Assembly: GCF_988243305.1 (NCBI RefSeq)
Contig: NZ_OZ547136.1
DNA length: 64,000 nucleotides
Reading direction: 5' to 3' (one strand)
Shown here: positions 1 to 64,000 of the stretch, piece after piece
Numbering within the stretch: the first letter of the stretch is position 1
Layout of the letters: every line of letters begins with the position of its first letter
The notes under the pieces: model-generated
What the model was told of the DNA's origin: nothing
What the model saw: the letters and a program-made list of their open reading frames with translations, nothing else
Database searches by the model: none
Position numbers and translations under genes: made by a program

Positions 1-1102
1 CCAGTACCAGCAGGGCAAGAATAACCAGAATAGAGTGGACCACCGCCGAGATAGGGGACGTTGCCCCGGCACGGACGTTAGCGGCAGAACGCGCGATGGC
101 AGCTGTAGCGGTAATACCACCAAAGAACGGAGCGATAATATTCCCCAGCCCCTGTCCAACCAGTTCGCTATTCGCCTTGTGTTTTGTCCCGGTCATACCA
201 TCCAGCACCACGGCGCAGAGCAGAGATTCGATTGCGCCGAGCATTGCCATTGAGAATGCCGCAGGCAGCAGTGTGCGAATAGAATCCCAGGTTAGCGTGA
301 ATTCTGAATTGGGCAGGTCCCACGGCAGCACCAGTTGTGGCAGCAATTGCGGAATACCGTTACCCTGAGAACCATCGGCCAGAACGTAGTGGAACTGCGA
401 ACCGATGGTAGCAACATGTCCGCCGAGCAGGTTAACAATCCCCATCACCGCGCAACCAGCCAGCAAGGCCGGAAGGTGACCAGGCAAACGAATGCCCAGA
501 CGCGGCCAGAAAACCAGAATGCCAAGCGTCACAATGCCAATGGCTGCATCACCCACATTAATGGTCGGCAGCGCCATAAATAATGCGCCGACTTTTTGTA
601 GATAATGCTCCGGGACATGGGCCATTTGCAGACCGAGAAAATCTTTAATCTGCATGGTACCGATGGTGATCCCGATACCCGAGGTGAAACCTAAGGTCAC
701 GGAAACCGGAATATATTCAATCAAGCGTCCAAAACGTGCCAGCCCCATCAGGATCAAAAAGACACCTGACATGAGTGTCGCGACCAGCAGTCCTGCCAGT
801 CCAAACTGTTGCGAAACGGGATAGAGAATTACCACAAATGCCGCAGTCGGACCGGAAACGCTAAAGCGTGACCCACCCGTCAGAGCAATGACAATCCCCG
901 CAACAGCTGCGGTATATAAACCGTACTGGGGTGCCACACCACTACCAATAGCCAACGCCATTGCCAGCGGGATAGCAATAATCCCGACGGTTATCCCGGC
1001 AATCAGGTCACGGGTAAACCGTGCGGCAGTATATTTTTCTTTCCAGCAAGCGTCGATCAGAGCGCGGAAAGGCATCACATGTGAGGAAAATATTTTGTTC
1101 AC
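1..1102 (-). CDS. dauA: C4-dicarboxylate/sulfate transporter DauA (SulP family), partial; C-terminal part lies beyond window start
   Basis: Minus-strand frame from GTG at 1102 reads [24 protein letters not shown], the DauA/YchM N-terminus; no minus-strand ORF is listed here in the track, consistent with the frame running off the window; conserved position next to prs. Confidence 0.85.
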
Positions 1103-1226
1103 AATAATGTTTCATCCGTGAGCGCATCATCTGTCAACTAAATGGCAGGTGAAGGAGGCATAGGTCATACAAATGGATATTACAGACAAAAAAACCCGCC
1201 GCAGCGGGTCTTTGAGCCGGGTTCGA

Positions 1227-2300
<1,074 letters not shown>

Positions 2301-2324
2301 TCACCGAAACTCAGCTTGCCCGGC

Positions 2325-3175
2325 TTAAAGCATGGCTCTGTGCAATGGGGAAAGATTAACGCCTTTCGCCACAAAGCCATTGAGCCATTCCGGGGCTTGC
2401 TCTAGCACCTGGCGGGCTTCAGACTCTGTATCAAATTCAGCAAAGACACAGGCCCCTGTCCCAGTCAGGCGCGACGGGGCGTATTCTAACAGCCAGGAAA
2501 GCACCGCATCAACCTCGCGAAAACGTTTTCTTGCGATAACCTCGCAATCATTGCTGAATTCACATTTTAGCAACGTTTCTATTGACCTTTTTGGCGTATT
2601 GCGCGGGAGTTCAGGATCTTTAAAAATCACCGGTGTCGGAATACTTACACCAGGGTGCGCCACCAGATACCACTTCTCTGGCGGATCCACCGGCGTTAGT
2701 ATTTCACCAACGCCTTCGGCAAACGCGGCATGCCCCCGAACAAAGACAGGAACATCTGCGCCCAGCGTCAGCCCCATTTCCGCCAGCTCATCCATGCTTA
2801 GTCCGCATTGCCAGAGATAATTTAACGCCACCAGAACCGTCGCGGCATTGGAAGAACCACCGCCGAGACCGCCGCCCATCGGCAAACGCTTATCAATGCT
2901 GATATTCGCACCGCTTCCCGTCGGAAGACGCCCGCTGTCTGCCGCAGTTTTCATCAACAACCGTGCTGCGCGAACGATCAGGTTATCTTCATGTTCCACG
3001 CCTTCAACGGGCGTTAACAGACGAATATCCCCATCGTCACGAAGCTCAATGCTGATGGTGTCGCCGTAATCAAGAAACTGAAACAGCGTTTGCAGCGTGT
3101 GGTAACCATCCGCACGCTGACCGGTAATGTATAAAAACAGATTAAGTTTTGCCGGAGAGGGCCACTGTGTCCGCA

Positions 3176-3176
<1 letters not shown>
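2325..3176 (-). CDS. ispE: 4-diphosphocytidyl-2-C-methyl-D-erythritol kinase
   Basis: 283-aa [31 protein letters not shown]... matches IspE; GHMP kinase glycine-rich motif [14 protein letters not shown]. Confidence 0.95.
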
Positions 3177-3868
<692 letters not shown>

Positions 3869-4012
3869 CTATGTTCAAGTTGTCTTAATTGCCAGAATCT
3901 AACGGCTTTCGGCAATTACTCCAAAAGGGGGCGCTCTCTTTTATTGATCTTACGCATCCTGTATGATGCAAGCAGACTAACCCTATCAACGTTGGTATTA
4001 TTTCCCGCAGAC

Positions 4013-5269
4013 ATGACCCTTTTAGCACTCGGTATCAACCATAAAACGGCACCTGTATCGCTGCGAGAACGTGTATCGTTTTCGCCGGATAAGCTCGATC
4101 AGGCGCTTGACAGCCTGCTTGCGCAGCCGATGGTGCAGGGCGGCGTGGTGCTGTCGACGTGCAATCGCACGGAACTTTATCTTAGCGTTGAAGAGCAGGA
4201 TAACCTGCAAGAGGCGTTAATCCGCTGGCTTTGCGATTATCACAATCTTAATGAAGAAGATCTGCGTAAAAGCCTCTACTGGCATCAGGATAACGACGCG
4301 GTTAGCCATTTAATGCGTGTTGCCAGCGGCCTGGATTCACTGGTTTTGGGGGAGCCGCAGATCCTCGGTCAGGTTAAAAAAGCGTTTGCCGATTCGCAAA
4401 AAGGCCATATGAAGGCCAGCGAACTGGAACGCATGTTCCAAAAATCTTTCTCTGTAGCGAAACGCGTTCGCACTGAAACAGATATCGGTGCCAGCGCTGT
4501 GTCTGTCGCTTTTGCGGCTTGTACGCTGGCGCGGCAGATCTTTGAATCGCTCTCTACGGTCACAGTGTTGCTGGTAGGCGCGGGCGAAACCATCGAGCTG
4601 GTAGCGCGTCATCTGCGCGAACATAAAGTACAGAAGATGATTATCGCCAACCGCACTCGCGAACGTGCCCAAATTCTGGCAGATGAAGTCGGCGCGGAAG
4701 TTATTGCCCTGAGTGATATCGACGAGCGTCTGCGCGAAGCCGATATCATCATTAGTTCAACTGCAAGCCCGTTACCGATTATCGGTAAAGGCATGGTGGA
4801 GCGGGCATTAAAAAGCCGTCGCAACCAACCAATGCTGTTGGTGGATATTGCCGTTCCGCGCGATGTTGAGCCGGAAGTTGGCAAACTGGCGAATGCTTAT
4901 CTTTATAGCGTTGATGATCTGCAAAGCATCATTTCGCACAACCTGGCGCAGCGTAAAGCCGCAGCGGTTGAGGCGGAAACTATTGTCGCTCAGGAAACCA
5001 GCGAATTTATGGCGTGGCTGCGTGCACAAAGCGCCAGCGAAACTATTCGCGAGTATCGCAGCCAGGCAGAGCAAGTTCGCGATGAGTTAACCACTAAAGC
5101 GTTAGCGGCCCTTGAACAGGGCGGCGACGCACAAGCCATTATGCAGGATCTGGCATGGAAACTGACTAACCGCTTGATCCATGCGCCAACGAAATCACTT
5201 CAACAGGCCGCCCGTGACGGGGATAACGAACGCCTGAATATTCTGCGCGACAGCCTCGGGCTGGAGTAG
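4013..5269 (+). CDS. hemA: glutamyl-tRNA reductase
   Basis: Track ORF 3815-5269; internal ATG at 4013 gives [21 protein letters not shown]..., the 418-aa HemA. Confidence 0.95.
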
Positions 5270-5309
5270 CAGTACATCATTTTCTTTTTTACAGGGTGCA
5301 TTTACGCCT

Positions 5310-6392
5310 ATGAAGCCTTCTATCGTTGCCAAACTGGAAGCCCTGCATGAACGCCATGAAGAAGTTCAGGCGTTGCTGGGTGACGCGCAAACTATCGCCG
5401 ACCAGGAACGTTTTCGCGCATTATCACGCGAATATGCGCAGTTAAGTGATGTTTCGCGCTGTTTTACCGACTGGCAACAGGTTCAGGAAGATATCGAAAC
5501 CGCACAGATGATGCTCGACGATCCTGAAATGCGTGAGATGGCGCAGGATGAACTGCGTGAAGCTAAAGAAAAAAGCGAGCAACTGGAACAGCAATTACAG
5601 GTTCTGTTACTACCAAAAGATCCTGATGACGAACGTAACGCCTTCCTCGAAGTCCGTGCCGGAACCGGCGGCGACGAAGCGGCGCTGTTCGCAGGCGATC
5701 TGTTCCGTATGTACAGCCGTTATGCCGAAGCCCGCCGCTGGCGGGTAGAAATCATGAGCGCCAGCGAGGGTGAACATGGTGGTTATAAAGAGATCATCGC
5801 CAAAATTAGCGGTGATGGTGTATATGGTCGTTTGAAATTCGAATCTGGCGGTCATCGCGTGCAACGTGTTCCTGCTACGGAATCGCAGGGGCGTATTCAT
5901 ACTTCTGCTTGTACCGTTGCGGTAATGCCAGAACTGCCTGACGCAGAACTGCCGGACATCAACCCGGCAGATTTGCGCATTGATACTTTCCGCTCGTCAG
6001 GGGCGGGTGGTCAGCACGTTAACACCACCGATTCGGCAATTCGTATTACTCACTTGCCGACCGGGATTGTTGTTGAATGTCAGGACGAACGTTCACAACA
6101 TAAAAACAAAGCTAAAGCACTTTCTGTACTCGGTGCTCGCATCCACGCTGCAGAAATGGCAAAACGGCAACAGGCCGAAGCGTCTACCCGTCGTAACCTG
6201 CTGGGGAGTGGCGATCGCAGCGACCGTAACCGTACTTACAACTTCCCGCAGGGGCGCGTTACCGATCACCGCATCAACCTGACGCTCTACCGCCTGGATG
6301 AAGTGATGGAAGGTAAGCTGGATATGCTGATTGAACCGATTATCCAGGAACATCAGGCCGACCAACTGGCGGCGTTGTCCGAGCAGGAATAA
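5310..6392 (+). CDS. prfA: peptide chain release factor 1
   Basis: 360-aa ORF with GGQ motif (SGAGGQHVN) and PAT tripeptide; hemA-prfA-prmC order. Confidence 0.97.
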
Positions 6393-7225
6393 TGGAATAT
6401 CAACACTGGTTACGTGAAGCAATAAGCCAACTTCAGGCGAGCGAAAGCCCGCGGCGTGATGCTGAAATCCTGCTGGAGCATGTTACCGGCAAAGGGCGTA
6501 CTTTTATTCTCGCCTTTGGTGAAACGCAGCTGACTGACGAACAATGTCAGCAACTTGATGCGCTACTGACACGTCGTCGCGATGGTGAACCCATTGCTCA
6601 TTTAACCGGGGTGCGAGAATTCTGGTCGTTGCCGTTATTTGTTTCGCCAGCGACCTTAATTCCGCGCCCGGATACGGAGTGTCTGGTGGAGCAGGCACTG
6701 GCGCGGTTGCCTGAACAACCTTGCCGTATTCTCGATCTCGGGACGGGTACCGGGGCGATTGCGCTGGCGCTGGCTAGCGAGCGCCCGGACTGCGAAATTA
6801 CCGCTGTAGATCGTATGCCAGATGCTGTCTCTCTGGCGCAACGTAATGCCCAGAATCTGGCGATCAAAAACATCCATATTCTGCAAAGCGACTGGTTTAG
6901 CGCGCTAGCCGGGCAGCAGTTTGCGATGATTGTCAGTAATCCGCCGTATATTGACGAGCAGGACCCACATCTTCAACAAGGCGATGTCCGCTTTGAGCCG
7001 CTCACTGCGCTGGTTGCGGCAGACAGTGGAATGGCAGACATCGTGCATATCATCGAACAGTCGCGTAACGCGCTGGTATCCGGCGGCTTTCTGCTTCTGG
7101 AACATGGCTGGCAGCAGGGCGAAGCGGTGCGACAGGCATTTATCCACGCGGGATATCATGACGTCGAAACCTGTCGGGACTATGGTGATAACGAGCGCGT
7201 AACGCTCGGCCGCTATTATCAATGA
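6392..7225 (+). CDS. prmC: release factor glutamine N5-methyltransferase (HemK)
   Basis: 277-aa ORF with SAM motif DLGTGTGAIALA and NPPY motif (VSNPPYI); start overlaps prfA stop. Confidence 0.95.
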   Translation: MEYQHWLREAISQLQASESPRRDAEILLEHVTGKGRTFILAFGETQLTDEQCQQLDALLTRRRDGEPIAHLTGVREFWSLPLFVSPATLIPRPDTECLVEQALARLPEQPCRILDLGTGTGAIALALASERPDCEITAVDRMPDAVSLAQRNAQNLAIKNIHILQSDWFSALAGQQFAMIVSNPPYIDEQDPHLQQGDVRFEPLTALVAADSGMADIVHIIEQSRNALVSGGFLLLEHGWQQGEAVRQAFIHAGYHDVETCRDYGDNERVTLGRYYQ

Positions 7226-7614
7226 CAAGTTTTTCTACACTGCTTAGCGTTCATCTCATTAGCATTGCGCTTTCTGTAGGGCTATTAACCTTACGTTTCT
7301 GGCTACGTTATCAGAAGCATCCTCAGGCATTTTCGCGCTGGACGCGCATTGTGCCGCCGATTGTCGATACGGTGTTATTGTTAAGTGGCATTGCGTTGAT
7401 GGCTAAAGCGCACATCCTGCTATTTTCCGGGCAGGCACAGTGGCTGACTGAAAAGCTGTTTGGAGTTATCATTTATATCGTTTTGGGTTTTATTGCACTC
7501 GATTATCGTCGTATGCACAGTCAGCAGGCGCGCATTATTGCCTTCCCGCTGGCGTTGGTGGTGCTGTACATCATCATTAAACTCGCCACCACAAAAGTAC
7601 CGTTACTGGGGTAA
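7222..7614 (+). CDS. sirB2: SirB2 family inner membrane protein (YchQ)
   Basis: 130-aa hydrophobic ORF in conserved position after prmC. Confidence 0.85.
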   Translation: MTSFSTLLSVHLISIALSVGLLTLRFWLRYQKHPQAFSRWTRIVPPIVDTVLLLSGIALMAKAHILLFSGQAQWLTEKLFGVIIYIVLGFIALDYRRMHSQQARIIAFPLALVVLYIIIKLATTKVPLLG

Positions 7615-7617
7615 GTC

Positions 7618-8427
7618 ATGAGATCGTTAGCTGATTTCGAATTTAATAAAGCGCCATTGTGCGAAGGCATGATCCTGGCTTGCGAAGCAATCCGCCGCGA
7701 TTTTCCCTCGCAAGATGTTTACGACGAACTGGAGCGTCTCGTTAGTCTGGCGAAGGAAGAAATCAGCCAGCTTCTGCCTTTAGAAGAGCAGCTGGAAAAA
7801 CTGATCGCGCTGTTTTACGGCGACTGGGGATTTAAAGCCTCACGCGGCGTTTATCGTCTTTCCGATGCATTATGGCTGGACCAGGTGTTAAAGAATCGAC
7901 AGGGCAGTGCGGTATCATTAGGTGCCGTTTTATTATGGGTCGCGAATCGTCTCGATTTGCCGCTGCTGCCGGTGATTTTCCCTACGCAGCTGATATTGCG
8001 CATTGAATGTCCGGATGGCGAAATTTGGTTGATTAATCCTTTTAACGGTGAATCCTTAAGCGAACATATGCTGGACGTATGGTTAAAGGGAAATATCAGC
8101 CCGTCGGCGGAACTGTTTTATGAAGACCTTGATGAAGCTGATAACATTGAGGTAATCCGCAAATTGCTGGATACACTCAAAGCTTCGTTGATGGAAGAAA
8201 ATCAGATGGAGCTGGCGTTACGTACCAGCGAAGCTTTATTACAATTCAACCCGGAAGATCCCTATGAAATTCGCGATCGCGGGTTGATTTATGCGCAACT
8301 GGATTGCGAACACGTTGCGTTGAACGATTTAAGTTATTTCGTTGAACAGTGTCCGGAAGACCCGATCAGCGAAATGATCCGTGCGCAAATAAATAACATC
8401 GCGCATAAACATATTGTGCTGCATTAA
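7618..8427 (+). CDS. sirB1: SirB1 family protein (YchA), transglutaminase-like/TPR
   Basis: 269-aa ORF in conserved position between sirB2 and kdsA. Confidence 0.85.
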   Translation: MRSLADFEFNKAPLCEGMILACEAIRRDFPSQDVYDELERLVSLAKEEISQLLPLEEQLEKLIALFYGDWGFKASRGVYRLSDALWLDQVLKNRQGSAVSLGAVLLWVANRLDLPLLPVIFPTQLILRIECPDGEIWLINPFNGESLSEHMLDVWLKGNISPSAELFYEDLDEADNIEVIRKLLDTLKASLMEENQMELALRTSEALLQFNPEDPYEIRDRGLIYAQLDCEHVALNDLSYFVEQCPEDPISEMIRAQINNIAHKHIVLH

Positions 8428-8453
8428 TTAATCGACATTTTACTCAAGATTAA

Positions 8454-9317
<864 letters not shown>

Positions 9318-9389
9318 TCTTTTTTGCTTGAAAACTAAAGCCTTAGCGTTCTGCGTTAAGGCTTTTTTCATGGGGCCGGATACAAAAAA

Positions 9390-9924
9390 GGCCGCAGGCT
9401 GTTACTCCTGCGGCCGGTTTCGGGCGCATATTGCCATCACGGCAGCCTGACGCCCGTTTTCACCTTACTTCCGGTTACGCCACCAGCTGACAATCGCTGC
9501 GGTAATAATTCCCGCCAGGATCGGTGCTGCCAGGTCGTGCCAGAAAGTCATGGCAAACTGCGCGAGCGTCATATAGCCGCCTTGTTGTAATGACAACATT
9601 TTGCGGCTATTCTTGAATTGTTCTGGTTCAAGATTAGCCCCCGTTCTGTTGTCAGGTTATACCTCTCAACGTGCGGGGGTTTTCTCTTTCCAGCAACCAA
9701 TGCCACCAGGGATAGAGCCCCCGCAACATTGCGCCTCACCGGATAACGCCGGCTTGGTGTGGATACTACGACTCAATTAATCTTCACTTCATCCCTGAAA
9801 TGTATGCAATGAAGAGTGCATTCCGGTTTTTCAACAGCTGTTACAGTCGTTTCATGAGTGCTCTGGATGATGCTTCCAGCTCGGGTTGCCAATATTTACT
9901 TGTGGAAGAGATAAAGACAAAAAA
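9390..9924. repeat. long direct repeat (LDR) unit 1, about 535 bp, carrying an ldr toxin gene and expected Rdl antisense sRNA region
   Basis: 9390-9924 is repeated almost identically at 9925 to about 10400; corresponds to the LDR elements between kdsA and chaA in E. coli. Confidence 0.85.
9465..9572 (-). CDS. ldr: type I toxin-antitoxin small toxic peptide Ldr (35 aa)
   Basis: Minus-strand ORF MTLAQFAMTFWHDLAAPILAGIITAAIVSWWRNRK; below the 60-aa track cutoff; matches the Ldr toxin family. Confidence 0.8.
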   Translation of the reverse strand: MTLAQFAMTFWHDLAAPILAGIITAAIVSWWRNRK

Positions 9925-10400
9925 GGCCGCAGGCTGTTACCCCTGCGGCCGGTTTCGGGCGCATATTGCCATCACGGCAGCCTGACGCCCGTTTTCACCT
10001 TACTTCCGGTTACGCCACCAGCTGACAATCGCTGCGGTAATAATTCCCGCCAGGATCGGTGCTGCCAGGTCGTGCCAGAAAATCATGGCAAACTGCGCGA
10101 GCGTCATATAGCCGCCTTGTTGTAATGACAACATTTTGCGGCTATTCTTGAATTGTTGATGGTTCAAGATTAGCCCCCGTTCTGTTGTCAGGTTTTACCT
10201 CTCAACGTGCGGGGGTTTTCTCTTTCCAGCAACCAATGCCACCAGGGATAAAGCCCCCGCAACATTGCGCCTCACCGGATAACGCCGGCTTGGTGTGGAT
10301 ACTACGTCTCAATTCATCTTCACTTCATCCCTGAAATGTTTGCAATAAAGAGTACATTCCGGCTTTTCAACAGCTGTTGCAGTGGTTTCGTGCAGGTTCT
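9925..10400. repeat. long direct repeat (LDR) unit 2
   Basis: Second tandem copy; homology to unit 1 decays near 10400 before chaA. Confidence 0.8.
10000..10107 (-). CDS. ldr: type I toxin-antitoxin small toxic peptide Ldr (35 aa), second copy
   Basis: Minus-strand ORF MTLAQFAMIFWHDLAAPILAGIITAAIVSWWRNRK; one substitution (I vs T at residue 9) relative to copy 1. Confidence 0.8.
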   Translation of the reverse strand: MTLAQFAMIFWHDLAAPILAGIITAAIVSWWRNRK

Positions 10401-10512
10401 GGTACAGGCTCGCAATTCTGATTAACAACCTGTTCAGGTAGTATGAAGAAATACAATAAGCAGGAATTTATATTATCTCCCCCGATTTCTGTCATCGGAG
10501 GAGATATAACTG

Positions 10513-11613
10513 TCAGGCAAATATCGTCATCAAATAGGCGGCAAACAGTGCGAGATGCGCTGCGCCATTGAGCACGTTAGTACGTCCGGTGGAGAAGGAG
10601 ATATGGCACAGCACTAAAGAGGCCACCATCACCACCATTTCTGGCGCACCAAGTGCAAACTGCAATTCGTTACCCGTCATAAAGGCAATTAGCGTGACGA
10701 CAGGTACGGTAAGCGAAATGGTTGCTAACACTGAACCAAAGAACAGATTCATCGCGCGCTGGACCTGGTTGTTCAACACTGCTTTTAACGCACCTAAACC
10801 TTCCGGCGACAGAATCAACAGAGCCACCAGGAAGCCAGTAAAGGCGACAGGGGCATTCATGCTGTCGAGCAATGTCTCCAGCGGGCTGGCGTTCATTTTG
10901 GTCACCGCAATAACGGCAATCAGATGGACAATCAACCAGATAGCATGCCACAGGCTGCTATGGGCAGACGGTTTACCGTGGTGCGGGTCGTCATCATCAC
11001 TGTCATCTTCGTGCTCGTAGACAAATAAACTTTGATGCGTTTTGGTCTGGATCAGCAAAAATACGCCATACATTGCCGCAGAAATTAATGCTACCAGTAA
11101 CGCCTGACCGGTTGAAAAATTCGCCGCAGGCAGAGCCATTGGAAATACCAGTACGATTATCGCCAGGGGGAACAGCGCAATTAAATACTGCTTGATACCA
11201 AACAGATTCATATATTGGGTGGCAAACTTGCGTCCGCCCAACAATAATGAAAAGCCAACCAGCCCACCGGTAACAATCATAATGATTGAATAGAGCGTAT
11301 CACGCATTAGCGTTGGCGCGGCGTCGCCGGTTGCCATTAAAGCTGAAATCAAACTGACTTCAAGAATAACCACTGAAAGGCTAAGAATAAGCGAACCGTA
11401 AGGTTCTCCCAGGCGATGGGCTAATACGTCCGCATGACGGACAACACTAAAGGCGCTACTTAAAATACCAATAAGAGCAAGAAGATTGATGCCAATGACC
11501 ACTGGTAGTGTCTGGCTGCTTCCCCACAGGAACAGCACTACCAGCGCCAGAACCGGGAAAATAAGCGAAGTCTCCTTGTGGCGGGTTTTTACCGCCTCTT
11601 GAGCATTTGACAT
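10513..11613 (-). CDS. chaA: Na+/K+:H+ antiporter ChaA
   Basis: Track ORF 10513-11700; internal ATG at 11613 gives MSNAQEAVKTRHKETSLIFPV..., the 366-aa ChaA; acidic EHEDDSDDDD loop. Confidence 0.93.
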   Translation of the reverse strand: MSNAQEAVKTRHKETSLIFPVLALVVLFLWGSSQTLPVVIGINLLALIGILSSAFSVVRHADVLAHRLGEPYGSLILSLSVVILEVSLISALMATGDAAPTLMRDTLYSIIMIVTGGLVGFSLLLGGRKFATQYMNLFGIKQYLIALFPLAIIVLVFPMALPAANFSTGQALLVALISAAMYGVFLLIQTKTHQSLFVYEHEDDSDDDDPHHGKPSAHSSLWHAIWLIVHLIAVIAVTKMNASPLETLLDSMNAPVAFTGFLVALLILSPEGLGALKAVLNNQVQRAMNLFFGSVLATISLTVPVVTLIAFMTGNELQFALGAPEMVVMVASLVLCHISFSTGRTNVLNGAAHLALFAAYLMTIFA

Positions 11614-11882
11614 TATGGTTATCCCTTTGCAGATGAATTTATCGAAAATGTAAAAAATAGGTAGGAAAAATAACAGAAAGTGTCTGGATATCGGTAACAT
11701 TTTACGAATTTTTACCCCGCTGTCGATTTTTTACTCATCGGGCCATAAAAATAAGCAATGCGTTTAGACAATGTTTGTTTTAGCGTTTCTTAAGAAGAGT
11801 CTGACATGAAAATTCTTATGTTTTGGCAAGAGTGGATATTGTTGACCACACTTAATGTTCAACTTTGTAAAAGGAGTCAACG

Positions 11883-12113
11883 ATGCCGTATAAAACGAAA
11901 AGCGATCTGCCGGAAAGCGTAAAGCACGTGCTTCCGTCTCATGCCCAGGATATCTATAAAGAAGCGTTTAACAGCGCATGGGATCAATATAAAGATAAAG
12001 AAGATCGGCGTGATGACGCCAGTCGCGAAGAAACCGCGCATAAAGTGGCCTGGGCTGCTGTGAAGCATGAATATGCCAAAGGGGATGATGATAAATGGCA
12101 TAAAAAATCGTAA
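11883..12113 (+). CDS. chaB: cation transport regulator ChaB
   Basis: 76-aa ORF MPYKTKSDLPESVKHVLPSHAQDIYKEAF... matches ChaB. Confidence 0.93.
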   Translation: MPYKTKSDLPESVKHVLPSHAQDIYKEAFNSAWDQYKDKEDRRDDASREETAHKVAWAAVKHEYAKGDDDKWHKKS

Positions 12114-12270
12114 AACCGGTAGCTTAGTTAAAGCTATTCGTGCGGTGTTGCCTTGCAAGTGGTCCGTGGATTGCATATTGTCCCGTTAGTGGTTTCAAAA
12201 TGAGCAGTAAAAATGTCCGGAAGACACCAAAAAGTTGTCGCAGGGAAGTATGCAGTGGCGGAGGTGTAAG

Positions 12271-12966
12271 GTGATAACGCGTGATTTCTTGATGAATGCC
12301 GATTGTAAAACGGCATTTGGTGCCATTGAAGAATCACTCTTATGGTCAGCAGAGCAACGGGCGGCTTCGCTGGCGGCGACGCTGGCTTGTCGACCTGATG
12401 AGGGACCGGTGTGGATCTTCGGTTATGGATCGTTGATGTGGAATCCGGCACTGGAGTTTACCGAGTCGTGCACCGGTACACTGGTTGGATGGCATCGCGC
12501 GTTTTGCCTGCGCCTGACCGCCGGGCGCGGGACTGCGCACCAGCCGGGACGGATGCTTGCACTGAAAGAGGGCGGACGCACCACAGGCGTCGCCTATCGA
12601 CTGCCAGAAGAGACGCTGGAGCAGGAACTAACCCTGTTGTGGAAGCGCGAGATGATTACCGGCTGTTATCTGCCAACCTGGTGTCAGCTTGATCTTGATG
12701 ATGGACGCACAGTAAACGCCATTGTGTTTATTATGGACCCGCGACATCCAGAATATGAATCTGACACTCGCGCTCAGGTCATCGCGCCGTTGATTGCAGC
12801 GGCGAGCGGTCCACTGGGAACCAACGCACAATACCTGTTTTCACTGGAACAGGAGCTTATCAAACTGGGAATGCAGGACGATGGGCTGAATGATTTGCTG
12901 GTATCGGTAAAAAAACTGCTGGCGGAGAATTATCCGGATGGTGTGTTACGGCCGGGATTCGCCTGA
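12271..12966 (+). CDS. chaC: glutathione-specific gamma-glutamylcyclotransferase ChaC
   Basis: Track ORF 12235-12966; GTG at 12271 gives (M)ITRDFLMNADCKTAFGAIEE..., the 231-aa ChaC; start choice is the annotated one, not proven here. Confidence 0.88.
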   Translation: MITRDFLMNADCKTAFGAIEESLLWSAEQRAASLAATLACRPDEGPVWIFGYGSLMWNPALEFTESCTGTLVGWHRAFCLRLTAGRGTAHQPGRMLALKEGGRTTGVAYRLPEETLEQELTLLWKREMITGCYLPTWCQLDLDDGRTVNAIVFIMDPRHPEYESDTRAQVIAPLIAAASGPLGTNAQYLFSLEQELIKLGMQDDGLNDLLVSVKKLLAENYPDGVLRPGFA

Positions 12967-13009
12967 GTAAACTTCCCTCATCGTGGGGCGTCAGACGCCC
13001 CCTCAAACA

Positions 13010-13363
13010 TTAAAATGTGAGCACTTTATCGGCTGACAGCGTCCATTGCGCCAGTTCCACAAGCGTACCGATTTCCACCCCATCAATCAGAGGAAGTGTG
13101 CTAATCCCGCGCCCGTCGGTACAGGTTTTGCACAATTTCACCGGTACATTCTGAGCGGTAAGGATCTCCAGCATTTGCTGAATGTTGTAGCCTTCCCCTG
13201 GTTTTTGCCCGCGCAACCCGGCTGTGACCGCATCAGACATCAGGAACAGACGCAGATCCAGATTGTTCTCCTGCTCTCGTAACGCAATGGCCAGCCGCAA
13301 GCTGTTAAACAAGGATTCGCTCCCGTAAGGCGCGCCATTGGCAACGATCACGATTTTTTGCAT
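13010..13363 (-). CDS. ychN: DsrE/DsrF-like family protein YchN
   Basis: 117-aa ORF MQKIVIVANGAPYGSESLFNSLRLAIAL... matches YchN. Confidence 0.92.
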   Translation of the reverse strand: MQKIVIVANGAPYGSESLFNSLRLAIALREQENNLDLRLFLMSDAVTAGLRGQKPGEGYNIQQMLEILTAQNVPVKLCKTCTDGRGISTLPLIDGVEIGTLVELAQWTLSADKVLTF

Positions 13364-13380
13364 TATTTACTCCTGTATTC

Positions 13381-13484
<104 letters not shown>

Positions 13485-13512
13485 TTGCCAGTAATCGTTA
13501 TTCTTTAGGGCT

Positions 13513-14943
13513 ATGGTTTTTCATTTTTTACCGGAAGTTACCGACGTTTTGAGCCGTTTCGTTCCTCGCATTATTCCGTTTTATTTACTCTTGCTGGCGG
13601 CAGGCGGTACAGCTAACGCACAATCTACCTTCGAGCAAAAAGCGGCAAATCCCTTTGATAATAACAATGATGGTCTGCCGGATTTAGGCTTGGCACCTGA
13701 AAATCATGATGGGGAAAAACACTTTGCTGAAATTGTGAAAGATTTCGGCGAAACCAGTATGAATGATAACGGGCTGGATACTGGCGAGCAGGCAAAAGCT
13801 TTCGCATTGGGAAAAGTCCGCGATGCGCTTAGTCAACAGGTTAATCAGCACGTAGAGTCCTGGCTATCAGCGTGGGGAAATGCCAGTGTTGACGTCAAAG
13901 TGGATAACGAAGGACATTTCACCGGCAGTCGTGGAAGCTGGTTTGTGCCGTTACAAGATAATGATCGTTATCTCACCTGGAGCCAGCTTGGTCTTACTCA
14001 GCAGGATGATGGGCTGGTGAGCAATGTGGGCGTTGGGCAACGCTGGGCGCGCGGCAGCTGGCTGGTGGGTTATAACACTTTTTATGACAACTTGCTGGAC
14101 GAAAATCTTCAGCGAGCGGGCTTCGGTGCCGAAGCGTGGGGCGAATATTTGCGACTATCGGCAAACTTTTATCAGCCGTTTGCTGCATGGCATGAACAGA
14201 CAGCCACGCAGGAACAACGGATGGCGCGCGGGTACGACCTGACAGCCCGGATGCGCATGCCGTTTTATCAACACCTCAATACCAGTGTCAGCGTAGAACA
14301 GTATTTTGGTGATCGTGTTGATTTGTTTAACTCTGGTACGGGTTATCACAATCCCGTCGCATTGAGTCTGGGATTAAATTACACCCCTGTGCCCTTAGTC
14401 ACTGTGACGGCCCAGCATAAACAGGGTGAAAGTGGTGAGAATCAAAATAACCTCGGGCTGAATCTTAACTACCGCTTTGGTGTCCCGCTCAAAAAACAAC
14501 TTTCTGCGGGCGAGGTTGCCGAAAGTCAGTCGTTACGTGGTAGTCGCTATGATAATCCGCAGCGAAATAATCTACCGACTCTTGAGTACCGACAGCGAAA
14601 AACGTTAACGGTGTTTCTGGCGACACCGCCGTGGGATCTAAAACCTGGCGAAACAGTGCCGCTGAAATTACAAATCCGCAGTCGTTACGGTATTCGGCAA
14701 CTGATTTGGCAGGGCGATACGCAGATATTAAGTTTGACGCCGGGCGCACAAGCCAACAGCGCGGAGGGCTGGACGCTGATCATGCCTGACTGGCAGAACG
14801 GGGAAAGGGCGAGCAATCACTGGCGATTGTCGGTGGTGGTGGAAGATAACCAGGGGCAGCGTGTCTCCTCCAATGAGATCACGCTAACGCTTGTCGAACC
14901 GTTCGACGCATTGTCAAACGACGAACTGCGCTGGGAACCGTAA
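13513..14943 (+). CDS. ychO: putative invasin/intimin-family outer membrane protein YchO; start codon uncertain
   Basis: 476-aa ORF with N-terminal signal-like hydrophobic segment, conserved position between ychN and narL; true start may be downstream of 13513. Confidence 0.8.
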   Translation: MVFHFLPEVTDVLSRFVPRIIPFYLLLLAAGGTANAQSTFEQKAANPFDNNNDGLPDLGLAPENHDGEKHFAEIVKDFGETSMNDNGLDTGEQAKAFALGKVRDALSQQVNQHVESWLSAWGNASVDVKVDNEGHFTGSRGSWFVPLQDNDRYLTWSQLGLTQQDDGLVSNVGVGQRWARGSWLVGYNTFYDNLLDENLQRAGFGAEAWGEYLRLSANFYQPFAAWHEQTATQEQRMARGYDLTARMRMPFYQHLNTSVSVEQYFGDRVDLFNSGTGYHNPVALSLGLNYTPVPLVTVTAQHKQGESGENQNNLGLNLNYRFGVPLKKQLSAGEVAESQSLRGSRYDNPQRNNLPTLEYRQRKTLTVFLATPPWDLKPGETVPLKLQIRSRYGIRQLIWQGDTQILSLTPGAQANSAEGWTLIMPDWQNGERASNHWRLSVVVEDNQGQRVSSNEITLTLVEPFDALSNDELRWEP

Positions 14944-15594
14944 TCAGAAAATGCGCTCCTGATGCACCCATACCGCTGCTTCCACGCGAGACTTGAGCTT
15001 CATTTTCTTCAGCATGTGCTTGACGTGCACTTTTACTGTGCTTTCGGTGATGTCCAGGCGGCGGGCAATCATCTTGTTCGGCAAACCCTGGGCAATCAGC
15101 TTGAGAATATCGCGCTCGCGTGGGGTTAACTGGTTAACATCGCGCTCAGTAGTGGCACGGTTAGCGCGCAAGCTGGCGGCCAGAACAGGCGTTAATGCTT
15201 CGCTTAATACCATTTCGCCAGCAGCTGCCTGATGCAATGCTTTCAGCAGATCTTCCGGTTCCATATCTTTTAACAGATAGCCATCCGCGCCGCGTTTCAG
15301 TGCGGTGACCACATCTTCTTCATGGTTAGAGACGCTGAATACCACAATGCGCCCTGAGAGGGACTTTTCGCGCAGTTTATCCAGCGTTTCCAGACCATTC
15401 ATGCCGGGCATATTGAGATCTAACAGGATCAGATCGGGATCAAGAGATTCCGCCAGTTCAATACCCTGTTCGCCATTACTCGCTTCGCCAACCACGCTGA
15501 TATCTGGTGCCATACTGATAAGCTGTTTTACGCCAGTTCGCAGCATCGGGTGATCGTCGATCAGCAGGATAGTAGCCGGTTCCTGATTACTCAT
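14944..15594 (-). CDS. narL: nitrate/nitrite response regulator NarL
   Basis: Track ORF 14944-15708; internal ATG at 15594 gives [26 protein letters not shown]..., the 216-aa NarL; receiver domain plus LuxR-type HTH. Confidence 0.96.
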
Positions 15595-17383
15595 GGGTAT
15601 CTCCTTGGACGTCAGTGAAAGTTTTTTCGGGAATAAAGGTGACCACCACTTCGGTGCCACCTGATTCACGACGGCGGACGCGGCAATCGCCTCGTAAACT
15701 TTGCGCACGGTCGCGCATTATTATCATGCCGTAGTGATTGCTGCGGATGGCATTTTCAGGCACGCCGCAGCCGTTATCCTGGACGGTCAGTTTGACCTGA
15801 TTATCGTTTTGCGCCACCGTCACCACGACTTCACTCGCTTGCGAATGTTTGAGGGCGTTACTTAATGCCTCACGGGCAATTTGCAACAAGTGGATTGCCT
15901 GATGCGAAGGCACCAGACGAGGCGGCAATTGATAATTCAGCTTCACCGGGAAGCCAAATTTGGCGCTGTACTCTTCGCAACTCGCCTCCAGCGCCGGACG
16001 TAATCCAGGCTCGGTGAGCTGCAAACGGAATGTGGTGAGCAATTCACGCAACTGCGCCCAGGATGCATTCAGTTCGTTACGGATCTGACTTAACAGTTCG
16101 CGACTGCTTTCTGGCAGCGCATCGCCCTGCATCTGTAAACAACTCACCTGCATCTTCATGCAAGAGAGAGATTGGGCAATAGAATCATGCAGTTCGCGCG
16201 CAATGGTGGCACGCTCTTCCATCACGATCAACTGTTGCTGACGTTCCTGATGGCGATCCAACGCCAGCGTGGCGGTGAGTTGTTCAACCAGGGTATCCAC
16301 CAGTTGTTGTTGATCATGGCTAAGATGACGCCCCTGCGGCAGGGTCGCCAGCAAAATACCGTACTGCGTATGAGAGTCAGCCAGCCGCCACTTCAGGGTT
16401 GTGCCGCGATCGCCAACGGGTAATACGCCGCGCGGGCAGAGCTGGCAGCCTTTATCATCACAAGTCATATCTGGCTGGCAGGTAAACTCCTGATGATTCT
16501 CTTCATCATCAGTGTCATACACCCGCAGTTCAATATCACGTAGCAGGGTCAAATTCTGTAAGCCGTTGAGTACAGGTGACAGGCGTTCACACAGCGGGGC
16601 GCGGGAATGCAATCGGCGGTTGGCCTGCCATAAAAAAGAGAGGATCTGATTTTTATGCTCCAGCCCGGCGGTTTTCTCCTGAACCCGCTGCTCAAGTATG
16701 GCATAACTTTCGGCCAGTTCTGCAGACATATTGTTCAACGCAGTTCCAAGCATCGCCATTTCGTTGCGCCCGCTGATGTTCGCGCGTTGGGTAAAATCGC
16801 GATGGCTGACGGCACTCGCCATTGCCAGCAGTTGCCGCCACGGTTGTAGCAATCGCGCCCGCAACCAGATAATAGTGAACACCAGTAAAAGTGCCATAAA
16901 TACCGCCATTACCCGATGGACCAGCACCACTGTCTCAATACGCATTTCCGTGGTGCGGTCAAAACCAGATACCAGCTGATCAAGCCCGGCAACAAACTGG
17001 CTGACATCCGCTGACACCGTTTCGCGGTTTTGTGCACGCATCAGCGCAGGGATCAGTTCATTACGCCAGTAATCTTGTAAACCCTGTAATTGCGCCAGTT
17101 GTCCGTCTCGTTCTGCTGCTCGGGTTAATTCGGCGCTAAATGCTGTTTGTTCCATCTCTTTAATTAAGGACTTGTCTTTCTCGCTTAATGGCACTGCTGC
17201 CAACAGACGGTAACTTTGCATGCGCAGCGATCCCGCTTTGTTGATCGCATGGGCGCTGCCCTGAACGCCTTGCACCAGCCAGCCAGAAACCGCCATCCCT
17301 GCCAGTCCAATAGCAGTAGAAAGCAACACAATAAGCGCAACCTGATTAACCAGGGTGAGCGGAGAGAGACAACGTTTAAGCAT
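15587..17383 (-). CDS. narX: nitrate/nitrite sensor histidine kinase NarX
   Basis: 598-aa ORF with two TM segments and [10 protein letters not shown]-box; 3' end overlaps narL start by 8 nt. Confidence 0.96.
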
Positions 17384-17648
17384 GTAAACCTCTTCCTTCA
17401 GGCTTTAAATGAGCAATAACCTTAATGAATGTGACGATACATTCTGGAATGGCAGTATTCTCGGCTATTGGCTGAAGTATACCCATACCCGGAAAGAGTT
17501 ACTCCTTATTTGCCGTGTGGTTAGTCGCTTTACATCGGTAAGGGTAGGGATTTTACAGCACCGTGAAAAATCTCATAATTTTTATGAAATCACTGTACTC
17601 ACTATGGGTAATGATAAATATCAATGATAGATAAAGTTATCTTATCGT

Positions 17649-17662
17649 TTGATTTACATCAA
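17649..17662 (+). promoter_or_regulatory. FNR-type binding site (TTGAT-N4-ATCAA) in narK promoter
   Basis: TTGATTTACATCAA about 60 bp upstream of the narK start codon. Confidence 0.6.
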
Positions 17663-17721
17663 ATTGCCTTTAGCTACAGACACTAAGGTGGCAGACATCG
17701 AAACGAGTATCAGAGGTGTCT

Positions 17722-19113
17722 ATGAGTCACTCATCCGCCCCCGAAAGGGCTACTGGAGCTGTCATTACAGATTGGCGACCGGAAGATCCTGCGTTCTGGC
17801 AACAACGCGGTCAACGTATTGCCAGCCGCAACCTGTGGATTTCCGTTCCCTGTCTGCTGCTGGCGTTTTGCGTATGGATGTTGTTCAGCGCTGTTGCGGT
17901 GAACTTACCAAAAGTTGGTTTTAATTTTACGACCGATCAGCTATTTATGTTGACTGCGCTGCCTTCGGTTTCTGGCGCGTTATTACGTGTTCCATACTCC
18001 TTTATGGTTCCTATCTTCGGTGGTCGTCGCTGGACGGCGTTCAGCACCGGTATTCTGATTATTCCTTGCGTCTGGCTGGGTTTTGCCGTGCAGGATACCT
18101 CCACGCCTTATAGCGTCTTCATCATCATCTCTCTGCTGTGCGGCTTTGCTGGCGCGAACTTCGCTTCCAGTATGGCAAACATCAGCTTCTTCTTTCCGAA
18201 ACAGAAGCAGGGTGGCGCGCTGGGTCTGAATGGTGGTCTGGGCAACATGGGCGTCAGCGTCATGCAGTTGGTTGCTCCGCTGGTGGTATCACTGTCGATT
18301 TTCGCAGTATTTGGTAGCCAGGGTGTTAAACAGCCGGATGGGAGTGAGCTGTATCTGGCGAATGCGTCCTGGGTATGGGTGCCGTTCCTTGCCATCTTCA
18401 CCATTGCGGCGTGGTTTGGCATGAACGATCTTGCTACCTCGAAAGCCTCCATCAAGGAGCAGTTGCCGGTACTCAAACGGGGTCATCTGTGGATTATGAG
18501 CCTGCTGTATCTGGCAACCTTCGGCTCCTTCATCGGCTTCTCCGCGGGCTTTGCGATGCTGTCAAAAACGCAGTTCCCGGATGTTCAGATTCTGCAATAC
18601 GCTTTCTTCGGGCCGTTTATTGGTGCGCTGGCGCGTTCTGCAGGTGGTGCATTATCTGACCGTCTGGGCGGAACTCGTGTCACACTGGTGAACTTTATCC
18701 TGATGGCGATTTTCAGCGGCCTGCTGTTCCTGACCTTACCGACTGACGGGCAGGGCGGAAGCTTCATGGCGTTCTTCGCGGTCTTCCTGGCGCTGTTCCT
18801 GACAGCTGGGCTGGGTAGTGGTTCCACTTTCCAGATGATTTCCGTGATCTTCCGTAAACTGACAATGGATCGCGTGAAAGCAGAAGGGGGTTCTGACGAA
18901 CGTGCGATGCGTGAAGCGGCAACCGACACGGCGGCGGCGCTGGGTTTCATCTCTGCGATTGGCGCGATTGGTGGCTTCTTTATCCCGAAAGCGTTCGGTA
19001 GCTCGCTGGCATTAACGGGTTCGCCAGTCGGCGCAATGAAAGTATTTTTGATTTTCTATATCGCCTGTGTAGTGATTACCTGGGCGGTATATGGTCGGCA
19101 TTCTAAAAAATAA
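17722..19113 (+). CDS. narK: nitrate/nitrite transporter NarK (MFS)
   Basis: Track ORF starts at GTG 17716; ATG at 17722 gives MSHSSAPERATGAVITDWRPEDPAFWQQ..., the 463-aa NarK. Confidence 0.95.
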   Translation: MSHSSAPERATGAVITDWRPEDPAFWQQRGQRIASRNLWISVPCLLLAFCVWMLFSAVAVNLPKVGFNFTTDQLFMLTALPSVSGALLRVPYSFMVPIFGGRRWTAFSTGILIIPCVWLGFAVQDTSTPYSVFIIISLLCGFAGANFASSMANISFFFPKQKQGGALGLNGGLGNMGVSVMQLVAPLVVSLSIFAVFGSQGVKQPDGSELYLANASWVWVPFLAIFTIAAWFGMNDLATSKASIKEQLPVLKRGHLWIMSLLYLATFGSFIGFSAGFAMLSKTQFPDVQILQYAFFGPFIGALARSAGGALSDRLGGTRVTLVNFILMAIFSGLLFLTLPTDGQGGSFMAFFAVFLALFLTAGLGSGSTFQMISVIFRKLTMDRVKAEGGSDERAMREAATDTAAALGFISAIGAIGGFFIPKAFGSSLALTGSPVGAMKVFLIFYIACVVITWAVYGRHSKK

Positions 19114-19238
19114 ATCTTAATATTTGATTATCCTTTGCGCGGCATGATGTCGCGCTTTTTTTATCTGTCGTTTAGTTACAACATACTAATGTGTAAGTGG
19201 CTTATTTCGCCGGATTTCATTAAGAGCCATTAATATGT

Positions 19239-19268
19239 TACCCATGGGGAATACTCCTTAATACCCAT
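19239..19268 (+). promoter_or_regulatory. cluster of NarL heptamer-like sites (TACCCAT, TACTCCT, TACCCAT) upstream of narG
   Basis: Three TACYYMT-type heptamers about 240-270 bp upstream of the narG start, where the upstream NarL-binding region of narG is known to lie. Confidence 0.55.
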
Positions 19269-19411
19269 CTGCATAAAAATCTTAATAGTTTAAATAACTA
19301 CAGGTATAAAACGTCTTAATTTACAGTCTGTTATGTTGTGGCTGTTAATTATCCTAAAGGGGTATCTTAGGAATTTACTTTATTTTTCATCCCCATCACT
19401 CTTGATCGTTA

Positions 19412-19425
19412 TCAATTCCCACGCT
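19412..19425 (+). promoter_or_regulatory. FNR binding site (TTGATCGTTATCAA) of the narG promoter
   Basis: Near-perfect FNR consensus TTGAT-N4-ATCAA about 80 bp upstream of the narG ATG. Confidence 0.7.
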
Positions 19426-19506
19426 GTTTCAGAGCGTTACCTTGCCCTTAAACATTAGCAATGTCGATTTATCAGAGGGCCGACAGGCTCCCACAGGAGA
19501 AAACCG

Positions 19507-22500
19507 ATGAGTAAATTCCTGGACCGGTTTCGCTACTTCAAACAGAAGGGTGAAACCTTTGCCGATGGGCATGGCCAGCTTCTCAATACCAACCGTGACT
19601 GGGAGGATGGATATCGCCAGCGTTGGCAGCATGACAAAATCGTCCGCTCTACCCACGGGGTAAACTGCACCGGCTCCTGCAGCTGGAAAATCTACGTTAA
19701 AAACGGTCTGGTGACCTGGGAAACCCAGCAGACTGACTATCCGCGTACTCGCCCGGACCTGCCAAACCATGAACCTCGCGGCTGCCCGCGTGGTGCCAGC
19801 TACTCCTGGTATCTTTACAGCGCCAACCGTCTGAAATACCCGATGATGCGCAAACGCCTGATGAAAATGTGGCGTGAAGCGAAGGCGCTGCATAGCGATC
19901 CGGTTGAGGCATGGGCTTCTATCATTGAAGACGCCGATAAAGCGAAAAGCTTTAAGCAGGCGCGTGGACGCGGTGGTTTTGTTCGTTCTTCCTGGCAGGA
20001 AGTGAATGAACTGATCGCCGCCTCTAACGTTTACACCATCAAAAACTACGGCCCGGACCGCGTCGCTGGCTTCTCGCCAATTCCGGCAATGTCGATGGTT
20101 TCTTACGCTTCCGGCGCGCGCTATCTCTCGCTGCTTGGCGGTACTTGCTTAAGCTTCTACGACTGGTACTGCGACCTGCCTCCTGCATCTCCGCAAACCT
20201 GGGGCGAGCAGACTGACGTACCGGAATCTGCTGACTGGTACAACTCCAGCTACATCATCGCCTGGGGTTCAAACGTGCCGCAGACGCGTACCCCGGATGC
20301 TCACTTCTTTACTGAAGTGCGTTACAAAGGCACCAAAACTGTTGCCGTCACGCCAGACTACGCTGAAATCGCCAAACTGTGCGATCTGTGGTTGGCACCG
20401 AAACAGGGCACCGATGCGGCAATGGCGCTGGCGATGGGCCACGTAATGCTGCGTGAATTCCACCTCGACAACCCAAGCCAGTATTTCACCGACTATGTGC
20501 GTCGCTACACCGACATGCCGATGCTGGTGATGCTGGAAGAGCGCGACGGTTACTACGCTGCGGGTCGTATGCTGCGCGCTGCCGATCTGGTGGATGCGCT
20601 GGGCCAGGAAAACAATCCGGAATGGAAAACAGTCGCCTTTAATACCAATGGCGAAATGGTTGCGCCGAACGGTTCTATTGGCTTCCGCTGGGGCGAGAAG
20701 GGCAAATGGAATCTTGAGCAGCGCGACGGCAAAACTGGCGAAGAAACCGAGCTGCAACTGAGCCTGCTGGGTAGCCAGGATGAGATCGCTGAGGTGGGCT
20801 TCCCGTACTTTGGTGGCGACGGCACTGAACACTTCAACAAAGTGGAACTGGAAAACATTCTGCTGCACAAGCTGCCGGTGAAACGCCTGCAACTGGCTGA
20901 TGGCCGCACCGCTCTGGTGACCACCGTTTACGATCTGACGCTGGCAAACTATGGTCTGGAACGTGGCCTGAACGACGTTAACTGCGCAACCAGCTACGAC
21001 GATGTGAAAGCTTACACCCCTGCGTGGGCCGAGCAGATTACCGGCGTTTCTCGCAGCCAGATTATTCGCATCGCCCGTGAATTTGCCGATAACGCGGATA
21101 AAACGCACGGTCGTTCGATGATTATCGTCGGTGCGGGGCTGAACCACTGGTATCACCTCGATATGAACTATCGTGGTCTGATCAACATGCTGATTTTCTG
21201 CGGCTGTGTCGGTCAGAGCGGGGGGGGCTGGGCGCACTATGTAGGTCAGGAAAAACTGCGTCCGCAAACCGGCTGGCAGCCGCTGGCGTTTGCCCTCGAC
21301 TGGCAGCGTCCGGCGCGTCACATGAACAGCACCTCTTATTTTTATAACCACTCCAGCCAGTGGCGTTATGAAACCGTGACCGCAGACGAGTTGCTGTCGC
21401 CGATGGCGGATAAATCCCGTTATACCGGACACTTGATCGACTTTAACGTCCGTGCAGAACGTATGGGCTGGCTGCCGTCTGCGCCGCAGTTAGGCACTAA
21501 CCCGCTAACTATCGCTCGCGAAGCGGAAAAAGCGGGCATGAATCCGGTGGATTACACCGTGAAATCCCTGAAAGAGGGTTCTATCCGTTTTGCGGCAGAA
21601 CAACCAGAAAACGGTAAAAACCACCCGCGCAACCTGTTCATCTGGCGTTCTAACCTGCTCGGTTCTTCCGGTAAAGGTCATGAGTTTATGCTCAAGTACC
21701 TGCTGGGGACGGAGCACGGTATCCAGGGTAAAGATCTGGGGCAGCAGGGCGGCGTGAAGCCGGAAGAAGTGGACTGGCAGGACAATGGTCTGGAAGGCAA
21801 GCTGGATCTGGTGGTGACGCTGGACTTCCGTCTGTCGAGCACCTGTCTCTATTCCGACATCATTTTGCCGACGGCGACCTGGTACGAAAAAGACGACATG
21901 AATACTTCGGATATGCATCCGTTTATTCACCCGCTGTCTGCGGCGGTCGATCCGGCCTGGGAAGCGAAAAGCGACTGGGAAATCTACAAAGCCATCGCGA
22001 AGAAATTCTCCGAAGTGTGCGTTGGTCATCTGGGTAAAGAAACTGACATCGTCACGCTGCCTATCCAGCACGACTCTGCCGCTGAACTGGCGCAACCGCT
22101 GGATGTGAAAGACTGGAAAAAAGGCGAATGCGACCTGATCCCAGGTAAAACTGCACCGCACATTATGGTCGTAGAGCGCGATTATCCGGCAACTTACGAA
22201 CGCTTTACCTCTATCGGCCCGCTGATGGAGAAAATCGGTAACGGCGGTAAAGGGATTGCCTGGAACACCCAGAGCGAGATGGATCTGCTGCGTAAGCTCA
22301 ACTACACCAAAGCGGAAGGTCCGGCAAAAGGCCAGCCCATGCTGAACACCGCAATTGATGCGGCAGAGATGATCCTGACGCTGGCACCGGAAACCAACGG
22401 TCAGGTAGCTGTAAAAGCCTGGGCTGCCCTGAGCGAGTTTACCGGCCGTGACCATACGCATCTGGCGCTGAATAAAGAAGACGAGAAGATTCGCTTCCGC

Positions 22501-23250
22501 GATATTCAGGCACAGCCGCGCAAAATCATCTCCAGCCCGACATGGTCTGGCCTTGAAGATGAACACGTTTCTTACAACGCCGGTTACACCAACGTTCACG
22601 AGCTGATCCCGTGGCGTACGCTCTCTGGCCGTCAGCAGCTGTATCAGGATCACCAATGGATGCGTGATTTCGGTGAAAGCCTGCTGGTTTATCGTCCGCC
22701 GATCGACACCCGTTCGGTGAAAGAAGTGATGGGCCAGAAATCCAATGGCAACCCGGAAAAAGCGCTCAACTTCCTGACGCCACACCAGAAGTGGGGTATC
22801 CACTCCACCTACAGCGACAACCTGCTGATGCTGACTTTAGGTCGCGGTGGTCCGGTGGTCTGGCTGAGTGAAGCCGATGCCAAAGAGCTGGGTATCGCCG
22901 ATAACGACTGGATTGAAGTCTTCAACAGCAACGGTGCTCTGACTGCCCGTGCGGTTGTCAGCCAGCGTGTTCCGGCAGGGATGACCATGATGTACCACGC
23001 GCAGGAACGTATCGTTAACCTGCCGGGTTCGGAAATTACCCAACAGCGTGGTGGTATCCATAACTCGGTCACCCGTATCACGCCGAAACCGACGCATATG
23101 ATTGGCGGCTATGCCCATCTGGCATACGGCTTTAACTACTACGGCACCGTAGGTTCTAACCGCGATGAGTTTGTTGTAGTGCGTAAGATGAAGAACATTG
23201 ACTGGTTAGATGGCGAAGGCAATGACCAGGTACAGGAGAGCGTAAAATGA
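19507..23250 (+). CDS. narG: respiratory nitrate reductase 1 alpha subunit
   Basis: 1247-aa ORF; N-terminal Cys/His cluster (HGVNCTGSCSWKIY) and molybdopterin oxidoreductase features. Confidence 0.97.
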   Translation: MSKFLDRFRYFKQKGETFADGHGQLLNTNRDWEDGYRQRWQHDKIVRSTHGVNCTGSCSWKIYVKNGLVTWETQQTDYPRTRPDLPNHEPRGCPRGASYSWYLYSANRLKYPMMRKRLMKMWREAKALHSDPVEAWASIIEDADKAKSFKQARGRGGFVRSSWQEVNELIAASNVYTIKNYGPDRVAGFSPIPAMSMVSYASGARYLSLLGGTCLSFYDWYCDLPPASPQTWGEQTDVPESADWYNSSYIIAWGSNVPQTRTPDAHFFTEVRYKGTKTVAVTPDYAEIAKLCDLWLAPKQGTDAAMALAMGHVMLREFHLDNPSQYFTDYVRRYTDMPMLVMLEERDGYYAAGRMLRAADLVDALGQENNPEWKTVAFNTNGEMVAPNGSIGFRWGEKGKWNLEQRDGKTGEETELQLSLLGSQDEIAEVGFPYFGGDGTEHFNKVELENILLHKLPVKRLQLADGRTALVTTVYDLTLANYGLERGLNDVNCATSYDDVKAYTPAWAEQITGVSRSQIIRIAREFADNADKTHGRSMIIVGAGLNHWYHLDMNYRGLINMLIFCGCVGQSGGGWAHYVGQEKLRPQTGWQPLAFALDWQRPARHMNSTSYFYNHSSQWRYETVTADELLSPMADKSRYTGHLIDFNVRAERMGWLPSAPQLGTNPLTIAREAEKAGMNPVDYTVKSLKEGSIRFAAEQPENGKNHPRNLFIWRSNLLGSSGKGHEFMLKYLLGTEHGIQGKDLGQQGGVKPEEVDWQDNGLEGKLDLVVTLDFRLSSTCLYSDIILPTATWYEKDDMNTSDMHPFIHPLSAAVDPAWEAKSDWEIYKAIAKKFSEVCVGHLGKETDIVTLPIQHDSAAELAQPLDVKDWKKGECDLIPGKTAPHIMVVERDYPATYERFTSIGPLMEKIGNGGKGIAWNTQSEMDLLRKLNYTKAEGPAKGQPMLNTAIDAAEMILTLAPETNGQVAVKAWAALSEFTGRDHTHLALNKEDEKIRFRDIQAQPRKIISSPTWSGLEDEHVSYNAGYTNVHELIPWRTLSGRQQLYQDHQWMRDFGESLLVYRPPIDTRSVKEVMGQKSNGNPEKALNFLTPHQKWGIHSTYSDNLLMLTLGRGGPVVWLSEADAKELGIADNDWIEVFNSNGALTARAVVSQRVPAGMTMMYHAQERIVNLPGSEITQQRGGIHNSVTRITPKPTHMIGGYAHLAYGFNYYGTVGSNRDEFVVVRKMKNIDWLDGEGNDQVQESVK

Positions 23251-24785
23251 AAATTCGTTCACAAGTCGGCATGGTGCTGAATCTCGATAAGTGCATCGGC
23301 TGCCACACCTGTTCAGTTACCTGTAAAAACGTCTGGACCAGCCGCGAAGGCGTGGAATACGCGTGGTTCAACAACGTGGAAACCAAGCCGGGCCAGGGCT
23401 TCCCGACTGACTGGGAAAACCAGGAAAAATACAAAGGCGGCTGGATTCGTAAAATCAACGGCAAACTGCAGCCGCGCATGGGTAACCGTGCCATGCTGCT
23501 GGGTAAAATCTTCGCTAACCCGCATCTGCCGGGGATCGACGATTATTACGAGCCGTTCGATTTTGACTATCAGAACCTGCATACCGCGCCGGAAGGCAGC
23601 AAATCGCAGCCGATTGCCCGTCCGCGTTCGCTGATTACCGGGGAACGGATGGCGAAAATCGAAAAAGGGCCGAACTGGGAAGATGACCTGGGCGGTGAGT
23701 TTGACAAACTGGCGAAAGACAAGAACTTCGACAACATCCAGAAGGCGATGTATAGCCAGTTCGAAAACACCTTCATGATGTATTTGCCGCGCCTGTGCGA
23801 ACACTGCCTGAACCCGGCATGTGTGGCGACCTGCCCGAGCGGTGCGATTTACAAGCGTGAAGAAGATGGCATCGTCCTGATCGACCAGGATAAATGCCGT
23901 GGCTGGCGTATGTGCATCACCGGATGCCCATACAAAAAAATCTACTTCAACTGGAAGAGCGGTAAGTCTGAGAAGTGCATCTTCTGCTATCCGCGTATTG
24001 AAGCGGGTCAGCCGACGGTGTGCTCTGAAACCTGTGTCGGTCGTATCCGTTATCTCGGCGTGCTGCTGTACGATGCGGACGCCATTGAACGTGCAGCCAG
24101 CACCGAGAACGAGAAAGATCTCTACCAGCGTCAGCTGGAGGTGTTCCTCGATCCGAACGATCCGAAAGTCATCGAGCAGGCAATTAAAGACGGTATTCCG
24201 CTGAGCGTTATTGAAGCCGCACAGCAGTCGCCGGTTTATAAAATGGCGATGGAATGGAAACTGGCGCTGCCGCTGCATCCAGAATATCGCACACTGCCGA
24301 TGGTCTGGTACGTGCCGCCTCTGTCTCCGATTCAGTCTGCAGCAGACGCGGGTGAGCTGGGCAGCAACGGCATTCTGCCAGACGTCGAAAGCCTGCGTAT
24401 TCCGGTACAGTATCTGGCGAATCTGCTGACCGCCGGTGATACCAAACCGGTACTGCGCGCGCTGAAACGTATGCTGGCGATGCGTCATTACAAACGTGCT
24501 GAAACCGTTGACGGTAAAGTCGATACCCGTGCGCTGGAAGAGGTCGGTCTGACCGAAGCCCAGGCACAGGAGATGTACCGTTATCTGGCGATTGCTAACT
24601 ACGAAGATCGCTTTGTGGTGCCGAGCAGTCATCGTGAACTGGCGCGGGAAGCCTTCCCGGAGAAAAATGGCTGCGGCTTTACCTTTGGTGATGGCTGCCA
24701 CGGTTCAGATACCAAATTCAATCTGTTCAACAGCCGCCGTATCGATGCCATCGACGTAACCAGCAAAACGGAGCCGCACCCATGA
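23247..24785 (+). CDS. narH: respiratory nitrate reductase 1 beta subunit (Fe-S)
   Basis: 512-aa ORF with multiple ferredoxin-type Cys clusters (CIGCHTCSVTC, CEHCLNPACVATCPSGA); overlaps narG stop. Confidence 0.97.
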   Translation: MKIRSQVGMVLNLDKCIGCHTCSVTCKNVWTSREGVEYAWFNNVETKPGQGFPTDWENQEKYKGGWIRKINGKLQPRMGNRAMLLGKIFANPHLPGIDDYYEPFDFDYQNLHTAPEGSKSQPIARPRSLITGERMAKIEKGPNWEDDLGGEFDKLAKDKNFDNIQKAMYSQFENTFMMYLPRLCEHCLNPACVATCPSGAIYKREEDGIVLIDQDKCRGWRMCITGCPYKKIYFNWKSGKSEKCIFCYPRIEAGQPTVCSETCVGRIRYLGVLLYDADAIERAASTENEKDLYQRQLEVFLDPNDPKVIEQAIKDGIPLSVIEAAQQSPVYKMAMEWKLALPLHPEYRTLPMVWYVPPLSPIQSAADAGELGSNGILPDVESLRIPVQYLANLLTAGDTKPVLRALKRMLAMRHYKRAETVDGKVDTRALEEVGLTEAQAQEMYRYLAIANYEDRFVVPSSHRELAREAFPEKNGCGFTFGDGCHGSDTKFNLFNSRRIDAIDVTSKTEPHP

Positions 24786-25492
24786 TCGAACTCGTGATTG
24801 TATCGCGTCTCCTTGAATATCCGGATGCTGCTTTATGGCAGCATCAACAAGAGATGTTTGAGGCAATTGCTGCGTCGAAAAATCTGTCGAAAGAAGATGC
24901 CCATGCGCTGGGCATTTTCCTGCGCGATTTAACGACGATGGATCCGCTCGATGCCCAGGCGCAGTACAGCGAACTGTTCGATCGTGGTCGCGCCACGTCG
25001 CTGTTGCTGTTTGAACACGTTCACGGGGAATCCCGCGATCGCGGTCAGGCGATGGTGGACCTGCTGGCACAGTACGAGCAGCACGGTTTGCAGTTAAACA
25101 GCCGCGAATTGCCGGACCACCTGCCGCTGTATCTGGAGTATCTGGCGCAGCTGCCGCAAAGCGAAGCCGTGGAGGGTTTGAAAGATATTGCGCCGATTCT
25201 GGCATTGCTGAGCGCGCGTCTGCAACAGCGTGAAAGCCGTTATGCCGTGCTGTTTGATCTGCTGCTGAAACTGGCCAATACCGCTATCGACAGTGACAAA
25301 GTGGCGGAAAAAATTGCCGACGAAGCGCGCGACGATACGCCGCAGGCGCTGGATGCTGTCTGGGAAGAAGAGCAGGTTAAATTCTTTGCTGACAAAGGCT
25401 GCGGTGATTCAGCAATCACTGCTCATCAGCGTCGCTTTGCCGGTGCCGTCGCGCCGCAATATCTGAATATCACCACCGGAGGACAGCACTAA
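24782..25492 (+). CDS. narJ: nitrate reductase molybdenum cofactor assembly chaperone NarJ
   Basis: 236-aa ORF in narGHJI operon position. Confidence 0.95.
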
Positions 25493-26169
25493 TGCAATTC
25501 CTGAATATGTTCTTCTTTGATATCTACCCGTACATAGCCGGGGCGGTCTTCCTGATTGGTAGCTGGCTGCGTTATGACTACGGGCAGTACACCTGGCGCG
25601 CGGCGTCCAGCCAGATGCTGGATCGCAAAGGGATGAACCTGGCGTCGAACCTGTTCCATATCGGTATTCTGGGGATTTTTGTCGGTCACTTCTTTGGTAT
25701 GCTGACGCCGCACTGGATGTATGAAGCCTGGCTGCCGATTGAAGTGAAACAGAAAATGGCGATGTTTGCTGGTGGTGCCAGCGGCGTGCTGTGTCTGATT
25801 GGCGGCGTGCTGTTGCTGAAACGTCGTCTGTTCAGCCCACGCGTGCGTGCAACGACTACCGGAGCGGATATCCTGATCCTGTCTCTGCTGGTTATCCAGT
25901 GCGCTCTGGGCTTGCTGACCATTCCGTTCTCCGCCCAGCATATGGACGGTAGCGAGATGATGAAACTGGTTGGCTGGGCGCAGTCGGTAGTGACCTTCCA
26001 CGGTGGCGCTTCTCAACACCTTGATGGTGTGGCGTTTATCTTCCGTCTGCACCTGGTGCTGGGGATGACGTTATTCTTGCTGTTCCCGTTCTCACGTCTG
26101 GTGCACATCTGGAGCGTACCGGTGGAGTATCTGACACGTAAGTATCAGCTGGTGCGCGCTCGTCACTAA
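25492..26169 (+). CDS. narI: respiratory nitrate reductase 1 gamma subunit (cytochrome b)
   Basis: 225-aa hydrophobic ORF, last gene of the narGHJI operon. Confidence 0.95.
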
Positions 26170-26188
26170 GCGAATTTTAGTTTGCATA

Positions 26189-26214
26189 GACCCCGCTTCG
26201 GCGGGGTTTTTTTA
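26189..26214 (+). terminator. rho-independent terminator after narI
   Basis: GC hairpin CCCCGC-TTCG-GCGGGG followed by a T-run directly after the narI stop. Confidence 0.8.
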
Positions 26215-26232
26215 TGGGCACGGTACGGGGTG

Positions 26233-26310
26233 AGTTGTCGGATGCGCTTCGCTTATCCGACCTACAGGGGAGGATATTGTAGGTCCGGTAAACGCGGTGC
26301 CATTGGGTAG
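26233..26310. repeat. REP/BIME-like palindromic units
   Basis: TGTCGGATGCGCTTCGCTTATCCGACCTACA and an inverted partner (TGTAGGTCCGG...) resemble REP extragenic palindromes. Confidence 0.6.
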
Positions 26311-26350
26311 AATTAGCTCGGAGTAACAGGTTTTGAGTATTTACAGGAAG

Positions 26351-27063
26351 TGATGGTGGTGGGGGAAGGATTACTCAGCGCTGCGCGCTTCACCCTTCGG
26401 GTCGTTGCCTGCGGCAACGCTTTCTCGCTGGCGCTCGAGTCGCACCTTGGTCGAAGCTTCTCATCCTTCCCCGCATGGGCAGAATATTTAATTGCGGATT
26501 CGTTTGAGAGTTCACGGACTTTTGAAAAGTGATGGTGGTGGGAGAAGGATTACTCAGCGCTGCGCGCTTCGCCCTTCGGGTCGTTGCCTGCGGCAACGCT
26601 CTCTCGCTGGCGCTCAAGTCGAACCTTGGTTGAAGCTTCTCATCCTTCCCCGCATGGGCAGAATATTTGATTGCGGATTCGTTTGAGAATTCCGGGGCTT
26701 TTGAAAGTTATGGTGGTGGGGGAAGGATTACTCAGCGCTGCGCGCTTCGCCCTTCGGGTCGTTGCCTGCGGCCACGCTCTCTCGCTGGCGCTCGAGTCGA
26801 ACCTTGGTCGAAGCTTCTCATCCTTCCCCGCATGGGCAGAATATTTAATCGCGGATTCGTTTGAGAGTTCACGGACTTTTGAAAGTGATGGTGGTAGGGG
26901 AAGGATTACTCAGCGCTGCGCGCTTCGCCCTTCGGGTCGTTGCCTGCGGCAACGCTCTCTCGCTGGCGCTCGAGTCGAACCTTGGTCGAAGCTTCTCATC
27001 CTTCCCCGCTTGGGCAGAATATTTAATTACGGATTCGTTTGAGAGTTCAGGGACTTTTGAAAG
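26351..27063 (-). repeat. rttR: about 178-bp tandem repeat array downstream of the tyrT-tyrV tRNA genes (rtT RNA / tpr region)
   Basis: Four tandem copies beginning near 26351, 26529, 26709 and 26886, each opening with TGGTGGTGGGGGAAGGATT that mimics the tRNA-Tyr 3' end; known architecture of the tyrT operon. Confidence 0.85.
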
Positions 27064-27066
27064 TGA

Positions 27067-27151
<85 letters not shown>

Positions 27152-27185
27152 AGGGGTAATTCAAATTTTGAGGTAATGCTTGAGA

Positions 27186-27270
<85 letters not shown>

Positions 27271-27429
27271 ACGGGGTAATGCTTTTTACTGGCCTGCTCC
27301 CTTATCGGGAAGCGGGGCGCATCATATCAAATGACGCGCCGCTGTAAAGTGTTACGTTGAGAAAAATGAACTGGTTGCGTAATTTTCACCCGTAACGGAT
27401 TAAAGGTAACCAGTTATTTTTGCTGGCGA

Positions 27430-28272
27430 TTAAAGAATAATCGTCCGATTACCGTAAACAAAGACGCGCTGCGCCAGTACTTTGTAGAGTGCGCGACTTA
27501 AGACGTTTTTCTCGACGTCACGACCTGCGCGCATCATATCTTCAGCTGTGTAGGTATGATCGACATGAATAACGTCCTGCATGATGATTGGACCTTCGTC
27601 CAGATTGTCATTCACATAGTGAGCGGTTGCGCCAATAATCTTCACGCCACGTTCATAGGCCTGGTGATAAGGACGTGCGCCGATAAACGCTGGCAGGAAT
27701 GAATGGTGAATATTGATGATCTTATTCGGGAAGCGTGCCACAAATTCTGGCGTTAATACCCGCATATACTTCGCCAGCACCACGTAGTCAGGCTGATAAG
27801 CATCAATGGCATCCGCCATCTTTTGATCGTGCTCGTTGCGGCTTAACCCTTCATGGCTTACCAGCTCAAACGGAATATCAAAACGCTCAACCAGAGAACG
27901 TAAAGTATCGTGGTTACCAATAACTGCCGCGATTTCGACATCCAGGCCGCCGTAATTGGCTTTCATCAACAAATCGCCAAGGCAATGCGCCTCTTTAGTG
28001 ACCAGAATCACTATCCGGCGACGACCAGCAGGATTCAGCTCACGTACGGAGCCTTCTGGCAATGCGCTGTCGAGATCCGCCAGCAGGGTGGAATCATTAA
28101 AAATTCCTTCCAGTTCCGTGCGCATAAAAAAGCGCCCGGTACGGTGATCAACAAATTCATTGTTCTGTACGATATTTAACTCGTGCTTGTAGCAAATATT
28201 GGTAATACGTGCGATCAGACCTTTTTGGTCCGGACAAATAGTACGCAGAACTTTACGTTGGAGTGAATGCAT
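27430..28272 (-). CDS. purU: formyltetrahydrofolate deformylase
   Basis: 280-aa ORF MHSLQRKVLRTICPDQKGLIARITNICYKHELNIVQNNEF... matches PurU (ACT domain plus formyltransferase domain). Confidence 0.96.
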   Translation of the reverse strand: MHSLQRKVLRTICPDQKGLIARITNICYKHELNIVQNNEFVDHRTGRFFMRTELEGIFNDSTLLADLDSALPEGSVRELNPAGRRRIVILVTKEAHCLGDLLMKANYGGLDVEIAAVIGNHDTLRSLVERFDIPFELVSHEGLSRNEHDQKMADAIDAYQPDYVVLAKYMRVLTPEFVARFPNKIINIHHSFLPAFIGARPYHQAYERGVKIIGATAHYVNDNLDEGPIIMQDVIHVDHTYTAEDMMRAGRDVEKNVLSRALYKVLAQRVFVYGNRTIIL

Positions 28273-28321
28273 TGCTGGAAAAACCTTGTTGAGAGTGTTT
28301 GCTAAACCGTACCGTCAACCA

Positions 28322-28780
28322 TTATTGGCCGCAGCACTTTTTAAATTTTTTACCTGAACCACAAGGGCAGGGATCGTTGCGGCCAAACTGCGGACGTGTA
28401 CCGTCAATATAGTACCATTGACTGTTTTCTTTCAAAAATCGCGAACGTTCAATGATTGCACCTGTTTTGCCACCTTCGGTAAATCGCGCAACAAAACTGA
28501 CAAATCCGATATTGTCGACGTCCTGCCAACAATGTTCAAATACGGTCAATCCCAACCATTCAGTATGCGCAAATCCGGCAATCAATTCGGCACGTAACGC
28601 CGCCGCTCCACAAGATGGATGCCAGGTCTTTATTAAATAATCTGCGTCTTTCATCACAAAAGCGCAGTAACGCGAACGCATGAGATGTTCTGGATCAGGT
28701 GCAACCTTTTCACCAGACACATAAGGGTGGCAACATAGGCTATACTCGACAGCACTACCACAGGGACAAAGCTGAGACAC
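28322..28780 (-). CDS. ychJ: SEC-C motif protein YchJ
   Basis: Track ORF 28322-28801; GTG at 28780 gives (M)[19 protein letters not shown]..., 152 aa, with C-terminal [18 protein letters not shown] metal-binding motif. Confidence 0.88.
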
Positions 28781-28892
28781 AAATAATCTCCCTGGAAACA
28801 ATAACGGCGTATTAACCGCCTGAGTAGCACTATGTTAACCGAGCAGTAGCGATGTTGCTACGATTGCATTCCAGGGGAATCTTGCGGGAATA

Positions 28893-29798
28893 ATGAGAAA
28901 GATAAAAATAGGGCTGGCGCTGGGATCTGGCGCGGCGAGAGGTTGGTCGCATATTGGCGTTATTAATGCGCTAAAAAAAGTGGGTATTGAAATTGATATC
29001 GTTGCAGGATGTTCAATTGGTTCGCTGGTGGGCGCTGCCTATGCATGCGATCGACTATCTGCGCTGGAAGATTGGGTGACCTCTTTCAGTTATTGGGATG
29101 TTTTACGCCTGATGGATCTCTCCTGGCAGCGCGGTGGGTTACTGCGCGGCGAGCGTGTCTTCAATCAATATCGCGAAATAATGCCGGAAACCGAGATCGA
29201 AAATTGTTCCCGTCGCTTCGCGGCTGTTGCCACCAATTTAAGTACTGGGCGCGAATTATGGTTTACTGAAGGCGATCTTCATCTTGCTATTCGTGCATCA
29301 TGCAGTATTCCAGGACTAATGGCACCCGTTGCGCATAACGGCTACTGGCTGGTTGATGGCGCTGTAGTTAACCCAATTCCTATTTCGCTCACGCGTGCAT
29401 TGGGTGCTGATATTGTGATAGCGGTCGACCTGCAGCACGATGCTCATTTGATGCAACAAGATCTGCTCTCCTTTAATGTCAGTGAAGAAAATAGCGAGAA
29501 TGGTGATTCTCTGCCGTGGCATGCGCGTCTGAAAGAAAGGTTGGGCAGCATAACGACACGTCGGGCGGTGACAGCGCCAACGGCAACAGAGATTATGACC
29601 ACTTCTATCCAGGTGCTGGAGAACCGCCTTAAAAGGAACCGCATGGCAGGTGATCCGCCCGATATTCTGATTCAACCTGTTTGCCCGCAAATATCTACGC
29701 TTGATTTCCATCGCGCGCACGCTGCCATTGCGGCCGGGCAGCTGGCAGTGGAAAAGAAAATGGACGAACTTTTGCCGTTGGTACGCACCAACATTTGA
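28893..29798 (+). CDS. rssA: patatin-like phospholipase RssA
   Basis: 301-aa ORF with patatin GxSxG motif (GCSIGSLVGA) and oxyanion-hole GSGAARG. Confidence 0.92.
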   Translation: MRKIKIGLALGSGAARGWSHIGVINALKKVGIEIDIVAGCSIGSLVGAAYACDRLSALEDWVTSFSYWDVLRLMDLSWQRGGLLRGERVFNQYREIMPETEIENCSRRFAAVATNLSTGRELWFTEGDLHLAIRASCSIPGLMAPVAHNGYWLVDGAVVNPIPISLTRALGADIVIAVDLQHDAHLMQQDLLSFNVSEENSENGDSLPWHARLKERLGSITTRRAVTAPTATEIMTTSIQVLENRLKRNRMAGDPPDILIQPVCPQISTLDFHRAHAAIAAGQLAVEKKMDELLPLVRTNI

Positions 29799-29889
29799 CC
29801 AGAATTTTTATCTACACTTAAGTTAATTCTGACAGGCGCAGGTGGCAATAGCATGCCACTATTGAGTAAAGCCAGTCAGGGGAGAGAAC

Positions 29890-30903
29890 ATGACGCAGCC
29901 ATTGGTCGGAAAACAGATTCTCATTGTTGAAGATGAGCAGGTATTTCGCTCGCTTCTGGATTCGTGGTTTTCCTCATTGGGAGCGACAACGGTACTGGCG
30001 GCTGATGGGGTGGATGCCCTTGAGTTGCTGGGAGGTTTCACTCCAGACCTGATGATATGTGATATCGCGATGCCACGAATGAACGGGCTTAAACTGCTGG
30101 AGCATATACGTAACAGAGGCGACCAGACCCCAGTTCTGGTGATATCTGCCACTGAAAATATGGCAGATATTGCCAAAGCGTTACGTCTGGGCGTTGAAGA
30201 TGTTTTGCTGAAACCAGTTAAAGATCTGAATCGCTTGCGCGAGATGGTTTTTGCCTGTCTCTATCCCAGCATGTTTAATTCCCGCGTTGAGGAAGAGGAA
30301 AGGCTTTTTCGCGACTGGGATGCAATGGTTGATAACCCTGCCGCAGCGGCGAAATTATTACAGGAATTGCAACCGCCGGTTCAGCAGGTGATTTCCCATT
30401 GCCGGGTTAATTATCGTCAATTGGTTGCCGCGGACAAACCCGGCCTGGTGCTTGATATTGCCGCACTTTCGGAAAACGATCTGGCATTTTATTGCCTTGA
30501 TGTCACCAGAGCTGGACATAATGGCGTACTTGCTGCCTTGTTATTACGCGCATTGTTTAACGGATTATTACAGGAACAGCTTGCACATCAAAATCAACGG
30601 TTGCCAGAGTTGGGCGCGTTATTGAAGCAGGTAAACCATTTACTCCGTCAGGCCAATCTGCCGGGGCAGTTTCCGCTATTAGTTGGCTATTATCATCGCG
30701 AACTGAAAAATCTCATTCTGGTTTCTGCGGGGCTGAATGCGACGTTAAATACCGGCGAACACCAGGTGCAAATCAGTAATGGTGTTCCGTTAGGCACTTT
30801 AGGTAACGCTTATTTGAATCAATTGAGCCAGCGATGCGATGCCTGGCAATGCCAAATATGGGGAACCGGTGGTCGGCTTCGCTTGATGTTGTCTGCAGAA
30901 TGA
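29890..30903 (+). CDS. rssB: RpoS degradation adaptor/response regulator RssB
   Basis: 337-aa ORF with N-terminal receiver domain (ILIVEDEQVFRSLL, DLMICDIAMP). Confidence 0.95.
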   Translation: MTQPLVGKQILIVEDEQVFRSLLDSWFSSLGATTVLAADGVDALELLGGFTPDLMICDIAMPRMNGLKLLEHIRNRGDQTPVLVISATENMADIAKALRLGVEDVLLKPVKDLNRLREMVFACLYPSMFNSRVEEEERLFRDWDAMVDNPAAAAKLLQELQPPVQQVISHCRVNYRQLVAADKPGLVLDIAALSENDLAFYCLDVTRAGHNGVLAALLLRALFNGLLQEQLAHQNQRLPELGALLKQVNHLLRQANLPGQFPLLVGYYHRELKNLILVSAGLNATLNTGEHQVQISNGVPLGTLGNAYLNQLSQRCDAWQCQIWGTGGRLRLMLSAE

Positions 30904-31104
30904 GCAAACGATAACGCGGGCTAAATTTGCATTACCAGCTAATGTCGGCTGGTGGTACTATCGTCGCCATTCGTATAAGTAATTGTCTTAATTATGCTAA
31001 CTCGCCTCCTTTTCAGAACTTAGCCCCTTCGGGGTGCTGATATACTGGGATGCGATACAGAAATATGAACACGTTCAAAACACGAACAGTCCAGGAGAAT
31101 TTAA

Positions 31105-32013
31105 ATGGCTGCCATTAATACGAAAGTCAAAAAAGCCGTTATCCCCGTTGCGGGATTAGGAACCAGGATGTTGCCGGCGACGAAAGCCATCCCGAAAGAG
31201 ATGCTGCCACTTGTCGATAAGCCATTAATTCAATACGTCGTGAATGAATGTATTGCGGCTGGCATTACTGAAATTGTGCTGGTTACTCACTCATCTAAAA
31301 ACTCTATTGAAAACCACTTTGATACCAGTTTTGAACTGGAAGCAATGCTGGAAAAACGTGTAAAACGTCAACTGCTTGATGAAGTGCAGTCTATTTGTCC
31401 GCCGCACGTGACTATTATGCAAGTTCGTCAGGGGCTGGCGAAAGGTCTGGGACACGCGGTATTGTGTGCTCACCCGGTAGTGGGTGATGAACCTGTGGCT
31501 GTTATTTTGCCTGACGTTATTCTGGATGAATATGAATCCGATTTGTCACAGGATAACCTGGCAGAGATGATCCGCCGCTTTGATGAAACGGGTCATAGCC
31601 AGATCATGGTTGAACCGGTTGCTGATGTGACCGCATATGGCGTTGTGGATTGCAAAGGCGTTGAATTAGCGCCGGGTGAAAGCGTACCGATGGTTGGCGT
31701 GGTTGAAAAACCAAAAGCGGATGTTGCGCCGTCTAATCTCGCTATTGTGGGTCGTTACGTACTTAGCGCGGATATTTGGCCGTTGCTGGCAAAAACCCCT
31801 CCGGGAGCTGGTGATGAAATTCAGCTCACCGACGCAATTGATATGCTGATCGAAAAAGAAACGGTGGAAGCCTATCATATGAAAGGGAAGAGCCATGACT
31901 GCGGTAATAAATTAGGTTACATGCAGGCCTTCGTTGAATACGGTATTCGTCATAACACCCTTGGCACGGAATTTAAAGCCTGGCTTGAAGAAGAGATGGG
32001 CATTAAGAAGTAA
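31105..32013 (+). CDS. galU: UTP--glucose-1-phosphate uridylyltransferase
   Basis: 302-aa [38 protein letters not shown]... matches GalU. Confidence 0.97.
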
Positions 32014-32104
32014 CATCCGTATCGGTGTTATCCACGAAACGGCGTTGAGCAATCGACGCCGTTTTTTTATAGCTTATTCTTATTAAATTGTCTTAAACCG
32101 GACA

Positions 32105-32136
32105 ATAAAAAATCCCGCCGATGGCGGGATTTTTAA
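32105..32136. terminator. bidirectional rho-independent terminator between convergent galU and hns
   Basis: Hairpin ATCCCGCC-GATG-GCGGGAT flanked by A-run and T-run. Confidence 0.75.
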
Positions 32137-32157
32137 GCAAGTGCAATCTACAAAAGA

Positions 32158-32571
32158 TTATTGCTTGATCAGGAAATCGTCGAGGGATTTACCTTGCTCA
32201 TCCATTGCTTTTTTGATTACAGCTGGAGTACGGCCCTGGCCAGTCCAGGTTTTAGTTTCGCCGTTTTCGTCAACGTAGCTATATTTTGCCGGACGCTGAG
32301 CACGTTTAGCTTTGGTGCCAGATTTAACGGCAGCAAGGCTATTCAGCAGTTCGTTCGGGTCAATACCGTCAGCGATCAGCATTTCGCGATATTGCTGCAG
32401 TTTACGAGTGCGCTCTTCAACTTCAGCAGCAGCCGCGCTTTCTTCTTCGCGACGTTCGTTAACAACAACTTCTAATTTTTCCAGCATTTCTTCCAGCGTT
32501 TCAAGTGTACATTCTCTTGCCTGCGCACGAAGAGTACGGATGTTGTTCAGAATTTTAAGTGCTTCGCTCAT
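32158..32571 (-). CDS. hns: nucleoid-associated protein H-NS
   Basis: 137-aa [44 protein letters not shown]... matches H-NS. Confidence 0.98.
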
Positions 32572-33174
32572 TGTAGTAATCTCAAACTTATATTGGGGTG
32601 GTTTGTTGAGGTAATAATAGAGCCTTAAATTCAGTTGTGCAATAGCCAGGAATGTAAGGAATTCAAAATTGTTCTTTATTTTGTGCCGCCAATAAATATC
32701 TTTTCATAAAATTAGCCAGAAAAGACGCGGCATATAGCCCTATTTGCGCCGATGATTTCGCAGCACGTGAGGTTAAAACTTCCTGATTCATGTCACATTT
32801 TATGGGGAGATTATCGTAGGCTGACGACCTTTCAGTCTTCTGTATTAGTCGTGTTTACGAGAATTCCCTATTAAGCGAATGATGAAAAGTAGAACAGTCG
32901 CAATAAGAGCAGGGACTTAGTATTGCACTATCTCCTGGAGGTCAACAGAGGGCTATTACTTGCGCAACAGGTTAAAGATTGTGAATAGTTACCAGCAGTC
33001 ATTTACCCGCTTATAACAAGCGAGGCAGTTGTAATGATAGCTCAGAAGGATTATGCAAGGCTTCGTAAGGGAGAACGCATATACCACTTCTGTGCATACT
33101 GTTGAGCTGAAAAACTGACGAATTATGATAAACTCCAGCCAACTTTAATTCATATCATTGAGGGCCTGTGGCTG

Positions 33175-33792
33175 ATGGCACAGCTATATTTCTACTATTC
33201 CGCAATGAATGCGGGTAAGTCTACAGCATTGTTGCAATCTTCATACAATTACCAGGAACGCGGCATGCGCACTGTCGTATATACGGCAGAAATTGATGAT
33301 CGCTTTGGTGCCGGGAAAGTCAGCTCGCGTATAGGTTTGTCATCGCCTGCAAAATTATTTAACCAAAATTCATCATTATTTGATGAGATTCGTGCGGAAC
33401 ATGAACAGCAGGCAATTCATTGCGTACTGGTTGATGAATGCCAGTTTTTAACCAGACAACAAGTATATGAATTATCGGAGGTTGTCGATCAACTCGATAT
33501 ACCCGTACTTTGTTATGGTTTACGTACCGATTTTCGAGGTGAGTTATTTATTGGCAGCCAATACTTACTGGCATGGTCCGACAAACTGGTTGAATTAAAA
33601 ACCATCTGTTTTTGTGGCCGCAAAGCAAGCATGGTGCTGCGTCTTGATCAAGCAGGCAGACCTTATAACGAAGGTGAGCAGGTGGTTATTGGTGGTAATG
33701 AACGCTACGTTTCTGTATGCCGTAAACACTATAAAGAGGCGTTAGAAGTCGGTTCATTAACGGCTATTCAGGAAAGGCATCGTCACGATTAA
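33175..33792 (+). CDS. tdk: thymidine kinase
   Basis: 205-aa ORF with P-loop (MNAGKST) and C-terminal zinc-binding cysteines. Confidence 0.96.
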
Positions 33793-34039
33793 TAAGAATT
33801 TCTTTACTGACAGGGTGAGCAGGGCGCTTTTATCCTGTCAGTTCGTTTTACTCACTTCATCCGGTGTATATACCCTTCTCGACAGTTCTTTAACGCCACT
33901 ATACCCCTCACAGAGCGCTTTTACAGTGACGTTGACTTGTGACCTGTAAAGTACAATATCGCTGTGTGTAGGCGTTATACATCGCCGTAAATATGATGAA
34001 GGCAAATGCTGTCGGTTTATGGGAAAGTTGCTTTGGGTA

Positions 34040-34075
34040 AAACAAAAAAACGGCCCCAGAAGGGACCGTTTATGT
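34040..34075 (-). terminator. rho-independent terminator after adhE
   Basis: Minus-strand hairpin (AAACGGTCCC/GGGGCCGTTT) followed by a T-run, just downstream of the adhE stop. Confidence 0.65.
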
Positions 34076-34094
34076 TGCCAGACAGCGCTACTGA

Positions 34095-36770
34095 TTAAGC
34101 GGATTTCTTCGCTTTTTTCTCAGCTTTAGCCGGAGCGGCTTCTTTTTTCGCTGCAGTTTCACCTTCTACATAATCACGACCGTAGTAGGTATCCAGCAGA
34201 ATCTGTTTCAGCTCGGAGATCAGTGGGTAACGCGGGTTAGCGCCGGTGCACTGGTCATCGAATGCATCTTCAGACAGTTTATCCACATTCGCCAGGAAGT
34301 CTGCTTCCTGAACGCCAGCTTCACGGATAGATTTCGGAATACCCAGTTCAGCTTTCAGCGTTTCCAGCCATGCCAGCAGTTTCTCGATCTTAGCAGCAGT
34401 ACGGTCGCCCGGTGCGCTCAGACCCAGGTGGTCAGCAATTTCAGCATAACGACGGCGAGCTTGCGGACGGTCATACTGGCTGAATGCAGTCTGCTTGGTC
34501 GGGTTGTCGTTCGCGTTGTAGCGAATAACGTTACAAATCAGCAGGGCGTTTGCCAGACCGTGCGGAATATGGAACTGGGAACCCAGTTTGTGCGCCATTG
34601 AGTGACATACACCCAGGAAGGCGTTCGCAAACGCGATACCCGCGATAGTTGCTGCACTGTGAACACGTTCACGCGCTACCGGATTTTTAGATCCTTCGTG
34701 GTAGGACGCTGGCAGATATTCTTTCAGCAGTTTCAGCGCCTGCAGAGCCTGACCATCAGAGAACTCAGATGCCAGTACAGAAACATAAGCTTCCATGGCG
34801 TGAGTTACTGCGTCCAGACCACCGAAAGCACACAGGGACTTCGGCATGTCCATAACCAGGTTGGCATCGACAATCGCCATATCCGGGGTCAGCGCATAGT
34901 CTGCCAGCGGATATTTCTGACCAGTAGCGTCGTCAGTTACAACCGCAAACGGAGTGACTTCAGAACCTGTACCAGAAGTGGTGGTGACAGCGATCATTTT
35001 CGCTTTCACGCCCATTTTCGGGAACTTGTAGATACGTTTACGGATATCCATAAAGCGCAGCGCCAGTTCTTCGAAGTGAGTTTCCGGATGTTCGTACATA
35101 ACCCACATGATCTTCGCGGCGTCCATCGGGGAACCACCACCCAGCGCGATAATCACGTCTGGTTTGAAGGAGTTTGCCAGTTCTGCACCTTTACGAACGA
35201 TGCTCAGGGTCGGGTCAGCTTCTACTTCGAAGAAGACTTCAGTTTCAACGCCTGCTGCTTTCAGTACGGAAGTGATCTGATCAGCATAACCATTGTTAAA
35301 CAGGAAGCGGTCAGTCACGATGAGCGCACGTTTGTGGCCATCAGTAATCACTTCATCCAGCGCGATTGGCAGGGAGCCACGGCGGAAGTAGATAGATTTC
35401 GGAAGTTTGTGCCACAACATGTTTTCAGCTCGCTTAGCAACGGTTTTCTTGTTGATCAGGTGTTTCGGACCAACGTTTTCAGAGATGGAGTTACCACCCC
35501 AGGAACCACAACCCAGAGTCAGGGAAGGTGCGAGTTTGAAGTTATACAGGTCACCGATACCACCCTGAGAAGCCGGGGTGTTAATCAGGATACGAGCCGT
35601 TTTCATTTTCTGACCGAAGTAAGAAACGCGAGCCGGTTGGTTATCCTGGTCAGTGTACAGGCAAGAGGTATGACCGATACCGCCCATAGCAACCAGTTTC
35701 TCTGCTTTTTCTACCGCGTCTTCGAAATCTTTAGCGCGGTACATTGCCAGAGTCGGGGACAGTTTTTCATGTGCGAACGGTTCGCTTTCATCAACAACGG
35801 TCACTTCACCGATCAGAATCTTGGTGTTTTCTGGTACAGAGAAGCCTGCCAGTTCAGCAATTTTATAGGCTGGCTGACCAACGATAGCCGCGTTCAGCGC
35901 ACCGTTTTTCAGGATAACGTCCTGAACAGCTTTCAGCTCTTTACCCTGCAACAGATAGCCGCCGTGGGTTGCGAAACGTTCACGTACTGCGTCATAAACA
36001 GAGTCAACAACAACAACAGACTGTTCAGAAGCACAGATTACGCCGTTGTCGAAGGTTTTGGACATCAGTACAGATGCAACTGCACGTTTGATATCAGCAG
36101 TTTCATCGATAACAACTGGAGTGTTGCCCGCGCCTACGCCGATAGCTGGTTTACCGGAGCTGTATGCGGCTTTAACCATGCCCGGACCACCAGTCGCGAG
36201 GATCAGGTTGATGTCTGGGTGGTGCATCAGTGCGTTAGACAGTTCAACAGAAGGTTGATCGATCCAGCCGATCAGATCTTTCGGAGCACCGGCAGCGATA
36301 GCAGCCTGCAGAACGATATCAGCTGCTTTGTTGGTTGCATCTTTTGCACGCGGGTGCGGGGAGAAGATAATGGCGTTACGGGTCTTCAGGCTGATCAGCG
36401 ATTTGAAGATAGCAGTTGAAGTCGGGTTAGTGGTCGGAACGATACCGCAAATAATACCGATTGGTTCAGCGATAGTGATGGTACCAAAAGTGTCGTCTTC
36501 AGACAGAACACCACAGGTTTTTTCATCTTTATAGGCGTTGTAGATATATTCAGAAGCAAAGTGGTTTTTGATCACTTTATCTTCGACGATACCCATGCCG
36601 GATTCGGCAACGGCCATTTTCGCGAGTGGGATTCGAGCATCTGCAGCAGCCAGAGCGGCGGCGCGGAAGATTTTGTCTACTTGCTCTTGAGTGAAACTGG
36701 CATATTCACGCTGGGCTTTTTTTACACGCTCTACGAGTGCGTTAAGTTCAGCGACATTAGTAACAGCCAT
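34095..36770 (-). CDS. adhE: bifunctional aldehyde/alcohol dehydrogenase
   Basis: 891-aa [49 protein letters not shown]... matches AdhE. Confidence 0.98.
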
Positions 36771-37246
36771 AATGCTCTCCTGATAATGTTAAACTTTTTT
36801 AGTAAATCATCTGCTCGAATACGAGAGTATAGTCAGTGCGGTGATGATTTGCTTAACCGGTGAAAATCAAAAGCTTACTCGCGCTCACACTCACTGTGAT
36901 TTACTAAAAGAGTTTAAACATTAGAGTTATTATCTCTAATGCGTCACTTCCAGGTGGCGTAAGCAAGATTACTCACTTCTGGGTACTGATTACGTGATCC
37001 AAATCAAATTTTTGCAAAGCTGACACCTTTCAGCATCGCTTTTCGCCATTATAGCTAACAGTTAATAAATTGTAGTATGATTTGTTGGCTACATTATCAT
37101 GTTTTGCACAACCAGATAACAATAACGAATGATAGCAATTTTAAGTAGTTAGGAGGTGAAAAATGCTGTCAAAAGGCGTATTGTCAGCGCGTCTTTTTAA
37201 CCTTATTTATGGCTAACATTATCCGGCTTTTGCTTCGGAGCTAACC

Positions 37247-37894
37247 GTGATTCAGACCCTTTTTGATTTTCCCGTTTACTTCAAATTTTTCATCGGGTTA
37301 TTTGCGCTGGTCAACCCGGTAGGGATTATTCCCGTCTTTATCAGCATGACCAGTTATCAGACAGCGGCAGCGCGAAACAAAACTAACCTTACAGCCAACC
37401 TGTCTGTGGCCATTATCTTGTGGATCTCGCTTTTTCTCGGCGACACGATTCTGCAACTTTTTGGTATATCAATTGATTCGTTCCGTATCGCCGGGGGCAT
37501 CCTGGTGGTGACGATAGCGATGTCGATGATCAGCGGCAAGCTTGGCGAGGATAAACAGAACAAGCAAGAAAAATCAGAAACCGCGGTACGTGAAAGCATT
37601 GGTGTGGTGCCACTGGCGTTGCCGTTGATGGCGGGGCCAGGGGCGATCAGTTCTACCATCGTCTGGGGTACGCGTTATCACAGCATTAGCTATCTGTTTG
37701 GTTTCTTTGTGGCTATTGCATTGTTCGCTTTATGTTGCTGGGGATTGTTCCGCATGGCACCGTGGCTGGTACGGGTTTTACGCCAAACCGGCATCAACGT
37801 GATCACGCGTATTATGGGGCTATTGCTGATGGCATTGGGGATTGAATTTATCGTTACTGGTATTAAGGGGATTTTCCCCGGCCTGCTTAATTAA
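37247..37894 (+). CDS. ychE: MarC-family inner membrane protein YchE
   Basis: 215-aa multi-TM ORF in conserved position between adhE and oppA. Confidence 0.9.
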   Translation: MIQTLFDFPVYFKFFIGLFALVNPVGIIPVFISMTSYQTAAARNKTNLTANLSVAIILWISLFLGDTILQLFGISIDSFRIAGGILVVTIAMSMISGKLGEDKQNKQEKSETAVRESIGVVPLALPLMAGPGAISSTIVWGTRYHSISYLFGFFVAIALFALCCWGLFRMAPWLVRVLRQTGINVITRIMGLLLMALGIEFIVTGIKGIFPGLLN

Positions 37895-38631
37895 TTCCTT
37901 TCAAATGAAACGGAGCTGCCATGCTCCGTTTACTTCGTCATTATTTTTACTTTGTTCCGGTGCAGTTATCAAAAGCAAAAGGAATAGGTAAAAATATTCT
38001 TCTCAAATTACAGTTAGTTATAAGGATTTCCTTAACTGCTTCTCCTCACCATCATGTTATTTTCGCCACATCATAATCCTGGGCTTGCTGAAGAATAATT
38101 GAAATGATATTAGTAATTCCACTGCCTTTGGTAGAGGAAAGTGCTAAATAATAATCAATTGTTAAATTATTGTGCATTTCACTACTGGAACTGTAATCAG
38201 AAAAGAGAGACATGCTTAACCAATCTCTATTTGATTGAATTAAAAGATGTTTGTTAAGACATGGATGCAAGCTATAGATTCTGATACGGTCAATAAAAGA
38301 GAATTGCTTAACAATTTTGCAAAATGTATTGGCGAGTAAGAAGCGCATTTGGTACTTTCCGGGCAACCGCCAGACGATTCTTTATTGGTAATGAGAATAA
38401 TTAACAATTAAAGAGCGTCGCGAAAGAATAATGTGTCTCGACAGGGGAGACACAGTACGAATCGACATAAGGTGATCGTCTGAATCACCAGAATAAATAA
38501 AGTCGGTGATAGTAATACGTAACGATAAAGTAACCTGACAGCAGAAAGTCTCCGAGCCTGTGCAGGGTCCCAATCCGGGATTACACATGCTGGTTAATAC
38601 CAGTAATTATAATGAGGGAGTCCAAAAAACA

Positions 38632-40263
38632 ATGACCAACATCACCAAGAGAAGTTTAGTAGCAGCTGGCGTTCTGGCTGCGCTTATGGCAGGGAATGTC
38701 GCGCTGGCAGCTGATGTACCCGCAGGCGTCACACTGGCGGAAAAACAAACGCTGGTACGTAACAATGGTTCAGAAGTTCAGTCATTAGATCCGCACAAAA
38801 TTGAAGGTGTTCCGGAGTCTAATATCAGCCGAGACCTGTTTGAAGGCTTACTGGTCAGCGATCTTGACGGCCATCCGGCACCTGGCGTCGCTGAATCCTG
38901 GGATAATAAAGACGCGAAAGTCTGGACCTTCCATTTGCGTAAAGATGCGAAATGGTCTGATGGCACGCCAGTCACAGCCCAAGACTTTGTGTATAGCTGG
39001 CAACGTTCTGTTGATCCGAACACCGCTTCTCCGTATGCCAGTTATCTGCAATATGGGCATATCGCCGGTATTGATGAAATTCTTGAAGGGAAAAAACCGA
39101 TTACCGATCTCGGCGTGAAAGCTATTGATGATCACACATTAGAAGTCACCTTAAGTGAACCCGTTCCGTACTTCTATAAATTACTTGTTCACCCGTCAAC
39201 TTCACCGGTGCCAAAAGCCGCTATCGAGAAATTCGGCGAAAAATGGACCCAGCCTGGTAATATCGTCACCAACGGTGCCTATACCTTAAAAGATTGGGTC
39301 GTAAACGAACGAATCGTTCTTGAACGCAGCCCGACCTACTGGAACAACGCGAAAACCGTTATTAACCAGGTAACCTATTTGCCTATTGCTTCTGAAGTTA
39401 CCGATGTCAATCGCTACCGTAGTGGTGAAATCGACATGACTTATAACAACATGCCGATCGAATTGTTCCAGAAGCTGAAAAAAGAGATCCCGGACGAAGT
39501 TCACGTTGATCCATACCTGTGCACTTATTATTACGAAATTAACAACCAGAAACCGCCATTTAACGATGTACGTGTGCGTACCGCACTGAAACTGGGTATG
39601 GACCGCGATATCATTGTTAATAAAGTGAAAGCGCAGGGCGACATGCCCGCCTATGGTTACACTCCACCGTATACTGATGGCGCAAAATTGACTCAGCCGG
39701 AATGGTTTGGCTGGAGCCAGGAAAAACGTAACGAAGAAGCAAAAAAACTGCTGGCTGAAGCGGGTTATACCGCAGACAAACCGTTGACCATCAACCTGTT
39801 GTATAACACCTCCGATCTGCATAAAAAGCTGGCGATTGCAGCCTCTTCATTGTGGAAGAAAAACATTGGTGTAAACGTCAAACTGGTTAACCAGGAGTGG
39901 AAAACGTTCCTCGACACCCGTCACCAGGGCACTTTTGATGTGGCCCGTGCAGGCTGGTGTGCAGACTACAACGAACCAACTTCCTTCCTGAACACCATGC
40001 TGTCGAACAGCTCGATGAATACCGCGCATTATAAGAGCCCGGCCTTTGACAGCATTATGGCGGAAACGCTGAAAGCGACTGACGAGGCGCAGCGCACAGC
40101 TCTGTACACTAAAGCAGAACAACAGCTGGATAAGGATTCGGCCATTGTTCCTGTTTATTACTACGTGAATGCGCGTCTGGTGAAACCGTGGGTTGGTGGC
40201 TATACCGGCAAAGATCCGCTGGATAATACCTACACCCGGAATATGTACATTGTGAAGCACTAA
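38632..40263 (+). CDS. oppA: oligopeptide ABC transporter periplasmic binding protein
   Basis: Track ORF 38560-40263; ATG at 38632 gives MTNITKRSLVAAGVLAALMAGNVALAADVPAGV..., the 543-aa OppA precursor. Confidence 0.97.
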   Translation: MTNITKRSLVAAGVLAALMAGNVALAADVPAGVTLAEKQTLVRNNGSEVQSLDPHKIEGVPESNISRDLFEGLLVSDLDGHPAPGVAESWDNKDAKVWTFHLRKDAKWSDGTPVTAQDFVYSWQRSVDPNTASPYASYLQYGHIAGIDEILEGKKPITDLGVKAIDDHTLEVTLSEPVPYFYKLLVHPSTSPVPKAAIEKFGEKWTQPGNIVTNGAYTLKDWVVNERIVLERSPTYWNNAKTVINQVTYLPIASEVTDVNRYRSGEIDMTYNNMPIELFQKLKKEIPDEVHVDPYLCTYYYEINNQKPPFNDVRVRTALKLGMDRDIIVNKVKAQGDMPAYGYTPPYTDGAKLTQPEWFGWSQEKRNEEAKKLLAEAGYTADKPLTINLLYNTSDLHKKLAIAASSLWKKNIGVNVKLVNQEWKTFLDTRHQGTFDVARAGWCADYNEPTSFLNTMLSNSSMNTAHYKSPAFDSIMAETLKATDEAQRTALYTKAEQQLDKDSAIVPVYYYVNARLVKPWVGGYTGKDPLDNTYTRNMYIVKH

Positions 40264-40348
40264 TGGCAATACGTGGGGCAGGCGTGTCCTGCTCCACGGT
40301 GTCTGATTTTTATCGCATTACAGAAGGCACAGGCCAGAAGGTAGGGCA

Positions 40349-41269
40349 ATGTTAAAATTTATTCTACGTCGCTGTCTGGAAGCGATTCCGACGCTATTTA
40401 TTCTTATTACTATTTCGTTCTTCATGATGCGCCTCGCGCCGGGAAGCCCTTTTACCGGCGAACGTACTTTACCGCCAGAAGTGATGGCCAATATCGAAGC
40501 GAAATATCATCTTAATGATCCGATCATGACACAGTATTTCAGCTACCTGAAACAACTGGCGCATGGCGATTTCGGTCCATCGTTTAAATATAAAGATTAT
40601 TCGGTCAACGACCTGGTTGCATCCAGTTTTCCCGTTTCTGCCAAACTGGGAGCCGCAGCATTTTTCCTTGCGGTAATACTGGGTGTTAGTGCTGGCGTTA
40701 TTGCCGCATTAAAACAAAACACCAAATGGGACTATACCGTGATGGGGCTGGCAATGACCGGGGTTGTTATCCCTAGTTTTGTGGTTGCGCCATTATTAGT
40801 CATGATATTTGCGATCATTTTGCATTGGCTGCCGGGCGGTGGCTGGAATGGTGGGGCGCTTAAATTCATGATATTGCCGATGGTGGCGTTGTCACTCGCC
40901 TATATCGCCAGTATTGCGCGTATTACCCGTGGCTCTATGATTGAGGTTTTACACTCCAACTTTATTCGTACTGCCCGGGCGAAAGGGTTACCTATGCGGC
41001 GGATCATTTTACGCCACGCATTAAAACCTGCTCTGTTACCCGTGCTCTCCTATATGGGCCCCGCATTTGTCGGCATTATTACCGGTTCTATGGTTATCGA
41101 AACCATTTATGGTTTGCCGGGGATTGGGCAACTGTTCGTTAATGGCGCATTGAACCGTGACTATTCCTTAGTGTTAAGCCTGACTATCCTGGTTGGTGCG
41201 TTAACCATTTTGTTTAATGCCATTGTCGATGTGCTATATGCGGTTATCGACCCGAAAATCCGTTACTGA
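40349..41269 (+). CDS. oppB: oligopeptide ABC transporter permease
   Basis: 306-aa multi-TM ORF, second gene of opp operon. Confidence 0.96.
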   Translation: MLKFILRRCLEAIPTLFILITISFFMMRLAPGSPFTGERTLPPEVMANIEAKYHLNDPIMTQYFSYLKQLAHGDFGPSFKYKDYSVNDLVASSFPVSAKLGAAAFFLAVILGVSAGVIAALKQNTKWDYTVMGLAMTGVVIPSFVVAPLLVMIFAIILHWLPGGGWNGGALKFMILPMVALSLAYIASIARITRGSMIEVLHSNFIRTARAKGLPMRRIILRHALKPALLPVLSYMGPAFVGIITGSMVIETIYGLPGIGQLFVNGALNRDYSLVLSLTILVGALTILFNAIVDVLYAVIDPKIRY

Positions 41270-41283
41270 TACTGGAGCTCGCG

Positions 41284-42192
41284 ATGATGTTAAGTAAGAA
41301 AAACAGCGAGACGCTGGAAAATTTCAGTGAAAAGCTGGAGGTCGAAGGGCGCAGCTTGTGGCAGGACGCACGTCGACGTTTTATGCATAACCGTGCGGCG
41401 GTTGCCAGTCTGATAGTGCTGGTGCTGATCGCGTTATTTGTAATCCTGGCACCGATGCTTTCGCAGTTTGCCTATGACGATACTGACTGGGCGATGATGT
41501 CCAGCGCCCCGGATATGGAGTCCGGTCACTACTTTGGTACTGACTCATCCGGTCGCGACCTGCTTGTACGCGTTGCGATTGGCGGGCGTATCTCACTCAT
41601 GGTCGGTGTTGCTGCGGCACTGGTGGCTGTGGTCGTCGGGACACTTTATGGTTCGCTTTCCGGTTATCTGGGCGGTAAAGTGGATTCGGTAATGATGCGT
41701 CTGCTGGAAATCCTCAACTCCTTCCCATTCATGTTCTTCGTCATTTTGCTGGTGACCTTTTTCGGTCAAAACATCCTGCTGATTTTCGTGGCGATAGGCA
41801 TGGTTTCCTGGCTGGATATGGCTCGTATTGTGCGTGGGCAAACCCTGAGTCTGAAGCGCAAAGAGTTTATTGAGGCGGCACAAGTTGGCGGTGTATCGAC
41901 GTCGGGCATTGTTATTCGCCACATTGTGCCGAATGTACTCGGTGTGGTGGTGGTCTACGCATCACTTCTGGTGCCCAGCATGATCCTCTTTGAATCTTTC
42001 CTTAGCTTCCTGGGGTTGGGTACGCAAGAGCCGTTAAGCAGCTGGGGTGCATTGCTGAGTGATGGCGCGAACTCGATGGAAGTCTCTCCATGGTTACTGT
42101 TGTTCCCAGCGGGATTCCTCGTGGTGACGCTGTTTTGTTTCAACTTTATCGGCGATGGCTTGCGTGATGCCCTCGACCCGAAAGATCGTTAA
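41284..42192 (+). CDS. oppC: oligopeptide ABC transporter permease
   Basis: 302-aa multi-TM ORF, third gene of opp operon. Confidence 0.96.
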   Translation: MMLSKKNSETLENFSEKLEVEGRSLWQDARRRFMHNRAAVASLIVLVLIALFVILAPMLSQFAYDDTDWAMMSSAPDMESGHYFGTDSSGRDLLVRVAIGGRISLMVGVAAALVAVVVGTLYGSLSGYLGGKVDSVMMRLLEILNSFPFMFFVILLVTFFGQNILLIFVAIGMVSWLDMARIVRGQTLSLKRKEFIEAAQVGGVSTSGIVIRHIVPNVLGVVVVYASLLVPSMILFESFLSFLGLGTQEPLSSWGALLSDGANSMEVSPWLLLFPAGFLVVTLFCFNFIGDGLRDALDPKDR

Positions 42193-42203
42193 GGAGTGCA
42201 GCC

Positions 42204-43217
42204 ATGAGCGTAATTGAAACTGCAACTGTGCCGCTCGCACAACAACAGGCTGACGCACTGCTGAACGTGAAAGATTTGCGTGTCACCTTTAGTACCCCGG
42301 ACGGCGACGTCACGGCGGTCAATGATTTGAATTTTTCCCTACGTGCCGGAGAAACGCTGGGCATTGTAGGTGAGTCTGGTTCGGGTAAATCGCAAACTGC
42401 ATTTGCGTTGATGGGCCTGTTGGCTGCCAACGGACGTATTGGCGGATCGGCAACCTTCAATGGGCGTGAAATCCTCAATTTGCCAGAGCATGAACTCAAT
42501 AAACTGCGCGCTGAACAAATCTCAATGATTTTTCAGGACCCAATGACTTCGTTGAATCCCTATATGCGTGTCGGTGAGCAGTTGATGGAAGTGCTGATGC
42601 TGCATAAGAACATGAGCAAAGCTGAGGCGTTTGAAGAGTCGGTGCGGATGCTCGATGCGGTAAAAATGCCGGAAGCGCGTAAACGCATGAAAATGTACCC
42701 GCACGAATTTTCTGGCGGCATGCGTCAGCGAGTCATGATTGCGATGGCATTGCTATGTCGACCTAAGCTGCTGATTGCGGATGAACCCACTACTGCGCTG
42801 GACGTCACCGTACAGGCACAGATCATGACGCTATTAAATGAACTGAAGCGGGAATTTAATACCGCCATCATTATGATCACCCACGATCTTGGCGTGGTGG
42901 CGGGGATCTGCGACAAAGTGCTGGTAATGTACGCCGGGCGCACGATGGAATATGGCAATGCGCGCGATGTCTTTTATCAACCCGTTCATCCTTATTCTAT
43001 CGGTTTGCTCAACGCGGTGCCGCGTCTTGATGCGGAAGGTGAAACAATGTTGACCATCCCGGGTAATCCGCCAAACTTGCTGCGATTACCGAAAGGTTGC
43101 CCGTTCCAGCCACGTTGTCCGCATGCGATGGAAATTTGTAGTAGCGCACCGCCGCTGGAAGAGTTTACGCCTGGCCGTCTGCGTGCTTGCTTTAAACCGG
43201 TGGAGGAACTGTTATGA
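42204..43217 (+). CDS. oppD: oligopeptide ABC transporter ATP-binding protein
   Basis: 337-aa ORF with Walker A GESGSGKS and ABC signature FSGGMRQR. Confidence 0.96.
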   Translation: MSVIETATVPLAQQQADALLNVKDLRVTFSTPDGDVTAVNDLNFSLRAGETLGIVGESGSGKSQTAFALMGLLAANGRIGGSATFNGREILNLPEHELNKLRAEQISMIFQDPMTSLNPYMRVGEQLMEVLMLHKNMSKAEAFEESVRMLDAVKMPEARKRMKMYPHEFSGGMRQRVMIAMALLCRPKLLIADEPTTALDVTVQAQIMTLLNELKREFNTAIIMITHDLGVVAGICDKVLVMYAGRTMEYGNARDVFYQPVHPYSIGLLNAVPRLDAEGETMLTIPGNPPNLLRLPKGCPFQPRCPHAMEICSSAPPLEEFTPGRLRACFKPVEELL

Positions 43218-44218
43218 ATGCTGTAACTGAAGGAAGAAAAGTCCTCCTTGAAATCGCCGATCTGAAAGTGCACTTTGAAATCAAAGATGGCAAACAGTGG
43301 TTCTGGCAACCGCCGAAAACGCTCAAAGCCGTCGATGGTGTCACTCTTCGCCTGTATGAAGGGGAAACTTTAGGTGTGGTAGGGGAATCGGGATGCGGTA
43401 AGTCCACCTTTGCTCGCGCCATCATCGGTTTGGTCAAGGCGACCGACGGTCATGTTGCCTGGTTAGGTAAAGAGTTGCTGGGCATGAAGCCCGATGAATG
43501 GCGTGCCGTTCGCAGTGATATTCAGATGATTTTCCAGGATCCGTTGGCATCGCTTAACCCGCGTATGACCATCGGCGAGATCATCGCTGAACCACTGCGT
43601 ACTTATCATCCGAAAATGTCACGCCAGGAAGTTCGCGAGCGCGTGAAGGCGATGATGCTGAAAGTCGGGTTATTGCCTAACCTGATTAACCGCTATCCGC
43701 ATGAGTTCTCTGGTGGGCAGTGCCAGCGTATCGGGATTGCTCGTGCTCTTATTCTTGAACCGAAGCTGATTATCTGTGATGAGCCGGTGTCGGCGCTGGA
43801 CGTGTCAATTCAGGCGCAGGTGGTCAACCTGCTCCAGCAGCTGCAACGCGAGATGGGATTGTCATTAATTTTTATCGCTCACGACCTGGCCGTGGTAAAA
43901 CACATTTCCGATCGTGTGCTGGTGATGTATCTCGGCCATGCGGTAGAACTGGGGACCTATGATGAGGTCTACCACAATCCACTACATCCTTACACCCGGG
44001 CATTGATGTCGGCAGTCCCCATACCTGATCCGGATCTGGAGAAGAACAAAACCATCCAGTTACTGGAAGGGGAATTACCGTCGCCGATCAACCCGCCTTC
44101 CGGTTGTGTTTTCCGTACCCGTTGCCCGATTGCCGGTCCGGAGTGCGCCAAAACACGTCCTGTTCTGGAGGGGAGTTTCAGACACGCCGTTTCTTGCCTG
44201 AAAGTCGATCCGCTTTAA
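43214..44218 (+). CDS. oppF: oligopeptide ABC transporter ATP-binding protein
   Basis: 334-aa ORF with Walker A GESGCGKST and signature FSGGQCQR; overlaps oppD stop. Confidence 0.96.
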   Translation: MNAVTEGRKVLLEIADLKVHFEIKDGKQWFWQPPKTLKAVDGVTLRLYEGETLGVVGESGCGKSTFARAIIGLVKATDGHVAWLGKELLGMKPDEWRAVRSDIQMIFQDPLASLNPRMTIGEIIAEPLRTYHPKMSRQEVRERVKAMMLKVGLLPNLINRYPHEFSGGQCQRIGIARALILEPKLIICDEPVSALDVSIQAQVVNLLQQLQREMGLSLIFIAHDLAVVKHISDRVLVMYLGHAVELGTYDEVYHNPLHPYTRALMSAVPIPDPDLEKNKTIQLLEGELPSPINPPSGCVFRTRCPIAGPECAKTRPVLEGSFRHAVSCLKVDPL

Positions 44219-44270
44219 ACACAATAAGGGCTGACAGTTGTCAGCCCTTTTTCACGCCGAAAGCGATTAT

Positions 44271-46095
<1,825 letters not shown>

Positions 46096-46237
46096 AGATT
46101 AGAAATCCTTTTGAAAGCGCATTGTTATGAGTTTACCCATATGGATTCATCTGGCAAATAAAAACGCGGGAAAAGCACTGGTCAGCGTCGGGGGCGGAGG
46201 TATAATGACCATTCTGTTATTGCATAGAGTAGTTAAC

Positions 46238-46411
46238 ATGAAGCGGAGTAGAACGGAAGTGGGGCGCTGGCGCATGCAGCGTCAGGCTAGCCGACGTAAA
46301 TCGCGTTGGCTTGAGGGGCAGTCGCGCCGAAATATGCGTATCCACAGCATCAGGAAGTGCATTCTAAACAAACAGCGTAACTCGTTATTGTTTGCGATCT
46401 ACAATATCTAA
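46238..46411 (+). CDS. yciY: small basic protein YciY
   Basis: 57-aa ORF MKRSRTEVGRWRMQRQASRRKSRWLEGQSRRNMRIHSIRKC... within track ORF 46127-46411; matches the small yciY gene between cls and kch. Confidence 0.7.
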   Translation: MKRSRTEVGRWRMQRQASRRKSRWLEGQSRRNMRIHSIRKCILNKQRNSLLFAIYNI

Positions 46412-46465
46412 ATGTACTGGGCACCATTGCGGTGCCCAATAAGTTTACTCTTCCGTCTTTAAAGT

Positions 46466-47719
46466 CTATTTTTGCGCCGATTCTTTATTGTCAGCTTTCG
46501 TTTCTTGTTCATCGTTATCGCTGAAAATACCATGACCGGAGTTCAACAACATTGAAACGAGCATATCATTATTAATCTCTTCACCATTTAAAACTCGCGC
46601 CAGAATTTCGCTGCCAAACAGTTGCGGTGAGAGAATGATATCCGGATGTACCATCTTAATCTTATTCAGGTTTTTGCTATCACTGACGGCGAGAACTGTT
46701 TTGACATCACTGCTCATATCTTTTGCCGAGAGTACAACAAACGCGTTATCTGCATCGTTATCACTCAGCGCCAGAATGGCCCGGCATCGATCGATTCCTG
46801 CTTTCTTTAATACTGAACTGTCATTACTGTCACCGGGGATAACATCAGCGTTATCACCTAAGCGTTGCTCAAGTTGCTTGATATCATCTTCAGGCAAATT
46901 GCTGATAACCGTTACGTTTTGTCCGCGTTGATTCAGTTGCAGAATCGTATTGATGGCGAGAATCGAATGTCCGCAAACAATAAAATGATCTTTACGATGC
47001 ATTGTATGATTGTTTCCTTTTACAAGTTTGTTGAATCCCCCGCGGATAAGCGGACCAAAAATTGAAGTCATGGAGGTGGCAAAAACGGTAATGCCGGAAA
47101 TAATGACCGAAATAGTGAACAATCGTGCTGATTCAGAAACAGGGACAATATCGCCATAGCCGACGGTTGACATGGTTTCTATCGAAAAATAGAACGCGGT
47201 CATCAAACTTTCTATTCGCGGATTAAAACCTTCGCTTAAATAAAGCGCACCGTAGGTGGAGTAAAAAAGTAACGTCGTGAAACTAATAAATGCGAAAATT
47301 GTCCCGGCTGCGGCGCTACTGTGGGAGAAGTCTTTGCGCAGTATCAGCAAAAACACCAGCGTAAAAATGCAAAATCCAATACTAAATTTCAGCCAGGGAT
47401 AAAAATGCAGGGTGTAAATTAGCGCTATCAACAACAAAATGATACTGATTGCCCATGCCAGCTTTGCCCGGAACAGTAAGCCAATGGAGTTCAGGACAAG
47501 AAAGACGCCGAGCATAAAGAGTGGGGCGTTTGCCAGCAAGGAGAGATCCAACTCTGAAAATGCTTTGATATGGAAAATATCAAGCAAATTGACCGACATA
47601 CCATAGATTGTTTTAAAAATAAGCAATCCATTTAAAAAGACGGCCAGCGCGAGAATGTCGTGCCGTAGGGTCACCCATAAATTTGTTGCTGTTTGTTTGA
47701 ATGTAGCCCAGTGACTCAC
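46466..47719 (-). CDS. kch: voltage-gated potassium channel Kch
   Basis: Track ORF 46466-47737; GTG at 47719 gives (M)SHWATFKQTATNLWVTL..., 417 aa, with K+ selectivity filter TVGYGD and RCK domain. Confidence 0.93.
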   Translation of the reverse strand: MSHWATFKQTATNLWVTLRHDILALAVFLNGLLIFKTIYGMSVNLLDIFHIKAFSELDLSLLANAPLFMLGVFLVLNSIGLLFRAKLAWAISIILLLIALIYTLHFYPWLKFSIGFCIFTLVFLLILRKDFSHSSAAAGTIFAFISFTTLLFYSTYGALYLSEGFNPRIESLMTAFYFSIETMSTVGYGDIVPVSESARLFTISVIISGITVFATSMTSIFGPLIRGGFNKLVKGNNHTMHRKDHFIVCGHSILAINTILQLNQRGQNVTVISNLPEDDIKQLEQRLGDNADVIPGDSNDSSVLKKAGIDRCRAILALSDNDADNAFVVLSAKDMSSDVKTVLAVSDSKNLNKIKMVHPDIILSPQLFGSEILARVLNGEEINNDMLVSMLLNSGHGIFSDNDEQETKADNKESAQK

Positions 47720-48019
47720 TGATACCTCTGTAACCACAATTTTGTTTAATTATCTCAACGTGCACATTTTCTGAACATACATGCGGCACGTGAATGTGTT
47801 AAACAATAGTAGATGACTTTATCCGCAGTAATCAAAGGTTTTGAGTGAGCAACTCTGCGTCAGGAAAGGGCATTTTTCCTGAATATGCTCACATCATATA
47901 AAGAAATACAGATAAAGTTATTATCTGCTTGTGGGGGGGAATGCACTGACCGACCTATAAGGAAAGGCCAAACAAGAACACGGTTGCAAAAACCGTGCCC
48001 TTAAATATTGAATCTCTAT

Positions 48020-48316
48020 TCAGAACACTTTCTTAAATGGTTTCACTGAAACGTGTTCATAGACTCCTGCCGCTACGTACGGGTCAGCATCGGCCCAGGC
48101 CTGAGCTGCTTCCAGCGATTCAAATTCAGCAATAACGGTTGAGCCAGTAAATCCCGCAGCCCCTGGATCGTTACTGTCTACTGCTGGCATTGGACCGGCG
48201 GTCAACAAACGACCTTCATCATGCAGTAACTGTAAACGTGCTAAATGTGCCGGACGAACGGAAAGGCGTTTTTCGAGGCTATCAGCTTTGTCTTGAGCGT
48301 AAATAACATACAACAC
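48020..48316 (-). CDS. yciI: YciI-like protein (Dabb fold)
   Basis: Track ORF 48020-48412; GTG at 48316 gives (M)[24 protein letters not shown]..., 98 aa. Confidence 0.88.
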
Positions 48317-48469
48317 GGGCACAACTCCTTGTTCGGGAAAGTTGTAAAGTACGTTATTTGAAAGGGCGAAGATCTGCAACGGAAAGATGATGTCTTTGTT
48401 AAGACCATGCATAAAGTAAGGTCAATTACGCCAAAAATGACATTTTCACTGATCCTGATCGTCTTGCCT

Positions 48470-48495
48470 TATTGAATATGATTGCTATTTGCATT
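48470..48495 (+). promoter_or_regulatory. putative Fur box in tonB promoter
   Basis: GAATATGATTGCTATTTGC resembles the Fur consensus, about 50 bp upstream of the tonB ATG; tonB is known to be Fur-regulated. Confidence 0.5.
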
Positions 48496-48539
48496 TAAAA
48501 TCGAGGCCTGGTTTTTCTACTGAAATGATTATGACTTCA

Positions 48540-49259
48540 ATGACCCTTGATTTACCTCGCCGCTTCCCCTGGCCGACGTTACTTTCGGTCTGCATTCATG
48601 GTGCTGTTGTGGCGGGTCTGCTCTATACCTCGGTACATCAGGTTATTGAACTACCTGCGCCTGCGCAGCCAATTTCTGTCACGATGGTTGCGCCTGCGGA
48701 TCTCGAACCGCCACAAGCCGTTCAGCCGCCACCGGAGCCGGTGGTAGAGCCAGAACCGGAACCTGAGCCGATCCCCGAACCGCCAAAAGAAGCACCGGTG
48801 GTCATTGAAAAGCCGAAGCCGAAACCTAAGCCAAAACCGAAGCCGGTGAAAAAGGTACAGGAACAGCCAAAACGCGATGTCAAACCCGTAGAGTCGCGTC
48901 CGGCATCACCGTTTGAAAATACGGCGCCCGCGCGCCCGACATCAAGTACGGCGACGGCTGCAACCAGCAAGCCGGTTACCAGTGTGGCTTCAGGACCACG
49001 CGCATTAAGCCGTAATCAGCCGCAGTATCCGGCACGAGCACAGGCATTGCGCATTGAAGGGCAGGTTAAAGTTAAATTTGACGTCACGCCGGATGGTCGC
49101 GTGGATAACGTACAAATCCTCTCAGCCAAGCCTGCGAATATGTTTGAGCGTGAGGTGAAAAATGCGATGCGCAGATGGCGTTATGAGCCGGGTAAGCCAG
49201 GCAGTGGGATTGTGGTGAATATCCTGTTTAAAATTAACGGCACCACCGAAATTCAGTAA
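48540..49259 (+). CDS. tonB: energy transducer TonB
   Basis: Track ORF 48489-49259; ATG at 48540 gives [28 protein letters not shown]..., 239 aa, with Pro-Glu and Pro-Lys repeats ([16 protein letters not shown]). Confidence 0.96.
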
Positions 49260-49298
49260 GCATAAAGTCAAAAGCCTCCGACCGGAGGCTTTTGATTA

Positions 49299-49697
49299 TT
49301 ACTCAACAGGTAAGGCGCGAGGTTTTCCTTCAGGATCAACCGCGACATACTTAAATAATGCTTCTGTCGCTTTATAGCGTTGCCCAATGGGTTCAGACGC
49401 GACTTTTTTCACCCACACTTCAATATTAATGCTAACCGATGTCGTCCCTTTCTGGACACAGCGTGCATAGCAGCACACCACATCGCCGACCGCAACCGGT
49501 CGTAAGAAAGTCATTCCTTCAACCCGCACGGTCACTACGCGACCGTGGGCAATTTCTTTCGCCAGAATAGCGCCGCCAATATCCATTTGTGACATTAACC
49601 AACCACCAAAGATGTCACCATTGGCATTGGTATCGGCGGGCATGGCTAAAGTACGTAAAACAAGATCGCCCTGAGGGACGTTATGTGTTGTAGACAT
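49299..49697 (-). CDS. yciA: acyl-CoA thioesterase YciA
   Basis: 132-aa hotdog-fold ORF MSTTHNVPQGDLVLRTLAMPADTNANGDIFGGWLMSQMD... Confidence 0.93.
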   Translation of the reverse strand: MSTTHNVPQGDLVLRTLAMPADTNANGDIFGGWLMSQMDIGGAILAKEIAHGRVVTVRVEGMTFLRPVAVGDVVCCYARCVQKGTTSVSINIEVWVKKVASEPIGQRYKATEALFKYVAVDPEGKPRALPVE

Positions 49698-49801
49698 GGT
49701 AAAACCGACTTAAAAGGAAAATCACAGGCGCGATGCTACTATGATTTTCCTGAGGAGAACAGAGGAGATACAGCGCCAGCCCCGAAGGACTGGCAGTCTG
49801 G

Positions 49802-50341
49802 TTAGGATTTATCTTCCTGCGGCATGTGGCGGTAGATATAGATACCGCTTAACAATGTGAAGATTAAGGTAAGGGCGGTCAGGCCAAAGACTTTAAAGTT
49901 GACCCAAATATTTTGCGGCAGCCAGAATGCGATGTAGATGTTTGCCAGACCGCAAAGGATAAAGAAAACAGCCCAGGCCAGATTCAGCTTCGACCATACC
50001 GGTTGCGGCAGCGTGAGTTCTTTACCCAGCATCCGCTGAATTAGCGGCTTTTTCATCACCCATTGGCTGACTAACAGGGCACCCGCAAACAGGGCATAAA
50101 TGACAGTAACCTTCCATTTAATAAACTCATCATTGTGGAAGAACAGGGTCAAGCCACCGAAGACGACCACCAGAACAAAAGTGATCAGGGCCATCTTCTC
50201 AACCTTACGAAAGCGAACCCAGCTATATATAAGCACAATCGCCGTGGCGACGATCAGCGCCGCAGTAGCCGCATAGATGTCATAAATCTTGTAAAACGCG
50301 AAAAAGACAACCAGCGGTAAAAAATCAAGAAACTGCTTCAT
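49802..50341 (-). CDS. yciB: inner membrane protein YciB (intracellular septation protein A)
   Basis: 179-aa multi-TM ORF in conserved position. Confidence 0.92.
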
Positions 50342-50370
50342 TTTACGATTCCGTAATCAAATGCTTAAGG

Positions 50371-51114
50371 TTATTGGCGAATCAACATATACAGGCGGAA
50401 CAGATAGATGAGCAGTATGGCTGAAATCAGGTTGCTCAAGGTGTTCGCCAGTACGGCACCAATTTCCGGGGTTAATGCGGCAAAAGAAGAGGCAAAAAGC
50501 AGCAACAGTGTTTTTGCCAGCAACCAGCTCAGTACTGCGGGTGCCACCAGACGCATATTCGCCCAAGTCAGCCGCATACTGCTACGCATCGAGGCAAAAA
50601 CGCCCATTTTGTCCTGTACCAACATCACCGGTGCCAGGGCCAGTAAAATGGCCATGATAATTCCCGGAACGACCACCAGCATGATGCCAATCTGTACTAA
50701 AAGGGTAGTCAGAAAAATCAGAATAAATAACTTTGGCAATATCGGCGCACTGGCACCAATAGCTCGCAGCGCACTGACTCTCTGACCCGCAGACACCAGC
50801 TGGATAATTAATATTACGCCTCCGGCGAGAATGGCGTTACCGATTAATCCTGAAAAAGTGGACGCCGCTGAAGCCTGCAGCAAAATTTGTTGCTGTTCCG
50901 GTGACATATTCTGAACCAGGTCGAACAACCCACTACTGCCGCTAACGGGCACGCCGTCATTGAGCTGCGCAAGCTGTGCATCACTGGGTGAGAAAACATG
51001 CCCTAACACCACTGTGATAAACGCACATAGCAACGATACCAACAGAATGGTCATAAATTGATTACGGAAGAAATTTCCGGTGTCACGGTATACGGACTGC
51101 GCCGTGATAGACAT
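50371..51114 (-). CDS. yciC: inner membrane protein YciC
   Basis: 247-aa multi-TM ORF in conserved position. Confidence 0.9.
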
Positions 51115-51470
51115 GCACTCTCCTTGAGTTTTATGCAGGTGTTAATTAGCGGGCAATTGTACCCTGGTTAAGCCTCGGGTGGCAGCATCAGGTCTTGTAT
51201 GGAAAAGCATATCTTTGTAAAGCGGAGGTAATTGCTGGCCTTCAGGCGTGGGCAAACCGCTGCAAGTGGCGAGCGAGTTAATATTTGCGTAGCGAAAATA
51301 TTTAAAAATTGATTTAAATCACATTAACCAGGATTTTCAATGCAACTTCTAAATTAATCCAGATCAATAAAGGGTGAATTATCATATGTAATGTGATCTA
51401 TGTAGGATCATTTGTTACTCCAATGTAGGTATATTCGTCACGTTTTTATAACCATAACGACGGAGCGGAT

Positions 51471-52109
51471 ATGAAAAAGTTAACAGTGGCGGCTTTGGCA
51501 GTAACAACTCTTCTCTCTGGCAGTGCCTTTGCGCATGAAGCAGGCGAATTTTTTATGCGTGCAGGTTCTGCAACCGTACGTCCAACAGAAGGTGCTGGTG
51601 GTACGTTAGGAAGTCTGGGTGGATTCAGCGTGACCAATAACACGCAACTGGGCCTGACGTTTACTTATATGGCAACCGATAACATTGGTGTGGAATTGCT
51701 GGCAGCGACGCCGTTCCGCCATAAAATCGGCACCCGAGCGACCGGCGATATTGCAACCGTTCATCATCTGCCGCCAACACTGATGGCGCAGTGGTATTTT
51801 GGTGATGCCAGCAGCAAATTCCGTCCTTACGTTGGGGCAGGTATTAACTACACCACCTTCTTTGATAATGGATTTAACGATCATGGCAAAGAGGCGGGGC
51901 TTTCCGATCTCAGTCTGAAAGACTCCTGGGGAGCTGCCGGGCAGGTGGGGGTTGATTATCTGATTAACCGTGACTGGTTGGTTAACATGTCAGTGTGGTA
52001 CATGGATATCGATACCACGGCTAAGTACAAATCTGGTGTTACTACCGTAAAAGACTCGGTACGACTGGATCCGTGGGTGTTTATGTTCTCCGCAGGATAT
52101 CGTTTTTAA
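51471..52109 (+). CDS. ompW: outer membrane protein W
   Basis: 212-aa ORF with signal peptide MKKLTVAALAVTTLLSGSAFA and C-terminal aromatic residue (YRF) typical of beta-barrel OMPs. Confidence 0.96.
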   Translation: MKKLTVAALAVTTLLSGSAFAHEAGEFFMRAGSATVRPTEGAGGTLGSLGGFSVTNNTQLGLTFTYMATDNIGVELLAATPFRHKIGTRATGDIATVHHLPPTLMAQWYFGDASSKFRPYVGAGINYTTFFDNGFNDHGKEAGLSDLSLKDSWGAAGQVGVDYLINRDWLVNMSVWYMDIDTTAKYKSGVTTVKDSVRLDPWVFMFSAGYRF

Positions 52110-52154
52110 TTTTCTCTGCAAAACCTCTGCAAAACCCCTCTGCAAAACTGGTCA

Positions 52155-53285
52155 TCAAATGACCAGTTTTTTCCATTCCTTACCGCGTGCGTCGTTGTAA
52201 ATATCGGTCATTTTTTGATTCGAATGGCCTAGCAAAATTTTGGTATCAACCCCCTGCTCTCTGAACAATCGCTCTGATAAAGATCTCTGCTCATGGAAAG
52301 AGGGAGGGGTGCCATTAGCACGCCAGTTGTAATCCACAGAATCCCGGGCTTTTTTAAATGCAACGGTTAATGTTGCTGGCTTAACCATCCCGCCGCGCTT
52401 AGCTGTCCCTTTCGCGTGATGGTGGTGCAATAGCCACGGACTAAGAACGCAATCGCGGCAGGATGACACCACATCATCCAGGGTGAGATTTAATTTATCG
52501 CAACGCAGAGCCAGAGGGATGGCAATCCGGGTTCCTGTTTTTTGCTGTTCGACATGAAGATAACCATCCCGGATATCCGAAAATTGCATTTTGCAAATAT
52601 CTGAAAGGCGCTGGCCTGTCATCAGTGCCAGCAGCATACCGCGCTGTAAAAAGTAACCATCCTTTTCCGCTGCGTTATAAATCATCATCCACTCATCAAA
52701 AGTCAGTCGCTGTCTTGATATCCGCACCTGCGGTTTTTTTGCCGATTCTGCAGGGTTAAAGCCTGGCGGGACATCGCCCGTTTGCTGAGCTTCCCGGAAA
52801 ACATCGATCAGTACTTTCCTGAAAATTTGTCCCATTCTGTTATGTCCTCTGGCCTTGTACTCTTCCAGTACTGATACCACATCTTTTACGGTTATGGCAT
52901 CTAACGGTCTGGTGCCAAAACGTTCATCAAATACCCTGAGAGGGGCCGCTTTCTGTTTCAGCGTGTTGAGTTTGATCTCGCCGTTTTCATATCTTTCCTG
53001 TTGAATTTTTCTGTAATTATTCAGAAAAATGGTAACGGTTGATGAACCGCCGGTATCACTAATAATTTTCTCCTGCAGACTGAGCATTTGTTCCATTTGC
53101 TGCCGGGCAAGACGGCTGTTCGCTTCTGCTGCAATAGTTTCTGCCAGTTTCTGGTCAATACTGCCGAGACCGTGATTTTTGCCTGTTATGGGATGCCTGT
53201 AACGCCAGTAAACTTTGTTATTTCTTTTGTCAAAATACGGAGATAATCCCGGAACATCGGTTTTATATTTTCGCGGGCGCGCCAT
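52155..53285 (-). CDS. int: phage tyrosine integrase (lambda Int family)
   Basis: 376-aa ORF; C-terminal catalytic region with LGHSNQKMTDIYNDARG (Tyr nucleophile context); 3' end overlaps the hairpin adjacent to ompW. Confidence 0.9.
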   Translation of the reverse strand: MARPRKYKTDVPGLSPYFDKRNNKVYWRYRHPITGKNHGLGSIDQKLAETIAAEANSRLARQQMEQMLSLQEKIISDTGGSSTVTIFLNNYRKIQQERYENGEIKLNTLKQKAAPLRVFDERFGTRPLDAITVKDVVSVLEEYKARGHNRMGQIFRKVLIDVFREAQQTGDVPPGFNPAESAKKPQVRISRQRLTFDEWMMIYNAAEKDGYFLQRGMLLALMTGQRLSDICKMQFSDIRDGYLHVEQQKTGTRIAIPLALRCDKLNLTLDDVVSSCRDCVLSPWLLHHHHAKGTAKRGGMVKPATLTVAFKKARDSVDYNWRANGTPPSFHEQRSLSERLFREQGVDTKILLGHSNQKMTDIYNDARGKEWKKLVI

Positions 53286-53511
53286 CTTCCAGTATCCTCT
53301 TCAAAGCAGGGTGATCTGTGGCGATCACCTCCGGCTTGTTTACCATTCCGACAAAGCGAGCTTGCGGATCCACTCGCCAGCGTCTTCCAACTTTTTTGGG
53401 GAGAGGAAATATCATTCCGGCTTTAGCGTATTTACTTAACGTACTCGGAGTAGGGACCGGTTCACTGAATTCCTCTTTTGCCCACTCAGTGAGCAGAATA
53501 AGTCTTGCCAT
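53263..53511 (-). CDS. xis: excisionase-like DNA-binding protein
   Basis: 82-aa ORF MARLILLTEWAKEEF... with a winged-helix pattern similar to lambda Xis (MYLTLQEWNARQ...); overlaps int start by 23 nt. Confidence 0.7.
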   Translation of the reverse strand: MARLILLTEWAKEEFSEPVPTPSTLSKYAKAGMIFPLPKKVGRRWRVDPQARFVGMVNKPEVIATDHPALKRILEDGAPAKI

Positions 53512-53575
53512 GAGCGTCGTTCGCTAATCATGGTCGCCGCCACTATAGCTGGTGGGCAACGACCGGGGTTGAACA

Positions 53576-56050
53576 TTAAAAATCAGCCTGATTCGGGATC
53601 AGTTTTTGCCAGATAGTTGAAACGTATTTTGCCTGGTAACGGGCATCATCCAGCGCATTGTGGCGCTCACCTTCGAATGGAATAGCCGCCCTGGCATCGA
53701 AGTCCATGGCTTTTCCCAGCTCAACGATTGTGCGTACATCGCGATCGTTGTAGTAACGCCACGGGCAGGGGATCCCCTGCCGTTCGTATGAACGGCGCAA
53801 AATCGTGTTGTCGAAGTTGGCTCCATTTCCCCAGACCTGAACAAAAAATTCGCCGGAGTTTTCGTCGATAAATTCCCGCAATTGCAGCAGTGCATCATCT
53901 AACGGGATTTCATCGGTCAGAATGGCAGATTGCGCCTCCCGTGATTGCTTAAGCCACCATTTAATGGTGCCACGATCAATGACTCCGCCAGCAGTATCCA
54001 TATCGATGGTCTTACTAAATTCCGGCCCCATATCTCCGGTTTGCGGATCGAAAAATATTGCACCTATTGAGATAAGCGGGGCATCGGGATTTTTTCCCAT
54101 GGTTTCAAGGTCGATCATCATGTGGTGCCACATTCTGCTGGTGGATGTGATTTCTTGATGACCGTTCACCTTAATTGAGTGATCTGCCGTCTCGCCAGTT
54201 TCATTATCGCTATCGTGATGCTGATTGCCGCCAGTGTTCTCCTTGTGTGGATGTTCAGCGCCTTCCATTTCCTCTGGATCATCTTCCTGAACTTCAGGCT
54301 GATACTCTTCATCGAATGTTTCCTGGTATGTTGCGTCGCCCATTACCGCGCCACAATCAGGGCAGTTGCCGCCGCCGGTCTGACCGCAGGCGGTGCAGAC
54401 TTTTTCCACTTCCTGTTGCGCCACTGATTCAGGCTGTTTCGTTTCTGGCTCGTTTTGTAACGCATTTGGGCTGTTTTGTTCCGCTTTCTGGTCGTTCTGT
54501 TCCGTTTCTTGCTGGTTCTGGTTCACAGAATCGCGGGTCTGGTTCCCCTTAACCCATTTCGGATCATTCGGGTCGCTAATCCCTTCAACAAATTCACCAC
54601 GTGATACTGCAAGCAGTTCATCGGCGTCAGGCTGGCTGATATTGGCTGCCTGCATAATTTTGTTTACTTCGTCAGCGGTAACTTTTACTGGCTCTGGTTG
54701 TGCGGTCGTGTCAGATGCACCAGTATTTTGTTGTGAACCTGAGTATGTACCGTTTTTACGTGCGAAGTATTCCTCTTTTGTGATTTCCGTAGCTCCCAGG
54801 GCCAGTGCTTTTTCCAGACCAGAAAGTTTGTTTGCGCGACCGTATTTTTCGCCGTCCTTATCGGTGAAAAGGAAGTAGAACGGTCCCTCACGCTCTACAG
54901 ATGGTTCGTCTTCCACTTCGCATTCGGTTTTTTCGTTGTCCGGCATTGCCGTTTCCACTGCATCAGTTTCTGGTACTGGTGACGGGAGAGTACCAGCTGT
55001 GCCCTGATTTGTTCCTTCGTCATCTTCAAACACGCCCTTGGTAGTCAGGTATTCAGTGATGTATTTGTTCAGTGCTACGGGATCTTTGTGAATGTCGATC
55101 GGACGCTCACGGACAAGGCCAAAAATAGTCTGACGGTCGTAGCGAACGGCATCGGGTTGTTTGCGCATTGATGCGGAAATGCGCTTCCAGTCTTCGCGAT
55201 CTTTGTCGATAACTTCATTTTTTGCCCAGCGATGGATGCTGCCGTCAATGTTTCCGGTATCAATATCGCCAGGCCAGAGAGCGTAGGCCAGTTCTTCATC
55301 CAGCGTTTTCCATGTCTGCTTGTATTCGCGACAAATGGCGGCAGTGACTGGGTTGATTTTTCCTGCTGAGTTTTCAGTGTTCTGTTGATTGACTCTGGCG
55401 CGGGCGAGATCAACAACAGACGTGTATTTTCCGGTTTCCTTGCGTTCACCTTCGCGACGTTTTTTCCAGATGCGCATCTCTGCCTGAATTTCGGGCCATT
55501 TGGCACCAGGCTTACATTTATGCTTAACCCACCCGATGGCATGCAGCTTAAGCTCCGGATACATGGCGTTAACTTCTGGCATTTTCATCAACGCTTCAAC
55601 GATATGTCCGTCGAATGTTGCCATGTCTTCCTGCAACAATTCCTGTGCGCTAATAACCATATCAACGGTGATGTTTTCACATGTGTCGAACTTAACCATG
55701 ACAGCGTTCTGTACTTCAGGGGCCAGCTTGTCAAAAGTGACGTTCATCGGATCGGATTCAGTCTCAACCGGGACAAAGGAAGCAGACTCCTCATCCCAGC
55801 GGTTTTCCTGCATATATTCAGCATCCCAGGAATCGAGGGCAGGGCGGGGTATACCGGGTTTATCCTCGCAGACAAGAAATTTATAAGCGCAGTCCTGAGC
55901 AGCCGGATAATGCTCCAGGAATTGCCAGTGAAATTTTGCGCGGGCGCGACGTTCATCACCGGCTTCAATGGCAGTGGCTACAGCGACGGCACCTTCTTCC
56001 TTTATTGCCTGTTCGTCCGGAATGGCGGCGCAAATAAAGACTTTACTCAT
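53576..56050 (-). CDS. large prophage exonuclease: RecE/exonuclease VIII-like positional homolog with C-terminal DnaQ-like (DEDDh) 3'-5' exonuclease motifs and an internal CxxC-x8-CxxC zinc ribbon
   Basis: 824-aa ORF; C-terminal motifs MIDLETMG (Exo I), WGNGANFD (Exo II), HNALDDARYQA (Exo III); Cys pair CTACGQTGGGNCPDCG; acidic low-complexity linker; positioned between dicB and xis like lambdoid exo genes. Confidence 0.7.
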   Translation of the reverse strand: MSKVFICAAIPDEQAIKEEGAVAVATAIEAGDERRARAKFHWQFLEHYPAAQDCAYKFLVCEDKPGIPRPALDSWDAEYMQENRWDEESASFVPVETESDPMNVTFDKLAPEVQNAVMVKFDTCENITVDMVISAQELLQEDMATFDGHIVEALMKMPEVNAMYPELKLHAIGWVKHKCKPGAKWPEIQAEMRIWKKRREGERKETGKYTSVVDLARARVNQQNTENSAGKINPVTAAICREYKQTWKTLDEELAYALWPGDIDTGNIDGSIHRWAKNEVIDKDREDWKRISASMRKQPDAVRYDRQTIFGLVRERPIDIHKDPVALNKYITEYLTTKGVFEDDEGTNQGTAGTLPSPVPETDAVETAMPDNEKTECEVEDEPSVEREGPFYFLFTDKDGEKYGRANKLSGLEKALALGATEITKEEYFARKNGTYSGSQQNTGASDTTAQPEPVKVTADEVNKIMQAANISQPDADELLAVSRGEFVEGISDPNDPKWVKGNQTRDSVNQNQQETEQNDQKAEQNSPNALQNEPETKQPESVAQQEVEKVCTACGQTGGGNCPDCGAVMGDATYQETFDEEYQPEVQEDDPEEMEGAEHPHKENTGGNQHHDSDNETGETADHSIKVNGHQEITSTSRMWHHMMIDLETMGKNPDAPLISIGAIFFDPQTGDMGPEFSKTIDMDTAGGVIDRGTIKWWLKQSREAQSAILTDEIPLDDALLQLREFIDENSGEFFVQVWGNGANFDNTILRRSYERQGIPCPWRYYNDRDVRTIVELGKAMDFDARAAIPFEGERHNALDDARYQAKYVSTIWQKLIPNQADF

Positions 56051-56222
56051 TTTGTTTTACCTCATTACAGATTTAAGGGTGAACAAATCCCTGCCATTGC
56101 TGGCATATAAGAATGAAACCGGATATTTATTACGGAACTGTTTTAAAGACCTGCCGGGATTTCGATATCAACTGGCTCTCCGGAAACAAGAAAAACTGTC
56201 AGAACAAGTGCAAATGCTGTAT

Positions 56223-56411
56223 TCATTGCCAGCATCCTTTTTGTATCGGACGTAAACGGGCCAGCATTGAAAGAATGCATATTTTATTTAATAGCTCCCG
56301 TTCGTGTTTTCTCTTGTTAATGGCATCTTCAGTAAATACAGGGTTACTGATAGTGACACCAATTTCAAAACAACCTTCAGACGTATTAACGTTTGGTAAT
56401 AACGTTTCCAT
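56223..56411 (-). CDS. dicB: cell division inhibitor DicB
   Basis: 62-aa ORF METLLPNVNTSEGCFEIGVTISNPVFTEDAINKRK... from ATG 56411 (GAGG SD upstream) inside track ORF 56223-56516; lies about 170 nt downstream of DicF as in the dicB operon. Confidence 0.75.
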   Translation of the reverse strand: METLLPNVNTSEGCFEIGVTISNPVFTEDAINKRKHERELLNKICILSMLARLRPIQKGCWQ

Positions 56412-56585
56412 TATCGCGTCCTCAACAATGAATTTTGTGATGCGGTGCCTGGTGCCTCCAGGTGACGTTAACCAGTTAACAATTAACGCCGGATACAGAG
56501 AATCCACCCATAACACTGTTTTTGGTTTTAACTGTTCCGCGTGCGCTCAGCCGCATTCACCACATCACAAAATTCACTTTAAAAA

Positions 56586-56638
56586 GGGCGGCAGAGCAGT
56601 CACGGAGTAAAACTGATACCGCCAAACGTCACCAGAAA
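56586..56638 (-). ncRNA. dicF: DicF small regulatory RNA (ftsZ-targeting)
   Basis: Reverse complement reads TTTCTGGTGACGTTTGGCGGTATCAGTTTTACTCCGTGACTGCTCTGCCGCCC followed by a T-run; matches the 53-nt DicF sequence as recalled, with its 3' terminator hairpin. Confidence 0.75.
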
Positions 56639-56977
56639 ATTGATAACAGAGGGCGTTGCAGCGGGGTTGTCACTTAAGCGTATGGTCAACCTGACAACCC
56701 GGTGTCCTCAACGGGGGAAGGAATAACCCCGCCATACTTACCGCCGCGCCATTTCGCGGATTGCCACAACCGGAAGCGCACGGTCGACGAAAATTTAACG
56801 ACAGGCTATCTATGAACCAGCTACCTCGCCGTGCGCTTTCGCGTTATGGTCTGACTTTTCAGGGAAATATCCTTTCAGTAAACTGTCAGTGCCGGATTCT
56901 TATCCGTGTCCGGCGCACGACCACACGCTGTCACGAGAGGTCTCCATTCTCAACCAGTAACCTCAATGGAGGATAAA

Positions 56978-57172
56978 ATGTCAGAGCAGGAGTTAAAACT
57001 TGGTGCATGTTATTGTGTTCTCAAGGAGCTGGTACACATGCTTCCATCTACTCAGTATCAACAGTTAGTTGGCAATTTAAATCAGCGAATCGAAGCTATG
57101 TTAAAATCTGATGGTTTTAATAACGTAGAAACGCTGATGCTAAAAAGATATCTTGATGGATTAATCAGATAA
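56978..57172 (+). CDS. hypothetical small protein (64 aa) encoded convergently within the early-left region
   Basis: ATG at 56978 preceded by a strong SD (TGGAGGATAAAATG); MSEQELKLGACYCVLKELVHMLPSTQYQQLVGNLNQRIEAMLK...; inside track ORF 56906-57172; no competing minus-strand ORF over 25 aa in this interval. Confidence 0.5.
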   Translation: MSEQELKLGACYCVLKELVHMLPSTQYQQLVGNLNQRIEAMLKSDGFNNVETLMLKRYLDGLIR

Positions 57173-57499
57173 CATTTTTTTACGGCGTTCATATTCGTTA
57201 ATATTTATGAAGCCTGTTGCCAGAAGCAGTTCGTTAATTTCATGGTTGTTTGGCTGTTTCTGGCTCTTTGAGCTGGGATCTTCCACTTCTTTTTCTGCAA
57301 ATTGTTTTGCTGTATCCTCTGTGCCATGGATATTTAAAGCTGTATCTGAAAACAGCCCAGTAAACGCATCGCGCACATTACGAGCCATATTATCAGTGTC
57401 TTTTTTTGTTACCGATTCCAATTCAAGTTCGTTCAGACGATGACGAAGTGTGTGTGCTGCAATCTCCTGGATTGAAGGAGGTAAATCTTTAAATTCCAT
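57161..57499 (-). CDS. hypothetical early-left protein (112 aa)
   Basis: Track ORF 57161-57511; start placed at second ATG 57499 (MEFKDLPPSIQEIAAHTL...) which has a GAGG SD; 3' end overlaps the convergent plus-strand ORF by 12 nt. Confidence 0.55.
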   Translation of the reverse strand: MEFKDLPPSIQEIAAHTLRHRLNELELESVTKKDTDNMARNVRDAFTGLFSDTALNIHGTEDTAKQFAEKEVEDPSSKSQKQPNNHEINELLLATGFININEYERRKKMLSD

Positions 57500-57510
57500 C
57501 GTCAACCTCA

Positions 57511-57744
57511 TCAGTCAGTGTTTCTTGCTAACCAGCGATGCGCGCCAGCTGCGGTTTTAAACGTTTTACTTTTGGTATACGTCATCGCGGTGAAGGTGCC
57601 GTCCTGGTTAGGGAACACACCGCATACCAGAGATTCGTTGTTGCCAAGATCGATAGTATCCATGCTGACCTCATTTCCCCTTAACGCCGGGGTAGCGGAA
57701 CAAAAACCTGCTGCATAGTTATTAAAGTTGAACCCTGCCGTCAT
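57511..57744 (-). CDS. hypothetical early-left small protein (possibly YdfB-like); start ambiguous (57744 or internal ATG 57663)
   Basis: Track ORF of 77 aa; both ATG 57744 and ATG 57663 (MDTIDLGNNESLVCGVFPNQDGTF...) have GAGG SD sequences upstream; first gene downstream of the OL-type operator. Confidence 0.55.
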   Translation of the reverse strand: MTAGFNFNNYAAGFCSATPALRGNEVSMDTIDLGNNESLVCGVFPNQDGTFTAMTYTKSKTFKTAAGAHRWLARNTD

Positions 57745-57846
57745 GTTCTTACGCCTCGGGCTGGCTACTTACCCCCTGACCACTGCTTGGTAACTCGAAG
57801 TATTGCCCGGCGTTCTGTGGGGCGGGGTGGGTTGGTATGTTGTTAA

Positions 57847-57860
57847 GGTAACAAGAGTTA
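57847..57860. promoter_or_regulatory. candidate left operator (OL) for the prophage repressor
   Basis: 14-bp palindrome GTAACAAGAGTTAC (GTAAC-N4-GTTAC), same motif as the two sites between the cI-like and cro-like genes. Confidence 0.55.
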
Positions 57861-57903
57861 CCTTTCGAGTCAATACAATGTTGCAAAAGGTACATTCGAG
57901 GGC

Positions 57904-57930
57904 ATAAAAAACCCGCAATGAATGCGGGTT
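57904..57930 (-). terminator. rho-independent terminator after the repressor gene
   Basis: Minus-strand hairpin ACCCGCATTCATTGCGGGT followed by a T-run immediately after the cI-like stop. Confidence 0.7.
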
Positions 57931-57935
57931 CTGAC

Positions 57936-58610
57936 TCAGTCTAAGTATTGATGTATTTGTGAAACTTTACCTTTAATGGTGTAACCACCATTAAGTTCGA
58001 TGGGTTTGTAAAGCGGATTCAGTGACAACAGATAGATGTTTGGTCCGTCAATCGCAACTTTTTTTAGTGTTACGTTTGGCGTTCCTTCCAATTGGATTAA
58101 GATTATTTTTCCCACCAGTTCTCTAATGTTACTTGAGCATGGTGTGATCAGCACGGTAGATCCGTCGGGGATGGTTGGGAGGCCGTTAGAGTTTGTCATC
58201 GCATCTCCCTCAACATGCAATAAAAAAGAGTTTTCAGCGGTTTTTGTCATGACATCAACCCAATTCTTAATACCAGGAATCTCGGTTACTGGACAACTCA
58301 TATCCCAATAACCAGCCTGTTCCCACGTTAAAACGGGCAACCGGGCGATGTTGTCACTAATGTAAGGGTACTGATTCAGACGCAGATCATCGGCTTTATC
58401 GTGACCGTCCTTTCCATAAAGAATCCATTCAGGAGATTTGGAAAGCAATTTTGACAGTAGATACAAATTCTCACCGTCAGGTTTTGAAGAGCCATTTTCC
58501 CATTTTGTTACGGATACACGAGATATGCCGATTGCTTTCGCAACCTGCTGTTGGGTTAATCCAACGTCTTTTCGACGATTCCGAATACGTTCGCTGATAG
58601 TGTTTTTCAT
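57936..58610 (-). CDS. prophage CI-like repressor (XRE HTH N-terminal domain plus S24/LexA-like autopeptidase C-terminal domain)
   Basis: Track ORF 57936-58709; start placed at ATG 58610 (MKNTISERIRNRRKDVGLTQQQVAKAIGISRVSVTKWENG...) by close resemblance to the P22 C2 N-terminus; C-terminal Ser/Lys dyad context (GDAM...KK). Confidence 0.85.
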   Translation of the reverse strand: MKNTISERIRNRRKDVGLTQQQVAKAIGISRVSVTKWENGSSKPDGENLYLLSKLLSKSPEWILYGKDGHDKADDLRLNQYPYISDNIARLPVLTWEQAGYWDMSCPVTEIPGIKNWVDVMTKTAENSFLLHVEGDAMTNSNGLPTIPDGSTVLITPCSSNIRELVGKIILIQLEGTPNVTLKKVAIDGPNIYLLSLNPLYKPIELNGGYTIKGKVSQIHQYLD

Positions 58611-58624
58611 GTAACCAATGTTAC
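58611..58624. promoter_or_regulatory. candidate right operator site (PRM-proximal)
   Basis: Palindrome GTAACCAATGTTAC immediately upstream of the repressor start. Confidence 0.55.
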
Positions 58625-58658
58625 TACCAAGTGATGTTGCTATGGTTGACATTGTTAT

Positions 58659-58672
58659 GTAACTATTGTTAC
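58659..58672. promoter_or_regulatory. candidate right operator site (PR-proximal)
   Basis: Palindrome GTAACTATTGTTAC adjacent to a TTGACA hexamer (58646-58651) upstream of the cro-like gene. Confidence 0.55.
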
Positions 58673-58701
58673 CCTTCTGCTCGAAATAACAGGAGAGTTT
58701 T

Positions 58702-58917
58702 ATGTTCAAAGATGATGTTCTGCGCTATTTCAAAAAAAAGCGACTAGTAGCTGAGGCTCTTGGAATTTCACATGTGGCTGTTGTGCGGTGGAAAGCAGTT
58801 ATTCCCAAACTTCGCGCAATGGAACTGGATGAAATTACTAACGGTGAATTGAAATACAACCCAGAACTTTACAAGAAGCAGGATAGCACCTCAAACGAAG
58901 GAAAGAATGATTCATGA
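58702..58917 (+). CDS. Cro-like/YdaS-family HTH DNA-binding protein
   Basis: 71-aa ORF with SD AGGAGAG; HTH segment LVAEALGISHVAVVRW; divergent from the repressor gene. Confidence 0.7.
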   Translation: MFKDDVLRYFKKKRLVAEALGISHVAVVRWKAVIPKLRAMELDEITNGELKYNPELYKKQDSTSNEGKNDS

Positions 58918-59339
58918 AAATCAAGCATGAACACATCCGCATGGCGATGAATGTCTGGGCGCATCCGGACGGCGAAAAAGTGCCGGCTGCGAAAATTACC
59001 AAAGCGTATTTCGAGCTGGGAATGACGTTCCCGGAACTGTATGACGACAGCCATCCGGAAGCCCTGGCCCGTAATACCCAGAAAATTTTCCGTTGGCTGG
59101 ATAAAGACACCCCTGATGCTGTTGAAAAAATGCAGGCTCTGTTACCGGCGATCGAAAAGGCGATGCCGCCTTTGCTGGTGGCCCGTATGCGCAGCCACAG
59201 TTCTGAATATTACCGTGAGATCGTCGAACGGAGGGATCGGCTGGTGAAGGATGTCGATGATTTTGTTGCGTCAGCGGTTGTTTTGTATGACCAGATGAAT
59301 CGCGGCGGCCCGGCAGGGAATGCTGTGGTGATGCACTAA
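58914..59339 (+). CDS. CII-like/YdaT-family prophage regulator
   Basis: 141-aa ORF overlapping the cro-like stop; size and position match the YdaT family that follows ydaS in Rac-type prophages. Confidence 0.55.
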   Translation: MKIKHEHIRMAMNVWAHPDGEKVPAAKITKAYFELGMTFPELYDDSHPEALARNTQKIFRWLDKDTPDAVEKMQALLPAIEKAMPPLLVARMRSHSSEYYREIVERRDRLVKDVDDFVASAVVLYDQMNRGGPAGNAVVMH

Positions 59340-59361
59340 AAGCACGGTGTTCGGGGGTTTT

Positions 59362-60324
59362 ATGAGCAGCAAGCTTCATGGTCTTGTCTGGGAAGGGTGC
59401 GCCTTCACCGGCATGATCTTATCCAGGGTGGCGGTTATGGCCCGTCTTGCAGACTACAGCAATGACGAGGGCGTGTCATGGCCTGCCATTGAAACTATCC
59501 GGCGTCAGATCGGTGCAAGAAGTGAATCCACAGTGAAATCGGCTATTGCAGAACTGGCGAAAGAGGGCTGGCTGACGAAGGAAGAGCGTAAGGTCGGTGG
59601 GCGTAATGTAAGCAATATCTATCGGCTTAATGTGGAAAAACTCGAAGCAGCTGCGGCGGCGGCGCGTGAGTCATATAAACCGAAAAGAAAAATTAGCCCG
59701 GCAAAAAATGACCCGTTAACAGTTGACCCGTCAAATATTGACCCCTCAACGGTTGACCCGTCAAATTTTGATGGATCAACTGTTGATAAAAAACTGCCGA
59801 TTAGGGGGGCGATGATTGACCCCGATCCGTCAGTATTAAAACCTGATCCGTCAGATAAAAGATCTTCTTGTCCGGACGCTTCGCAACCGGACCCGCAGAC
59901 GGCTGAACAGGATTTTTTAACCCGACACCCTGACGCGGTTGTGTTCAGTGCGAAAAAACGCCAGTGGGGAAGTCAGGAAGATTTGGTGTGCGCACAGTGG
60001 ATCTGGGGACGAATCGTGAGTCTTTACGAGCAGGCGGCCAGCTATGATGGCGAGATCACTAGACCGAAAGAACCCAACTGGACAGCATGGGCCAATGACG
60101 TTCGCACAATGCGGATGCTGGATGGCAGAACTCACAGACAAATTTGTGAAATGTTTGGGCGTCTCCAGCGGGATTCGTTCTGGGTAAAAAACATCATGAG
60201 TCCGGCAAAACTCCGGGAAAAATGGGATGAACTGGTTATCCGCCTGGGGCGTTCGCCTGCGCAGCGTTGCGTGAATCACATTTCTGAACCGGACACTGAA
60301 ATTCCGCCGGGCTTCAGGGGGTAA
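59362..60324 (+). CDS. phage replication initiator (lambda O-like, HTH N-terminal domain) containing internal iteron-like repeats
   Basis: Track ORF from GTG 59347; ATG 59362 has a GGGGG SD; N-terminal winged-helix segment (LSRVAVMARLADYSNDEGVSWPAIETIRRQIG); central DPS-rich linker encoded by repeated TTGACCCGTCAA units. Confidence 0.6.
   Translation: MSSKLHGLVWEGCAFTGMILSRVAVMARLADYSNDEGVSWPAIETIRRQIGARSESTVKSAIAELAKEGWLTKEERKVGGRNVSNIYRLNVEKLEAAAAAARESYKPKRKISPAKNDPLTVDPSNIDPSTVDPSNFDGSTVDKKLPIRGAMIDPDPSVLKPDPSDKRSSCPDASQPDPQTAEQDFLTRHPDAVVFSAKKRQWGSQEDLVCAQWIWGRIVSLYEQAASYDGEITRPKEPNWTAWANDVRTMRMLDGRTHRQICEMFGRLQRDSFWVKNIMSPAKLREKWDELVIRLGRSPAQRCVNHISEPDTEIPPGFRG
59708..59790. repeat. iteron-like direct repeats (candidate phage replication origin) inside the replication gene
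   Basis: About five copies of a 12-15 bp unit (TTGACCCGTCAAAT and variants, each an internal dyad TTGAC/GTCAA) followed by an A-rich stretch GATAAAAAACTG. Confidence 0.6.
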
Positions 60325-60364
60325 GTGTTAATTTCTGGTCATGAGGTAATTTTCAGGAGGACTT

Positions 60365-60640
60365 GTGGCAAAAGTTTTTACACAAGAAGAGCGGGAAAAA
60401 ATTAAAGGGCTGATCGTGGAATTCGTACGCCTTAACGGACGAGGCACGATTCGGCAGTTATCGGATGAAATTGGTGTCAGTCATACGTCTGTCGGTCGTT
60501 TATGCATGGAGCTGGCCGCCAGTGGTGATGTTTACAATTCCGGTTACGGAGTATTCCCGTCTGAGCAGGCGCGCAAGGACTGGCAAAACGCCCGCAAAAA
60601 AACTCTCAAGGGCAAAGCTGAAGAAACCATCTGTGGTTGA
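60365..60640 (+). CDS. hypothetical small protein with predicted winged-helix/HTH segment
   Basis: 91-aa ORF from GTG with SD CAGGAGGAC; HTH-like GTIRQLSDEIGVSHTSVGRLCMELAASG. Confidence 0.5.
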   Translation: MAKVFTQEEREKIKGLIVEFVRLNGRGTIRQLSDEIGVSHTSVGRLCMELAASGDVYNSGYGVFPSEQARKDWQNARKKTLKGKAEETICG

Positions 60641-60788
60641 TCCGGACCTTATCTGGCTATTACCTGACGGAGAAATACGTCGCTACGACAGGCGTCAGAA
60701 CATAATCTGTCGCGAGTGCCGGAAGAGCGAAGTTATGCAGCGCGTACTGGCGTTTTATCAGGGGAATTTTCAGGAGGTAGCGCAGTGA
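60633..60788 (+). CDS. hypothetical micro-protein (51 aa), translationally coupled
   Basis: GTG at 60633 overlaps the upstream stop (GTGGTTGA); its stop overlaps the next start (GTGA); part of track ORF 60465-60788. Confidence 0.35.
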   Translation: MVDPDLIWLLPDGEIRRYDRRQNIICRECRKSEVMQRVLAFYQGNFQEVAQ

Positions 60789-61273
60789 GTGCACCGGCAA
60801 CCATTCTTGATATGTGCTGTGGCAGCCGTATGTTCTGGTTCGATAAGAATGACGACCGGGCGATATTTAGCGATATCAGAAAAGAAGAGCACACATTGTG
60901 TGATGGACGACGCCTGATTATCAGTCCTGACCTGATAGCAGATTTTCGAGCATTACCATTTGCAGACGCATCGTTTCCGGTTGTTGTATTCGACCCTCCG
61001 CATCTTGAGTGTGTTGGTGATAAAGCCTGGATGGGAAAGAAATATGGACGGTTGAATAAAGATACCTGGCGTGATGATTTGCGGCAGGGATTTAAAGAAG
61101 CTTTTCGTGTGTTGTGGCCACATGGCGTTCTGATTTTTAAATGGAATGAAACGCAAATATCTGTCCGCCAGATATTGGCACTAACCGACGCGAAACCAAT
61201 CATCAGCCAGCGCACCGGTAAGAACGATAAAACACATTGGATTATTTTTGTGAAGGAGGCGACCAGTGGGTAA
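60785..61273 (+). CDS. putative SAM-dependent (DNA) methyltransferase, orphan
   Basis: Track ORF 60716-61273; GTG at 60785 preceded by SD CAGGAGG; motif I-like ILDMCCGSRMF and motif IV-like FDPPHL; no adjacent restriction endonuclease gene. Confidence 0.5.
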   Translation: MSAPATILDMCCGSRMFWFDKNDDRAIFSDIRKEEHTLCDGRRLIISPDLIADFRALPFADASFPVVVFDPPHLECVGDKAWMGKKYGRLNKDTWRDDLRQGFKEAFRVLWPHGVLIFKWNETQISVRQILALTDAKPIISQRTGKNDKTHWIIFVKEATSG

Positions 61274-61520
61274 ATCAAAATGCCAGGTTTATGGCAACAA
61301 GATAGAACCGTGTACGACCCTGGCAAAATCCCTTGAGCATGATGCTGAATACACGATGCGAAAAGGTCTGCTGATATACAAAATCTGGAATGAGAGTTTA
61401 ACTCGCGGTCCTGATTTTGTGATGTTGCGTTCCGGTGAATTTTCTAAATTACCAGTTCGGGTTTCATTTTGTCCGTTCTGTGGTGAAAGTCTGAAAACGT
61501 GGGAGAACAGAAATGAATGA
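61266..61520 (+). CDS. hypothetical zinc-ribbon protein
   Basis: 84-aa ORF with Cys pairs C6/C16 and CPFC near the C-terminus; overlaps neighbours by 8 nt on each side. Confidence 0.45.
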   Translation: MGKSKCQVYGNKIEPCTTLAKSLEHDAEYTMRKGLLIYKIWNESLTRGPDFVMLRSGEFSKLPVRVSFCPFCGESLKTWENRNE

Positions 61521-61824
61521 AATTAAAGAAATACCAGTAGTACGTGATGAATATGGCTACTGGACGCATCCTGAATATGAAAAATTCTGTGACGGTCGGG
61601 AATATATTTCAACGGAAGAGTTTAACGCCTGGATGGAGGAAAATAATCTTCAATACGTCCTCTGCTTCAGAGATGAAGGATGTGCTGACCTTGATGCGTG
61701 TGATGCTGATATTTCTGCATGGGAACCGGAACGACCAGAGGGCAATGGATGGTTTATTGGTTCAATACATGACACCGAAGATGGCCCGGTTTGTGTATGG
61801 CTGAGAAATAAGGCCGAAGCATAA
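61513..61824 (+). CDS. hypothetical acidic phage protein
   Basis: 103-aa ORF, D/E-rich (DEGCADLDACDADISAWEPERPEG). Confidence 0.45.
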   Translation: MNEIKEIPVVRDEYGYWTHPEYEKFCDGREYISTEEFNAWMEENNLQYVLCFRDEGCADLDACDADISAWEPERPEGNGWFIGSIHDTEDGPVCVWLRNKAEA

Positions 61825-61952
61825 AGGCTATAAACCGACTAACAACTAAATACTGAAGATTTAAATCAGAAACGATTTTTATTAAATCCTTAACCGGAGG
61901 GATTCCTGCACCCTCAGAACATCAGGAGGCCGTCCGAAAGGGCGGTAGTGAA

Positions 61953-62135
61953 ATGCGAAAATTCAAAATAATTATTGAAACGGGAATAGCCGGTGGAGAT
62001 TTCGAGGATGAATTCGAAGTGGATGATGATGCAACACCAGATGAAATACAGGATGAAGCTAAAGATATTTTCTTTAACTACTGCAATTACTCATACCACG
62101 AAATAAAAGACGAAGAGGAAGAACAAAATGGCTGA
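61953..62135 (+). CDS. hypothetical very acidic small protein (60 aa)
   Basis: About one third of residues are D/E (FEDEFEVDDDATPDEIQDEAKD...KDEEEEQNG). Confidence 0.45.
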   Translation: MRKFKIIIETGIAGGDFEDEFEVDDDATPDEIQDEAKDIFFNYCNYSYHEIKDEEEEQNG

Positions 62136-62304
62136 TTTTGGTTCAACTAAATATAACGCCAGTTTTGAAGAATGGCATGAACTGTTAATGGATTATGCAG
62201 AGTTACGCGGTGGAAGTGCCGCTGATGCTGAAGCATGGCGTGATGATTATGAAGCAGGGAAAACACCGGTCGAAGCATATTGTGATGAGTGGGGCGATGA
62301 ATGA
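62128..62304 (+). CDS. hypothetical acidic small protein (58 aa)
   Basis: ATG 62128 overlaps upstream stop (ATGGCTGA); MADFGSTKYNASFEEWHELLMDYAELRGGSAADAEAWRDDYEAGKTPVEAYCDEWGDE; below track size cutoff. Confidence 0.4.
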   Translation: MADFGSTKYNASFEEWHELLMDYAELRGGSAADAEAWRDDYEAGKTPVEAYCDEWGDE

Positions 62305-62660
62305 GCGAGATTAATTATCAGGAAGGGCATGAAAAGGTAGGGCAGGCAAAACCAGTGGCATGGCGATATCGCTACGTGAAAAAAGGCGTTACAGACTTTC
62401 AGGGGAAGCAGTGGGTTGGTGACTGGAAATATGTCCCGACAAAAGAGGATTGTAACGACAGACCAAACTATGAAATTCAGGCGTTATTCACGGCCCCGCC
62501 AGCTTCGGTGACATCAGAAGGACTGGTTAAAGCTGTGCGCTTTTATGAACAGGTACGGCGTGAGGATCCGCCAGTTGAAACCGGAGCATGGAAAGACGCT
62601 ATTGACTGGGTACTCAAGGAGGCCTGCCTGGTTGTAAACACGGGCATCAAAGGAGGCTGA
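62301..62660 (+). CDS. hypothetical phage protein
   Basis: 119-aa ORF, start overlaps upstream stop (ATGA). Confidence 0.45.
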   Translation: MSEINYQEGHEKVGQAKPVAWRYRYVKKGVTDFQGKQWVGDWKYVPTKEDCNDRPNYEIQALFTAPPASVTSEGLVKAVRFYEQVRREDPPVETGAWKDAIDWVLKEACLVVNTGIKGG

Positions 62661-62876
62661 ATGGGTATTGCCGCAAGTTATACCATGCATCTCTATTGTG
62701 ATTGCCGCCAGTGTACGGATGGCAAATATCAGTCGCCAGATTTTGGTGAGTATATCGGTACGTCATGGGCTGGCTGTGCAAAAGAGGCACGTAAAGATGG
62801 GTGGCGAATAAGTGCCGACAAAACGCGTGCTTTTGCGCCAAGGCATAAAATTTTGAGGAGCAACAAAGGAGAGTGA
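62661..62876 (+). CDS. hypothetical Cys-rich small protein
   Basis: 71-aa ORF with CDCRQC motif, immediately after the previous stop. Confidence 0.4.
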   Translation: MGIAASYTMHLYCDCRQCTDGKYQSPDFGEYIGTSWAGCAKEARKDGWRISADKTRAFAPRHKILRSNKGE

Positions 62877-62877
62877 T

Positions 62878-63096
62878 GTGCCTACATTATTCAGAAAAGA
62901 ATATCCGCGAAAAAGTAGAGCGACAGAATTTTTGTTTCTCATTCTGTTTATCGTGTTGATGATACCGATATCCCCGTTAATTCTGGTATGGGGAATCGGA
63001 AAAATAATTGAGCCAGTTATTGAATTGTATAACGACGTGGTATGGGCTCCGTTCAACACACTGCACAATAAAATTAATCCGTATAAGGAAAACTGA
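62878..63096 (+). CDS. hypothetical small membrane protein
   Basis: 72-aa ORF with one strongly hydrophobic segment (FLFLILFIVLMIPISPLILVWGIG). Confidence 0.4.
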   Translation: MPTLFRKEYPRKSRATEFLFLILFIVLMIPISPLILVWGIGKIIEPVIELYNDVVWAPFNTLHNKINPYKEN

Positions 63097-63097
63097 T

Positions 63098-63361
63098 ATG
63101 GCAACTTTGACAAAAAAAGAACAGGCATGGTTGAACGAATTACAGGACGTTCTTGATCGCTGTCCATCACCGAAAAAAATTGGTTTTTACACCATTGGCG
63201 ATAAAAGCATTTACCTGTATGACCTGCGCCGCATGGATGAAATCATGGAGGCTCTTGATAATCGTTCGTCAATGGATTGGTGTGTTGCTGTCCATGATAT
63301 GAATGCAGGGTTTGATGAAAAGATTTTGTTCCCCTCATCAGTTGAAAGCACTGCGGGTTAA
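63098..63361 (+). CDS. hypothetical phage protein
   Basis: 87-aa ORF from ATG 63098 (MATLTKKEQAWLNELQDV...) within track ORF 63008-63361. Confidence 0.4.
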   Translation: MATLTKKEQAWLNELQDVLDRCPSPKKIGFYTIGDKSIYLYDLRRMDEIMEALDNRSSMDWCVAVHDMNAGFDEKILFPSSVESTAG

Positions 63362-63371
63362 GGAGTAACAC

Positions 63372-64000
63372 ATGACCACTATTACCAAAGAACGTATTGA
63401 ATTGTTCATTAAAAACCCGCTTGAAAACGGGCTTACCCGTGGTGAACAAATGGAACTGGCACGGATTGCGCTGGCATCGCTGGAAGCAGATCCAGTTAAA
63501 CGAGTTAACTCAGATCAGATGCGCCGAGTCTGCTTAGAAGCTAATCGCCATTTAGATAAATATGACGCGATGGCGAAAGAGGTAAATAAGTTGCTTGGAC
63601 GCATCGCCCCGCCAGCGCCGGTAGTGCCGGAAGAAGCAACTCCGGAAAACGTAGAAATGCTCTCTGGCTATGTTTCCACGTACAAATTAACCGATAGCGA
63701 GCGCGATATTGCTGCCGAAATATGGAACGCCTGCCGCACCGCCATGCTTCAGTCCGGAAACTTTCGGGAAAGCAAGAATTCGTCAACCAATAATTTTCGG
63801 GAAATCCCGGAAGCGTCAACCAGCTCTCCGGTAACTCCGGCTCTTCTGCCTGGTGGTTTCACCATTGAGGAGGCGAAGGAATTACATGAAGACCTGGTAC
63901 GCAGCCACATAAGCAAGGCCTTAAGTGGCGAAAAGATGAAAAAGAAAGATCGCGATGCTGATTTGCGCTGGATTCATGGCGTTATAGTTCAGGCAGCGTG
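63372..64000 (+). CDS. hypothetical phage protein, partial (runs off window end)
   Basis: ATG 63372 with SD AAGGAG; open frame MTTITKERIELFIKNPLENGLTRGEQMELARIALASLEADPV... without stop to 64000. Confidence 0.5.
   Translation, partial: MTTITKERIELFIKNPLENGLTRGEQMELARIALASLEADPVKRVNSDQMRRVCLEANRHLDKYDAMAKEVNKLLGRIAPPAPVVPEEATPENVEMLSGYVSTYKLTDSERDIAAEIWNACRTAMLQSGNFRESKNSSTNNFREIPEASTSSPVTPALLPGGFTIEEAKELHEDLVRSHISKALSGEKMKKKDRDADLRWIHGVIVQAA

What the first reader, a model, noticed from the sequence alone, without database searches (positions are those of the whole stretch)
56978..57499. Convergent, 3'-overlapping small gene pair inside the early-left operon
A 64-aa plus-strand ORF with a near-ideal SD (GGAGG, ATG at 56978) runs against the direction of the surrounding early-left transcription unit. 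Its stop (57170-57172) overlaps by 12 nt the 3' end of a 112-aa minus-strand ORF (stop 57161-57163) that also has a good SD. Neither product matches anything I can name. The geometry would give mutual antisense transcripts over the overlap, as in cis-antisense regulated toxin/antitoxin or exclusion modules. This is my top candidate for an uncharacterised two-gene module.
Basis: seen in the sequence. Interest (0 to 1): 0.6.

Follow-up and report, generated by a model that had tools for sequence, protein, structure and literature searches.

The report
Conserved opposite-strand prophage small-gene cassette
A real, conserved 64-amino-acid gene sits backwards inside the early (dicBF) operon of an E. 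coli prophage, with its own structured leader and always beside the same short tail of the gene it faces. Its function is untested, but it distantly resembles the stress-regulator protein IraP.

Summary
A 64-aa plus-strand ORF (56978-57172) and a 112-aa minus-strand ORF (57161-57499) converge and overlap by 12 nt, between ydfA-like and dicF/dicB genes of a Qin-type prophage beside ompW in O104:H4-like E. coli.

Both are real genes. The plus frame is kept in Escherichia, Salmonella, Citrobacter and two distant lineages (dN/dS 0.12-0.31); the partner has dN/dS 0.3-0.4, so RefSeq's pseudogene call looks wrong.

The conserved unit has three parts:
- a ~90-nt leader of three hairpins, the last pairing CUCCAU with the Shine-Dalgarno sequence;
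- the small ORF;
- only the last ~28 residues of the partner, a two-helix tail fused to three unrelated N-terminal domains in different prophages.

K-12 Qin keeps a leader remnant where ydfB/ydfC replace the cassette.

The 64-aa protein is a soluble three-helix protein with weak but consistent similarity to residues ~19-82 of the RssB anti-adaptor IraP. It is below family thresholds and lacks IraP's N-terminal coiled coil.

Nothing supports a toxin-antitoxin or defence system. My best reading is an independently expressed, translationally gated small protein-binding factor, silenced by convergent early-left transcription. Its target is unknown: the partner tail or RssB. Function is inferred, not shown.

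The parts
56856..56884 (+). Weak sigma-70-like promoter candidate, TTTTCA-17 nt-TAAACT, ending 6 nt before the first base of the leader
   Evidence: Read by eye. It matches 8 of 12 positions, so the scan did not list it. TA-rich -10-like hexamers lie 6 nt before hairpin P1 in 5 of 6 lineages although the upstream sequence is otherwise non-homologous. In L008 the scan lists TTAATA-17-TAAAAT at that position. Inferred, not shown.
56891..56914 (+). Leader hairpin P1 (GCCGGA-12 nt-UCCGGC). Stem and 3' flank (GTGTCCGGCGCAC) are invariant; the loop varies. It could equally be a DNA palindrome or operator.
   Evidence: Alignment A6 and consensus fold. Also present in K-12 Qin and E. albertii prophages that lack the plus gene.
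56920..56941 (+). Leader hairpin P2, variable in sequence but kept as a hairpin
   Evidence: 5 of 8 pairs show compensatory double changes, e.g. ACACG/CGUGU, CUCCAU/AUGGAG, CCCAAC/GUUGGG. It is partly degenerate in the window copy.
56942..56972 (+). Leader hairpin P3: anti-SD CUCCAU (56942-56947) pairs with AUGGAG (56966-56971), covering the GGAGG Shine-Dalgarno (56968-56972)
   Evidence: 100% of cells paired in six lineages. P3 is the minimum-free-energy fold in L007, L009 and L013. In the window's fold the SD is paired with the adjacent CCUC instead.
56978..57172 (+). 64-aa gene (WP_001295058.1, phrog_4987): soluble three-helix protein, remote IraP-like
   Evidence: dN/dS 0.12-0.31; AlphaFold2 pLDDT 78.6, helices 3-21/24-44/49-63; IraP similarity.
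57161..57172 (.). 12-nt 3' overlap of the two coding regions
   Evidence: Variable: 33 nt in 4 of 25 E. coli-type copies and in Salmonella, 4 nt in L009, 11 nt in L013.
57164..57247 (-). Partner C-terminal tail (residues 85-112, ...INELLLATGFININEYERRKKMLSD): a two-helix unit co-inherited with the plus gene
   Evidence: The motif LLLxxGxIxxxEY ends partners that have three unrelated N-domains. Conservation is at protein level (Ser coded TCA vs AGC; tail dN/dS 0.17-0.43). AlphaFold2 places helices 85-94 and 100-111 after a low-confidence linker at 73-80.
57248..57499 (-). Partner N-terminal domain plus linker (residues 1-84). It is shared with many prophage and Stx-phage proteins that carry other C-termini.
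   Evidence: phrog_2151/1363/9419/6937/33007 match only residues 1 to about 105 or fewer. Homologues have alternative C-termini. Sequenced phages hold only residues 1-51.
57511..57663 (-). Flank: ydfA-like DUF1391 gene, the first gene of the early-left/dicBF operon
56586..56637 (-). Flank: DicF sRNA. It lies downstream in the same minus-strand operon, so operon transcripts must cross the cassette antisense.
   Evidence: Rfam RF00039, 76.7 bits. Operon structure from PMC5069750.

Best explanation
SHOWN. The locus is a conserved, self-contained small-gene cassette embedded backwards in the DicA-repressed early-left (dicBF) operon of a Qin-type lambdoid prophage. It has three parts: a ~90-nt three-hairpin 5' leader, a 64-aa ORF under purifying selection, and the C-terminal two-helix tail of the convergent early-left protein, which travels with the ORF.

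INFERRED MECHANISM. (1) The small gene is transcribed from its own weak promoter, starting at the first leader hairpin, while the prophage is repressed. (2) Its translation is gated, because the Shine-Dalgarno sequence is sequestered by the conserved anti-SD arm. (3) When the early-left promoter fires, transcripts heading for dicF and dicB run antisense across the whole small mRNA and shut it off by collision or duplex formation. (4) The product is a soluble three-helix protein distantly related to the anti-adaptor IraP. It acts as a stoichiometric protein binder. The best candidate target is the co-inherited helical tail of the facing protein, which would keep that early protein inactive in the lysogen. 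Host RssB is the alternative target.
For: Both genes are real: plus gene dN/dS 0.12-0.31 with a third-position bias; partner 0.32-0.42. Gene-tail linkage was found in E. coli, two Salmonella variants, a metagenome contig, and the P0128 and P0129 lineages (36-45% identity). The partner N-domains in these belong to three unrelated PHROG groups, one of them an HTH regulator. The tail and the plus gene are both absent from 50,697 phage records, although the partner's N-domain is present there. AlphaFold2 shows the tail as a separate helix-turn-helix unit on a low-confidence linker. Leader: 89.9% of cells paired against 28-42% in slid controls; 5 compensatory pairs in P2; at most 2 of 500 shuffles reach any observed measure. 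The anti-SD and SD are invariant. The same leader drives an unrelated 69-aa ORF (phrog_4274) in Salmonella, which marks it as a plus-strand expression element. Antisense read-through is required by operon order. IraP similarity: Pfam PF10796 is the top hit, with 5 of 6 members at E<=0.1 and the best at 5e-5. hhalign P improves from 0.0035 to 0.0007 when divergent members are added, with the register unchanged to within one residue. My own IraP HMM places all six in one register, with 0-24 of 3000 shuffles scoring as high.
Against: There are no expression data. The window's promoter candidate is weak (8 of 12) and no intrinsic terminator was found. P1 and P3 never vary, so they give no covariation evidence. 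P1 also persists in prophages without the plus gene and could act as DNA or on the other strand. Gene-tail linkage could partly reflect physical adjacency. Citrobacter keeps an intact plus gene with the partner deleted to a stub, so the gene can persist without the tail. No interaction was modelled. The IraP similarity is below every curated threshold, and fold searches were non-specific.
Confidence: 0.4

Rival explanations
1. The 64-aa protein is a functional prophage-borne IraP-type anti-adaptor. It binds host RssB, blocks delivery of RpoS to ClpXP, and raises the general stress response in lysogens. The facing gene is only a neighbour.
For: Consistent weak profile similarity to IraP residues ~19-82, in one register for all six family members. 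NCBI names the Citrobacter homologue IraP. Citrobacter keeps the gene without the partner. Horizontally acquired elements are already known to feed into RpoS stabilisation through anti-adaptors, e.g. prophage-encoded AppY and the anti-adaptor IraL (papers listed).
Against: Scores are far below family cut-offs: Pfam 14.3 bits for the window protein; no NCBIfam hit at E<=1 against a 78-bit cut-off. Pairwise BLASTP finds nothing. The protein lacks IraP residues 1-18. That is half of the predicted coiled coil (residues 1-35) proposed as the RssB contact, and it includes L9, whose mutation impairs IraP (PMC4428439). The higher Citrobacter score depends on an upstream extension that is frameshifted in E. 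coli and closed by a stop in Salmonella. This reading does not explain the linkage to the tail.
Confidence: 0.2
2. The main product is RNA. The plus transcript acts as a cis-antisense brake, or a transcriptional-interference device, that limits leaky read-through from the early-left promoter into the toxic dicF, dicB and ydfD genes. The ORF is secondary.
For: The geometry fits: the cassette lies between the promoter-proximal genes and dicF/dicB, and operon transcripts must cross it. The dicBF operon is highly toxic when expressed and is processed by RNase III and RNase E (PMC5069750). The leader is more conserved than the coding sequence in distant lineages.
Against: The ORF is under clear protein-level purifying selection with conserved start, SD and stop. 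An anti-SD hairpin makes sense only for a translated mRNA. L009 and L013 carry the cassette but have no DicF match at Rfam's gathering score.
Confidence: 0.15
3. One reading: a cis-antisense-regulated toxin-antitoxin, abortive-infection or superinfection-exclusion pair. One protein is toxic or defensive and the other, or its antisense RNA, neutralises it.
For: A conserved two-component linkage with convergent overlap. One partner variant carries an Xre-type HTH domain, as many antitoxins do. Early-left regions of lambdoid phages are rich in host-toxic and exclusion genes (established knowledge; for dicB and dicF).
Against: No meaningful PADLOC hit; the only listing is a chance-level AbiEi match on the ydfA-like flank, E 0.046. 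No NCBIfam hit. Both proteins are hydrophilic and predicted to be simple helical proteins. The gene order is not that of a type II operon. Only a 28-residue tail is linked, which is an unlikely toxin. Overlap length drifts freely.
Confidence: 0.1
4. Nothing functional is here. The plus ORF is a chance or decaying ORF and the minus ORF is a truncated pseudogene, as RefSeq labels it, so the overlap is an accident of decay.
For: RefSeq marks the partner 'incomplete, missing C-terminus'. The cassette is in only 151 of 5426 complete E. coli genomes and in no sequenced phage. K-12 has lost it.
Against: dN/dS is well below 1 for both genes, including the partner's C-terminus. Start, SD and stop are conserved across genera and down to 36% protein identity. 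The leader shows compensatory changes.
Confidence: 0.03

Closest known systems
IraP (anti-adaptor of RssB; Pfam PF10796, NCBIfam NF007598)
   Same: A small, acidic-to-neutral, all-helical cytoplasmic protein. Gapless profile alignment of family residues ~13-64 to IraP residues ~31-82, sharing the C-terminal pattern D/E-x-x-x-L-x-x-Y-(V/L/I)-x-x-L-(L/I).
   Different: 64 aa rather than 86 aa. It lacks IraP's first ~18 residues, and so half of the coiled coil, including L9. It is below all family thresholds. It is prophage-borne inside an early operon rather than next to phoA. It has a structured SD-sequestering leader. RssB binding is untested.
sieB of lambda, P22 and Rac: an accessory gene inside the early-left region expressed from its own promoter in the lysogen (from my own knowledge, not tested here)
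   Same: An independently transcribed accessory gene embedded in the early-left operon of a lambdoid prophage. It has a lower G+C content than the window average (0.36 vs 0.49).
   Different: There is no sequence relationship. SieB is a ~190-aa membrane protein, whereas this is a 64-aa soluble protein. The conserved leader and the linked partner tail have no counterpart that I know of.
ydfB-ydfC segment of the K-12 Qin dicBF operon
   Same: It occupies exactly the same slot. Window 56920-57519 replaces K-12 ydfB and ydfC between ydfA and the dicF spacer.
   Different: ydfB and ydfC are co-directional with the operon and unrelated in sequence. K-12 keeps only P1, P2 and the anti-SD half of P3 of the leader, as a remnant.
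Pore-forming colicin operons with a convergently transcribed, variant-specific immunity gene (from my own knowledge; analogy only)
   Same: A conserved N-terminal region plus a swappable C-terminal region, each C-terminal variant facing its own small opposite-strand gene. In Salmonella the 64-aa gene faces the tail variant, and a 69-aa gene faces a different C-terminal variant of the same N-domain.
   Different: No homology. The small proteins are soluble, not membrane immunity proteins. No toxicity has been shown for any partner.

Membership tests
IraP anti-adaptor family (PF10796 / NF007598) | Scores above the curated family threshold | tested here: not met
   Window protein: Pfam 14.3 bits, E 0.065; no NCBIfam hit at E<=1. 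The best relative, the 103-aa Citrobacter call, scores 26.8 bits against a 78-bit cut-off and 23.8 bits in Pfam.
IraP anti-adaptor family (PF10796 / NF007598) | Detectable homology over the conserved C-terminal two-thirds | tested here: inconclusive
   hhalign P=0.0007, probability 27%. 5 of 6 members at E<=0.1 in Pfam. All six in one register; 0-24 of 3000 shuffles score as high. Pairwise BLASTP negative.
IraP anti-adaptor family (PF10796 / NF007598) | N-terminal coiled coil (residues 1-35, including L9) implicated in RssB inhibition | tested here: not met
   The alignment starts at IraP residue ~19-40. The upstream in-frame sequence is not conserved as coding. Role of the N-terminus from PMC4428439.
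IraP anti-adaptor family (PF10796 / NF007598) | Binds RssB and stabilises RpoS | not testable with these tools
   Needs an RpoS half-life assay and an RssB pull-down.
Toxin-antitoxin or anti-phage defence system | Homology to a known toxin, antitoxin or defence protein | tested here: not met
   PADLOC gave no hit for either protein. NCBIfam gave none. The PHROG families are all 'unknown function'.
Toxin-antitoxin or anti-phage defence system | Type I: small hydrophobic toxin; type II: co-directional two-gene operon | tested here: not met
   GRAVY -0.14 and -0.88. AlphaFold2 predicts soluble helical proteins. The genes are convergent.
Toxin-antitoxin or anti-phage defence system | Toxicity of one component, neutralised by the other | not testable with these tools
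   Needs cloning and induction.
Moron-type, independently expressed prophage accessory gene | Sits within a phage operon but is oriented or transcribed independently | tested here: met
   It is the only plus-strand gene between the repressor and the exonuclease. The same orientation is seen in all lineages.
Moron-type, independently expressed prophage accessory gene | Own promoter and terminator | tested here: inconclusive
   The window has only a weak 8-of-12 promoter candidate and no terminator. -10-like hexamers are conserved in position. The scan finds a promoter-like and a terminator-like site in L008, but no promoter-like site at the leader and no terminator-like site in L009 or L013.
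Moron-type, independently expressed prophage accessory gene | Base composition unlike the surrounding phage genes | tested here: inconclusive
   G+C is 0.36 against a window mean of 0.49, but the neighbouring dicB and ydfD genes are also 0.38.
SHOCT domain (PF09851), for the partner's tail; a resemblance recalled from memory | Pfam match | tested here: not met
   No SHOCT hit at E<=10 for the 112-aa or the 186-aa partner. Only the two-helix C-terminal architecture agrees.

The most novel reading that the evidence does not exclude
The cassette is a new kind of prophage switch. A truncated IraP relative, made only while the prophage is repressed and gated by an SD-sequestering leader, binds a portable two-helix docking tail that recombination has fused onto different early-left proteins. 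It may also bind RssB. This would couple the prophage's induction state to the activity of early proteins and perhaps to host RpoS stability. The shared leader would define a family of opposite-strand small-gene cassettes, including at least the 64-aa phrog_4987 and 69-aa phrog_4274 genes.
Probability: 0.12. Interest if true: 0.75.

Novelty: new variant of a known kind. Interest (0 to 1): 0.5.

Why it matters
The cassette lies inside the dicBF operon, a much-studied source of host-toxic prophage products (DicF, DicB). It occurs in clinically important strains: O104:H4 outbreak isolates, ST131 and ATCC 25922. If the 64-aa protein is an IraP-like binder, it would be the first prophage-encoded relative of that anti-adaptor, and a new route by which prophages could tune RpoS or their own early proteins. 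The conserved SD-sequestering leader, reused by two unrelated small ORFs, is an uncatalogued RNA element with no Rfam match. The tail fused to three unrelated proteins is a clear case of a domain co-travelling with a facing gene. The work also corrects an annotation: the partner is a selected gene, not a pseudogene. All of it can be tested with simple genetics.

Tried and rejected
- **Sequenced phages:** tblastn of the 64-aa protein against 50,697 records found nothing.
- **Family libraries:** NCBIfam and PADLOC gave nothing for either protein.
- **Pairwise BLASTP against K-12 IraP:** nothing.
- **Representative-protein search (1.84 billion sequences):** only two distant relatives, P0128 and P0129. 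IraP did not reach E<=0.001 at that database size.
- **Fold searches:** the 64-aa model against AFDB50 and PDB, and the partner model against PDB, returned only generic helical bundles with E>=0.4. A profile search against PDB sequences gave nothing meaningful.
- **Rfam:** only DicF at gathering threshold, and no match to the leader or cassette at E<=5.
- **Promoter and terminator scan of the window:** nothing at the cassette.
- **Genome-contig scans:** the peptide scan found no relatives.
- **Longer ancestral IraP-like N-terminus:** the 103-aa Citrobacter call raises the IraP score. I rejected it because the upstream frame is closed by a stop in Salmonella and shifted in E. coli.
- **SHOCT identity for the tail:** not confirmed by Pfam.
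- **Literature:** nothing on WP_001295058 or on IraP-like prophage proteins.

Full report
**Context**

Window 56700-57760 is 100% identical to a prophage of E. coli O104:H4 and related strains. In strain 2011C-3493 the prophage lies beside ompW. RefSeq lists, all on one strand: integrase, excisionase, exonuclease, ydfD, dicB, then a DUF1391 (ydfA-like) gene and an HTH repressor. On the other strand come cro-like, YdaT-like and replication genes. Rfam places DicF at 56586-56637 on the minus strand. [quoted passage not shown]

**Observation**

- The plus ORF is 56978-57172, 64 aa, with GGAGG 5 nt upstream of the ATG.
- The minus ORF is 57161-57499, 112 aa, with GAGG 6 nt upstream.
- The overlap is 12 nt.

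RefSeq calls the plus ORF hypothetical protein WP_001295058.1. It annotates only the first 50 codons of the minus ORF, as a pseudogene 'missing C-terminus'.

**Is the plus gene real?**

It occurs in 151 of 5426 complete E. coli genomes, almost all at 99% identity or more. It belongs to phrog_4987, of unknown function. It is absent from sequenced phages.

Diverged copies exist in:
- Salmonella (86% aa identity), Citrobacter (72%) and a metagenome contig (84%);
- two distant lineages, P0128 (45%) and P0129 (36%).

In-frame dN/dS is 0.12-0.31, and 15-17 of 29-35 substitutions (or 11-13 of 19-22) fall at third positions. The other frames give 0.45-2.8, except the antisense frame that shares the wobble position, which is not open. 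The frame, the start context ATGGAGGATAAAATG and the stop are all kept.

**Is the partner real?**

Salmonella and metagenome partners align over their full length and end at the same ...KMLSD. dN/dS is 0.32-0.42 overall and 0.17-0.43 for the last 30 codons. The pseudogene label arises because the N-terminal ~50-70 residues are shared with longer proteins (phrog_2151 and others) that carry different C-termini.

**What is the conserved unit?**

Compared with K-12 Qin, window 56920-57519 replaces ydfB and ydfC exactly. Across lineages a minus-strand gene converges on the small gene and overlaps it by 4-33 nt, but the partner N-terminal domains are unrelated:
- a phrog_2151-type domain in E. coli and Salmonella;
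- a phrog_12693-type 74-aa protein in L009;
- an Xre-HTH 186-aa protein in L013.

Only the last ~25-30 residues are shared...LLLATGFININEYERRKKMLSD...LLLDAGLISMAEFTSKYGSI and ...LRLDIGMMSMAEYTSRHGTNFTD. The conservation is at protein level; for example, one Ser is coded TCA in one lineage and AGC in another.

AlphaFold2 models the partner as three helices, a low-confidence linker (residues 73-80), then a two-helix hairpin at 85-94 and 100-111.

In sequenced phages only partner residues 1-51 are found, never the tail. A further Salmonella tail-bearing variant again faces a 64-aa gene. Citrobacter is the exception: the plus gene is intact and the partner is deleted to a ~50-nt stub.

The overlap length itself is free to change. 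A TTA>TTG change, synonymous in the plus gene, removes the partner stop in 4 of 25 E. coli-type copies and extends the overlap to 33 nt.

**Leader**

About 90 nt upstream of the ATG are conserved even where the proteins share only 36-45% identity. The consensus fold has three hairpins:
- P1 (56891-56914): invariant stem, variable loop.
- P2 (56920-56941): 5 of 8 pairs show compensatory double changes.
- P3: CUCCAU (56942-56947) pairs with AUGGAG (56966-56971) and so covers the SD.

Overall 89.9% of cells are paired, against 28-42% when partners are slid. At most 2 of 500 shuffles reach any observed measure.

Single-sequence folds give P3 as the minimum-energy structure in three lineages. In the window's fold the SD pairs with the adjacent CCUC instead. 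Rfam has no match.

TA-rich -10-like hexamers lie 6 nt before P1 in five lineages, although the upstream sequence is otherwise non-homologous. The scan lists one of them, in L008. The window's candidate is weak and no terminator was found.

K-12 Qin and E. albertii keep P1, part or all of P2 and, in K-12, the anti-SD half of P3, but not the gene. So either they descend from a cassette-bearing ancestor, or P1 has a further role on DNA or on the other strand.

In Salmonella a second copy of the same leader drives an unrelated 69-aa ORF (phrog_4274). That ORF faces a paralogous partner with a different C-terminus. Citrobacter has that ORF too.

**The 64-aa protein**

AlphaFold2 predicts a three-helix bundle (pLDDT 78.6). 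The protein is hydrophilic. Fold searches are non-specific.

The only sequence lead is IraP.
- PF10796 is the top Pfam hit: E 0.065 for the window protein; 5 of 6 family members at E<=0.1; best 5e-5.
- hhalign against an IraP alignment gives P=0.0035, improving to 0.0007 when the divergent members are added, with the register unchanged to within one residue.
- An IraP HMM I built places all six members in one register (family residue n to IraP residue n+18). Only 0-24 of 3000 composition-matched shuffles score as high.

This remains below all curated thresholds, and pairwise BLASTP is negative. The family also lacks IraP residues 1-18. That is half of the predicted coiled coil proposed as the RssB contact, and it includes L9 (PMC4428439). 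I put true homology at roughly even odds and IraP-like function at about 0.2.

**Mechanism: what is shown and what is inferred**

Shown:
- both genes are under selection;
- the cassette architecture is conserved;
- a leader able to sequester the SD is conserved;
- the operon order forces antisense read-through.

Inferred:
- expression from an own promoter in the repressed prophage;
- translational gating by the leader;
- silencing by convergent early-left transcription;
- a protein-binding role, with the co-inherited tail or RssB as target.

Nothing supports a toxin-antitoxin or defence module.

**Verdict**

This is an uncharacterised, conserved cassette that is a new variant of known themes: independently expressed accessory genes in early-left operons, and small anti-adaptor-like proteins. 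Interest is moderate, and the hypotheses are cheap to test.

Noticed in passing
L004 6593-6897 (Salmonella); L007 290-499 (Citrobacter): A second, unrelated small plus-strand gene (69 aa, phrog_4274, unknown function). In Salmonella it uses a near-identical copy of the three-hairpin leader and abuts a 200-aa paralogue of the partner that has a different C-terminus. Citrobacter carries a homologue just upstream of the 64-aa gene. This suggests a family of leader-driven, opposite-strand small-gene cassettes.
   Followed up: partly
L002 (K-12 Qin) about 2043-2130, between ydfC and dicF; also L117 4914-4960 and L118 about 750-797 (E. albertii): Prophages without the plus gene still carry P1 and at least part of P2. 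K-12 also keeps the anti-SD half of P3, directly next to the ydfC stop. This is either a remnant of a lost cassette or a sign that the invariant GCCGGA-N12-TCCGGC palindrome has another role, such as an operator or a minus-strand RNA element.
   Followed up: partly
window 57349-57499 (RefSeq O3K_RS27635 in NC_018658.1): RefSeq labels the partner a pseudogene 'missing C-terminus'. Comparative data (full-length alignment, dN/dS 0.32-0.42) indicate an intact 112-aa gene with a mosaic C-terminus.
   Followed up: yes
window 56586-56637 (-) and 56223-56411 (-): DicF sRNA (Rfam, 76.7 bits) and DicB. The ~340-nt spacer between dicF and the cassette is 96.8% identical to K-12, and parts of it recur in L013, which has no DicF match. 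It is a conserved non-coding stretch of unknown role.
   Followed up: partly
L004 2923-4437 (Salmonella locus): Three tandem repeats of C4 antisense RNA plus isrK next to Phage_ASH genes. This places that copy of the cassette in a Gifsy-like early-left region.
   Followed up: no
window 53576-56050 versus L001 2772-5243: The exonuclease ORF listed in the window does not map onto the RefSeq exonuclease coordinates of the otherwise identical O104:H4 locus using the offset valid for 56223-57760; the difference is about 105 nt. There may be an indel, or the window may come from another strain.
   Followed up: no
window 58702-59339 (+): A cro-like HTH gene followed by a YdaT-family ('toxin YdaT') gene just right of the repressor, as annotated in the matching RefSeq locus. 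The locus also carries hokD further right.
   Followed up: no

What the first reader, a model, noticed from the sequence alone, without database searches (positions are those of the whole stretch)
57511..57860. First early-left gene sits behind an OL-type operator and has two plausible starts
Just downstream of the repressor terminator there is a GTAAC-N4-GTTAC palindrome (57847-57860) identical in form to the two operators at the cI/cro junction, so leftward early transcription probably starts here. The first ORF can start at 57744 (77 aa) or 57663 (50 aa, MDTIDLGNNESL...), each with a GAGG SD. Genes at this position in lambdoid phages are often host-takeover or superinfection-exclusion functions.
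Basis: partly seen in the sequence, partly recalled or inferred. Interest (0 to 1): 0.45.

Follow-up and report, generated by a model that had tools for sequence, protein, structure and literature searches.

The report
Prophage early-left promoter, structured leader, ydfA
This is the repressor-controlled leftward early promoter of a lambda-like E. coli prophage and its first gene, an ordinary ydfA (DUF1391) homologue that starts at the downstream ATG. The 175 bases between them are a conserved, folded RNA leader that no Rfam family matches.

Summary
GTAAC-N4-GTTAC occurs exactly three times in 64 kb, against 0.04 expected. The left copy lies between TTGACT and TACCTT, just past the repressor terminator. 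This is the geometry of E. coli K-12 dicBp.

In at least 12 other immunity types the same position holds a different palindrome that recurs in that prophage's own cI/cro region.

The ORF is YdfA/DUF1391, the first gene of a dicBF-type operon (DicF and dicB lie downstream). The conserved start is ATG 57663, giving 50 aa.

ATG 57744 is the start of a leader uORF. Here it happens to be fused in frame. In 20 of 53 related loci it ends before ydfA.

The unexpected part is the leader itself (57838-57664). It is conserved behind many different operators and in front of several different first genes. It is present in K-12 Rac and in Serratia, Prodigiosinella, Arsenophonus and Superficieibacter.

The leader holds two elements supported by covariation. 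One is a stem-loop with an invariant 15-nt apex. The other is a pseudoknot-like pair of helices beside the ydfA Shine-Dalgarno.

The functions of YdfA and of the leader remain unknown.

The parts
57936..58610 (-). CI-type repressor gene (HTH_3 + Peptidase_S24), 224 aa from ATG 58610. RefSeq annotates a 238-aa form of the 98%-identical copy, which would start at 58652.
   Evidence: Pfam HTH_3 4e-17 and Peptidase_S24 1e-16; phrog_4 transcriptional repressor; annotation of L001.
58611..58672 (.). OR region with two exact GTAAC-N4-GTTAC operators (58611-58624 and 58659-58672), between the repressor gene and the P22-Cro-like gene (58702-58917, + strand).
   Evidence: Cro Pfam P22_Cro 2.9e-16.
57904..57931 (-). 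Intrinsic terminator of the repressor gene.
   Evidence: Fold -16 kcal/mol, z = -3.69.
57877..57896 (.). Candidate weaker second left operator (OL2), AATGTTGCAAAAGGTACATT. It has 3 mismatches to the core pattern and palindromic outer ATGT/ACAT.
   Evidence: Mismatch scan. It is kept as a conserved block among loci of the same immunity while the flanks vary. Repressor binding was not tested.
57868..57873 (-). -35 hexamer TTGACT of the leftward early promoter (PL, equivalent to dicBp).
   Evidence: Sequence. Same -35 / 6 nt / 14-bp operator layout as K-12 dicBp. Conserved among same-immunity loci.
57845..57864 (.). OL1 operator, a perfect 20-bp inverted repeat (core 57848-57861). It fills the promoter spacer and overlaps the -10 TACCTT (57850-57845).
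   Evidence: Operator/immunity co-variation in at least 12 immunity types.
57836..57841 (-). Predicted transcription start (about 57838), 6-7 nt after the -10. This is also the point where sequence shared among prophages of different immunity begins.
   Evidence: Homology breakpoints at query 122-132; alignments. Inferred, not measured.
57780..57820 (-). Leader element I, a stem-loop. H0 is 57820-57817 with 57783-57780. H1 is 57811-57806 with 57790-57785. The invariant apical 15-mer CAAUACnnCGAGUUA is 57805-57791.
   Evidence: RNAalifold predicted it unaided. 91.7% of cells paired against 74.7 +/- 2.0 in shuffles, and 10 of 13 pairs compensatory, 0/500 shuffles for each.
57742..57757 (-). Leader uORF initiation region: GAGG 57757-57754 and ATG 57744-57742. 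In this allele the uORF runs in frame into ydfA, giving the 77-aa reading.
   Evidence: Nearly invariant block in 107 distinct leaders. The uORF outcomes differ between loci.
57677..57697 (-). Leader element II. S1 is CGCU 57697-94 with GGCG 57688-85. S2 is CCCC 57692-89 with GGGG 57680-77. The topology is an H-type pseudoknot or two alternative hairpins. In the sister alleles with a separate 18-20-codon uORF (14 of 53 loci) its stop codon falls in UUAA 57684-81.
   Evidence: 94.5% of cells paired against 83.6 +/- 1.5 in shuffles, and 7 of 8 pairs compensatory, 0/500 shuffles for each, on a hand-made alignment of 24 variants.
57511..57663 (-). ydfA homologue (DUF1391), 50 aa, with SD GAGG at 57672-57669.
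   Evidence: Pfam DUF1391 99.4 bits against a cut-off of 27.3, matching residues 29-75 of the 77-aa ORF. The start Met is conserved in 82 of 82 loci. RefSeq annotates the 50-aa form.
57161..57499 (-). Second gene of the operon, 112 aa, function unknown. It takes the place of K-12 ydfB and ydfC.
   Evidence: phrog_2151 1.8e-55; no similarity to YdfB or YdfC.
56586..56637 (-). DicF small RNA.
   Evidence: Rfam RF00039, 76.7 bits against a gathering score of 48.
56223..56411 (-). dicB (62 aa).
   Evidence: Pfam DicB 125.6 bits. The stretch 56919-56165 is 96.8% identical to the K-12 Qin dicF-dicB-ydfD region.

Best explanation
Positions 57873-57845 are the PL-type early-left promoter of a lambdoid prophage. 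The resident CI-type repressor would block it by binding OL1, which sits inside the promoter, and perhaps a weaker OL2 34 bp upstream. When repression is lifted, transcription would start near 57838. It would run through a 175-nt conserved, structured leader into ydfA (50 aa, start 57663), then a 112-aa gene, DicF, dicB and the recombination genes. This is a dicBF-type operon. ATG 57744 is the start of a short leader ORF, not the conserved YdfA start. In this allele a four-C run puts that ORF in frame with ydfA, so a 77-aa form may be made as a by-product. Shown here: the operator pattern, its co-variation with immunity type, family membership, start-codon conservation and the RNA covariation. 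Inferred: repressor binding, the transcription start, and which proteins are actually made.
For: Operator:
- The exact pattern occurs 3 times and only in the immunity region, against 0.04 expected.
- The layout TTGACT / 6 nt / operator matches K-12 dicBp, TTGACC / 6 nt / TTAGTCATGGCTAA. The K-12 operator Oc is bound by DicA in vivo (PMC3441716), and DicA represses dicBp 22-fold (PMC10448788).
- In at least 12 immunity types, a type-specific palindrome about 23 nt before the leader start recurs, usually twice, in that locus's own cI/cro region.

Promoter and start:
- Sequence shared across immunity types begins 6-7 nt after each putative -10.

Gene:
- DUF1391 scores 99.4 bits and covers only the 50-aa core.
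- The core Met and its GAGG are kept in all 82 loci.
- Nine upstream variants have an in-frame stop at codon -13 and no upstream start.
- K-12 lacks the extension altogether.
- RefSeq annotates 50 aa.
- Distant homologues start directly at the core or carry unrelated extensions.

uORF:
- 33 loci are fused and 20 separate, out of 53. The peptide is frameshifted between subtypes, and the SD is mutated to GATG in L003.

Operon:
- DicF and DicB are present, and the downstream stretch is 96.8% identical to Qin.
Against: The strict sigma-70 consensus scan found no promoter in 56800-59000. TACCTT matches only 3 of 6 positions of the -10 consensus. No transcription-start, footprint or expression data exist for this element. 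Only one perfect operator is present on the left, against three in lambda. In-frame fusion of the uORF is the commoner state (33 of 53), and a 3-nt deletion in many loci keeps the frame, so some selection for the 77-aa form cannot be excluded. The repressor carries GDAM in place of the catalytic GDSM, so how derepression happens is unclear.
Confidence: 0.8

Rival explanations
1. The 77-aa protein from ATG 57744 is the real, or an equally real, product in this allele. On this reading the 27-residue extension has a function.
For: The frame is open, with GAGG 9 nt upstream. 33 of 53 long-leader loci keep the fusion, a frequent 3-nt deletion preserves the frame, and one subtype restores the frame with a compensating extra T. 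Many gene callers predict 76-78 aa. The PHROG profile for the family carries 19 extra N-terminal positions.
Against: The extension is absent from K-12 YdfA/YdaF and from distant homologues. It is out of frame or stopped in 20 of 53 loci. Its middle is read in different frames in different subtypes, FNFNNYAAGFC against TLCITAQQVFS. Pfam DUF1391 does not cover it. Its codons overlap RNA helices that covary.
Confidence: 0.2
2. There is no promoter here. ydfA and the downstream genes are expressed by read-through of the repressor transcript, and the palindrome is a stray operator copy or a structural repeat.
For: No consensus promoter was found by the scan. The -10 is weak.
Against: A strong terminator lies between the repressor gene and ydfA. 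The same position holds a good -35 plus an immunity-specific operator in at least 12 unrelated immunity types. In K-12 the equivalent dicBp is a proven DicA-repressed promoter (PMC10448788). Expressing DicB/DicF together with the repressor would be toxic (PMC5069750).
Confidence: 0.05
3. The leader is only recently shared mosaic DNA with no function of its own. Its conservation reflects recombination between prophages.
For: Most E. coli copies are about 95% identical. The whole leader folds no better than shuffled sequence, z = +0.29.
Against: Copies in Serratia, Prodigiosinella, Arsenophonus and Superficieibacter have diverged, yet they keep the helices through compensatory changes and keep the 15-nt apex and the uORF start invariant. 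The leader is kept behind many different operators and in front of at least 4 different first genes.
Confidence: 0.15

Closest known systems
E. coli K-12 Qin prophage dicA-dicBp-ydfA (dicBF operon)
   Same: The repressor gene is followed on the same strand by a repressed promoter with the operator between -35 and -10. ydfA is the first gene. DicF, dicB and a ydfD-like gene lie downstream, 96.8% identical over 755 nt (PMC10448788, PMC3441716).
   Different: The operator is different (GTAAC-N4-GTTAC against TTAG-N6-CTAA). The repressor is a long S24-type protein rather than the short DicA. ydfB and ydfC are replaced by a 112-aa gene and a convergent 64-aa gene. The leader is 175 nt, with element I and the uORF, whereas the K-12 Qin leader is about 70 nt and shares only element II.
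E. coli K-12 Rac prophage racR-ydaG-ydaF
   Same: It carries the same long leader: element I, the uORF start and element II, directly after the RacR-controlled promoter. It also has a DUF1391 gene, ydaF.
   Different: In Rac the leader is followed first by ydaG (44 aa) and then by ydaF. The uORF is separate, 18 codons ending at the UAA in element II. The operators are TAGGC-N3-GCCTA.
Phage lambda PL/OL-N
   Same: The position after the repressor gene, the operator overlapping the promoter, and the leftward early operon carrying kil-like and recombination genes.
   Different: There is no N homologue and no boxA or boxB near PL or PR. There are one or two operators on the left instead of three. 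The first gene belongs to DUF1391.
Phage HK022 putL (cis-acting antitermination RNA at the 5' end of the PL transcript)
   Same: A structured RNA occupies the first ~100 nt of the PL transcript of a lambdoid phage without N. Prophages with HK022-like PL operators (L005, L084) carry this leader in the position where HK022 has putL.
   Different: There is no sequence similarity to putL or putR. The covariance model finds no hit in HK022 and no second copy downstream of PR. Activity was not tested.

Membership tests
Lambdoid PL/OL promoter-operator | Lies downstream of the repressor gene, on the same strand, after its terminator | tested here: met
   Repressor stop at 57936, terminator 57931-57904, -35 at 57873.
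Lambdoid PL/OL promoter-operator | Operator of the same sequence type as at OR, overlapping the promoter | tested here: met
   Three exact copies, against 0.04 expected. OL1 spans the spacer and the -10. The pattern changes together with immunity type.
Lambdoid PL/OL promoter-operator | Sigma-70 -35/-10 close to consensus | tested here: inconclusive
   TTGACT / 17 nt / TACCTT matches 8 of 12 positions. It fails the scan's threshold but keeps T1, A2 and T6 of the -10.
Lambdoid PL/OL promoter-operator | Repressor binding and a transcription start at the site | not testable with these tools
   Needs a footprint or EMSA, and 5' RACE.
DUF1391 / YdfA-YdaF (PF07151) | Score above the Pfam gathering cut-off over the full model | tested here: met
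   99.4 bits against 27.3, model positions 1-47 of 48.
dicBF-type operon | DicF RNA and dicB downstream on the same strand | tested here: met
   DicF 76.7 bits against 48. DicB 125.6 bits against 27.
dicBF-type operon | ydfB and ydfC between ydfA and dicF | tested here: not met
   No similarity. The window therefore holds a mosaic variant of the operon.
N/nut antitermination | N-like first gene, boxA and boxB after PL and PR | tested here: not met
   The first gene is DUF1391. No boxA-like site lies within the immunity region.
HK022 put RNA | Similarity to putL/putR, and paired copies after PL and PR | tested here: not met
   No similarity. One copy per locus and none in HK022. Function could not be tested.
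Any Rfam 15 family (for the leader) | Covariance-model match | tested here: not met
   Nothing above 16.4 bits, best E = 0.61, in 57640-57860.
AP2 / integrase-arm DNA-binding fold (for YdfA) | Significant fold or profile match | tested here: not met

The most novel reading that the evidence does not exclude
The 175-nt PL leader would be an undescribed cis-acting regulatory RNA of Rac/Qin-type lambdoid prophages that lack N. It consists of a stem-loop with an invariant 15-nt apex, a short ORF whose translation but not its peptide matters, and a pseudoknot beside the first gene's ribosome site. It would decide whether early-left transcripts, which carry toxic genes such as dicB or kil, are elongated or translated. 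Possible mechanisms are put-like modification of RNA polymerase, or Rho- or ribosome-dependent attenuation.
Probability: 0.5. Interest if true: 0.7.

Novelty: new variant of a known kind. Interest (0 to 1): 0.5.

Why it matters
The promoter, operator and ydfA gene are ordinary. They settle an annotation question (50 aa, not 77) and add one more immunity specificity to the known dicA/dicBp design. The leader is the part worth following up. It sits at the head of operons that encode cell-division inhibitors (DicB, DicF, Kil) in thousands of E. coli genomes, including the Rac prophage of K-12, so it can be tested in the standard laboratory strain. How lambdoid prophages that lack N control elongation through their early-left operon is not known. 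A conserved structured RNA placed where HK022 has putL is a concrete candidate.

Tried and rejected
- N/nut system: no boxA near PL or PR and no N homologue.
- put homology: no similarity to HK022 putL or putR, and no second copy of element I.
- Rfam: no family matches the leader. The Trp_leader hit at 57903-57996 (24.7 bits against 41) is only the terminator.
- Whole-leader thermodynamic stability: z = +0.29, uninformative. A first RNAalifold run on near-identical E. coli copies gave a weak consensus. Structure appeared only after divergent genera were added.
- The Rho-dependent terminator trac of Rac was considered as an identity for the leader, but it lies within and upstream of racR, on the PRM transcript (PMC4150792).
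- The C-rich, G-poor first 40 nt (19 C, 6 G) look rut-like, but this is only an idea.
- YdfA function: no PDB sequence match, no convincing fold match, and AP2 homology is not supported.
- Literature on DUF1391: one unrelated paper. YdfA/YdaF are described as of unknown function (PMC5069750, PMC11014345).
- The 1,146-nt transcript length given in PMC10448788 could not be reconciled with a K-12 start site, so it was not used.

Full report
**Setting.** Positions 56.2-59.4 kb of the window are the immunity region of a lambdoid E. coli prophage.
- On the minus strand lies a CI-type repressor gene with HTH_3 and Peptidase_S24 domains (57936-58610).
- On the plus strand lie a P22-Cro-like gene (58702-58917) and a YdaT/CII-like gene (58914-59339).
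- A 561-nt query spanning the finding matches 4347 of 5426 complete E. coli genomes in part.
- It matches 104 of those genomes over at least 80% of its length. In these, RefSeq annotates 'LexA family protein', 'DUF1391 family protein' and 'hypothetical protein'.

**Check of the observation.**
- It is the core of a perfect 20-bp inverted repeat, 57845-57864.
- The exact pattern occurs three times in 64 kb and only in the immunity region: 57848, 58611 and 58659. Shuffles give 0.04 +/- 0.20, and none of 100 reached three.
- The repressor gene ends in a strong intrinsic terminator (57931-57904; -16 kcal/mol, z = -3.7).
- Both start codons exist. GAGG lies 9 nt before ATG 57744 and 5 nt before ATG 57663.

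**Promoter and operator.**
- On the minus strand the sequence reads TTGACT (57873-57868), a 17-nt spacer, then TACCTT (57850-57845).
- The operator starts 6 nt after the -35 and overlaps the -10.
- The strict consensus scan does not call a promoter here, so the promoter rests on comparison.
- In K-12 Qin the proven DicA-repressed promoter dicBp has the same layout: TTGACC, 6 nt, TTAGTCATGGCTAA overlapping TAATCT. The same TTAG-N6-CTAA motif occurs in the dicA/dicC intergenic region.
- One of the K-12 sites, Oc, binds DicA in vivo (PMC3441716). Deleting dicA raises dicBp activity 22-fold (PMC10448788).
- I then took 80 related loci from IMG/VR plus annotated phages and genomes.
- In at least 12 different immunity types, a type-specific palindrome sits about 23 nt before the start of the shared sequence. 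The same palindrome form recurs, usually twice, in that locus's own cI/cro intergenic region. Examples are TACC-N4-GGTA, TAGGC-N3-GCCTA (Rac) and TCAC-N5-GTGA.
- This co-variation of left and right operators with immunity type is the strongest evidence available here that 57848-57861 is an operator.
- Among loci of the window's own immunity type, only three blocks are conserved upstream of the leader:
  - ATGTACCTnTTGyAACAT
  - TTGACT
  - GGTAACTCTTGTTACCTT
- The first block (57877-57896, three mismatches to the core) is a candidate weaker OL2.
- Sequence shared between prophages of different immunity begins 6-7 nt after each putative -10. This places the start near 57838. That position is an inference.

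**The gene and its start.**
- The ORF is a member of DUF1391, the YdfA/YdaF family. It scores 99.4 bits against a cut-off of 27.3.
- The Pfam match covers residues 29-75 only, which is the 50-aa core.
- The core methionine is present in all 82 loci examined. Its GAGG is kept in nearly all of them; two variants read GGGG.
- RefSeq annotates the 50-aa form.
- K-12 YdfA (51 aa) has no homologous extension. Homology to the window starts only 38 nt before the ATG.
- Nine distinct upstream variants have an in-frame stop 13 codons upstream and no in-frame start at all.
- Distant family members, from 222 clusters at 50% identity, start directly at the core or carry unrelated extensions.
- Gene callers give anything from 50 to 127 aa for close relatives, which reflects the variable upstream sequence.
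- I conclude that 57663 is the YdfA start.

**What ATG 57744 is.** It belongs to a conserved initiation region, GAGGCGTAAGAACATGACGGC, that is nearly invariant in 107 distinct leaders. What follows it is not conserved as protein.

| uORF outcome | Loci (of 53) |
|---|---|
| Fused in frame to ydfA (as in the window) | 33 |
| Separate, 18-20 codons, stop codon 17 nt before the next gene's ATG | 14 |
| Separate, stops after 6 codons | 6 |

- Fused or separate depends largely on whether a C-run is CCCC or CCC.
- Two subtypes read the middle of the uORF in different frames, FNFNNYAAGFC against TLCITAQQVFS.
- One locus, otherwise identical in the core, has the upstream GAGG mutated to GATG.
- The 77-aa reading in the window is therefore a fusion of a leader uORF to ydfA.
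- It may be translated, but it is not the conserved product.

**The operon.**
- Downstream on the same strand lie a 112-aa gene of unknown function (57161-57499, phrog_2151), DicF (56586-56637, 76.7 bits against 48), dicB (56223-56411), a ydfD-like gene and an 824-aa 3'-5' exonuclease gene.
- From 56919 to 56165 the window is 96.8% identical to K-12 Qin.
- ydfB and ydfC are absent.
- The operon is thus a mosaic version of the dicBF operon. Its products DicF and DicB inhibit cell division and, for DicB, exclude phages (PMC5069750; bioRxiv 10.1101/708461).

**The leader.**
- The 175 nt between the predicted start and ydfA are conserved behind many different operators.
- They are also conserved in front of different first genes:
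  - ydfA in the window
  - a ydaG-like gene followed by ydaF in Rac-type phages
  - other genes in phage Evi and in a phage deposited as an Actinobacillus phage
- K-12 Rac has the leader between racR and ydaG, with no feature annotated there.
- A scan of one genome per species found the central block in Superficieibacter, Serratia, Prodigiosinella (twice) and Arsenophonus.
- With these divergent copies, RNAalifold predicted unaided a stem-loop made of an outer helix H0 and an inner helix H1. These enclose an invariant 15-nt region, CAAUACnnCGAGUUA.
- For this stem-loop, 91.7% of cells pair against 74.7 +/- 2.0 in shuffles. Ten of 13 pairs show compensatory changes, and no shuffle of 500 reached either value. 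Shifted registers pair at only 20-43%.
- G-U pairs on the transcript strand outnumber A-C cells, which fits an RNA of the PL transcript.
- A second element lies 4 nt before the ydfA Shine-Dalgarno. S1 (CGCU/GGCG) and S2 (CCCC/GGGG) interleave as in an H-type pseudoknot.
- In 24 distinct variants, 94.5% of cells pair against 83.6 +/- 1.5. Seven of eight pairs have compensatory changes, for example GCCG/CGGC, GCCA/UGGC, CACC/GGUG and CGGC/GCCG.
- That alignment was made by hand and so leans toward the structure.
- Whether S1 and S2 form together or alternately is not known.
- K-12 Qin's short leader keeps element II but lacks element I.
- No Rfam 15 family matches the leader.
- A covariance model of element I finds exactly one copy per locus. 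It finds none after PR, none in HK022 and none in K-12 Qin.
- There is no similarity to HK022 putL or putR. Prophages with HK022-like operators nevertheless carry this leader where HK022 has putL.
- The leader as a whole is not unusually stable.
- Its function is unknown. Candidates are control of elongation or termination, or uORF-dependent control of translation of the first gene.

**YdfA function.**
- Nothing is known experimentally (PMC5069750, PMC10448788, PMC11014345).
- The AlphaFold model has four strands followed by a C-terminal helix, with mean pLDDT 81.
- One new lead: in long proteins the DUF1391 domain is fused to DarA_N (5 of 10 examined) or to ArdC_N plus DUF3560 (2 of 10).
- These are domains of the polyvalent proteins that phages and plasmids deliver against host restriction (PMC5512222).
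- This suggests, but does not show, a role early in infection related to DNA or to host defence.

**Verdict.** The finding is correct and largely ordinary. It is a new immunity variant of the known dicA-dicBp-ydfA arrangement, and the start-codon question is resolved in favour of 57663. The conserved structured leader with its uORF is new as far as Rfam 15 and the papers I searched show, and it deserves experimental follow-up.

Noticed in passing
window 57936-58610 (-), residue 137 of the repressor (codon at about 58202-58200): The S24 peptidase motif reads VEGDAM instead of VEGDSM, so the catalytic serine is replaced by alanine. This is seen in the window and in 5 related loci. A 95%-identical repressor with the same operators (L071) has GDSM. 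By analogy with LexA S119A, this allele should not self-cleave, so the prophage may not be SOS-inducible.
   Followed up: partly
window 56978-57172 (+): A 64-aa gene of unknown function (phrog_4987, 3e-49) lies convergent to, and inside, the leftward early operon. It overlaps the 3' end of the 112-aa gene by 12 nt.
   Followed up: partly
proteins P0172, P0183, P0190, P0192, P0200 (DarA_N + DUF1391); P0194, P0238 (ArdC_N + DUF1391 + DUF3560): The DUF1391 domain occurs inside long polyvalent-type proteins, next to domains linked to anti-restriction. This is the only functional hint for the YdfA family.
   Followed up: partly
L086 (NC_000913.3 1419459-1419617, minus strand), between racR and ydaG of K-12 Rac: E. 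coli K-12 MG1655 carries the same structured leader, with an 18-codon uORF (MTAGFKFCSAAVSSATRR). Nothing is annotated in that stretch of the record.
   Followed up: partly
window 57840-57800 (-): The first 40 nt of the predicted transcript contain 19 C and 6 G. The divergent genera also have a C/A-rich, G-poor 5' end. It resembles a Rho loading site, but this was not tested.
   Followed up: no
window 56379-56588 (-): A sub-threshold Rfam match to STnc100 (38.7 bits against 47) lies in the untranslated stretch between DicF and dicB.
   Followed up: no
window 58610-58652: The repressor start is ambiguous. RefSeq annotates a 238-aa form of the near-identical copy, which would put the operator 58611-58624 inside the coding sequence. 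The ATG at 58610 abuts that operator, which would fit a nearly leaderless repressor mRNA as in lambda.
   Followed up: no
L083 (PP818812.1, deposited as Actinobacillus phage vB_Apl-pPE4): This phage carries the enterobacterial-type leader at 75% identity, together with DicA-, YdaT-, Kil- and RecE-like genes. The stated host looks odd for such a gene set.
   Followed up: no

Follow-up and report, generated by a model that had tools for sequence, protein, structure and literature searches.

Predicted operators of a P22/lambda-type prophage immunity switch common in Escherichia coli

Results

A divergent repressor and cro pair occupies the locus. The window analyzed here is a 64,000-nucleotide (64-kb) stretch of contig NZ_OZ547136.1 from RefSeq assembly GCF_988243305.1. 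On its minus strand it encodes a cI-type repressor of 224 amino acids (57936 to 58610) with an N-terminal HTH_3 domain (Pfam, 3.5e-17), a C-terminal Peptidase_S24 domain (9.5e-17) and the recognition helix SRVSVTKWE. The nearest solved structure is full-length lambda cI (3bdn, E = 4e-14), followed by the N-terminal domain of P22 c2, with which residues 5-66 align (1adr, 2r1j and 3jxb; phmmer E = 1.4e-12). An alanine aligns with lambda Ser149 (GDAM vs GNSM), so that the catalytic serine is replaced, and GDAM is present in all 20 of the E. coli-type copies examined. The Ala-Gly (QAG) and the lysine (TLKKV) are retained, but without the serine nucleophile the protein does not have the full set of residues of a self-cleaving LexA/S24 repressor. 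The plus strand carries cro (58702 to 58917), which encodes a 71-amino acid protein of the P22_Cro family (Pfam E = 2.9e-16), is preceded by an AGGAG Shine-Dalgarno sequence (58691-58695), and diverges from the repressor gene across a 91-bp gap, as in lambdoid phages. The second gene of the predicted PR operon (58914 to 59339, plus strand) encodes a YdaT-family protein (Pfam YdaT_toxin). In prophage CP-933P, YdaT is a functional analogue of lambda CII (PMC8630535, PMC9986795).

Three exact dyads cluster around the repressor gene. An exact search of both strands for GTAACNNNNGTTAC, the GTAAC-N4-GTTAC dyad, gave exactly three matches in the window, at 57848-57861 (GTAACAAGAGTTAC), 58611-58624 (GTAACCAATGTTAC) and 58659-58672 (GTAACTATTGTTAC). 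All fall within 825 bp around the repressor gene and share a 5-4-5 layout, with the centers TATT, CAAT and AAGA. Dinucleotide-preserving shuffles of the window held a mean of 0.04 such dyads, and 0 of 100 reached three. Scored with a weight matrix trained solely on sites from other loci, the three dyads reached 19.2-21.2 bits, while the next best 14-mer in the window reached 12.0. The sequence-only reading of this region had proposed three copies of a shared dyad, to be checked by counting the motif elsewhere in the window; the three copies are there and no others were found. It had located the two right-hand sites exactly, but its left-hand site, given as 57847-57860, was off by 1 bp. Its placement also held, as two sites lie between the divergent repressor and cro genes, one of them with a TTGACA (58646-58651) 7 bp to its left, and the third lies left of the repressor gene, past the cI terminator.

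The gap between cI and cro contains two strong sites and two putative promoters. The cI-proximal dyad at 58611-58624, the positional equivalent of OR3, was recovered both as an exact dyad and with the weight matrix, and adjoins the CAT at 58608-58610 that is the minus-strand ATG of the repressor gene. The contact with the repressor start described in the sequence-only reading thus holds for the ATG at 58610, though not for the RefSeq start at 58652. The site and its abutting CAT are kept at related loci L002, L004, L006 and L008 and in Pectobacterium phage ZF40, Escherichia phage vB_EcoS-733R5 and Pantoea phage AH07. Within the window's own type it is intact in 10 of 11 haplotypes, with one natural variant, GTAAT, in L100. 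This haplotype comparison is informative just for OR3 and OL2, because the copies were found by means of OR1, OL1 and the -35 box and the comparison is biased for these elements.

Embedded in OR3 is a putative PRM -10 (TAACAT, 58618-58623, minus strand), read from the sequence and 7 nt before the ATG. A TAnnnT hexamer occupies this position in every relative, whatever its operator type, and no Shine-Dalgarno sequence was found upstream of the repressor ATG. So short a distance suggests that the repressor mRNA is leaderless or nearly so; this placement of the PRM -10 and the leaderless cI transcript are the least certain part of the map.

The putative -35 box of PR (TTGACA, 58646-58651, plus strand) is invariant in L002, L004, L006, L007 and L008, where its flanks have diverged. 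Beyond it lies the PR-proximal dyad at 58659-58672, the OR1 equivalent, which is the best site in the window (21.2 bits). The candidate -10 (TACCCT, 58670-58675, plus strand) would follow an 18-bp spacer and take its preceding TGn from the operator arm; relatives have TACCTT or TACATT there. A consensus promoter scan called no sigma-70 promoter in 57700-58800. The hexamers proposed for the PR and PL -10 match consensus at 3 of 6 positions, and both promoters would depend on the extended -10 TGn and a consensus -35. The conserved TTGACA and TGnTACCYT elements, which the scan does not call, overlap OR1, and OL1 lies in the same register.

A middle site is hard to recognize in the window. The position equivalent to OR2 (GTTGCTATGGTTGA, 58636-58649) overlaps the PR -35 and is degenerate, matching 6 of 10 arm positions. 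It scores -2.3 bits (rank about 830), which is like background, so the sequence alone gives no support for a middle site here. In 733R5, AH07, ZF40 and mEp390, by contrast, a middle site is clearly recognizable 25 bp from OR3. We had also considered 58627-58640, where a 32-bp spacing would echo that of OL1 and OL2, but dropped it for the homologous position; neither scores above background. If PRM transcription starts at the ATG, the OR2 position is centered near -32, whereas the activation position in lambda is -42, and lambda-style positive autoregulation is therefore not simply to be assumed.

The leftward side has one strong site with promoter-like surroundings. OL1 (57848-57861) is an exact dyad of 19.3 bits that reads GTAACTCTTGTTAC on the minus strand and in that orientation differs from OR1 in one central N4 base and nothing else. 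It lies 75 bp past the repressor stop (57936) and beyond an intrinsic terminator of the cI transcript (57906-57931, minus strand) that stands between cI and OL. The terminator consists of a 9-bp G+C-rich stem, a 5-nt loop and a U run. A simple terminator scan missed it, but RNA folding confirmed it (-16 kcal/mol, z = -2.9), and 0 of 200 shuffles folded as well. L002, L004 and L008 have OL1 in the same position, as do, among the matches listed, at least 15 IMG/VR contigs. A putative PL -10 (TACCTT, 57846-57851, minus strand) would draw its extended -10 TGn from the right arm of the operator in a PR-like geometry, and has an equivalent hexamer in L002, L004 and L008; because it matches just 3 of 6 consensus positions, it goes uncalled in the consensus scan. 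The putative -35 lies 17 bp away (TTGACT, 57869-57874, minus strand), and this position holds TTGACA and TTGACT in L002 and L004 and TTGATC in L008.

A candidate weak OL2 (GTTGCAAAAGGTAC, 57880-57893) matches 7 of 10 arm positions and scores 6.9 bits (rank 30 of 63,987). Its position is a perfect GTAACTATTGTTAC in L008 and holds recognizable sites in L004, ZF40, 733R5 and AH07, but its arms vary among E. coli haplotypes, which points to weak constraint. DicF is encoded downstream of the proposed PL, on the minus strand. Also on this side, a match to the LexA box CTGT-N8-ACAG lies at 57340-57355, within an ORF of 116 amino acids; it is one of two exact matches in the 64 kb, where 0.58 were expected, and as 13 of 100 shuffles reach two this is not significant.

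Operator sequence and recognition helix change together across relatives. At loci whose repressors are 89, 88, 70 and 66% identical to that of the window, OR1 and the TTGACA are invariant while the DNA in between has diverged, and OR1 is invariant across all loci with repressors 66-100% identical. In the same four lineages the cI-proximal site with its CAT is exact in three and reads GTAATTAAGGTTAC in the Salmonella loci of the 70% lineage, and three of these lineages retain OL1. A recognition helix of the form SRV(S/T)(V/I)TKWE goes with GTAAC-N4-GTTAC at six scored loci (the window, L002, L004, L006, ZF40 and 733R5); inspection shows the same pairing in L008 and AH07. In mEp390, YeP1 and 720R4, N/SRVTVTGWE goes with GTAGG-N4-CCTAC, and in mEp235 the P22-type SNVAISQWE goes with TTAAG-N4-CTTAA. 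The layout is constant across these operator types, with one site at the repressor ATG and a second 47-48 bp upstream. In Cro, the residue before the conserved Trp shifts in parallel, from R to G/E (E in one Cro) to Q, so that over both proteins GTAAC pairs with K/R, GTAGG with G or E, and TTAAG with Q. This covariation is the strongest computational evidence available that the repressor and Cro read these sites, and would support such a role for both.

We give little probability to the idea that the operators are real but are read by the repressor only, by Cro only, or by a third protein such as the YdaT-family product or a host factor. It draws on CP-933P, where the exact target sequences of PaaR2 and YdaS escaped footprinting (PMC8630535). 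The helices of the repressor and of Cro both covary with dyad type, which argues against a single reader and against a third protein, and the site positions match those of P22-type operators, which both proteins bind there. As for YdaT, its motif in CP-933P (TTGATT-N6-AATCAA) differs from the dyad, and its best match in the window is a near-match elsewhere, at the cro/ydaT junction (58907-58924).

The choice of start codon decides whether the 58611 site is intergenic. A longer ORF of 238 amino acids, starting at 58652, is the choice of RefSeq/PGAP and of the gene callers used for several assemblies, and in all close relatives the reading frame stays open across its 14 extra codons. Were that protein real, the 58611 dyad would be intragenic, leaving one intergenic dyad and no OR-like pair. 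We regard this as highly improbable, since the Met at position 15 of the long form never varies and is where all 215-223-aa homologues begin (alignment A1). In addition, conservation of the extension is limited to the residues encoded by the operator (SNIGY) and by the -35 box (MST). Its start codon shifts in L004 and is a GTG in L008, and initiation at 58652 would fall within the putative PR -35, with 49 bp into which two divergent promoters would have to fit. Judged from alignment A1, the RefSeq start is 14 codons too long and 58610 is the right one.

The chance that the dyads are random palindromes or by-products of coding or promoter sequence, without a binding function, is negligible: the arms are short (5 bp each) and a GTAAC-containing near-match recurs in several loci 98 bp left of OR3 inside the repressor gene, but three dyads stand against 0.04 expected, all are non-coding after the start-codon correction, they persist as islands within diverged DNA, and the same positions switch to GTAGG-N4-CCTAC or TTAAG-N4-CTTAA as the recognition helix changes, so that count, conservation and switching effectively refute this reading already. 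The near-match itself was rejected as an operator, as it is the V-T codons of the recognition helix, an example of how coding can produce such words.

Discussion

The three dyads very probably serve as high-affinity operators for a P22/lambda-type immunity switch that keeps this prophage silent. In this model, dimers of the cI-type repressor, and by inference of Cro, would place one helix-turn-helix on each 5-bp arm and leave the 4-bp A/T-rich center uncontacted. The site at 58659-58672 overlaps the spacer and -10 of the putative PR, and its occupancy would silence an operon made up of cro, the ydaT-like gene and the replication genes. Occupancy of 57848-57861, over the putative PL -10 in the same register, would likewise shut off a leftward operon predicted to comprise the DUF1391 gene, the 116-aa ORF, DicF, an exonuclease and the integrase. 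With the likely PRM -10 inside it, 58611-58624 could mediate negative autoregulation of the repressor at high occupancy and the shut-off of cI by Cro. The degenerate position at 58636-58649 and the weak one at 57880-57893 may be filled cooperatively only, or never.

The genes, the placement of the sites, their conservation and the covariation agree with the OR/OL architecture proposed in the sequence-only reading, though OR has two strong sites and OL a single one, where the classical lambdoid switches have three each. As in lambda, there is a two-domain HTH and S24 repressor, a divergent cro, operators over putative PR, PL and PRM, and a cI start without a Shine-Dalgarno sequence and, as predicted for the window, without a leader. 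The centers of lambda OR1 and OR3 are about 47-48 bp apart, which matches the window. In contrast to lambda, whose operators are 17 bp long, those of the window measure 14 bp (5-4-5), lie nearer the cI ATG by about one helical turn, and accompany a repressor without the catalytic serine.

The likeness to P22 is closer in DNA-binding geometry. The N-terminal domain of the repressor is homologous to that of P22 c2, and cro belongs to the P22_Cro family. The P22 repressor binds symmetric 18-bp sites with four non-contacted central base pairs that are best A/T-rich (PMC4267663); the window has the identical geometry of 5-bp arms around four central A/T-rich base pairs, where non-contact would be expected by analogy. 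In the P22-type immunity region of mEp235, a site likewise lies near the repressor ATG (2 bp away, where that of the window abuts it), another covers PR 48 bp upstream, and a second cluster is located beyond the repressor gene, although the repressors of mEp235 and DE3 (P22 C2-type) are 36% identical to that of the window over the whole protein. The window differs from P22 in its degenerate middle site and in the YdaT-family protein that replaces a lambda/P22-type CII/C1. It also differs in its arms (GTAAC/GTTAC vs TTAAG/CTTAA) and recognition helix (SRVSVTKWE vs SNVAISQWE), and is not of P22 specificity. The shared layout together with the altered dyad and helix suggests P22-like OR/OL regions of a different specificity, from which a different immunity is expected.

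The specificity is not confined to this prophage. The sequence-only reading had seen in the dyad an immunity specificity for this element; it is distinct from that of P22, but ZF40, vB_EcoS-733R5 and AH07 use the same GTAAC-N4-GTTAC, with a variant arm GTACC. These phages also share the CAT-abutting site and the 48-bp span, and their helices are identical to that of the window (SRVSVTKWE in 733R5 and AH07) or similar (SRVTITKWE in ZF40). They differ in that their repressors are 42-43% identical to that of the window, OR2 is recognizable at +25, and OL has two or three sites; in addition, ZF40 and 733R5 keep the catalytic serine (GESM). We found no paper on the cI operators of these three phages, and the ZF40 'operator' papers concern Aca2.

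CP-933P of E. coli O157:H7 is also similar in having a lambdoid immunity region with a YdaT-family protein in place of CII, in which operators are clustered as at OR and OL and the repressor gene is leaderless, as predicted for the window (PMC8630535, PMC9986795). It has PaaR2 followed by a toxin-antitoxin pair instead of an S24-domain cI, YdaS (HTH_Xre) as its cro instead of a P22_Cro family protein, and 18-bp palindromes with the half-site consensus GTTTAGTAA, which is not the operator sequence of the window. We therefore rejected the CP-933P switch as the identity of this element, because its repressor (PaaR2) and operator repeats differ and the YdaT-family gene alone is shared.

This immunity region is common among E. 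coli genomes. Its core is present in 701 of 5,426 complete E. coli genomes (about 13%) and in none of the sequenced phages. The OR1 14-mer occurs in at least 120 stretches of IMG/VR; among the matches listed, this immunity region accounts for 18, another three contain two widely separated dyads, and all remaining ones have a single match, which chance would be expected to produce in a collection of this size. A full-text literature search with six exact operator strings returned no match, and no published description of this immunity type was found. The arrangement is ordinary and adds nothing conceptually to the lambda/P22 paradigm; what was not found described is the binding-site sequence.

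A common resident with an apparently non-cleaving repressor, whose dyad and helix are shared with free-living phages, might be a permanently locked, domesticated switch that controls the leftward DicF/exonuclease operon and maybe cross-represses superinfecting phages whose repressors belong to a formally different lineage. We consider this unlikely, if conceivable. If true, such cross-repression would make the host immune to those phages.

The analysis provides a concrete, checkable operator set for an immunity type found very commonly in E. coli, and the corrected repressor start would fix a systematic mis-annotation. Arm positions 4-5 of the operator vary with the residue that precedes the conserved Trp (K/R, G or Q) in P22 c2-like repressors, a small recognition code that could predict immunity groups from sequence.

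Three dyads surround a cI-type repressor gene

An exact search of both strands of the whole 64-kb window for GTAACNNNNGTTAC returned three occurrences and none besides, confirming the three GTAAC-N4-GTTAC copies described in the sequence-only reading. That reading had correctly placed the cI-proximal dyad (GTAACCAATGTTAC, 58611-58624) and the PR-proximal dyad (GTAACTATTGTTAC, 58659-58672), but its left site (57847-57860) was one base off, and this dyad, OL1 (GTAACAAGAGTTAC), is at 57848-57861. The central four bases are TATT, CAAT and AAGA. Counting the motif across the window, the check proposed in that reading, gave three copies against a mean of 0.04 by shuffling, with three or more in 0 of 100 shuffles. 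When up to two mismatches were allowed, 35 matches were found against 18 expected, spread across the window, with no extra site near the immunity region. A weight matrix trained on other loci's sites only scored the three dyads at 19.2-21.2 bits, and the window's runner-up 14-mer at 12.0 bits.

The left 52 kb of the window is E. coli chromosome. Its two rdlD antitoxin RNAs (9620-10221) and its four tandem RtT repeats, accompanied by two tRNA genes (26354-27270), are commonplace in E. coli and have no bearing on the dyads. Directly beside the host gene ompW (51471-52109) is a lambda-type integrase (52155-53285, minus strand), with which a lambdoid prophage begins. A prophage of strain ML35 has a 99.6% identical immunity region and adjoins potC instead of ompW, and thus the module travels on prophages with differing integration sites.

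The dyads surround a minus-strand ORF that its HTH_3 and Peptidase_S24 domains identify as a cI-type repressor. The plus-strand genes diverging from it are a P22_Cro-family cro (58702-58917), a YdaT-family gene (58914-59339) and an HTH_36 replication-type gene. As had been described, two dyads occupy the gap between the divergent repressor and cro-like genes and the third is left of the repressor. Leftward of the repressor, the minus strand carries a hairpin terminator (57906-57931, -16 kcal/mol, z = -2.9), the third dyad, a DUF1391 gene (57511-57744), a 116-aa ORF (57161-57511), the DicF sRNA (56586-56637, Rfam, 76.7 bits) downstream of the proposed PL, and an 824-aa exonuclease. This all-minus-strand arrangement fits a leftward PL operon. 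The stretch from the DUF1391 gene to DicF is similar to the Qin prophage's dicB operon, except that in this case it lies under an S24-type repressor. The ML35 annotation of the same region includes dicB and ydfD.

The annotated repressor start is probably 14 codons too early

The RefSeq/PGAP repressor (WP_000103686.1) is 238 aa long with a start at 58652, so that the 58611 dyad would fall within the gene, and gene callers in other assemblies likewise choose this long form. In alignment A1 of repressor homologues, however, the long form's Met15 (ATG at 58610) never varies, and all 215-223-aa homologues begin at this residue. The 14-residue extension (58611-58652, minus strand) is conserved only at SNIGY, which is translated operator, and MST, which is the translated TTGACA (-35) box, and the upstream start is shifted in L004 and is GTG in L008, two loci with related repressors. 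Together these observations argue that the gene is 57936-58610 (224 aa) and that the 14 extra codons are operator and promoter DNA rather than coding sequence. With the ATG at 58610, 91 bp separate cI from cro, and the 58611-58624 dyad does abut the start codon, as had been claimed.

Probable operators are conserved in relatives and overlap putative promoters

The gap was aligned across L002, L004, the Salmonella loci L006/L007, and L008, whose repressors are 89, 88, 70 and 66% identical, respectively. GTAACTATTGTTAC and TTGACA were invariant. The cI-proximal dyad and the CAT that it abuts were retained, the dyad being exact in three lineages and reading GTAATTAAGGTTAC in the Salmonella loci, while the spacer DNA between these elements had diverged freely. 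The left dyad was retained in L002, L004 and L008, the last of which has another perfect copy 35 bp further on, where the window has GTTGCAAAAGGTAC (57880-57893).

The TTGACA noted beside one dyad is indeed next to the 58659-58672 site and provides the -35 box (58646-58651) of a putative PR, with an 18-bp spacer and a -10 of TACCCT (58670-58675). Putative PL, on the minus strand, has TTGACT (57874-57869), a 17-bp spacer and TACCTT (57851-57846). In both, the -10 hexamer opens with the operator's last three bases (TAC), and the operator provides a TG one base upstream, as in an extended -10. In transcriptional orientation, the operators at PR and PL (GTAACTATTGTTACC and GTAACTCTTGTTACC) have almost the same sequence. 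A consensus scan called no promoter in the immunity region because both -10 hexamers match at only 3 of 6 positions, so these assignments rest on conservation and symmetry, not score.

A putative PRM -10, TAACAT (TAnnnT; 58623-58618, minus strand), is embedded in the cI-proximal operator, 7 nt upstream of the ATG. Every relative, irrespective of operator type, has a TAnnnT hexamer at the same place and, like the repressor gene here, lacks a Shine-Dalgarno sequence before the repressor ATG, which suggests that the repressor mRNA is leaderless. Leaderless repressor mRNA has been reported for paaR2 (PMC8630535). The lambda cI mRNA is likewise reported to be leaderless.

Recognition helix and dyad change together

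Since the recognition helix is conserved well outside this clade, the comparison was widened to sequenced phages with repressors 36-43% identical. In this clade, ZF40, vB_EcoS-733R5 and AH07, the helix S/T-R-V-S/T-V/I-T-K-W-E is found with GTAAC-N4-GTTAC (one arm at times GTACC), and the Cro residue before the conserved Trp is R. In mEp390, YeP1 and vB_EcoM-720R4, the helix is N/S-R-V-T-V-T-G-W-E, the Cro residue is G or E and the dyad is GTAGG-N4-CCTAC. In mEp235, a P22 c2-type helix, S-N-V-A-I-S-Q-W-E, accompanies a Cro Q and TTAAG-N4-CTTAA. These last four phages share a fixed 0/+25/+48 site layout, and every locus in the comparison has one site that touches the repressor ATG or lies a few bases from it, with another 47-48 bp upstream. 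All the Cro proteins are homologous, and their helix-turn-helix changes in step with the dyad type. Such covariation is the best non-experimental evidence that repressor and Cro both read the dyads, and it places the system in a P22 c2-like repressor-operator family. P22 repressor is documented to bind symmetric 18-bp sites without contacting the four central bp, and it binds most strongly where these are A/T-rich (PMC4267663); the corresponding centres here are TATT, CAAT and AAGA. The proposed OR/OL architecture is thus supported by the gene identities, conserved sites and covariation, with refinements.

Departures from the classical switch

In 733R5, AH07, ZF40 and mEp390, a recognisable middle site lies 25 bp from the cI-proximal site and overlaps the PR -35. 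Its equivalent in the window, OR2 (GTTGCTATGGTTGA, 58636-58649), agrees at 6 of 10 arm positions, and its weight-matrix score is at background level. The candidate second left site (OL2, 57880-57893) ranks 30th of 63,987, but its arms differ between E. coli haplotypes. All sites are about one helical turn nearer the cI ATG than in lambda, so lambda-style PRM activation from OR2 cannot be assumed.

In an alignment of the repressor with lambda cI, Ala takes the place of the catalytic Ser149 (GDAM versus GNSM; about residues 142-145 of the 224-aa protein), while the Ala-Gly cleavage site and catalytic Lys are retained. GDAM occurs in 20 of 20 E. coli-type copies compared and in the relatives P0002 and P0005, and GDSM or GESM in P0003, P0006/L008, P0007, ZF40 and 733R5. 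On the basis of established LexA S119A work, the repressor is predicted to be unable to self-cleave and the prophage not to be inducible by RecA-mediated autocleavage. An alternative SOS input would therefore be of interest. An exact LexA-box core, CTGT-N8-ACAG (CTGTATCTGAAAACAG, 57340-57355), lies within the leftward operon's 116-aa ORF, but the 64 kb contains two such matches with 0.58 expected, which is not significant.

ATGATTCATGAAAATCAA (58907-58924) matches the published CP-933P YdaT site, TTGATT-N6-AATCAA, with one mismatch. The primary YdaT site of CP-933P, O_M, is in the same place, at the junction of the cro stop and ydaT start, and the site here may be a PRE-like control point. It is retained in L002 and L004, but it overlaps coding sequence, so its conservation says little.

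A widespread module with a probable new immunity specificity

The 1.1-kb immunity core is present in 701 of 5,426 complete E. coli genomes (at least 80% coverage), with 98-99.6% identity among the full-coverage matches listed. In IMG/VR, at least 18 of 120 listed stretches contain this immunity region; 17 of these have the 48-bp OR pair, and 15 of the 17 have all three dyads. The locus L100 has a variant cI-proximal site (OR3). No record in the phage collection had a repressor more than 43% identical, and the operator strings were not found in a full-text literature search. CP-933P, the studied YdaT-containing switch, has a different repressor and different operators. The feature is ordinary in kind, a probable new immunity specificity inside a thoroughly understood kind of system. 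For P22 c2-like repressors, the comparison points to a simple helix-to-operator code, in which Gly would go with GTAGG-N4-CCTAC and Gln with TTAAG-N4-CTTAA.

Follow-up and report, generated by a model that had tools for sequence, protein, structure and literature searches.

The window analysed here, a 64,000-nucleotide stretch of contig NZ_OZ547136.1, contains a lambdoid prophage beside ompW, and the locus at positions 59362-60324 appears to be the replication origin of this prophage, together with its initiator gene. The immunity region, which precedes the replication module, is marked by a gene on the minus strand for a cI-like repressor with an HTH_3 domain (57936-58709; Pfam, E 4e-17) and an S24 peptidase domain (Peptidase_S24, E 1e-16). 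The rightward early operon begins with a gene for a Cro-like regulator (58702-58917, plus strand; Pfam P22_Cro, E 3e-16), and directly 5' of the initiator gene lies a cII-like gene of the YdaT family (58914-59339, plus strand; Pfam YdaT_toxin, E 3e-10), which also belongs to PHROG 163, "CII-like transcriptional activator" (E 3e-47). The order cro, cII-like gene, initiator gene is that of lambda, which likewise carries a Ren-like gene downstream.

In the window this Ren-like gene is a DUF977 gene (60365-60788, plus strand; Pfam E 6.5e-15 over profile positions 1-81 of 134; PHROG 142), separated from the initiator stop codon by a spacer of 40 nt (60325-60364). The initial annotation had described it as a gene for a 91-aa HTH protein. 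The open reading frame does exist (60365-60640), but a comparison of the frames with an intact 142-aa homologue showed that it is only the 5' part of a frameshifted gene, which is split at an A7 run near 60591-60600 into the 91-aa ORF and a second ORF of 107 aa (60465-60788); intact homologues have 140-142 aa. Since this neighbour is frameshifted, the prophage may be decaying.

The initiator gene (59362-60324, plus strand) matches PHROG 391, "replication initiation O-like", over its full length (E 2e-115). The coordinates first given for it are correct, while the protein has 320 aa (320 codons and a stop) and not 321. It belongs to a family with 914 homologues in Enterobacterales, whose lengths differ by multiples of 5 aa. 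The N-terminal domain (aa 1-100, 59362-59661, plus strand) has HTH_36 as its sole Pfam match and a winged-helix fold in an AF2 prediction, and it is presumably the domain that binds the iterons described below. The C-terminal domain (aa 185-295, 59914-60246, plus strand) is of the lambda O type: it aligns with residues 170-294 of lambda O by hhalign (probability 99.6%, E 5.9e-24), and tblastn finds lambda O and phi80 gp15 with E 1e-18, the identity to lambda O being 35%. The C-domain alone was found when the initiator family was aligned to lambda O by hhalign, the N-domain remaining unaligned, and unlike lambda O the N-domain did not match Phage_rep_O in the Pfam search. A remote homology between the two N-termini is possible, as HHpred places the lambda O N-terminus in HTH_36 (PMC5509034). 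No match to Rep_3 was found in the initiator (Pfam, E <= 0.01). Profile searches of the C-terminal half and of the 91-aa protein, which the initial annotation had proposed as a check for loader domains, thus returned an O-type C-domain and DUF977, and no loader. Collectively, the domain searches and predictions strongly support an O-family protein in three parts, the winged-helix N-domain, the lambda-O-type C-domain and, between them, a disordered linker encoded by the DNA that would form the origin.

The candidate origin within the initiator gene

The iteron array (59708-59787) consists of 12-bp dyads of the form TTGA-N4-TCAA, starting at 59708, 59723, 59738, 59753 and 59768, the last one inverted. 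The five dyads span 59708-59779 at a pitch of exactly 15 bp and are followed by a half unit GTTGAT (59782-59787), which bears out the first estimate of about five dyad units inside the gene. All five positions are matched by the 12-mer TTGACCCGTCAA with at most two mismatches, the copy at 59768 on the minus strand, and only 5 more such sites are present elsewhere in the 64 kb. In a shuffle test the 12 matches observed compared with a mean of 5.5, and 0 of 100 shuffled sequences reached 12. Tandem Repeats Finder reports the region 59688-59786 with a period of 15 (5 copies) and with a period of 30 (3 copies, 80-84% matches).

The right edge of the array is formed by a run of six A residues, read from the sequence at 59788-59793. 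Beyond it, two accessory TGATCCGTCA-type sites with a TGA-N4-TCA core are found 21 bp apart (59822-59854), namely CCGATCCGTCAG (59822-59833) and CTGATCCGTCAG (59843-59854), in which every synonymous position is kept between subfamilies with an amino acid identity of about 57%. The least stable 40-mer of the 2.6 kb between 58.7 and 61.3 kb also lies to the right of the iterons (59830-59869; nearest-neighbour dG -46.9 compared with a mean of -55.4, sd 3.5), and is a candidate unwinding element. The A-rich stretch noted earlier behind the repeats is thus real but modest, as the AT content to the right of the array is 65-67.5%, compared with 78% over 41 bp in the much stronger lambda counterpart. 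Four GATC sites occur within 88 bp (59774-59861); two of them belong to conserved GATCCGTCA sites, and for this reason the cluster is not independent evidence. An origin that combines the TTGA-N4-TCAA array (five and a half dyads with a 15-bp pitch), both accessory sites and the low-stability segment on the right appears well supported by sequence comparison.

It had been suggested that the layout is that of the lambda origin inside gene O, and we agree: the array occupies codons 116-143, compared with codons 117-145 for the repeats in lambda O, and the C-domains that follow are homologous. The units themselves differ, lambda having 18-bp iterons at a pitch of 20-24 bp. In P22 the origin is likewise annotated within the initiator gene (gene 18), in the same operon position, but P22 supplies a DnaB-type helicase of its own (gene 12).

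The array encodes the peptide DPLTV/DPSNI/DPSTV/DPSNF/DGSTV, and the interdomain linker to which it corresponds is predicted by AF2 to be disordered. A repetitive, low-complexity peptide linker with the origin located elsewhere would give rise to just such a repeat of five amino acids (DPSxx), and this reading was foreseen in the initial annotation. It is, however, very improbable. When residues 116-178 are compared with divergent homologues, the amino acid identity is the lowest of the protein (51-71%) and the nucleotide identity the highest (71-83%), and identical residues use the identical codon in 80-97% of cases, compared with 41-60% in the flanking domains. All 6 serine codons inside the repeat region are TCA, compared with 2 of 22 outside it. 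In Edwardsiella-type relatives the units occur in both orientations and encode different peptides (VDPP. and VEGST) while retaining the same dyad, and the position of the repeats is that of the lambda and P22 origins. Because synonymous sites are far more conserved here than in the flanking domains, it is the repeat DNA and not the peptide that is under selection.

Absence of a loader gene

No P-, DnaC- or DnaB-like gene was found between the initiator and the end of the window (60325-64000) with Pfam or PHROG, in agreement with the initial annotation; the right part of the prophage extends beyond the window. A loader further to the right had been named as a reason to abandon this view, but a complete prophage with 96% identity (L001) has no loader annotation anywhere from integrase to portal, and Phage_lambda_P was found neither in it nor in the window. 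With an O homologue present and no helicase or loader found, the module is of the initiator-only kind. Such modules are already known: a 2025 paper in Genome Research (PMC12315714), in the passages on "O-only" phages, counts 34 of them among 314 lambdoid phages and describes their replication as "not yet understood". The searched passages of that paper contain no mention of DnaT, a protein to which we return below.

Two O-only phages with complete genomes resemble the present module. The initiators of LLS (PQ299149) and PhiR49_1 (PV340568) share the N-domain family and have TGA-N4-TCA repeats in their linkers. No loader is annotated beside them, and in LLS none is annotated genome-wide. The PhiR49_1 initiator, the best match among deposited phage genomes, is 57% identical to ours, and the LLS initiator has another C-domain, which by sequence inspection is PF09524-like.

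Many sibling prophages carry this initiator gene with 99.4% DNA identity and have a gene for a DnaC homologue behind it. In these siblings a 1.54-kb cassette, consisting of a gene for a 246-aa DnaC homologue and a DUF1627 gene, takes the place of the 40-nt spacer (blastn against L027 and the L027 ORFs). In L027, and in 41 out of 80 close relatives that were retrieved, 7 nt separate the initiator stop codon from the DnaC-like gene. Modules of the Rac ydaU-ydaV type and of O157-type prophages also have an identical or nearly identical initiator. The suggestion of an unfamiliar replication partner was therefore not upheld, as O-only modules are documented and the likely partner is a familiar DnaC-type loader.

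Could the module simply be defective, having lost its DnaC-like and DUF1627 cassette and with it the ability to replicate alone? The siblings that retain the cassette, the frameshift in the adjacent DUF977 gene and the location of the remainder of the prophage outside the window are all compatible with such a loss, which we nevertheless consider unlikely. Of 5426 complete E. coli genomes, 1923 have the loader-less junction and fewer (1266) the DnaC-like one, and the former is also found with initiators whose N-domains are unrelated (L104, L112 and L134). A simple deletion of the cassette was rejected as the source of the arrangement, both because the junction sequences and the start of DUF977 are not those seen with the cassette and because initiators of other types are followed by the same junction; judged by their sequences, the junctions with and without the cassette represent alternative mosaic joints. 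Neither the iterons nor the initiator ORF is disrupted, and LLS and PhiR49_1 are viable phages that replicate with an initiator only, LLS forming plaques, according to the O-only passages of PMC12315714.

The DUF977 product, put forward earlier as a possible partner of the initiator, was rejected as a loader. Its sequence is HTH/Ren-like, the gene carries a frameshift in this prophage, and it lacks conservation beside other loader-less initiators, where PerC/YfdN-like or methyltransferase genes occupy its place.

A precedent for replication without a loader of one's own is found in iteron plasmids (pSC101 RepA, R6K pi, RK2 TrfA), where a winged-helix initiator binds the repeats and uses the DnaB-DnaC of the host. 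By analogy the prophage module most likely works in the same way, although it differs in having no Rep_3 match, in carrying its sites inside the initiator ORF and in belonging to a lambdoid prophage.

The C-terminal tail and its relation to loader type

The last 21 residues of the initiator, AQRCVNHISEPDTEIPPGFRG (aa 300-320; 60259-60321, plus strand), are nearly identical to the end of E. coli DnaT, where they align with residues 159-179, a feature that was missed in the initial annotation. The stretch QRCVNHISEPDTEIPPGFRG follows the pattern R-D-V-N-x-x-S-x-P-D-x-x-I-P-P-G-F-R-G, and 14 of the last 17 residues match DnaT. The tail is predicted by AF2 to be disordered. In NCBIfam and PDB searches the alignment to DnaT was confined to residues 300-320. 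These searches did not find in the initiator the DnaT N-terminal domain (aa 1-83), which oligomerises and works with PriB; the three-helix-bundle C-domain of DnaT that binds ssDNA (aa 84-153) is also absent, the C-domain here being of the O type. The two proteins further differ in their targeting, the initiator being predicted to recognise a DNA sequence and DnaT relying on PriA and PriB to reach forks. Two other phage initiators (L091 and L166) share the whole C-terminal half of DnaT (63% identity, E 1e-39). We set aside a role as protease tag or as clamp-binding motif, since to our knowledge the tail has no resemblance to ssrA/LAA or QL[SD]LF. A full-text literature search for "PPGFRG" found no paper.

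The DnaT-type ending IPPGFRG sets the initiator apart from lambda, which ends in NTDWIYGVDL and has a P gene, and from P22 gp18, where the end ...IAIREGTL belongs to neither type. LLS and PhiR49_1 have tails of the DnaT type (IPEGFRG and IPAGFRG, respectively), and the Rac- and O157-type initiators share the tail found here. Besides E. coli DnaT, at least 16 architectures among enterobacterial phage initiators have this tail.

A scan of IMG/VR with the tail pattern gave 118 tail-bearing ORFs, of which 102 have 240 aa or more and represent at least 10 clusters of N-domains and at least 7 of C-domains. At 105 loci with a DnaT-type tail and enough downstream flank, a DnaC-like gene follows within 0-7 nt in 64 and no loader is found within 3.5 kb in the other 41, while a P-like or DnaB-like gene follows in 0 of 105. 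The P-linked initiators have a lambda-type tail at all 104 loci (79 + 21 + 4). The loci surveyed for both kinds of tail are phylogenetically non-independent and include many near-identical prophages. Three types of C-domain were found with both kinds of tail. Across these loci the tail tracks the loader: the DnaT type goes with a DnaC-like loader or none, and the lambda type with P. While initiator-only modules were known in 2025, the correlation between tail and loader is shown here.

A proposed route to the helicase of the host

We propose, with a probability of roughly 0.55, that the locus is a lambda-type origin that recruits the DnaB-DnaC of the host via its DnaT-type tail. On the model of lambda, N-domain dimers would bind the dyads, form a nucleoprotein complex and open the adjoining low-stability DNA. 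The tail, that is the last approximately 20 residues, would then couple the initiator to DnaC-dependent loading of DnaB, and its being of the DnaT type may be the reason why the module encodes no loader. From comparative genomics we infer the tail's partner to be the phage DnaC homologue directly after the initiator in the siblings, and the host DnaB-DnaC complex here. In relatives with the same C-domain, the lambda-type tail replaces the DnaT type and a P-type loader always follows. The gene order in E. coli is also in line with this proposal, as dnaT lies directly upstream of dnaC just as tail-bearing initiators precede DnaC-like genes.

How DnaT recruits DnaB/DnaC is stated as unknown (PMC13377028, PMC11087952), and the DnaT tail (154-179) is credited with only an approximately twofold effect on cooperative ssDNA binding (PMC4132743). 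Two reports count against the proposal, the 2026 preprimosome paper, which favours the N-domain of DnaT, and not the tail, in the recruitment of DnaB/DnaC (PMC13377028), and the description of DopC, where a DnaT_C motif (as reported) adjoins the P-like DopE (PMC5509034). In a weak test, an AF2 model of E. coli DnaC joined to the tail through a 40-aa Gly/Ser linker did not predict docking (tail pLDDT 40-45), the model being a monomer without DnaB or a control and based on a shallow alignment of 16 natural loader-tail pairs.

The tail might instead engage the PriA/PriB preprimosome and neither DnaC nor DnaB, for example at a PriA pocket close to where the DnaT C-domain and the SSB C-terminal tip are bound, so that a PriA-type primosome would be nucleated at the origin by the initiator, with DnaT and DnaC of the host completing the loading. 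The tail is, after all, that of DnaT, whose C-domain docks on PriA HD2/CTD (PMC13377028), and its core D-x-x-I-P-x-G-F in our view resembles the tip DDDIPF of SSB, which binds PriA (PMC4129139). DnaC-dependent loading is the end point here too, which would fit a tail found with a DnaC-like loader or none and never with P. We regard it as rather unlikely, however, because the DnaC homologue 0-7 nt downstream in 64 of 105 loci is the arrangement expected of direct partners such as O and P. Moreover, the tail is unmentioned in the 2026 structure paper, and the residue counts in its Table 2 suggest, by arithmetic, that the last approximately 20 residues of DnaT are unmodelled and hence free (PMC13377028).

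Returning to recruitment of DnaB-DnaC by the tail, we tentatively extend it to a wider scheme, of which we are less than confident. The tail of about 20 residues, (R)(D/Q)(V/P)N..S.PD..IP.GFRG, would be a portable element that hands an origin or a fork to DnaB-DnaC loading, and an exchange for the lambda-type tail would rewire the initiator to a P-type loader. Initiator-only phages would in this scheme imitate DnaT, and dnaT-dnaC would be a captured phage initiator-loader module.

With the loader-less junction present in about one third of complete E. coli genomes, the question of how such modules replicate concerns a very common class of prophages. The locus and its relatives constitute a natural swap experiment, in which a change of loader gene is accompanied by a change of the final 15-20 initiator residues, the domains remaining the same. 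The DnaT-like tail suggests how initiator-only phages borrow the DnaB-DnaC loading machinery of the host, and as a short peptide it makes two open questions testable, that of initiator-only phage replication and that of replication restart in the host.

The origin within the initiator gene

The replication initiator gene (59362-60324, plus strand, 320 aa) carries an origin within its own reading frame, and both this origin and the O-family identity of the protein are well supported by sequence comparison. From about residue 180 to 295 the protein shows homology to the C-domain found in lambda O and phi80 gp15 (hhalign probability 99.6%, E 6e-24; 35-36% identity, E 1e-18 by tblastn). Tandem Repeats Finder detected repeats with periods of 15 and 30 at 59688-59786, and the 12-mer TTGACCCGTCAA, allowing up to two mismatches, was found at 59708, 59723, 59738, 59753 and, on the opposite strand, 59768, with a spacing of exactly 15 bp. 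The remainder of the 64 kb has just five additional matches, and the overall total was attained by none of 100 shuffles, confirming the repeat array proposed in the initial annotation. The array spans codons 116-143, compared with codons 117-145 for the four iterons of lambda O, and together with the O-type C-domain this bears out the proposed lambda ori layout. P22 likewise has its annotated origin inside its initiator gene, gene 18. A half unit and then an A6 run come after the fifth dyad, and the 40-mer of lowest stability in the surrounding 2.6 kb lies at 59830-59869; an A-rich stretch is present after the repeats as claimed, but at 65-67.5% AT it is weaker than the lambda element (78%). 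The TGA-N4-TCA core occurs at two extra sites, 59822-59833 and 59843-59854. Iteron copy number differs among strains by 15-nt steps (59707-59781 in the window, and the initiator homologues P0003, P0015, L048 and L053), and the protein lengths in the family, 305, 310, 315 and 320 aa, correspond to whole units gained or lost. The 88 bp at 59774-59861 contain four GATC sites (the window mean is 4.1 per kb), two of them inside conserved GATCCGTCA sites, and a Dam-methylation input to the origin through this cluster is possible.

Translated, the array gives a repeat of 5 aa (DPSNI, DPSTV and similar) for which AlphaFold2 predicts disorder, as it does for residues 108-177 overall, and therefore the alternative that the repeats merely reflect a peptide linker had to be tested. 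We compared homologues with 53-72% overall identity and found that, relative to the two flanking domains, residues 116-178 are least conserved as amino acids (51-71% identity) and most conserved as nucleotides (71-83%), with the identical codon used at 80-97% of identical residues versus 41-60% in the flanks. Serine is encoded by TCA at six of six positions in this segment versus two of 22 in the remainder of the gene (Fisher p ~7e-5, own arithmetic). At the unit edges the residues change (V/I/F, N/T) and the bases TT...A are retained; TGA-N4-TCA is kept across subfamilies with D-P-S, D-A-S, D-Q-S and D-T-S, and in Edwardsiella-type relatives the dyad is present both ways round, encoding VDPP. 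in one orientation and VEGST in the other. Collectively, codon conservation, TCA-only serine and a dyad that is kept while the peptide varies point to selection of the segment as DNA, and they speak against a mere linker.

A loader-less configuration and an optional cassette

At its right end the window runs into a lambdoid prophage, of which it contains the left arm; the integration site lies beside ompW. The minus strand carries the integrase ORF (52155-53285), an 824-aa exonuclease gene (53576-56050), the DicF antisense RNA of the leftward early region (56586-56637; Rfam RF00039, 76.7 bits), whose position agrees with the ydfA-C/dicB neighbourhood annotated in a related prophage, and a cI-like S24 repressor gene (57936-58709; mechanical ORF of 257 aa, TTG start). 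The rightward operon on the plus strand begins with a Cro-like gene (58702-58917) and a cII/YdaT-like gene (58914-59339) directly before the initiator, which is followed by a split DUF977/Ren-like gene (60365-60788) and a SAM methyltransferase gene (60716-61273; mechanical ORF of 185 aa, GTG start). A complete prophage in an E. coli chromosome, 96% identical, shares the gene order through the Q antiterminator, lysis and head genes. The related prophage annotates shorter products for the repressor (238 aa) and the methyltransferase (149 aa), and the true starts of both are probably internal to the mechanical ORFs.

No P-, DnaC- or DnaB-like gene follows the initiator in the window or occurs anywhere in the complete relative, in agreement with the claimed absence of an adjacent helicase loader gene; a loader further right in the prophage, envisaged as a counter-argument, was likewise found in neither. 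The 91-aa HTH ORF reported as the next gene is present, but it is the front half of the DUF977/Ren-like gene, frameshifted at an A7 run (about 60591-60600) and continued in an overlapping 107-aa ORF, and intact homologues have 140-142 aa. The split may reflect pseudogenization, a sequencing error or slippage. Because other loader-less relatives carry different genes at this position, DUF977 was rejected as a conserved partner.

According to a 2025 study of phage LLS, 34 of 314 lambdoid phages carry an O homologue only, and their replication "is not yet understood" (PMC12315714). The deposited complete phages LLS and PhiR49_1 encode initiators of the same N-domain family and repeat type as that in the window, ending in IPEGFRG and IPAGFRG, respectively. 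The locus is an ordinary object, namely a lambda-type origin within the initiator gene in an already reported initiator-only configuration. That this individual prophage is decaying and non-replicating seems quite improbable, as it would leave the wide spread of the loader-less arrangement unexplained and would not account for viable initiator-only phages.

Among 80 close relatives retrieved, 41 have a 246-aa DnaC homologue 7 nt after the initiator and then a DUF1627 gene, while 31 have the initiator without this cassette. Comparison with L027, a sibling prophage carrying the cassette, gave a clean 1.54-kb presence/absence difference between the initiator stop codon and DUF977 (window 60325-60364; L027 4130-5669). 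Each form is frequent: of 5426 complete E. coli genomes, 1923 have the loader-less junction and 1266 the DnaC-like one. Simple deletion of the cassette was rejected as the source of the loader-less form, since the junction sequences differ, and the two forms are therefore alternative mosaic joints.

The DnaT-type tail and its proposed link to DnaC-dependent loading

The last 21 residues of the initiator, AQRCVNHISEPDTEIPPGFRG, align to the C-terminus of E. coli DnaT, and no other part of DnaT aligns. Scanning IMG/VR for DNA encoding D-x-x-I-P-x-G-F-R-G-stop yielded 118 tail-encoding ORFs; the 102 of at least 240 aa represent 16 pairings of N-domain and C-domain, drawn from at least 10 and 7 clusters, respectively. 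When the count was limited to tail loci with 1.5 kb or more of sequence downstream, a DnaC homologue was located 0-7 nt after the initiator in 64 of 105, the remaining 41 had no loader within 3.5 kb, and a P-like or DnaB-like gene followed in none. In representative loader-less tail loci, the roughly 4 kb to either side of the initiator contain no Walker-A ORF on the same strand. Every P-linked initiator examined (79 IMG/VR loci, 21 loci from a one-genome-per-species collection of mainly Enterobacterales genera plus Actinobacillus, and 4 family members from the first scan) ends in a lambda-type tail (..NTDWIxGVxL or HWNSPEAWENTL). Where one C-domain type occurs with either tail, as for the O-type domain, the 'GHDPVDVINTSIANG' type and the 'YLQSATKW' type, the loader switches with the tail. 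P22 gp18, which partners with the phage's own helicase, has neither a DnaT-type nor a lambda-type tail.

From this co-occurrence we favour the reading that the DnaT-type tail links the initiator to DnaC-dependent loading. The origin-bound initiator would be coupled through its tail to that pathway, using the phage DnaC homologue where one is encoded and, in the window prophage, the host DnaB-DnaC complex instead. A tail directed at PriA/PriB would be compatible with the identical co-occurrence pattern, and we regard it as a live but less likely rival. In an AlphaFold2 fusion of DnaC and the tail, the tail was undocked, a single structural test that is too weak to count against tail coupling to DnaC. 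The dnaC1331 allele, which blocks PriA/PriB/DnaT-dependent loading, alters A84 of E. coli DnaC (PMC11087952); this column is invariant in 14 of 14 phage DnaC-like loaders in our alignment, all partners of tail-bearing initiators, but is only a weak lead because the alignment is 72% identical overall.

In E. coli K-12, dnaC lies directly downstream of dnaT. Some tail-bearing phage initiators from IMG/VR (L091 and L166) match DnaT over its entire C-terminal half, residues 86-179, at 63% identity (E 1e-39), DUF1376-type phage initiators are 45-50% identical to DnaT, and a DnaC-like gene adjoins most DnaT-similar phage initiators of these two kinds. Such similarity suggests that the host dnaT-dnaC operon may descend from a phage initiator-loader module. 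A DnaT_C motif was noted in 2017 in DopC, an O-like protein (PMC5509034). According to recent work, no direct contact of DnaC with PriA, PriB or DnaT is established, and how DnaB/DnaC are recruited is unknown (PMC11087952, PMC13377028). With the initiator-only configuration already on record, the interest of the locus comes from the DnaT-type tail, which offers a specific and testable way into two questions called open in the recent literature.

Follow-up and report, generated by a model that had tools for sequence, protein, structure and literature searches.

The reading frames considered here lie in a 64,000-nucleotide stretch of DNA (the window) and form a block of a lambda-like prophage integrated adjacent to ompW in the E. 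coli chromosome. The block begins directly 3' of an O-like replication gene, and cI-like, Cro and YdaT genes, the last in the CII position, lie further upstream. A check of the sequence places five consecutive open reading frames on the plus strand (Table 1). These represent four genes and not five, as stated in the preliminary description of the locus, because the supposed HTH protein and the micro-OR​F that follows it are the two halves of one frameshifted lygF gene. The remaining three frames encode a small methyltransferase, a cysteine-containing protein related to rac21 and an acidic protein related to rac22.

Table 1. Features of the four-gene block, in coordinates of the window.
Feature	Position	Strand	Basis
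lygF / DUF977, frameshifted	60365..60788	+	PHROG 142 match to both fragments; DNA alignment with intact lygF
lygF 5' fragment (ORF, 91 aa)	60365..60640	+	Sequence check
Poly-A run A7 (frameshift site)	60596..60602	+	A6 in intact alleles
lygF 3' fragment ("micro-ORF", 51 aa)	60633..60788	+	Sequence check
Small orphan class I SAM-dependent methyltransferase, 162 aa	60785..61273	+	PHROG 954; PADLOC models
rac21-like small protein, 84 aa	61266..61520	+	PHROG 4030
rac22-like acidic protein, 103 aa, pI 4.1	61513..61824	+	PHROG 1372

The earlier identification of the central product as a SAM-dependent methyltransferase, with a motif IV that appears to be of the amino-methyltransferase type, is borne out, both ILDMCCGSRMF and FDPPHL being present. 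Residues 5-160 match PHROG 954 (E 5.2e-86), while residues 6-159 align with positions 3-163 of the 169-position PADLOC profile (MTase_II PDLC03288 / oMTase PDLC03730; E 2.3e-71); the PADLOC models concerned are REBASE-derived and belong to the Type II or orphan DNA methyltransferase class. Motif IV had been regarded as atypical. It proves to be a family signature: D70-P71-P72-H73 is invariant in 50 diverse homologues, as are D9, C12, D30 and R32. Furthermore, L8, C11 and G13 are retained in at least 90% of these 50 proteins, which gives a motif I of LDxCCGS, and the family profile aligns this region with motif I of PH0226. D70-P71-P72 comes after a strand formed by residues 64-69, and the fourth position of motif IV, usually an aromatic residue (Tyr, Phe or Trp), is an invariant His.

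The same features characterize the other members of PHROG 954. Listeria phage A118 ORF50, Klebsiella phage ST13-OXA48phi12.4 and Gordonia phage Pickett gp57 give full-length HMM matches at 50-83% protein identity, and PHROG 954 members, like the window protein, have about 155-165 residues, invariant LDxCCG and DPPH, and a position in an early or replication module. Judged from its sequence, the window methyltransferase is a typical member of the family, with nothing essential different. The family occurs in 254 phage records spread over many phyla, mostly in replication or early modules, and its gene is found in 872 of the 5426 complete E. coli genomes (16%). Copies from E. coli share approximately 50% identity with those of Listeria or Streptococcus phages, and 62% with those of Gordonia phages. 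Some E. coli copies are pseudogenes; therefore, selection is weak in cryptic prophages. Longer family members carry N- or C-terminal extensions, which were considered as a possible source of the missing recognition domain and dropped, being heterogeneous and resembling fusions or mis-called starts. The preliminary description had named, as the outcome that would speak against it, a common phage Dam family flanked by ordinary genes. Essentially this is what is observed. The enzyme does belong to a common phage methyltransferase family, though not to Dam: the Pfam-A scan for the Dam family (MethyltransfD12), covering the window protein and 50 homologues, gave no match. The flanking genes are ordinary lambdoid early-region genes, namely a ren homologue and homologues of rac21 and rac22 of the Rac prophage.

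The confident structure model predicts a Rossmann fold with a seven-stranded beta sheet from which several Rossmann helices are missing. According to this model, the protein is a minimal class I Rossmann core without a target-recognition domain and, because this domain is lacking, its specificity is probably short or relaxed. The solved structures nearest to it are generic class I or RNA methyltransferases (PH0226, Trm11, Bud23, TrmN and RsmC), with a lipid N-methyltransferase also among the best neighbours, and not DNA methyltransferases. A PDB search with the single sequence returned no significant match, the family profile retrieved generic class I enzymes only, and Foldseek against AFDB50 returned family members only. 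In Pfam, the window protein alone has no significant DNA-methylase match, only sub-threshold matches to generic methyltransferases, while weak matches to N6_N4_Mtase are found for 13 of the 50 family members. None of the proteins of the block scores above the cut-off in NCBIfam.

These structural features are consistent with an enzyme that is not sequence-specific for double-stranded DNA and whose target would be some other universal substrate, for instance host rRNA or tRNA, the amino group of a protein, single-stranded replication intermediates or a nucleotide. Such a target would account both for the missing recognition domain and for the very high conservation across phyla described above; it also agrees with the incomplete set of Rossmann helices, with the presence of Trm11, TrmN, RsmC, Bud23 and the lipid N-methyltransferase, in place of DNA methyltransferases, among the best structural neighbours, with the Pfam result for the window protein, and with the occurrence of D/NPPx motifs in RNA and protein amino-methyltransferases as well (PMC3299994). 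On the other hand, the family is overwhelmingly one of phages and prophages, located in replication or early modules; the REBASE-derived models point to Type II or orphan DNA methyltransferases; 13 of the 50 members retain the weak N6_N4_Mtase similarity; and adjacency or fusion to other DNA-modification genes occurs. In Gordonia phage Pickett the gene lies beside a further DNA methylase, fusions of the family in AFDB are named with C5-methyltransferase or HNH domains, and the record of Listeria A118 ORF50 bears a depositor's note of cytosine methylation. An enzyme that is not sequence-specific for double-stranded DNA is unlikely on this evidence. DNA is the most likely substrate, and the enzyme is best described as a probable phage DNA amino-methyltransferase. 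A broader proposal, rather unlikely in its turn, is that this family of about 160 residues may act in an unusual manner: it could methylate amino groups of DNA at phage replication forks, either non-specifically or on single strands only, or it could use a universal substrate other than DNA. If true, the 50-60% identity across phyla would reflect constraint by a universal substrate and not by DNA sequence.

The rac21-like protein contains four cysteines (C6, C16, C69 and C72), each conserved in at least 90% of homologues. They comprise one CxxC (C69, C72) and a C-x9-C formed by C6 and C16, compared with the two Cys/His knuckles, typically CxxC each, that make up the single zinc site of a usual zinc ribbon; the protein may bind zinc. 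The AF2 model of the 84-residue protein (pLDDT 46) is too poor for any consideration of geometry. Scans with NCBIfam and PADLOC gave no match for the rac21-like protein, and neither did the PADLOC scan for the rac22-like one. The rac21 family is restricted to Enterobacteriaceae and comprises 62 clusters, versus 7819 for the methyltransferase. Of the complete E. coli genomes, 894 of 5426 carry rac21 or rac22.

The relationship among the four genes is readily apparent from comparison with E. coli 55989, where EC55989_RS05340-05355 have the same gene order and the same overlaps (4, 8 and 8 nt). Their products are WP_001151117.1 (DUF977), WP_001275729.1 (methyltransferase) and the hypothetical proteins WP_000520323.1 and WP_001002676.1. 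The DNA of the methyltransferase, rac21 and rac22 genes is 100% identical between the two loci. In contrast, E. coli 55989 has an intact lygF with no more than 85% identity to that of the window, which shares 98.8% identity with the gene of locus L004. Upstream, its replication genes (DnaT-like, P and DUF1627) bear no relation to the O-like HTH_36 protein of the window. This O-like gene is in turn 100% identical to that of L004 and L006, two loci from which the methyltransferase is absent. The identity profiles reveal recombination breakpoints at every gene boundary. The frequencies also differ: lygF is present in about 3500 of the 5426 complete E. coli genomes, the full four-gene combination in 6. 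The genes assort independently, as a mosaic.

This bears directly on the proposal that the block is a conserved five-gene cassette with a modification or defence function. In such a functional multi-protein system, LygF and/or the cysteine-rich rac21 product would provide the methyltransferase with DNA recognition, which is attractive insofar as the enzyme has no recognition domain of its own, is coupled to rac21 and rac22, and follows a protein of DNA-binding type both here and in E. coli 55989. The claim of conservation fails on the neighbours of the methyltransferase. In phages of Listeria, Gordonia, Klebsiella and Vibrio, as in E. coli prophages of other types, the genes around it are unrelated to those found here: a DnaD-like loader plus DUF1642 in A118, a DNA methylase in Pickett, an integrase in X29, yfdR and a hypothetical gene in O157:H7, and another intervening gene in Klebsiella. 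The partners are further separated by the mosaic breakpoints and by the narrow distribution of rac21; rac21 and rac22 are also widespread without the methyltransferase, and lygF is inactive here while the methyltransferase is intact. The preliminary description was correct in finding no cognate nuclease: none is present among the neighbours from 58.9 to 63.4 kb in the PHROG and PADLOC scans, or in the syntenic RefSeq and Pfam annotation. Other defence components are likewise absent nearby, PADLOC recognizing only the methyltransferase, through generic methyltransferase models, and giving no PADLOC-DB match for LygF, rac21 or rac22. A joint modification or defence function of these genes is very improbable, and a new five-gene defence cassette is rejected.

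The interruption of lygF can be traced to a single nucleotide. Both fragments align base-for-base with intact lygF genes of 423 nt, save for one additional A in the poly-A run, which brings a stop codon into frame at 60638-60640; there is no uninterrupted frame of about 140 codons at this position, and removal of a single A in silico restores the 140-residue lygF frame. The 5' fragment contains the winged-helix part of the gene and covers positions 1-90 of the PHROG 142 profile, and the 3' fragment covers positions 77-115 and carries the C-terminal motif NIICRECRKSEVMQRVLAFY, common to lambda Ren. In the intact homologue, Pfam DUF977 (PF06163) spans residues 1-135 and profile positions 1-133 of 134. 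The lygF gene of the Rac prophage belongs to the same PHROG 142, as does lambda ren, whose product is the Ren exclusion protein, and both ren and lygF lie directly downstream of replication genes. The C-terminal motif shared by lambda Ren and the lygF product (N-I/L-x-x-x-ECR-x-S-x-x-M-x-RVLA-x-Y) is 55% identical over 20 residues; the proteins differ in that Ren has 96 residues, whereas LygF has 140 and a DUF977 winged-helix N-terminus, and the window copy is split. The literature search on LygF and DUF977 found nothing on these families.

Six contigs checked, from the independent assemblies L011-L016, contain the A7 allele, and L002, L003 and L004 contain A6. The frameshift is not attributed to a sequencing error, because the exact allele recurs in independent assemblies, in which the same truncated lygF product is called. 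The +1 frameshift allele is genuine and heritable within the prophage lineage. Homopolymeric A runs are recognized slippage sites, and the stability of the allele, together with the overlap of its new stop with a GTG in the original lygF frame, could be read as programmed recoding or phase variation, in which a 91-residue winged-helix-only product would arise alongside the full-length one by transcriptional slippage or +1 ribosomal frameshifting, or in which termination and reinitiation at GTG 60633 would give a separate C-terminal peptide of 51 residues. This is hardly tenable: A6 and an uninterrupted 140-residue frame are present in every homologue for which the sequence itself was read (PhiR42_1, Rac-SA53, E. 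coli 55989, A37 and BEC1), the nearest copies in complete genomes, at 98.8% identity, carry the annotation of an intact DUF977 protein, the run is shorter than those that slip efficiently in E. coli, the frame CGC-AAA-AAA-ACT offers no canonical slippery heptamer, the GTG has no preceding Shine-Dalgarno sequence, and every A7 copy is 100% identical across the locus, which fits a single recent clonal mutation. For annotation, the "HTH protein plus micro-ORF" corresponds to one frameshifted, ren-like lygF pseudogene.

The overlaps between consecutive frames exist exactly where they had been reported, GTGGTTGA at 60633-60640, GTGA at 60785-60788, GTGGGTAA at 61266-61273 and ATGAATGA at 61513-61520. 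The first of these does not indicate a coupled gene pair, because its GTG is an internal Val codon of lygF placed beside the new out-of-frame stop, and the overlap is a by-product of the frameshift. The remaining three are also found at the corresponding position in E. coli 55989, where they are conserved. Shine-Dalgarno sequences precede the starts of the methyltransferase (AGGAGG, 60772-60777), rac21 (AAGGAGG, 61253-61259) and rac22 (GGGAG, 61501-61505). With these and the stop/start overlaps, serial translation of the methyltransferase, rac21 and rac22 would be possible, while the frameshift would uncouple translation of lygF from the methyltransferase start, which would then depend on its own AGGAGG. 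Overlap or abutment is also observed in neighbouring gene pairs of the operon (58914-58917, 62128-62135, 62301-62304 and 62660/62661); overlapping starts and stops are an operon-wide trait and not peculiar to this block.

Taken in its prophage setting, the block is probably an ordinary, nin-like part of the early-right operon of a lambdoid prophage, driven by pR and composed of four independently assorting genes. A scan for promoters and terminators inside the block gave no signal exceeding the shuffled expectation. In the lysogen, repression by CI would keep these genes silent; upon induction or infection, they would be transcribed from pR. The methyltransferase would then act on phage DNA as it replicates and ahead of packaging, placing methyl groups on exocyclic amino groups (N6-A or N4-C), and this methylation would shield the progeny against the restriction systems of the host infected next. 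Anti-restriction is the most plausible function, considering annotation, context and motif type. The region is a routine one that has been annotated before, its genes all belong to existing families, and its significance at the level of the locus is very little. PHROG 954 is of wider relevance, as a common, strikingly conserved and structurally minimal family with no experimental characterization in the literature searched: no experiment on any member was found, searches for 'DPPH motif', A118 gp50, M.NgoMXV and the M.EcoG series gave nothing on the family, and the methyltransferase lists of an STEC methylome paper do not include it.

Among characterized systems, the closest parallels are functional. 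PMC5778455 and PMC3299994 describe M.EcoGII, from an E. coli O104:H4 prophage, and Hia5, Hin1523 and Nma1821, from Mu-like prophages, as orphan amino-methyltransferases of relaxed specificity that are silent in the lysogen, show activity only after cloning, and are thought to protect phage DNA against many restriction enzymes. These enzymes are larger, carry DPPY and are of the alpha or beta class, whereas the window protein has His in motif IV (DPPH). A relationship to the Hia5-type enzymes was weighed and rejected, Hia5 being a 281-residue DPPY protein of the alpha class (PMC3299994). The likeness is one of functional analogy only, and not of membership. A parallel in size is provided by PamA of the S. 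aureus prophage mPhi11, a protein of 141 residues with NPPY at positions 64-67 that is active on DNA as judged by DpnI sensitivity (bioRxiv 10.1101/2024.04.17.589803). S. aureus phages are not prominent among the tblastn matches of the family, and PamA has NPPY where the window protein has DPPH; the two are likened by size and motif position, from the published description. Since PamA is active at 141 residues, a minimal methyltransferase that small can methylate DNA. Should the window enzyme be non-specific, it would constitute a compact methylation tool, like M.EcoGII and Hia5.

In the window, an E. coli chromosome with a lambdoid prophage whose integration site lies beside ompW, all five open reading frames and four stop/start overlaps claimed in the preliminary description for 60365-61824 were found exactly in place, and the absence of a nuclease was borne out. 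The description thus holds in part, as does its interpretation, but the block is not a cassette. Overlapping stops and starts are common along the entire operon, beyond the block, and reflect the usual packing of phage genes; the methyltransferase, rac21 and rac22 each have a good Shine-Dalgarno sequence ahead of the start codon. Taking into account the gene order upstream (table) and downstream, where more small genes on the same strand belong to known PHROGs without assigned function and, in syntenic genomes, extend to hokD, DUF968, RusA and the Q antiterminator, the block is part of the early-right operon, at the place of the lambda ren and nin genes. A promoter and terminator scan of the block gave no signal exceeding shuffled expectation.

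Features in the window and, where a contig handle is given, in compared contigs
Feature	Position	Strand	Remarks
DicF antisense sRNA	56586-56637	-	full-length; Rfam RF00039, 76.7 bits
LexA/CI-type repressor	57936-58709	-	upstream of block
P22-Cro-type gene	58702-58917		upstream of block
YdaT/CII-position gene	58914-59339		upstream of block
O-like replication initiator	59347-60324	+	upstream of block
Iterons	59688-59762	+	at least four, tandem, TTGACCCGTC-like; spacing 15 nt
lygF	60365-60788		frames 60365-60640 and 60633-60788
A7 string in lygF	60596-60602		A6 in intact lygF
Antisense ORF, 197 aa	60733-61326	-	TTG start
Methyltransferase	60785-61273	+	162 aa
rac21	61266-61520		84 aa
rac22	61513-61824	+	103 aa, pI 4.1
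DUF7167	61953-62135	+	pI 4.05, GC down to 36%
58-aa ORF	62128-62304	+	pI 4.05
Intact lygF copy	L004:3066-3485		
Larger 'DNA-methyltransferase' gene	L006:30055-31104		E. coli EC931
Methyltransferase pseudogene	L017:2489-2962		E. coli O157:H7 4276
Methyltransferase pseudogene	L018:2542-2986		E. coli IAI1

Nor is the arrangement conserved, as the methyltransferase has other neighbours in each lineage looked at. Listeria phage A118 has a DnaD-like loader and DUF1642 there, Gordonia phage Pickett a large DNA methylase, and Vibrio X29 an integrase; a Klebsiella phage has DUF977 with a gene in between, an O157:H7 prophage has yfdR and a hypothetical gene, and IAI1 has DUF977 then DUF7167, the methyltransferase being a pseudogene in both O157:H7 and IAI1. 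The rac21/rac22 pair directly follows lygF in ST131-type and EC931 prophages and comes after an Ead/Eae gene in Rac-SA53, and rac22 is found in places without rac21. By-segment identities reveal a mosaic: the O-like gene is 100% and lygF 98.8% identical to the BEC1 type, and over the methyltransferase, rac21 and rac22 identity is 100% to 55989, a strain with unrelated replication genes. The methyltransferase gene acts like a clean insertion/deletion that falls between the stop of lygF and the start of rac21: BEC1 has a GTGAGT start of rac21 overlapping the stop of lygF, and in the window the same GTGAGT starts the methyltransferase. The full gene combination occurs in only 6 complete genomes. 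Nothing in the block is new in kind: every part has its catalogued family, and the greater portion is identical to annotated E. coli 55989 genes.

The methyltransferase alone gave no significant match in Pfam, NCBIfam or PDB sequence searches; it is matched by PHROG 954 'DNA methyltransferase' (5e-86) and by the PADLOC models for Type II (2e-71) and orphan (6e-49) methyltransferases. Its family comprises 7819 clusters at 90% identity and 1990 representatives at 50%, with homologues, typically 45-62% identical, in 254 phage genomes (Streptococcus, Vibrio, Acinetobacter, Porphyromonas, Listeria (A118 ORF50), Gordonia, Enterococcus, Staphylococcus and a haloarchaeal virus). The gene is present in 872 of 5426 complete E. 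coli genomes, including 55989, where identical DNA is annotated 'class I SAM-dependent methyltransferase'. The two pseudogene homologues carry an annotated internal stop or frameshift, that of O157:H7 adjoining yfdR in a different prophage context. Many enterobacterial members (P0013 Leclercia, P0099 Klebsiella, P0083 Citrobacter) are longer, at 248-251 aa, and end in a conserved extension of some 88 residues (…ELESLLL…WPAEV…HHQRRLKHHINRMWLEKM…) that the window protein lacks; this C-terminal part may come from a fused adjacent gene or form an accessory domain. The antisense ORF across the gene is probably spurious, because the plus-strand product is strongly conserved as protein.

Residues invariant among 50 diverse members include D9, C12 (motif I, LDxCCGS), D30, R32 and D70-P71-P72-H73; consequently FDPPH, previously taken as an atypical motif IV, is the family signature and not peculiar to the window copy. 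The AlphaFold model is confident (pLDDT 93.7) and shows a pared-down Rossmann core without additional domain. DNA is favoured as substrate by the near-exclusive phage/prophage distribution in replication or early modules, by weak N6_N4_Mtase matches in 13 of the 50 members, by the adjacent DNA methylase in Pickett and by fusions whose names include C5-methyltransferase or HNH domains. The main rival is a substrate that is not DNA or is not sequence-specific. The literature searched held no experimental report on any member; this very common, minimal DPPH methyltransferase family has apparently never been characterised.

The supposed HTH protein and micro-ORF are one split lygF: the 91-aa ORF matches positions 1-90 of PHROG 142 and the 51-aa ORF positions 77-115. 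Compared with the intact 423-nt gene (phage PhiR42_1, Rac-SA53, E. coli 55989, A37, BEC1), the window has one extra A in a homopolymer, in-silico removal of which regains the 140-aa frame; Pfam DUF977 spans residues 1-135 of the intact protein. GTG at 60633 is an internal valine codon, lacking an upstream Shine-Dalgarno sequence, and TGA at 60638 an out-of-frame stop produced by the frameshift. The exact 91-aa product is recorded in 36 blocks of a public collection, and A7 with the same gene order occurs in all six contigs inspected, from different Logan, ENA or NCBI samples; the two compared by segment, L011 and L012, match the window at 100% identity along the whole locus. The change looks like a single mutation passed down in a circulating prophage lineage; sequencing error is ruled out by the same allele in independent samples. 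PHROG 142 contains both LygF and lambda Ren; the two are encoded directly 3' of replication genes and have a common C-terminal motif (NIICRECRKSEVMQRVLAFY / NLVFKECRQSAAMKRVLAVY), within the micro-ORF part. Residues 11-60 of intact LygF, a winged helix, show weak similarity (E 0.005) to Z-alpha domains of PKZ-type kinases, which bind Z-DNA/Z-RNA; this may be mere generic winged-helix likeness.

The 84-aa protein is rac21 of Rac-SA53 (PHROG 4030); its family is narrow, with 62 clusters whose names come solely from E. coli, Salmonella and Citrobacter. Four cysteines of the protein (C6, C16, C69, C72) are nearly invariant. Zinc binding is plausible, but there is only one CxxC knuckle, and the AF2 model was unusable. 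The acidic rac22 (PHROG 1372) gave no Pfam or PDB relatives, and neither protein matches any PADLOC model. With rac22 begins a run of three small, very acidic proteins (61513-62304, +) that in size and charge recall DNA-mimic or anti-defence proteins.

In the lysogen, CI repression would keep the operon silent; upon induction, transcription from pR would continue across the O-like gene, lygF, methyltransferase, rac21 and rac22. Produced during phage DNA replication, the methyltransferase would modify N6 of adenine or N4 of cytosine, would have a short or relaxed specificity, and would shield progeny DNA from restriction. In the window lineage, ribosomes would stop about 145 nt ahead of the methyltransferase start, so that coupling to lygF would be lost and translation would rely on the gene's own AGGAGG Shine-Dalgarno sequence.

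In the syntenic EC931 prophage, a second, larger 'DNA-methyltransferase' gene lies right after the Q antiterminator, followed by tRNA-Ile/Arg/Arg; by this comparison the window prophage may also encode two methyltransferases, the window stopping short of the matching position. The iterons inside the O-like gene, which encode a repeated 'DPS/DPL' peptide, are probably the prophage replication origin, placed inside the initiator gene as it is in lambda O. In the left arm, DicF lies near dicB-type genes, an arrangement as in Qin/Rac-type prophages.
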